Positions 1-18,074 of a DNA stretch of 18,074 nucleotides are shown piece after piece. The first letter of the stretch is position 1. Each line of letters begins with the position of its first letter. A program made the position numbers and the translations under genes. Below the pieces are notes generated by a model, which worked only from the letters and a program-made list of their open reading frames with translations, did not search any database and had not been told where the DNA came from. The stretch comes from Promethearchaeota archaeon (lineage in GTDB: Archaea; Asgardarchaeota; Lokiarchaeia; Sigyniarchaeales; SOKP01), in contig JAFGGO010000161.1 of the NCBI GenBank assembly GCA_016930515.1, positions 1 to 18,074 of the forward strand, written 5' to 3'.

Positions 1-964
1 AAATCCAAGGGAGGGATCCTATAAACAGGACGATTAGAAATATTAACAAATATTTTAAAAACGCGCTTATATATTCAATAAAATTTACTAAATTTTGTAT
101 AACACCCCTTAGATAACATGCAATTCTATTCTTTTTTTTAGATACCTCTAAACAAGAAATTCTTCTCAGTTTCGCTCTTATTTTTTCTCGAGCAAAAATT
201 TCACATCTATGAATCTTGGGATTGGCAAGAGAGCGTGATAATACTCTTTTTTTTCTTGATTTAAGAGAGATGTATACAATACAAGGTAATATAAAGAAAA
301 TTACGATCGTTTTAAACAATACGGCAATTCCCAAAAAAAACACACCAAGAGAGTAATTTTCTGAAGCAATATAATATAAGGCAATAATAAAAAATAAGGT
401 AATAAGAGAAGTGTTTAAAAGAAGACCACCAGTATAGAGAATTAATAATGGAGAAAAACAAGTAAGTAAAAAAGCCCATCGTGCTAACTTTTGAGAGAGA
501 AATTTTCTTACAAATTTATATATTACAAAAGGTAATAGAATATCTGCGAGTAATAAAGGAACAAACACTAAAGAAACATCTATTAAGGCAGGAATCGTTA
601 TCACATATAAAAAAAGAGGCGGATTTATAAGTCCATGGGCATATAGATATAAATAATCCTGATAACTTTCTAACCCGCATTGTATAAATGGAATGCGATT
701 ATAAGGGATCCAATTACCTTTAACAAAATTTTCTGCAAATAATTGATACCAGAGTTTATAATCGGGATAAGGTTCGATGGTGCTAAGTAAGATCGTTTCG
801 ATATTATCGAATTGTAAATCACGATTTATGTCTAAAAATAATATCTGGAGCACCATTATGAAAACTCGAATGAGTAATGATAAAATGAACAGAATGGTTA
901 TCTTATTATTCGTTCCAGATTTAGTTAAAAATTGATTGAAATTAAATTTGTTGATGAAATTCAT
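1..964 (-). CDS. Multi-pass membrane glycosyltransferase, GT-C fold (GT87/PIG-M/PMT-like); partial, 3' end outside window
   Basis: Hand translation from ATG at 964 is open to position 1 (about 321 aa): MNFINKFNF...ILFILSLLIRVFIM...PDYKLWYQLFAENFVKGNWIPY...INPPLFLYV...LLLADILLP...CFSPLLILY...FFLGIAVLFKTIV...LP. TM1 ending in LxxR, a loop Asp, the PY and xPP motifs and the GxAxxxK helix are typical of GT-C enzymes. Absent from the ORF track, presumably because it has no stop codon in the window. Confidence 0.72.
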   Translation of the reverse strand, partial: MNFINKFNFNQFLTKSGTNNKITILFILSLLIRVFIMVLQILFLDINRDLQFDNIETILLSTIEPYPDYKLWYQLFAENFVKGNWIPYNRIPFIQCGLESYQDYLYLYAHGLINPPLFLYVITIPALIDVSLVFVPLLLADILLPFVIYKFVRKFLSQKLARWAFLLTCFSPLLILYTGGLLLNTSLITLFFIIALYYIASENYSLGVFFLGIAVLFKTIVIFFILPCIVYISLKSRKKRVLSRSLANPKIHRCEIFAREKIRAKLRRISCLEVSKKKNRIACYLRGVIQNLVNFIEYISAFLKYLLIFLIVLFIGSLPWI

Positions 965-972
965 AGAGTTTG

Positions 973-1011
973 AACAATTAATTGTTATGTTTGGTAGAAA
1001 AGATTTATAAA
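973..1011 (-). promoter_or_regulatory. Putative TATA box (TTTATAAA, about 1004-1011) plus perfect 14-bp palindrome AACAATTAATTGTT (973-986) upstream of the GT-C gene
   Basis: The TATA-like octamer lies about 40 nt upstream of ATG 964, and the palindrome overlaps the expected transcription start. The AT-rich background lowers specificity. Confidence 0.35.
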
Positions 1012-1112
1012 AATAATTAATGAATGAATAAAACTTTTAGTGTGATAGTCAAGTTGAGTTTTTTGAGTTGTTTATGTTAGGAACTCTATCTAAATTGCAT
1101 TAAAAGAGGAAA

Positions 1113-1142
1113 TTATAAAAATAAAATTATAAATAAAAAAAA
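1113..1142 (-). terminator. Archaeal oligo-U terminator after the surface protein gene
   Basis: Minus-strand T-rich tract (TTTTTTTTATTTATAATTTTATTTTTATAA) immediately after the TAA stop at 1143. Confidence 0.45.
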
Positions 1143-4100
1143 TTAGAAATATTTAATTCGTTTTCTTTTTACCAAATAGATCGATAAGGCACCTAAACTA
1201 ATTGCTAAGAGTAGCGCTGCCATTGTAAAACCAGGAACTCGGTTTTCTTCATTAAATGCTTCTTCGTCGATCGTGATAGCAAATACGAGGTCGATCACTC
1301 CGTTTTCATAAGCCTCCATGAAATCGAGGATGAGAGCACTATCGGTGTTTTCCGTAATCAATGAAGATAATAGATCTTCTGTGACGTCTTCCCAGTCGTG
1401 AGCATATGAATCCCAGACCCATAGTTTAAGCTTGGAAAAGTCTTGTGAAAGGTCAATCGTATCTGGTAATCCAATAGTTACGGTAAGAGAATCGCCACTT
1501 TGGATGCCTGTTACTAGAAAATCACAGTAAAAAACCATTGTGCCATTGCCAATAGTGATACCACCAGGAACATCATTGAATATAGCGAAATACATGTCCA
1601 CTATTCCTGAAGTTTCAAGTACCACACTTGTCGTGATATCGTCAGCAAACGGATTGTTAAAATTGAATGTCGTCGTGCCAGATCTAGATTGATACTCCAT
1701 CAAATATCTGCCGAACATCTCGTATTCTCCAGGATATTCGTGAGAAGGTATCCTACCCACGATTAGTTGAGTAACTCCAGTAAGCGAATTAAAACTCCAG
1801 TCAAAAAACGCCTCCGATGTCGATGATTCGATCCTCAAGTGATCGTTTTCCATTAAGACCACGGTATCAGAACCCGTGAGTGCCATGATAGGCTCGATAA
1901 AGGCGTATAGCGACGCACCTGTAGTTCCTTGTGGGAGCAAGAAAAATTCGGGATTTGGAGAAAGATCCAAGGATGCGTTGAAAGTGAATAAGAAATATTC
2001 GTTCGCCCAACTGATAACTCTCGTACCAAGAGATTGCCAGGACATGGAAGTCACATCCCATCTGAAAATATTAGCTTCTGCTAATCGGAAAGCACACAGA
2101 GAAGCATCGTTGAAAGACAAGTGCATGTCTTGGAGGTTTACAACTTGAATCTCGGTAGTGTTAGAGATCTGGATCATTACCCGTTGGTCCGGATTTCCAT
2201 AGTAATAAGTCTCTCCGGGATTTACGCCCCAAGACATTTCGTTAACGGGATTTGGATCAAATATCTGCCTTCCTTGGAGCTCAATTTCCATTGTCATTAC
2301 TCTCGTATGCAAATCAAACTCGTTAAGAGTCCCATTCGCATAGAAAGTCAAGTTGAGATAATATGATGTTCCATATTCTGACATGTATAGATTATTACCA
2401 CTGATGGTCATATTGTTGAAAGAAGGTAACTCGTATATCGAGCCATAAAACGCCATTAATGCGATTCCTACTGCGCTCAAGTTCAAGCTTCCATATTGAA
2501 CTGGCACGATCGATGGAATCCCCCACGAATAAGGTCCAAGTATCATTGTAAGGGAACCTCCGTTGGTACTGATCTGTCCAAAAGTCATTGGAGGCCATCC
2601 GTTTGGAATTAATCCAGAAATTCCGTCGTGATGCATCCCAGAAGCGTTTACAATAGACCACATTTGAGAGTGATCGTAGATATCTCCTATAAACGTCACG
2701 TTATATGTCGTGAAATCATTGTATGGCATCAATTCGCTTCCATTGCTTACAGTTCCCTGCGTTAAATAGGTATATATATCACCTTGGTTTATAGCCCAAC
2801 TCCATTCTTTTCCAGCACCTAATGCAAAATAAGACACATTTCGGAGTAATCCACCAGTTTGAGAAAGTGGCGTGGTTATGGTGTTTGTTGCAGTATCTCT
2901 AATGAATGCATATTCTGGTGCTGGCATCCACCGTCTTTCTTCCATGCTAAACAAATAAGGCCACAAGTATTCTTCGTTAAATCCATTTAATAATGTCTCA
3001 TCGTATTCGATTGTTAAATTAGCAGAAGAAATAAAGAGGTCATAGCTCGCATATAAATCGAGGTATAGCGGCATCGTTAATATCTCTCCGTAGAAAGGCG
3101 TGAGAACGGGATTAAACGGTAGTACTGCAGAATATATGTCAACGCTATTAGATGTGGTAAGATCCAAGTAAAGTTCCGCACTTCCAAGGCCGTTGTGGTA
3201 AACATTTGAAGGATATAATTGTATTTGAGTTGTAGTTGAAGTGAAAATCGAAGTACAATTCTTTCTGAAGATAACCGACATTGGATTGCCCATATCGTCG
3301 TTTGAGATCATCCATTCGAGAATTCCCGTGGCAATATTATATTTGCCCTTCATTTCTCTTAGGTTTGTAGAGCTGCTAGTACTAAACGAGAATGTTCCAT
3401 CGGGATCAAAAGAATATGTGTCATATTGTTCCTTCATAAACTGATACATAAAGGGTACCAGGACGAATTCCACATCGTCAATTTGGGTATTCTGTGGATA
3501 AAAGAAGAAGTGAGGTCCCTCTTGCTTCTCGTGAATGTTAATTCTATTGTTGGTGTTGAAACCCCTATCAATCAGACCTTCACCAGGACCTTTATCTTCT
3601 ACTTGAATATTTATGTGCGTTCCATTATCATATACATTTTCGATGCGATAATATGTATCCATGGATTTTCCATCCATATCTAGGATTTCAAGTTCTTTAT
3701 CCACCCAAGTTGGGTAATTTGGGTGAAATCCACCAATCGAAAGGTTCAAGTTGCCGTCGATGGACGCGATGGGATAATCTTGGAGTAACATATTACCTTC
3801 CCCCATCAAGACCATTAAATTTACGGGATTCATGTTATTTGCCATTCCTATTAACATGGATGGTGCCACGAGTTCGTATTGTTGATTAGTGACATTCCAA
3901 ATCGATATATCAGCGAATACTTGTTGAAAACATTGCAAGTAAGGAAATCCCCAAGAAGCATATACTGGAGCAAGTGTTGTATTGATATCGATTATCGTGA
4001 TTTTCAACTCGTTGTAATTAATCCCATCACTACCATTGTCATACCATCGGGAGTTTTCTCCGAAATAATAATCGTCTCCTAGCATAAAGTCCCATGAGAC

Positions 4101-4913
4101 TTGGTTAACAAGATCAAGATCAAAAACCCTACGAATTTTGGTCGTAATTTGAATCATTGGGTCAGAAGATTCTCCCAATTTCATCAAGTATTCGGCATCT
4201 ATTGAATCGATTGTTCCATTATCGAAAAAACTTACATTAAGATAATAACCCTCCAAAATGTTTCGAAACGATATCTTGTTTAACATAGGATATACATCGA
4301 GTGATTCAAAAGAATTAATAAAGCCCATTTCGCTATAGATTCCAAGATATGTATCGTTCATTATTTGAGCAATCGTAGAGAGCTCTAAAACAGAAGCATT
4401 CAACGGAACAATTATTGGTAAAGGAGATCTGTAATATCCTATGTAGTGTTCTTGATGTTTTGTATCGTTATATCCAAACATTGCTATTGGAATTTCTTCT
4501 TCGGTCTCGTTGTCCCTGTAAACATCTGTCATATTATACCCAATAAACTGCCCAGAAGTGCAATTCCAATAGCATTCCGTTCCATATATAGCGGATGTGT
4601 TTCCATACGGAGGATAATCAGTAGTTCCGTCTAACGTGATGTTCTTGATCTCGGTGATATTGAGAATTTTTCTTATCTTGTATTGTGTCAGAATTTGGTT
4701 ATTAGATTGGTTTAAAACCGTCGTTTCTTCGTCGTATATTATCTTTGTATCGGGTATTATATCGTCATGCCACGCCCATTGGTTATAAATGCTCGGCTCA
4801 GGAACTGGTGTAGCCGCCACGACCGATGGCGTCATAAAACCAAGAAAAATTCCCGCTGGAAAGAATACGAGAAGAACTAAAAGCAAGCTTTTTTTTATTT
4901 TTGTATTGTTCAT
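1143..4913 (-). CDS. Large cell-surface glycoprotein with signal peptide and PGF-type (archaeosortase-like) C-terminal anchor; internally duplicated
   Basis: 1256 aa. N-terminal KIKK followed by a hydrophobic stretch. C-terminal VPGF + TM helix + KRKRIK. Many N-x-S/T sequons, beta-rich sequence, recurring W-x(3-4)-G[DE]-x-Y-x-[YF] module starts. Confidence 0.82.
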   Translation of the reverse strand: MNNTKIKKSLLLVLLVFFPAGIFLGFMTPSVVAATPVPEPSIYNQWAWHDDIIPDTKIIYDEETTVLNQSNNQILTQYKIRKILNITEIKNITLDGTTDYPPYGNTSAIYGTECYWNCTSGQFIGYNMTDVYRDNETEEEIPIAMFGYNDTKHQEHYIGYYRSPLPIIVPLNASVLELSTIAQIMNDTYLGIYSEMGFINSFESLDVYPMLNKISFRNILEGYYLNVSFFDNGTIDSIDAEYLMKLGESSDPMIQITTKIRRVFDLDLVNQVSWDFMLGDDYYFGENSRWYDNGSDGINYNELKITIIDINTTLAPVYASWGFPYLQCFQQVFADISIWNVTNQQYELVAPSMLIGMANNMNPVNLMVLMGEGNMLLQDYPIASIDGNLNLSIGGFHPNYPTWVDKELEILDMDGKSMDTYYRIENVYDNGTHINIQVEDKGPGEGLIDRGFNTNNRINIHEKQEGPHFFFYPQNTQIDDVEFVLVPFMYQFMKEQYDTYSFDPDGTFSFSTSSSTNLREMKGKYNIATGILEWMISNDDMGNPMSVIFRKNCTSIFTSTTTQIQLYPSNVYHNGLGSAELYLDLTTSNSVDIYSAVLPFNPVLTPFYGEILTMPLYLDLYASYDLFISSANLTIEYDETLLNGFNEEYLWPYLFSMEERRWMPAPEYAFIRDTATNTITTPLSQTGGLLRNVSYFALGAGKEWSWAINQGDIYTYLTQGTVSNGSELMPYNDFTTYNVTFIGDIYDHSQMWSIVNASGMHHDGISGLIPNGWPPMTFGQISTNGGSLTMILGPYSWGIPSIVPVQYGSLNLSAVGIALMAFYGSIYELPSFNNMTISGNNLYMSEYGTSYYLNLTFYANGTLNEFDLHTRVMTMEIELQGRQIFDPNPVNEMSWGVNPGETYYYGNPDQRVMIQISNTTEIQVVNLQDMHLSFNDASLCAFRLAEANIFRWDVTSMSWQSLGTRVISWANEYFLFTFNASLDLSPNPEFFLLPQGTTGASLYAFIEPIMALTGSDTVVLMENDHLRIESSTSEAFFDWSFNSLTGVTQLIVGRIPSHEYPGEYEMFGRYLMEYQSRSGTTTFNFNNPFADDITTSVVLETSGIVDMYFAIFNDVPGGITIGNGTMVFYCDFLVTGIQSGDSLTVTIGLPDTIDLSQDFSKLKLWVWDSYAHDWEDVTEDLLSSLITENTDSALILDFMEAYENGVIDLVFAITIDEEAFNEENRVPGFTMAALLLAISLGALSIYLVKRKRIKYF
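1270..4780 (-). repeat. Protein-level two-fold tandem duplication inside the surface protein (aa about 45-703 vs about 704-1215)
   Basis: Collinear motif pairs: PIIVPLNASVLELS/PSIVPVQYGSLNLS; YYLNVSFFDNGT/YYLNLTFYANGT; RVFDLDLVNQVSW/QIFDPNPVNEMSW; PHFFFYPQNT/PEFFLLPQGT; LTTSNSVDIY/LETSGIVDMY. Confidence 0.7.
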
Positions 4914-5038
4914 TTTTAATCAAATTTATTCTATTTTGTTCAAATGTTGGAGAAAAAGTGCAAAATGCATAATATTAGTAAAAAGATGCGTTTTTATATT
5001 TTTGTCCTAGATCTTTTTATACACAAAAAAAGATTATA

Positions 5039-6010
5039 ATGGTAATTATTCTTATTAAAAATGTGGTGTCGATAAGTTCTTCTAGTGCTATAAGGAAGCG
5101 CGCCAAGGAACATTGCAAATCCATCAATAATTGGGATCTTAATAATGTTGAAGACACATGTAAAAATATGGAGAAGTTTATAAAACTCGAATACGATTTA
5201 ATCCCCGAAAAGGAACGCCTGGGTAAAGGAATTGTGTATATTTCCCAGCATGCCCTAAAAGAATTTTATTCTTTTTTAATAGTACAAAAAAAATTTGATG
5301 AAATTGATATTATTGAATTTTCAAAACAAGTCCTAACAATCTATGGTCCGCAGAAAAACATTTTATTGTTAACTGCTTCGTTGTTCCTCCTTTCAGAGTT
5401 AATAAAACAGCGTCCCGGAAGTTTCGATCAAATTACTGAATTACTTGAGAAATATGCAAATCATTCTGAATGGGCAGTTCGGGAAACCTCTATATATCCT
5501 ATTTTATCAGGTTTAAGAAAAAAACCTGAGATAGTGTTACGAAAATTAAAGATTTGGGCTAATAGTCCAGAAGAGAACCTTAGAAGATTAGTATCGGAAA
5601 GTTTACGACCTAGATCCCAGGTAAAATGGTTAAGAGATCCAAGCAAGAACGGGAAAGTCTTGGAATGTCTTTCAAAGCTCAGAAAGGATCCATCTATATA
5701 TGTTCGAAAATCGGTCGGGAATAATATTAAGGATTTGTCCAAATATATGCCTTTAGAAATGTTAAATTTGATGGAAGCGTGGATGGAACAGCAGCATAAA
5801 GAAACGGGTCTTGAGGTAAGAGAGGATTTATCATCTGAAAAGGGTTTGAATCCACAAGAAAAGCGTTTAGTTTGGACGATCAAACATGGAATGAGGTGGA
5901 TGAGAGAAAGGAACCCCGAGTATCATGCGAAAATAGAAAAGATTCTTGGAAGGAATTATGTTCTTTATTTTGATGAAAAAAAAAACAAACTCGCAAGAAA
6001 GATTCCTTGA
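5039..6010 (+). CDS. HEAT-like repeat DNA alkylation repair protein (AlkC/AlkD superfamily, AlkC-like)
   Basis: Motifs HSEWAVRE, WANSPEENLRRLVSESLRPR and DPSIYVRKSVGNNIKDLSK match AlkC-family HEAT repeats. The true start may be slightly downstream (GTG near 5063-5066). Confidence 0.72.
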   Translation: MVIILIKNVVSISSSSAIRKRAKEHCKSINNWDLNNVEDTCKNMEKFIKLEYDLIPEKERLGKGIVYISQHALKEFYSFLIVQKKFDEIDIIEFSKQVLTIYGPQKNILLLTASLFLLSELIKQRPGSFDQITELLEKYANHSEWAVRETSIYPILSGLRKKPEIVLRKLKIWANSPEENLRRLVSESLRPRSQVKWLRDPSKNGKVLECLSKLRKDPSIYVRKSVGNNIKDLSKYMPLEMLNLMEAWMEQQHKETGLEVREDLSSEKGLNPQEKRLVWTIKHGMRWMRERNPEYHAKIEKILGRNYVLYFDEKKNKLARKIP

Positions 6011-6291
6011 ATTTCACGCTTGAAGAAAAGAAAAAAAAAACTTCCAGACGCTTATCACTTATAAATTTAACCCCCGAGTGTTTTGCCACTCCTAAGGTTT
6101 ATAAAGAACAAAAAGATCATTCTAGTAGGAAATTTTTTATTTTGGAGTGAAATAATGATCTATTTTATTAAACGAGTATCTATACAAAATGAAAAATTAT
6201 TTTTTGCATTATCTTATTGTAATTAAATAATCAAAATTCTTAAAATACCATTACTTTCAAAATATTAATTTAAAATTCGTGAGAGCCAAAA

Positions 6292-7785
6292 ATGTCCGAC
6301 AAATTAAAGGAGTCCGAGGAAAACAATCAAGAGGAAGAGAAAAACGATAGAACAGAAAAGGATAATCAGGACCTTTTGAAAGAATTCGATAAAGTAAATA
6401 CTGAATTCTTGGATAAAGCAAAAGATTCTCGTGACATGATTGATAAGAGATTAAGAACATTCGAAGATAGCATCGAAAAAATGTCTGAAAAGGTTCCAGA
6501 TTTTAAACCAATCCTTGATCTAGAAGAAGCATCCTTGGAAGAAGTTCAAAAACAAGTAAAAGAAGCCCAAGTATTTTTCGAATCTTTATTAAAAAAGATC
6601 AACGAAAAAAAGGAATATTTGGAAGCTATGGAAGAGACTATCAGCGCATTAGAAGAAAGATATGTGAGAAAAACCGAAGAAATTAACACTCTTGAAGACG
6701 CCCTCAAAATCACGAAAGAAAGCATGGTAAATTTGGAAGAAGAATACAAGGAACTCTTGAAGAACAACGAACAATTAGTAAAGACATACGAAAATAGACA
6801 AGTTGATCTCATCGTACTTACAGACGGCATTAAGGAGAAAATTGCCACACAAGACGAATTACGCCAGAAAATAACTAAACTTAATGAGAAGGTAGAAGAA
6901 AACAAGACTTTATTGGAAATGCAAGCGGATGAAACAGCAGCACTCGAAAAGAAAATCAAAAGTCTTCAAGCAGAAAACGAAACTCTTAAAGTTACGATAG
7001 GAAAGAATAAATTCGAATTAGATCATTCAAATCAAGAAATCGAAGCTAAAGAAGACGAAAAAAAACTTCTCAATGAGCAAATACAAAAAAAAGAAGCTCG
7101 GCTCAAAAAATTAGAGAAAACGCTCAAGGAATACAACGAGGGCTTCCCCGAAATGGAAAAACAAAAAGAAGCCTACGACGAACTGCTTATAAAATATAAG
7201 TTCCAACTCACGGAAAAGCAACAAGAAATGATCAAGATTGAGTCTAAAATTCAAGAATTAAACGCTTCTTTAGGATCCATTAATGAACAAATCTCCTCAA
7301 AAGAGGACTTACTCGAAGTTTACGAAAAAAGAATCGACGACCTAAAAAAAGGAATAGAAATATCAAATAACGAGTATAACGAACGAGAAAATCGCCTTAG
7401 CGCGATCACGGAAAAACTCGAAGGGTTGAGAACAGAACACGAAAAGCTCGAAAAATCGCGAGAAATTATTGACGGAAGCATTAGCGATTCAAAAAGTATT
7501 TTCCAGAAATTAAAATTAGAATTGGACGCTCAGGAAAAGGAACTCCGAGACAAGGAAAGTAGAATTCACAGGTTGGAGATGCTTTCGTTAATTTATCGAG
7601 CATCAAAGTTTTTTGGTGGAATTTTAATCGGTGTTGGTATTCTCTTTTTGTTGTTTGGAATCGGATCACTATTAAACATCGATTTTGGAAATCCTGATTT
7701 AAGTGCAAGCTTGTTTGGTGGTTTACTAATTTTTGGTTCAATTTTAATTTTGATTTCCGGCATATTTCACCTTGAAAAATCTTGA
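6292..7785 (+). CDS. Long coiled-coil protein with two C-terminal transmembrane helices
   Basis: 497 aa. About 430 aa of E/K/L-rich heptad sequence, then FFGGILIGVGILFLLFGIGSLL and LFGGLLIFGSILILISGIF. No Walker A/B motifs and no signal peptide. Confidence 0.8.
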   Translation: MSDKLKESEENNQEEEKNDRTEKDNQDLLKEFDKVNTEFLDKAKDSRDMIDKRLRTFEDSIEKMSEKVPDFKPILDLEEASLEEVQKQVKEAQVFFESLLKKINEKKEYLEAMEETISALEERYVRKTEEINTLEDALKITKESMVNLEEEYKELLKNNEQLVKTYENRQVDLIVLTDGIKEKIATQDELRQKITKLNEKVEENKTLLEMQADETAALEKKIKSLQAENETLKVTIGKNKFELDHSNQEIEAKEDEKKLLNEQIQKKEARLKKLEKTLKEYNEGFPEMEKQKEAYDELLIKYKFQLTEKQQEMIKIESKIQELNASLGSINEQISSKEDLLEVYEKRIDDLKKGIEISNNEYNERENRLSAITEKLEGLRTEHEKLEKSREIIDGSISDSKSIFQKLKLELDAQEKELRDKESRIHRLEMLSLIYRASKFFGGILIGVGILFLLFGIGSLLNIDFGNPDLSASLFGGLLIFGSILILISGIFHLEKS

Positions 7786-7825
7786 TAATATTCTTATTCA
7801 ATTAATGAGCTCATTCTGATTTAAA

Positions 7826-9697
7826 GTGAAAGAAACGAAAACTATCTTACCAAAACGGACATTAAGCGTCACACAAGGCATTTTATACGGAATTGGTTGC
7901 GGCGTTGGAGGTTCAATATTTATTCTTCTTGGTACTGCCATAGGCATGGCTGGACCAGGTGTACTAATAAGCTTGATCTTATGTGGAGTTTTGGTTTTAT
8001 TTACTGCACTAAATTATTCAGAGCTTTCGACAAGTCTTCCAATCTCAGGAGGTAGTTATTCTCTCGGTAAGGAAGCATTAGGTGGTTTTTCAGCGTTTAT
8101 AATAGGATTTTTCCTCTGGATTGCGAATATAACAACGATCACATTTTCAGCACTTGCCTTGTCAACTTTTTTTTTCCAAGTCTTTTTTCCAGGACTTACA
8201 CCTGTGATCGTGCCAATAGCGATTTTTGCTATCTTATTTACAACCCTATTTGTCTTCAGAACCCAGATGATGGCAATCAAAACGCTTATAAGGCTTACAA
8301 TCATATTGTTAGCTTTATTTCTGGTATTTGTCATTGTTGGGTTATTCATATCCCCCATAACTAATAACACGAATTATAATCCCGATTATTTACTATCTAT
8401 TATGCCCATATTAGGAATAATACAATCGTTTTCTATATTATTCATTTGTTTTACATCTATGATTACAAATATGGCATATCTAAGCAATGACCTAAAAAAT
8501 CCTTCTAGGTCTATTCCGAAAGTCAATATTTATGCTATTCTAATTACTTTAGGAATTTATTTATTGATGACTATTGCCGTGCTTATAAATATTGGTGGAT
8601 CATCCTCGAAATATGGAGACTCTCCTGTTCTCTTGGCAGAAGTGTTATTTGATATTATTGGTCCATTTGGGTTTTACATAATGGGCATAGGAGCCGTTAT
8701 ATCCACATTAATAGCGATGAATGCTGCAATGGGTTCAGCTGTAAGCATCTTCACCGCCCTTGCGAGAGATAATTACATTCCAAAACAATTTACAAAAGTA
8801 AGTAAAAAAACAGGTGTGCCTACAAGCTCGCTCTTCATAACTAGCATAATAGCCATTCTATTTGCAATTTTCATAAATATAAATATCGCCGCACAAATGA
8901 CGAGTTTTATTTATTTTTTTGGCTTGGCTTTCGTTAATTTTGCAGCAGTTAGGTTGAGATACAAGAGAAGAGAGCTCGATCGTCCTTATAAAGCGCCCTT
9001 TTTTCCATACTTGCCTATCATTGTCGGAATTTTTTGTTTGATTCTTGCTTTTGCGCTCTCTGTAATTGCTATCGTGCTAGGAATTATCGTAGCGATTGCA
9101 TGTATTAGCATTTACCTTCTCATATTCGCAGATCGACCGTCTATTATTTTAACCCTTGCAGGAATTAAGTGTTTTAGCATCATTTTATTAGGTATATTAA
9201 TATGGATTGTTAATAATACCGGAATCGTGAGTTCAACAATCCCCGGATTAGCACAGGGATTTACATTTATTTTAATGAGAATAGTGATTGCGTTAGGAGT
9301 TTTCGCAATCATTACTGTTATACTGGATGTTATTCCATTGAGAGAATTTGTGTTTTTTTTTGCGAAAAAGATCGATAAAAAAAGTATTGCTATTAACCTC
9401 GGACGGGCAGCCATCGTTACTTTAGACGATTCAAAACGTAAAATAATCCATAGAATCGATGTGGTTATTGGAGTATTAGAGATGATCGCTTCAATCTTTA
9501 TTTTTACAGTGATTATTCCTTTATTATCGTTAAATATAATATCGATTGAAAGTATAAATCTTTCTAGTACAGTTATTCCTCAAGGTATAAGCGAATTCAT
9601 ATTTCTTTCAGGTTTGATACTTTTTGGAGCGTGTCTTTTCTTAAGCGGCTTGATATTTACATATTTAAGAATTGAAGAACGTTCTTTAGGAATCTAA
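7826..9697 (+). CDS. APC-family amino acid permease with extra C-terminal membrane helices
   Basis: TM1 GCGVGGSIF, YSELSTSLPISGGSY, KNPSRSIP, LARDNYIP and RPYKAPFFPYLP are APC motifs. About 190 additional, largely hydrophobic residues follow the core. GTG start. Confidence 0.88.
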   Translation: MKETKTILPKRTLSVTQGILYGIGCGVGGSIFILLGTAIGMAGPGVLISLILCGVLVLFTALNYSELSTSLPISGGSYSLGKEALGGFSAFIIGFFLWIANITTITFSALALSTFFFQVFFPGLTPVIVPIAIFAILFTTLFVFRTQMMAIKTLIRLTIILLALFLVFVIVGLFISPITNNTNYNPDYLLSIMPILGIIQSFSILFICFTSMITNMAYLSNDLKNPSRSIPKVNIYAILITLGIYLLMTIAVLINIGGSSSKYGDSPVLLAEVLFDIIGPFGFYIMGIGAVISTLIAMNAAMGSAVSIFTALARDNYIPKQFTKVSKKTGVPTSSLFITSIIAILFAIFININIAAQMTSFIYFFGLAFVNFAAVRLRYKRRELDRPYKAPFFPYLPIIVGIFCLILAFALSVIAIVLGIIVAIACISIYLLIFADRPSIILTLAGIKCFSIILLGILIWIVNNTGIVSSTIPGLAQGFTFILMRIVIALGVFAIITVILDVIPLREFVFFFAKKIDKKSIAINLGRAAIVTLDDSKRKIIHRIDVVIGVLEMIASIFIFTVIIPLLSLNIISIESINLSSTVIPQGISEFIFLSGLILFGACLFLSGLIFTYLRIEERSLGI

Positions 9698-9714
9698 TTT
9701 GATACACAATTACA

Positions 9715-10458
9715 ATGATTTATCGTGAAATATCAAAATCAAATTTTCACATTCATTCAAATTTTAGCGATGGAAAAAATTCAGTCATGGAGATCATCCG
9801 GGCTGCTTTGATACTAAGAATGGATTATATTGCAATTACAGATCATTTCTCTAATTCTTGGAAGTCTAATATTATCCAAACATTAAACTCAAAGGATTCA
9901 ATAATAGAATACATTGACACTTTAAATCTCTGCCAAGAATATTTAACTAATTTAAATAGCAATTTGGTGCTTTTAAAAGGAATAGAAGTAGATCTTTATA
10001 GTACAGACGATTTTATAGAAAAAAATCTATCACCCGAAAATTTTGATATAGTATTATTTGAATATTTAGAATCAAAAGAAGAAATTACTTTTTTGGAAAA
10101 TATTATCGATTTTTGGCGGAATATGGAAGGATTAAATCAATTACCATTGCTTGGAATTGCTCATTTTGATCCATCCGTGTTTTTTAAAGACGATCATGAT
10201 GTTTTAATAGAGTTCTTGGAGAGTTACGGTTTATTCTACGAATTTAACGAGTCATATTCCAAATTTTTTTCAAGCAAATATGATGATTTTTTTGAGAAAA
10301 TTAGAAACAAGAGAATTCCAATTTCTATTGGATGTGATTCTCACGACATTCGCAATTTATACAGCGTTGAAAAAGTAATTGACGCAATTGAAAATTACGA
10401 CCTTATAAAAAATTACGATAAATTCCTAGAATCCGTCCGTAGTGCTTTTAAAAGTTAA
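9715..10458 (+). CDS. PHP-domain metal-dependent phosphoesterase (HisPPase/YcdX-like)
   Basis: PHP motifs in canonical order: NFHIHSNFSDG, ITDH, GIE, AH, EFN, GCDSH. Confidence 0.88.
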   Translation: MIYREISKSNFHIHSNFSDGKNSVMEIIRAALILRMDYIAITDHFSNSWKSNIIQTLNSKDSIIEYIDTLNLCQEYLTNLNSNLVLLKGIEVDLYSTDDFIEKNLSPENFDIVLFEYLESKEEITFLENIIDFWRNMEGLNQLPLLGIAHFDPSVFFKDDHDVLIEFLESYGLFYEFNESYSKFFSSKYDDFFEKIRNKRIPISIGCDSHDIRNLYSVEKVIDAIENYDLIKNYDKFLESVRSAFKS

Positions 10459-10509
10459 CTTCCATTATAGTGCGCATATCTTTTTATATGTAAAATTCTT
10501 ACATTTCTT

Positions 10510-11262
10510 ATGGATCTCGAGGAGAAAATAAACCTCGTCGTCGATTGGATAGTTAATTCAAAGCATTTAGTTATTTTTACTGGAGCTGGTATTTCCACCG
10601 ACAGTGGATTACCCGATTATCGAGGCCCAGATGGCGTTTGGACCAGGAGAGATAAAGGACTTCCACCCAAACCCCTAGCTGTACCTTGGGATCAAGTTAA
10701 GCCTAATCAAGCTCATTATTTGATAGTCGATTTGTTAAAAATGGGTAAACTTGAATTCTTGATTTCTCAGAATGTGGACGGATTACATGTTAAATCGGGC
10801 ATCTCTTTCGATAAAATCGCAGAATTACATGGTAACATGTATTTCTTAAAGTGCTTGAATTGCGGTACCAAGTTGACCTTTGAAGAAGCAGGATGGAATA
10901 AAAAAATATGGGGCAACGGATATAGAACAGATCCTGTCAAAGAAGGACAGCCAAAATGTCCTAATTGCACCGGTCGAATCATATCAAGTATAATTAATTT
11001 TGGGGATCCAATGCCCGAAGAGGAGATGATCAAGGCATCGAAATATTCAGAAAAGGCTGATGTCTTTTTTGTAATAGGATCATCGCTCGTCGTTTCTCCT
11101 GCAAATTCGTTCCCGATGATTGCAAAAAGAAATAACGCCAAATTAGTTGTATTAAACGATGGAGAAGTTCCTATTGAAAGGTTTGTAAATATTAGATTCC
11201 ACGACAGAATTGAAGATATTCTCCCCTTGATAGTAGCTAGAGTTAAAGCAAAAATATTTTAA
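10510..11262 (+). CDS. sir2: NAD-dependent protein deacylase, sirtuin family (SIRT6/7 class IV-like)
   Basis: TGAGISTDSGLPDYRG, SQNVDGLH, catalytic ELHGN, zinc motif CLNC...CPNC, GSSL. Confidence 0.93.
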   Translation: MDLEEKINLVVDWIVNSKHLVIFTGAGISTDSGLPDYRGPDGVWTRRDKGLPPKPLAVPWDQVKPNQAHYLIVDLLKMGKLEFLISQNVDGLHVKSGISFDKIAELHGNMYFLKCLNCGTKLTFEEAGWNKKIWGNGYRTDPVKEGQPKCPNCTGRIISSIINFGDPMPEEEMIKASKYSEKADVFFVIGSSLVVSPANSFPMIAKRNNAKLVVLNDGEVPIERFVNIRFHDRIEDILPLIVARVKAKIF

Positions 11263-11493
11263 ACAATTCATAAGATATAGACTTAATTATATTATTTCTT
11301 TTCTATTTATCACTTCTTCTAATTATTGACAAGTATCTCTTAATAAAAATCACTTATTCTCAAATTGGAGGAATTTTACATAAGAATATTTGATTTTGAG
11401 ATCCCTATAATGCAAAAAGTACCCCTATTCTTTTAAATAACACTCTGTTTGTATGATTATTATCTTTAAAATAAATAAAAATTAAAAATAACA

Positions 11494-11504
11494 GTGGTGA
11501 AATA
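11494..11504 (+). promoter_or_regulatory. Shine-Dalgarno motif GTGGTGA(AATA)
   Basis: GGTGA at 11496-11500 lies 6 nt before the in-frame ATA at 11507. The same 11-mer GTGGTGAAATA precedes the 64-aa gene starting at 15868. Confidence 0.6.
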
Positions 11505-11506
11505 CT

Positions 11507-12028
11507 ATAGGATTTAAAGATAAACTCAAACAAGCTGCAGCAGGTGCAATAGGAGGCGCTGTTGAAAATGTTAAAGATACAGCAAAAAATGCAGTAGATT
11601 CTGCAAAAGATAATTTAAAAGCTGGGTTAGAAGCTGTTGAAGACGCTTTTCTTAACCTCGATTTCTTGAAGAACATGAAGAATATTGCCGCAGGTACTGG
11701 CGCTGCAACTGTAGCCCATACCGTGCTAAGTTTAGGCTCTGTAAACGAAAATTACGAACTTTTCCTTGATACTTTAAGCAAACAATTGTGGATAGGAGGC
11801 AAAGTAGGGGACCATAATTATTTAGAGCGAAGAGTCGATTCGTGGTGGAAAACCATGAAGGGTAGAAAATATATTTTCAATCCAGAAGAGACGGCAAAAG
11901 TTAAGGATAATTCTGACACCGAGGTAAAGCTATTCTTTAAAGCAGATGATGGCGCTTCCGTGAAAAATAAGCCAATTACGCTTATCAAGGAAGATGGAAA
12001 ATGGAAAGTATTAAGCCTTACAGCTTGA
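11507..12028 (+). CDS. Hypothetical protein, 173 aa: Ala/Lys-rich amphipathic N-terminus plus NTF2-like C-terminal domain; probable ATA start
   Basis: The frame of the 11666 ORF is open upstream to the TGA at 11498, giving (M)GFKDKLKQAAAGAIGGAVENVKDTAKNAVDSAKDNLKAG. The C-terminal ITLIKEDGKWKV is typical of NTF2-like/DUF4878-type ends. Confidence 0.65.
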   Translation: MGFKDKLKQAAAGAIGGAVENVKDTAKNAVDSAKDNLKAGLEAVEDAFLNLDFLKNMKNIAAGTGAATVAHTVLSLGSVNENYELFLDTLSKQLWIGGKVGDHNYLERRVDSWWKTMKGRKYIFNPEETAKVKDNSDTEVKLFFKADDGASVKNKPITLIKEDGKWKVLSLTA

Positions 12029-12559
12029 TTGAAAAATAAAGTATCATTTGAAATAGTGAAAATAATGGAAAAATGGAAAGATTTTGATGGACATCCATAT
12101 AAAAAAATTCACGAGGAAAATTATTGCAACACGATTTTCTCCACGGAACCAATAGAATTGGGGAAAGAAAAAAGTTCGGTAATTAAGGACAGGTTTAAAA
12201 AACCCGAAAAAATATATGCAAGGTGCTACTTTCCAGGCGCAGTTGGAAAAGTAGGAGATAAAAAGTTCCGCCACGAACTTTGGATTGATGGAAAACTCGC
12301 TAAAATGATTTTCTTTAAGAATCCGCCAGAACCAGATTGGGATACCATCCAAGTGTGGGTTTCTGAAGACGAGTATAAAAGCGAAATTTCAGAATTATCC
12401 TCTGGAGAGCACGAGGTTCTTCTTTGGGTCATAAAAGAAGAATTTGGTGGGACTGAAGTTGTATCTGAAAAAGATTCTTCTGGAAATATCGTCCAAAAAG
12501 AGAAAGAGATATGGATACCAAAGAGATTGTCTAAAGGAAAGATCATCTACGAAGTATGA
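12029..12559 (+). CDS. Hypothetical protein, probable beta-sandwich
   Basis: 176-aa ORF abutting the upstream stop. Beta-strand pattern (TIFSTEPI, IYARCYF, ELWIDGK, GEHEVLLWV). The alternative ATG at 12065 is preceded by AGTGAAAATA. Confidence 0.68.
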   Translation: MKNKVSFEIVKIMEKWKDFDGHPYKKIHEENYCNTIFSTEPIELGKEKSSVIKDRFKKPEKIYARCYFPGAVGKVGDKKFRHELWIDGKLAKMIFFKNPPEPDWDTIQVWVSEDEYKSEISELSSGEHEVLLWVIKEEFGGTEVVSEKDSSGNIVQKEKEIWIPKRLSKGKIIYEV

Positions 12560-12592
12560 TATTGCTATGCTTAATTTAGCTTAAAATTACAA

Positions 12593-12610
12593 ATTTCTTT
12601 TTTTTATTTT
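12593..12610 (+). terminator. Oligo-U terminator of the 11507-12559 unit
   Basis: Long T tract about 35 nt after the stop at 12559, in a convergent intergenic region. Confidence 0.42.
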
Positions 12611-12681
12611 ATTCTATAAAATTTCGTTTCTAATCAAATAGTTTTTCAAGAAGCTTGAAAAATGACTAATTTATTATTTTG

Positions 12682-14340
12682 TTATTTAATTTTTCCATAA
12701 ATATCCTTCTCTCGGTCGAGTTCTTTAAGCAGTAATCTCCCTTCCTTATTTGACAATGATAGATTCATTTCGCTATTCCTGCTCAGTGAACCTGTAAAGA
12801 TGGGTTCATCCTCCACATATACCACGATATTTTGGCTAGCATACATTAGAGGCGCCTTAATCACGATTTTATTAGATTTAACGGATAAATCGAGTTCAAT
12901 CTTGTGCTTTTTAGATTTTCGTTCTTTTTTATAACCTCTTGTTTCTCTATCTCGCGGAATATTCTTTGAATGAACGGGAGCGATGGGATATATCACGATA
13001 TCTTGTCCAAAAGAATAAATTTCGTACTCAAGGTTTCCCGTCATGTAATCTCTTACCTCAACAACAGGTCTTGCAAGGTCCTTGTCTTGAAATCCAGAAG
13101 GAACTTTTACGGTCATTTTAAGAACGAGAACCGTGGCAACAGCTCCACCTTTTATAAAAATGATCGTATCAATTATAGATGGAAGCATCCCAAGTTCCAC
13201 GCGGCCGATAAAGCGTTGAATTGCGTCAATTGCCGATGAACTGTGAACAACACCAACCATACCGGTTCCAGAAAGCCTAAAGTCGCTATATATTTCAAAA
13301 TCCTTCGTCGTGCGAACTTCATCAAAGATCGTGAAGTCGGGCCTTACAAGGAGTAGTATATCGGCAGAATTTTCCAGGCTTCCCTCTAATTTCGTGTATT
13401 GGGTAATTTCAGGTCTAACTTGCAAGTCCCTCACGCTTTCTAGAGTCTTCACAACTTTATCGTGTTCTAAATAAAAGTTTGCTAATGCTGCGGAAAATGT
13501 TGATTTACCAGCACCAGGAGCGCCTGCCACGAGAATTCCTTCGGCAATTTCGAGTCTCTCCATGAGAGTTCTGTTGAGTCCGTAATCGGAAAGTTTCAAG
13601 TTCACAAGTGGTCTTACCGCCGTGATTTCAACATCGTTGGAAAACGGAGGTCTCGTTATAACAATTCGAAATTCTCGAAGTTGCACAACAACAGCACCTT
13701 CCTTTTCGATTTCCATAAACGAATGTTCATCTTCCCTTACATTCTCAATAATTTCGAGAGCGATTTCTTCGATCAACTTTGACGAAATAGGTTCCTCTGA
13801 TACTTGTTCTAAATGCCAATCTCCAGGACCTCCTTTCTTGGCGTGGGGAGGAAGGTTTCTCTTGAGGTGGACGCTCATTGTCTTATCGTCGAAATAATCC
13901 AATAGTTTTAAAGATAAGGGCTCTATAATTTTGGTATCTTTTTTTTCCCAAGCGAACATGACCTCTAGACCTTCAAATATGCCAACATCTCCTTGAATTC
14001 TATCGGCAGTTATCAGAATTGCATCGTTTTCAAGTGCAGATTTTCTAATAAGTGCGTCAAGTTCTCCACCAGGACTCATCTTGATTTCTTCCCTTGTAGG
14101 CCGTTTGCCCACGATTCTCAAGATAATATCACCCTTGTCGTGCCATTCTCTTAATTGTTTAAGCACATTAAGTCCGTAAAAACCTATCTCTTTTTGAATA
14201 TTAGTTCGATACTCAATTTCTGCAACAACTATGTTTGAGATGAAGATTTCGGGTTTATCTCCTAAATCTCCGTCTTCTATAAGGTTCAATATTTGACCGT
14301 TAAAAATGATTGAAGTATCGCACGCAAATTTATCTGTCAT
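12682..14340 (-). CDS. PINA-family ATPase (PIN domain + PilT/VirB11-like ATPase)
   Basis: N-terminal PIN domain (CDTS, AEIE, GELDALIR, TAD). Walker A GAPGAGKST and Walker B TIFDEVR. Family motifs TLESVRDLQ, ITQY, LLLVRPD, AIQRFIGRVELG and DLARPVVEVRD. Confidence 0.92.
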   Translation of the reverse strand: MTDKFACDTSIIFNGQILNLIEDGDLGDKPEIFISNIVVAEIEYRTNIQKEIGFYGLNVLKQLREWHDKGDIILRIVGKRPTREEIKMSPGGELDALIRKSALENDAILITADRIQGDVGIFEGLEVMFAWEKKDTKIIEPLSLKLLDYFDDKTMSVHLKRNLPPHAKKGGPGDWHLEQVSEEPISSKLIEEIALEIIENVREDEHSFMEIEKEGAVVVQLREFRIVITRPPFSNDVEITAVRPLVNLKLSDYGLNRTLMERLEIAEGILVAGAPGAGKSTFSAALANFYLEHDKVVKTLESVRDLQVRPEITQYTKLEGSLENSADILLLVRPDFTIFDEVRTTKDFEIYSDFRLSGTGMVGVVHSSSAIDAIQRFIGRVELGMLPSIIDTIIFIKGGAVATVLVLKMTVKVPSGFQDKDLARPVVEVRDYMTGNLEYEIYSFGQDIVIYPIAPVHSKNIPRDRETRGYKKERKSKKHKIELDLSVKSNKIVIKAPLMYASQNIVVYVEDEPIFTGSLSRNSEMNLSLSNKEGRLLLKELDREKDIYGKIK

Positions 14341-14341
14341 T

Positions 14342-14947
14342 TTAAGACTCTAATTTTTCTAATTTATTCATAATTTGAAATTTTTTTACACTGTAATATA
14401 TTGGCTTGCTAAGCCTATCTACAGTAGCTACTATGAGGTCTTTTCGTGAACTCATCGCAACTCGAGAAATTTTATCTAGATCTCTCAATTCTATAGGATC
14501 ACCCTCAAAAACAGGATATATCAAGAATTTCGCAGAATCGTTTTCAACATTAGCTCCTCTCTTATATACTCTAAAGTCAATACCTTCCCCATACCCGGTT
14601 CTTACTACGTAACCTCTTTTTCTCAAATCCATATAAATGATATATTTTTGCCAGAGTCTCTCGACGTAGCGAGTGAAATGTTCTAAAATGGTTTCAAAAT
14701 TGAAAAGATCTCCATTCTTATCGTTATTCTTCCATAAAAGAATTCTACATCGCTCGATTAATAATAATGTTTCCATAGGCTCTAGTACCAATATCTCGTC
14801 TGGTTGTCCTTCTTTTTGAATGTTTCCAATATATGAATTTTTATAGAACTCCTCTATAGCTTCCCTGTTGGAAATAATTACCTTGTCGTCTTTTATTACT
14901 CCTTCGAATTGAAGCTTTTCTGGCTTTTCAGGTGATTTATCTGACAT
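14342..14947 (-). CDS. endA: tRNA-intron (splicing) endonuclease subunit, probably the structural non-catalytic beta subunit
   Basis: LEPMETLLL, YMDLRKRGYVVRTG, DFRVYKRG, RVAMSSRKDLIVATVD...IYY. The catalytic His position reads Ser (NDSA). Confidence 0.85.
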   Translation of the reverse strand: MSDKSPEKPEKLQFEGVIKDDKVIISNREAIEEFYKNSYIGNIQKEGQPDEILVLEPMETLLLIERCRILLWKNNDKNGDLFNFETILEHFTRYVERLWQKYIIYMDLRKRGYVVRTGYGEGIDFRVYKRGANVENDSAKFLIYPVFEGDPIELRDLDKISRVAMSSRKDLIVATVDRLSKPIYYSVKKFQIMNKLEKLES

Positions 14948-15045
14948 TTCTAATAATTTATCATCGCGACTCCCTAAAGAACTTAACGATATCTAATAGC
15001 AAACATGAAACCTTAATTTGACATTATTCATTTTATCCTATAATC

Positions 15046-15615
15046 ATGAATGATTTTTTAGAACAACTAAAACTAGAAACTAAGGGAGCAACTAAGGTTG
15101 CCTTTGTTGGAATTGGAGAAGAAAAGATGACCGACGATGCCGTTGGACTTTATATTATAACACAACTTTTAAACAATAAAAGCAATAAATTCTTTTTCAT
15201 GAACGCTGGAGTTGATTTAATGGCGAGAGTAGACGAGATAATAGACTTTAATCCGTCTCACTTGATCTTGATTGATACTTGCACTTATAATAGTCCTCCA
15301 GGTACCGTCGTTATTCTAAAAAGAAGTAATATGCATGAATATATTCCGATATCGTCCCATACAATCCCAGTTCATATTGTACTAGATTTGATAGTCGAAA
15401 AGCTTCCCACTATAAAAACATTTATGATTGGAATTGTGCCTGAAAGCCTTGACGGATTCGTTGAGCTTGAATTATTCAAAAAAGGAGAAATATCCATTGA
15501 CGAGCTAAACGAAAACGAAGATTTACCTTTCTGGGACATTCAGTTAACACCTACCATTGAGAATGTTGCCAACAATTTAATAGAAATTATTAAACAATTA
15601 ATGGAATCGCTCTAG
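15046..15615 (+). CDS. hycI: Hydrogenase maturation protease-like protein (HycI type, peptidase A31)
   Basis: VAFVGIG...TDDAVG, NAG, HLILID, PPG, SSHTIP, IGIVP and QLTP follow the HycI/HyaD fold pattern. Confidence 0.78.
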   Translation: MNDFLEQLKLETKGATKVAFVGIGEEKMTDDAVGLYIITQLLNNKSNKFFFMNAGVDLMARVDEIIDFNPSHLILIDTCTYNSPPGTVVILKRSNMHEYIPISSHTIPVHIVLDLIVEKLPTIKTFMIGIVPESLDGFVELELFKKGEISIDELNENEDLPFWDIQLTPTIENVANNLIEIIKQLMESL

Positions 15616-15673
15616 GTTTTACTTTATAAAAATAATAAGTATTATATATCATAACATCGGAAGTTGAAAAAAC

Positions 15674-15868
15674 TTAATTTTTCTTTTTCCCTCGAGATAA
15701 CTCGTTCATATAATCAACGATGATATCAATCGCGGTATCTAATTGCCTTTTTTTTTCTTGACTTAGGTTTTCTTTTAATTTTTCAAGAATTCTGACCGTA
15801 TTTTCAAGCTCCCTTAATTTTCTCAAGTAGTCAGTGCCATTTTTATTTAGCGATCCGCCCCAAGCCAA
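15674..15868 (-). CDS. Small helical/coiled-coil hypothetical protein (64 aa)
   Basis: TTG start 5 nt after GGTGA (15874-15878). Amphipathic helical hairpin. Lies 50 nt downstream of the roadblock cluster on the same strand. Confidence 0.62.
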   Translation of the reverse strand: MAWGGSLNKNGTDYLRKLRELENTVRILEKLKENLSQEKKRQLDTAIDIIVDYMNELSRGKKKN

Positions 15869-15918
15869 TTATTTCACCACAAATAAAGATATTTTTAACT
15901 AGTAATCGTACCATACTT

Positions 15919-16347
15919 TCATTCGGTTTTTTCTCTCGATTTAACAATAAAATCGTGCAGGCTCCTCTGTCGTTTTGAAACCCATTCCCGTATGAGTTCT
16001 GCGTCACTTTCAAATTTTGTTAATCCTAAAAAACCAATATCCTCAGTTATTTTCCTCAAGAAAACAACAGAATCGTCGTAATAAACCACTAATTCTTTAG
16101 GGTATCTTTCTGTATTTGAAAAAATTGTCAATTTGTTAAGGATTTCAACGATCCTTGCCGAATAACTCTTTAATTGGTACTCATCTTCGGCAACATATAT
16201 TAAAGGTAATCCCTTGAAACGCCCACCAATACCTATTATAGCAATGATTTGTGAACTAGTAAGGAAATGTAATTTCTTGAGTTCACCTTCGAACTCTTTT
16301 AAGGTCTCTAACTTATAATATTTGAATAATTTCAAGAATTTACCCAT
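15919..16347 (-). CDS. Divergent roadblock/profilin-like fold protein
   Basis: Helix - IIAII..GLPLIY - helix - ELVVYY/VVFLRKI/IGFLGL - helix pattern. GLPLI is shared with the roadblock half of the upstream gene. 2-nt gap from the upstream stop. Confidence 0.58.
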   Translation of the reverse strand: MGKFLKLFKYYKLETLKEFEGELKKLHFLTSSQIIAIIGIGGRFKGLPLIYVAEDEYQLKSYSARIVEILNKLTIFSNTERYPKELVVYYDDSVVFLRKITEDIGFLGLTKFESDAELIREWVSKRQRSLHDFIVKSREKTE

Positions 16348-16349
16348 TT

Positions 16350-17081
16350 TTAATACAACTTTTTTATATTATATGCAGCATCTTCTAATAATAGAGTGGC
16401 CAGACCTAATGGAGTGTCTTTTCTAATTAACATGGATAACACGTAATTATCGCTAACTTTAAACAAGATCAAGTGCCTTTGTTCATAGGATAGGATGATC
16501 TGATCCAATACATAATTTTTTGATTTCCAAAAAGCGTCTATCTGCCTCAAGCAGAGATCTAAATATTCTTTATTCCACCTGTGAATTAATGGTAAACCCG
16601 AAGAAATTGATATTATATCGCAGGCGAGTACTTCGGGATTTCTTCCTAAATTTTCTAAGATTTCCCGAACTTTTTCTATTTCCTCTTCAGTTACGCTTGC
16701 TTCCTCCCATTTTAACACTATTTTTTCAATAATTTCGCCTAATCCTATGAAATCTTCTGAGCAACATATTTCTTTGTCGATAACATCCTTATAAAAGGTC
16801 GTTATATAATCACGAATTTTACGTAATCTTTGTCGAACATTGATAATACTATCGGCTTTATCAAAAAATGCCGTAACTATAAAATTTTCGCCTATCTCAA
16901 AAAATAATCGTATTGGACCTAGTTCAATCTCTTCTATATCAGCTTTAAAGCTCATTTGTGTGAAAGAAAAAGCAGCAGAAATAAATCCGCTCGTGAGAGT
17001 TTCGTTCCAAGCATTTTCACCAAAAGTTTTGCTAAATATATTTTCTCCAGTTTTTTTCAAAATTAAGATAGAATGAATCAT
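16350..17081 (-). CDS. Longin domain - roadblock domain fusion protein
   Basis: The N-half MIHSILILKKTGENIFSKTF...LTSGFISAAFSF...IEEIEL...FIVTAF is longin-like. The C-half EILENL..PEVLACDIISISSGLPLI...TPLGLATLLLEDAA is roadblock-like. ATG 17081 is preferred over GTG 17093. Confidence 0.72.
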   Translation of the reverse strand: MIHSILILKKTGENIFSKTFGENAWNETLTSGFISAAFSFTQMSFKADIEEIELGPIRLFFEIGENFIVTAFFDKADSIINVRQRLRKIRDYITTFYKDVIDKEICCSEDFIGLGEIIEKIVLKWEEASVTEEEIEKVREILENLGRNPEVLACDIISISSGLPLIHRWNKEYLDLCLRQIDAFWKSKNYVLDQIILSYEQRHLILFKVSDNYVLSMLIRKDTPLGLATLLLEDAAYNIKKLY

Positions 17082-17099
17082 TTTTAGGAACACGCCAAG

Positions 17100-17576
17100 T
17101 TATATTTGAAATGTTATTTTGAAGATACAATCACACTTGTCAATTGCCCTTAATTTTTGACTTTCGAATTCGACTTTATTCATAGCCTTATTAGCGATCG
17201 TTTCTATTAATCCTTCGGTATAGGTACAATAAAACTTGTTGTCAATATTAATTCCAGCTTTCTTAAATGGACATGTTTTAAGAATTATGGTCATTTCGTT
17301 TCCCTTCACATCAATTAAAGCTTGATTTTCTCCCAAGGCCGGTTCAAAAACATCAGAAAGTAGTTTTTCTGCTAATTCTTGTACCGTCCAGCTTTTAATA
17401 TCATATTTCTCTCTAATTCTTTTTTCAGTTGTAGAACCTTGATTTTCACCAATCAAGCGAAAGATGGTTTGGATCGTTTCTGGACCCATAACATTGTTGA
17501 ATTCTTTCATAGACATTTGAAAAATCGATGCGATGAACTTTAGTTGTTTTATTCTCTTATCCATTTTCATCTTCAT
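17100..17576 (-). CDS. V4R / MetOD1-like (H-NOX/Bet3 fold) Cys-containing domain protein
   Basis: Pattern IFRLIGENQG ... TCPF ... YCTYTEGLIE ... KCDCIFKI. ATGA overlap with the upstream stop. GGTGA at 17577-17581 fits the ATG at 17570 best. Confidence 0.75.
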   Translation of the reverse strand: MKMKMDKRIKQLKFIASIFQMSMKEFNNVMGPETIQTIFRLIGENQGSTTEKRIREKYDIKSWTVQELAEKLLSDVFEPALGENQALIDVKGNEMTIILKTCPFKKAGINIDNKFYCTYTEGLIETIANKAMNKVEFESQKLRAIDKCDCIFKITFQI

Positions 17577-17947
17577 TCACCTGTTTTAAATACTTGACTT
17601 ATCTTCTTACTAATATCTTCCATTTCTAACGTGACAAGTCCTATATTTGGTTGAGGTTTTGTTATCGCAACGAGAATGACTCGTCCTGCCCCAATAAGAA
17701 ACATGTTCCCCTGATCTAATTCTAGATTCAAACTATTAAAATTACCATTAAAAAGTGCTTCTGCGCTTCTTTTGGATGTGCCCAACAGTGCTGCCGACAT
17801 CGCTGCGATCATTCTTTCGTTTGCTTCTTTAGGAAGTGCCGAAGCTACAATTAATCCATTTGTCCTAATGACAGCAGAACCTATAATATCTGACACTCTG
17901 TTTTCGAGTTCGTTTAAATATTTATTTACTCTTTCAATAATACTCAT
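17573..17947 (-). CDS. Roadblock/LC7 (MglB-like) protein
   Basis: SAVIRTNGLIVASALP...IAAMSAALLG...NIGLVTLEM is canonical Roadblock/LC7. Confidence 0.92.
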   Translation of the reverse strand: MSIIERVNKYLNELENRVSDIIGSAVIRTNGLIVASALPKEANERMIAAMSAALLGTSKRSAEALFNGNFNSLNLELDQGNMFLIGAGRVILVAITKPQPNIGLVTLEMEDISKKISQVFKTGE

Positions 17948-18074
17948 GACAAACGCTCTAAGAAATTAATGTAGTGGCGAAAAATCATTTCTCTATGTAT
18001 GTTAAAAATTACCTGCTTATTATTCTTTCTATCGGAGCATTAAACAAGCAATATTTTAGTAAAAAATTTAATAT

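Follow-up and report, generated by a model that had tools for sequence, protein, structure and literature searches.

A SIRT6-like short-module sirtuin from an Asgard archaeal genome and its relation to eukaryotic class IV

The window analyzed here, an 18,074-nt stretch of DNA taken as a whole, encodes a short-module, class IV-like sirtuin of 250 aa (P0001; positions 10,510–11,262, + strand, stop codon included, from the ORF list and its translation). P0001 belongs to a family of prokaryotic short-module sirtuins that is probably the nearest relative of the eukaryotic class IV enzymes (SIRT6/7). It is a pre-duplication relative of SIRT6 and SIRT7 and an ortholog of neither. SIRT6-like sirtuins of this type in Asgard archaea are real, and they are already known: in 2022, Grau-Bove et al. 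described an Asgard clade as the sister of SIRT7 (bioRxiv 10.1101/2021.11.30.470311), and this clade, which includes Loki and Heimdall sequences, is very probably the one that contains P0001. Judged by its sequence, P0001 is probably the counterpart, in a Promethearchaeota (Loki-type Asgard) genome, of the Lokiarchaeal enzyme LoSIR2b. From its conserved residues and predicted structure, it is likely to be an active NAD+-dependent lysine deacetylase.

The gene, its protein and the shortened module

The source genome is a metagenome-assembled genome (MAG) of an Asgard archaeon (Promethearchaeota), which bears out the archaeal host proposed in the preliminary description. The P0001 reading frame begins with ATG, is free of internal stops and is complete. 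A TATA-like A/T-rich element, TTTTTATAT, can be read about 21–29 nt 5' of the start codon (10,481–10,489, + strand). If it serves this gene as an archaeal promoter, as it might, the mRNA would be leaderless or carry a short leader. The closest homologs are 63–87% identical to P0001, and all those with a named organism come from Promethearchaeota, Loki-, Hermod-, Hod- or Odinarchaeota MAGs. Several of them carry the JGI label 'sirtuin 6'.

The neighboring genes encode a PHP-domain protein, an amino-acid permease, a PIN-ATPase, EndA and HycI; they say nothing about function, and their synteny is limited to close relatives. The upstream PHP-domain gene, across a gap of 51 nt, was considered as an operon or functional partner and rejected, as a PHP gene adjoins the sirtuin in one close relative only (L007). 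The downstream PIN-ATPase/EndA/HycI block is kept in only three close relatives, and together these patterns amount to ordinary local synteny.

P0001 is a member of the SIR2 family: it scores 113.6 bits with Pfam SIR2 (PF02146), for which the cut-off is 24, and the E-value of 1.3e-32 leaves chance far behind. The GAGIS NAD-binding motif occupies residues 25–29 (10,582–10,596, + strand) and is followed by SGLPDYRGPDGVWT; in the phmmer alignment this region pairs with SIRT6 G52–S56, G60, D63, R65 and W71. The catalytic core, which extends from QNVD (Q87, N88, D90) to ELHG with the catalytic His107 (10,768–10,830, + strand), pairs with SIRT6 N114 and H133. Further downstream, the alignment to SIRT6 and a 119-row alignment (A2) define a zinc module of the form Cys115-x2-Cys118-x31-Cys150-x2-Cys153 (10,852–10,968, + strand). 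A Pfam Zn_ribbon_3 match below the cut-off (E 0.0056) is merely this sirtuin zinc module and was set aside. Every position that is invariant across A2 is present in P0001 (G25, G27, S29, H69, N88, D90, H107, G108, C115, C118, C150 and G190), and C153 is nearly invariant.

The feature that sets P0001 apart from canonical sirtuins is an 18-residue linker (residues 46–63; 10,645–10,698, + strand), which takes the place of a helical module that is about 16 residues longer in canonical sirtuins. The preliminary description had given exactly this spacing, which the translation confirms, with GVWT at residues 42–45 and KPNQAH at residues 64–69. The other strings that it quoted (RGPDGVWT, GLPPK, FLISQNVDGLHVKSG, DKIAELHGNMY, NFGD and the N-terminal LEEKI..WI..SKH) are all found in P0001, and the SIRT6 strings that it gave match the SIRT6 chains of the PDB in the phmmer alignment. 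From GAG to QN[VI]D, P0001 has 62 residues, as compared with 78 in P0380, the second, canonical sirtuin of the same genome. Across the GVWT..P.Q.H stretch the alignment of P0001 with SIRT6 contains a single one-residue gap, and between residues 33 and 66 the AlphaFold2 model (pLDDT 96.4) shows a single short helix (residues 43–48), the rest being coil. Spacing, SIRT6 alignment and model thus agree on the shortened helical or cofactor-binding-loop module that marks class IV. The claim that the helical module is missing needs qualification: as in SIRT6, it has lost about 16 residues relative to the canonical archaeal paralog, but it is not wholly absent. The N-to-His spacing was dropped as a class marker; it is 19 in both P0001 and SIRT6, but 17, 18 and 22 in canonical paralogs.

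Searches against known structures point in the same direction. The best PDB sequence match of P0001 is human SIRT6 (166 bits, E 7.5e-48, 34–35% identity, query residues 3–242 against SIRT6 30–266; phmmer), followed by Sir2-Af2 (136 bits), Sir2Tm (126), Sir2-Af1 (116), SIRT7 (106) and a Sirt4-type chain (90). Eukaryotic sirtuins of classes I and III score 62–81 bits (SIRT3 81, SIRT5 77, SIRT1 64). When the AlphaFold2 model was searched with Foldseek, the top 32 PDB matches were all SIRT6 (TMq 0.82–0.86, rmsd 2.5–2.8 Å), as compared with 0.69–0.74 at about 6 Å for Sir2Tm and Af2. By sequence score and by fold, P0001 therefore resembles SIRT6/7 more closely than it does the enzymes of classes I, II, III or U, and the SIRT6-like architecture originally proposed holds.

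Phylogenetic position and origin

In the maximum-likelihood (ML) tree, the prokaryotic short-module sirtuins and the eukaryotic SIRT6-type enzymes form one group (support 99/98), apart from the canonical prokaryotic sirtuins of the Af2/CobB type. This tree covered short-module and canonical prokaryotic sirtuins together with eukaryotic SIRT6-type enzymes; for class I, class II and animal SIRT7, the PDB bit scores given above were used instead. A search for named class I references among the longer relatives of P0380 turned up no more than 9 fusion proteins of prokaryotes and a single protein of a protist. Within the group, the eukaryotic clade is monophyletic (100/100) and all prokaryotic short-module sequences fall outside it, among them P0001, whose own Loki clade has a support of 100/99. 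The affinity to SIRT6/7 that had been claimed is supported, against canonical prokaryotic sirtuins, at the level of the larger group, but P0001 is not a member of the eukaryotic clade and thus not an ortholog of SIRT6 or SIRT7.

A constraint that joins the Loki clade with the canonical sirtuins of archaea was rejected (dlnL 126.6, p-AU 0.00026). A looser constraint, which united all canonical rows with the Loki clade, was not rejected (p 0.18) and is satisfied when the Loki clade is the deepest short-module branch. Both constraint groups of these AU tests were chosen after the tree had been seen.

The same topology bears on whether the gene could have been acquired recently from a eukaryote, or could reflect eukaryotic contamination of the MAG. 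The best characterized match of P0001 is human, as such an origin would predict, but P0001 lies outside the fully supported eukaryotic clade, orthologs occur in many Asgard genomes, and the synteny with PIN-ATPase, EndA and HycI is kept in three relatives. The gene is also intronless and lies among archaeal genes, such as those for the tRNA-splicing endonuclease EndA and the hydrogenase maturation protease HycI. A eukaryotic source for P0001 is effectively refuted.

The statement that class IV is eukaryotic does not hold. Many Asgard archaea have the short-module form, and it extends beyond eukaryotes and Asgard to bacterial MAGs, in some cases on contigs of 0.6–1.8 Mb. Bacterial short-module sirtuins were found in MAGs of Dehalococcoidia/Chloroflexi, Deltaproteobacteria/Syntrophaceae, Rubrobacter/Actinomycetota and Acidobacteriota (Pyrinomonadaceae). 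They have a module of 60–62 residues, are 42–55% identical to P0001 and lie inside the same 99/98 clade. The firm bacterial cases are those on the Chloroflexi contigs of 0.6–1.8 Mb. Members of the Chloroflexi type, with a total length of 231–241 aa, have a zinc-module insert that is about 20 residues short. The two closest hits that carry a bacterial label, L009 ('Enterobacterales') and L010 ('Proteobacteria'), with 53–55% identity, were left out of the evidence for bacteria; they lie on MAG contigs of 25.8 kb and 2.4 kb, respectively, and may be binning errors. The NCBI CDD entry cd01410 reportedly already counts 'several bacterial homologs' among class IV.

This distribution affects how the origin of the eukaryotic enzymes is viewed. 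Since the short-module family is common to Asgard archaea and several bacterial phyla, descent of SIRT6/7 from the Asgard host is possible only. In its strongest form, this descent would make the Asgard short-module sirtuins, including P0001, the direct vertical source of SIRT6/7, already erasing acetyl marks from lysine-rich histone tails before eukaryogenesis, with the bacterial copies as later, secondary transfers; a possible archaeal ancestor was what the preliminary description had inferred. A sirtuin match is present in 174 of the 201 Asgard genomes, with clear orthologs in the family of the source genome and in several others, and the clustering of P0001 with eukaryotic class IV (99/98) and the published trees in which an Asgard clade is sister to SIRT7 (bioRxiv 10.1101/2021.11.30.470311) are in keeping with such descent. 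The AU test did not reject a union of the Loki clade with the eukaryotes (p 0.23), but bacteria plus eukaryotes are equally unrejected (p 0.16). Asgard, bacterial and eukaryotic branches form in effect a polytomy: in the ML tree two metagenomic proteins come out as sister to the eukaryotes (59/51), the Asgard and bacterial clades are interleaved and the eukaryotic stem is long (0.62). A specifically Asgard ancestor is neither supported nor rejected by the tree, and we regard direct vertical descent from the Asgard lineage as rather unlikely.

Proposed activity, substrate and significance

If P0001 is active as predicted, it would follow standard sirtuin chemistry, in which acetyl-lysine attacks C1' of NAD+ and nicotinamide leaves. 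His107 would serve as the general base, and the products would be O-acetyl-ADP-ribose and free lysine. The experiments that bear most closely on this activity concern LoSIR2b, which deacetylates Loki histone-tail peptides in vitro in an NAD-dependent manner and surpasses its paralogs in activity on Loki histone tails (2026 preprint, bioRxiv 10.64898/2026.07.02.735847). Its deacetylase activity is reported to be robust and comparable to that of SIRT1, and yeast sir2 silencing is rescued by Loki SIR2 enzymes (bioRxiv 10.64898/2026.07.02.735847). The histone assay suggested in the preliminary description has thus already been carried out for the Lokiarchaeal counterpart of P0001 (bioRxiv 10.64898/2026.07.02.735847).

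By analogy, the main substrate of P0001 could be the lysine-rich N-terminal tails of Asgard histones, a proposal that we give about an even chance. The source genome encodes five histone-fold proteins, one of them with a Lys-rich tail of about 27 residues (MAKKPAAKPKPAAKKKPAAPKAKK...). The histone link to P0001 comes from one preprint, on a protein that is about 56% identical. As the short-module family also occurs in bacteria without histones, histone tails cannot be its general substrate.

P0001 might instead be a general housekeeping deacetylase with a CobB-like role, acting on metabolic enzymes or Alba-type chromatin proteins in preference to histone tails, and its SIRT6-like shape would then say nothing about chromatin. 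The short-module sirtuins of 42–55% identity in Dehalococcoidia, Deltaproteobacteria, Actinomycetota and Acidobacteriota MAGs, whose hosts lack histones, would fit such a role, as would a neighborhood with zero chromatin genes and the fact that the best NCBIfam matches, although sub-threshold, are models of CobB-type deacylases. Every NCBIfam CobB equivalog model nevertheless scores below its curated cut-off (for example, 199 against 320 bits), the separate, canonical Af2-type P0380 (221 bits to Af2) could fill the housekeeping role, and LoSIR2b is the top paralog on Loki histone tails (bioRxiv 10.64898/2026.07.02.735847). On balance, a housekeeping function is a tenable but somewhat doubtful proposal.

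A departure from lysine deacetylation would be activity like that of human SIRT6, with P0001 mainly a long-chain (myristoyl) deacylase or mono-ADP-ribosyltransferase and only a weak deacetylase. The overall fold is SIRT6-like, the residues that pair with SIRT6 S56, G60, D63 and R65 are conserved, and some homologs bear the JGI label 'mono-ADP-ribosyltransferase sirtuin 6', but this name is an automatic KO label. P0001 begins at about SIRT6 residue 28 and therefore lacks the SIRT6 N-terminal segment, which, in the work on 3ZG6, reportedly helps to form the fatty-acyl channel. In addition, P0001 has the canonical FGD where SIRT6 has WED, and the robust, SIRT1-comparable deacetylase activity of LoSIR2b (bioRxiv 10.64898/2026.07.02.735847) argues against a weak deacetylase. 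Taken together, these observations make a predominantly long-chain or ADP-ribosylating enzyme improbable, and lysine deacetylation continues to be the preferred activity.

The class IV sirtuins of eukaryotes (SIRT6/7) bind chromatin and regulate genome stability and ageing, and the origin of class IV is therefore relevant to the rise of regulation through histones. In an Asgard genome that encodes tailed histones, a compact SIRT6-like enzyme agrees with the picture of an acetyl-lysine eraser older than the eukaryotes. This picture has already been drawn, both by Grau-Bove et al. in 2022 (bioRxiv 10.1101/2021.11.30.470311) and in the 2026 preprint on Asgard chromatin (bioRxiv 10.64898/2026.07.02.735847). 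Even if the Asgard sirtuins were the vertical source of SIRT6/7, P0001 would be one more member only, as the idea is already in the literature. What the window adds is one further ortholog, together with a tailed histone of this genome as a candidate substrate and one more tree in which the branches that bear on the donor of the eukaryotic enzymes form a polytomy.

Comparison with known sirtuins

The canonical archaeal sirtuins Sir2-Af2 (PDB 1MA3) and P0380 share with P0001 the PF02146 domain, a similar length and the same catalytic and zinc residues, but their helical module is about 16 residues longer (GAG to QN.D, 78 residues as compared with 62). Against Af2, P0380 reaches 221 bits, but against SIRT6 only 90. 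Among the CobB-type equivalog models of NCBIfam (NF040867, NF001752, NF010736 and others), P0001 falls below the cut-off in 7 of 7, the best score being 199.4 against 320 bits, and each of these matches breaks into two stretches, split at the missing module.

Human SIRT6 (PDB 3K35, 3PKI, 6XV6, 8G57) and P0001 have near-identical motifs around GAGIST, RGP.GVWT, SQNVDGLH and AELHGNM, and the shortened cofactor-loop or helical module is common to both. P0001 is nonetheless not SIRT6 proper. It is a bare core that starts at about SIRT6 residue 28 and lacks the N-terminal extension (~27 residues) and the C-terminal tail, and the WED motif of SIRT6 is replaced by FGD. The Cx10C zinc-loop insert of SIRT6 (C166 to C177) is likewise absent from P0001, which has a plain CxxC...CxxC (C150-x2-C153); in the alignment, C153 pairs with SIRT6 C177, and SIRT6 C166 pairs with T140. 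The C166–C177 loop of SIRT6 carries the arginine anchor for the nucleosome acidic patch. The zinc site of SIRT7 is a plain CxxC...CxxC. Human SIRT7 (PDB 9GMK) shares the short module and an FG[DE] motif with P0001, but reaches only 106 bits against it, as compared with 166 for SIRT6.

The closest characterized system is LoSIR2b itself (GNAMCCOK_01652 of Candidatus Lokiarchaeum ossiferum B35, 'SIR2b' clade). It was looked for among the fetched proteins and eight extra Asgard loci and was not found there, and its identity to P0001 was thus counted by hand from the supplementary-table sequence, giving about 56% (133 of 238 positions). LoSIR2b comes from another species and, by identity, is as distant from P0001 as the Hel- and Heimdall-type members; of the two proteins, LoSIR2b is the one that has been assayed. 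Both are nevertheless compact single-domain proteins from Loki-type Asgard archaea, with the same short linker from GVWT to the P-N-x-x-H helix, a QNVD/ELHG core and a CxxC...CxxC zinc module that carries a WG.GYRT insert.

A SIRT6-like sirtuin with a shortened helical module

The sirtuin gene is a 250-codon ORF on the + strand (window 10510..11262) with an ATG start and a TAA stop; a putative TATA-like element lies ~25 nt 5' of the ATG, and overlapping reading frames are limited to one unsupported 124-aa antisense ORF. The protein matches Pfam SIR2 at 113.6 bits (cut-off 24) and features a zinc site of the form C115-x2-C118...C150-x2-C153. None of the seven NCBIfam CobB-type models reaches its curated cut-off, and each match is split in two with the break exactly at the module that the preliminary description had reported missing. 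GVWT occupies residues 42-45 and KPNQAH residues 64-69, thus leaving the 18 intervening residues originally counted. From GAG to QN.D the protein spans 62 residues vs. 78 (GAG to QNID) in the second, canonical sirtuin of the same genome (P0380, contig C113), which scores 221 bits to Sir2-Af2 and 90 to SIRT6 and serves as an internal control for module length.

When compared with all PDB chains by phmmer, the protein is matched first by ten human SIRT6 sequences (166 bits, E ~8e-48), followed by Sir2-Af2 (136 bits), Sir2Tm (126), Sir2-Af1 (116), and SIRT7 (106), and further down by a Sirt4-type chain (90), SIRT3 (81), SIRT5 (77), and SIRT1 (64). Residues 3-242 align unbroken to SIRT6 30-266 with a linker gap of one single residue, and the alignment reproduces the human SIRT6 strings quoted in the preliminary description. 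An AlphaFold2 model built from a 119-row alignment (mean pLDDT 96.4) has a single short helix (43-48) within residues 33-66, which, together with the one-residue gap, bears out a module shortened as in SIRT6. In a Foldseek search of the PDB with this model, places 1-32 are all human SIRT6 (TMq 0.82-0.86 and rmsd 2.5-2.8 Å for the better chains), and Sir2Tm and Sir2-Af2 come after it (TMq 0.69-0.74, rmsd ~6 Å). Because the linker count and the phmmer, AlphaFold2, and Foldseek results agree, the SIRT6-type architecture is confirmed. The gene is genuine and intact, and its product is an Asgard sirtuin of SIRT6-like, short-module type.

Identity to the 120 nearest database proteins is 63-87%, and those with a named organism all derive from MAGs of Promethearchaeota (Lokiarchaeota), Hermod-, Hod-, or Odinarchaeota; several homologs carry the automatic JGI label 'mono-ADP-ribosyltransferase sirtuin 6'. 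The host assembly comprises 4.0 Mb in 190 contigs at 94% completeness, and the neighboring genes are archaeal. The sirtuin is preceded by genes for a PHP-domain protein and an amino-acid permease and followed by a block (window 12682-15615) encoding a 552-aa fusion of a PIN domain with a T2SSE-type ATPase, the tRNA-splicing endonuclease EndA, and a hydrogenase maturation protease of the HycI type. This gene order is kept in three close relatives only; L005-L007, all Promethearchaeota MAGs related to the host, keep the block beside the sirtuin. The context adds no further functional hint. A 1256-aa ORF at window 1143-4913 (- strand) matches no Pfam family at E<=0.01. In the Promethearchaeota MAG DZ2S.378, two short-module sirtuin ORFs stand in tandem beside the same block (L005:1631-2503 and L005:2590-3354); both are close to the sirtuin studied here (phmmer E 9e-114 and 1e-117), and the pair is a recent tandem duplication.

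Distribution and domain fusions of short-module sirtuins

Sirtuin matches at E<=1e-20 occur in 174 of 201 genomes sampled from the host phylum, and the clear orthologs, defined by a full-length identity of at least 45%, cluster in the host's own family and several others. In a prokaryote-wide scan of one genome per species, the short module (60-62 residues from GAG to QN.D) was found in Prometh-, Hel-, and Freyarchaeota. Bacterial MAGs also carry it, with 42-55% identity, namely those of Dehalococcoidia/Chloroflexi (on contigs including ones of 0.64 and 1.77 Mb), Deltaproteobacteria/Syntrophaceae, Rubrobacter/Actinomycetota, and Pyrinomonadaceae. Matches of 34-41% identity in the same scan are all canonical (77-80 residues) and come from Alphaproteobacteria, Thermoproteus, Acidilobus, Thaumarchaeota, and further Dehalococcoidia. 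The short-module, class IV form is not exclusively eukaryotic, as had been assumed, being present in Asgard archaea and several bacterial groups. Short-module sirtuins with 53-55% identity to the Asgard protein lie in MAGs labelled Enterobacterales (L009, 25.8-kb contig) and Proteobacteria (L010, 2.4-kb contig), but misbinned contigs, and not a genuine bacterial origin, may account for these labels.

When 1.84 billion cluster representatives were searched exhaustively with HMMER, 477 matched below 1e-30, ranked as a few compact Asgard-like clusters and then mostly proteins of 300-870 aa, the named ones being eukaryotic SIRT6-like sirtuins (animals, Chlamydomonas, Willaertia, Pelomyxa, Hemimastix, Synchytrium, and others). 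Fused forms were also observed. SIRT6-like sirtuins of protists and metagenomes are joined to YEATS (PF03366), zf-UBP (PF02148), or CAP C-terminal (PF08603) domains (e.g., P0146, P0158, P0177; P0130-P0132; P0128, P0133). The YEATS domain is an acyl-lysine reader, and these proteins are reader-eraser fusions. The metagenomic proteins P0122-P0127 (469-537 aa) combine a Chloroflexi-type short-module sirtuin domain with an N-terminal region of ~240-290 aa, for which the only match is a weak, coiled-coil-like one to V-ATPase_G_2 (E 2e-4, under cut-off). In the 408-aa P0243 (L098:1758-5227; GCA_004196295.1, contig SDBS01001526.1), the C-terminal 250 aa are an Asgard-type short-module sirtuin and the N-terminal 165 aa match Profilin weakly, under threshold (E 0.002, 18.6 bits, cut-off 25). 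Its gene is the last of a three-gene insert, after a 240-aa SIR2 and an unknown 494-aa protein, flanked by ribosomal protein genes S3/L29 and L22/S19 and present on 5 contigs.

Phylogeny and the origin of eukaryotic class IV

The tree was inferred from 98 sirtuin domain rows: 19 compact metagenomic/Asgard, 18 named prokaryotic short-module, 43 eukaryotic class IV, and 18 canonical, including E. coli CobB and P0380. IQ-TREE was run under LG+C20+F+G4 (PMSF) with ultrafast bootstrap and SH-aLRT on 250 columns, those filled in <30% of rows, including most module columns, having been removed. One 81-row group unites all short-module prokaryotes with all eukaryotic class IV sequences (99/98), the latter being monophyletic (100/100) on a stem of length 0.62. 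The sirtuin studied here falls in a tight eight-member clade (100/99) whose named members are labelled Loki-, Hermod-, Hod-, and Odin-.

AU tests rejected uniting this Loki clade with archaeal canonical sirtuins (dlnL 126.6, p-AU 0.00026). Joining it to all canonical rows was not rejected (dlnL 16.4, p-AU 0.18), a looser constraint that is satisfied by the Loki clade as the deepest short-module branch and shows nothing more. The groupings and AU tests therefore give no robust class III/U placement in this tree, from which class I, class II, and animal SIRT7 references are absent. Judged by this phylogeny, 'class IV-like' would denote membership in a prokaryotic sister assemblage of SIRT6/7, and the protein is an ortholog of neither.

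An Asgard source of the eukaryotic class IV enzymes, in line with the archaeal ancestor proposed, is possible. The branching order among the Asgard clades (Loki, Frey, Hel, and Heimdall-type), those of bacteria, and that of eukaryotes collapses to a polytomy, and in the maximum-likelihood tree two paired metagenomic proteins are sister to the eukaryotes (59/51). Holding the eukaryotes together with the Loki clade (dlnL 11.2, p-AU 0.23) or with the Chloroflexi/Delta clade (dlnL 11.1, p-AU 0.16) was equally unrejected. Overall, the observations of the preliminary description stand and its interpretation is supported in part: the SIRT6-like architecture holds, the eukaryote-only class does not.

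Predicted activity and comparison with characterized sirtuins

The Asgard link and histone-tail activity of this sirtuin type are already published. Grau-Bove et al. placed an Asgard clade as sister to SIRT7 (bioRxiv 10.1101/2021.11.30.470311). In a 2026 preprint, three sirtuins are described from Ca. Lokiarchaeum ossiferum B35, of which LoSIR2b, whose model was compared with the SIRT6-nucleosome structure, shows NAD-dependent deacetylase activity on Loki histone-tail peptides; Loki/Hod SIR2 catalytic domains carrying a yeast targeting domain restored silencing in sir2-deleted yeast (bioRxiv 10.64898/2026.07.02.735847). The best-supported reading of the present protein is a predicted active NAD-dependent lysine deacetylase. 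Its genome encodes five histone-fold proteins, one of which (92 aa; G000:C159:14776-15051; locus L093:1408-1683, +) bears ahead of the fold an N-terminal tail of ~27 lysine-, proline-, and alanine-rich residues (MAKKPAAKPKPAAKKKPAAPKAKK...), resembling in this the tailed Loki histone of that study, and is a natural candidate substrate. Histone tails appear about as likely as not to be its main target; they cannot be the general rule for short-module sirtuins because the family occurs in histone-free bacteria.

LoSIR2b and the present protein share the short linker, the QNVD/ELHG core (N95 and H114 in LoSIR2b), and the WG.GYRT zinc-module insert, with 133 of 238 aligned positions identical (~56%, counted by hand from the preprint's supplementary table). 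The other two Loki sirtuins, LoSIR2a and LoSIR2c, have the long module; it is LoSIR2c that P0380 resembles. Relative to human SIRT6, the protein is a bare catalytic core, starting at about SIRT6 residue 28 and ending with the Rossmann fold; T140 stands opposite the third cysteine C166, the 10-residue insert before C177 is absent, and FGD takes the position of WED. There is no sign of an inactive enzyme, since the residues opposite SIRT6 S56, G60, D63, R65, N114, and H133 are all conserved.
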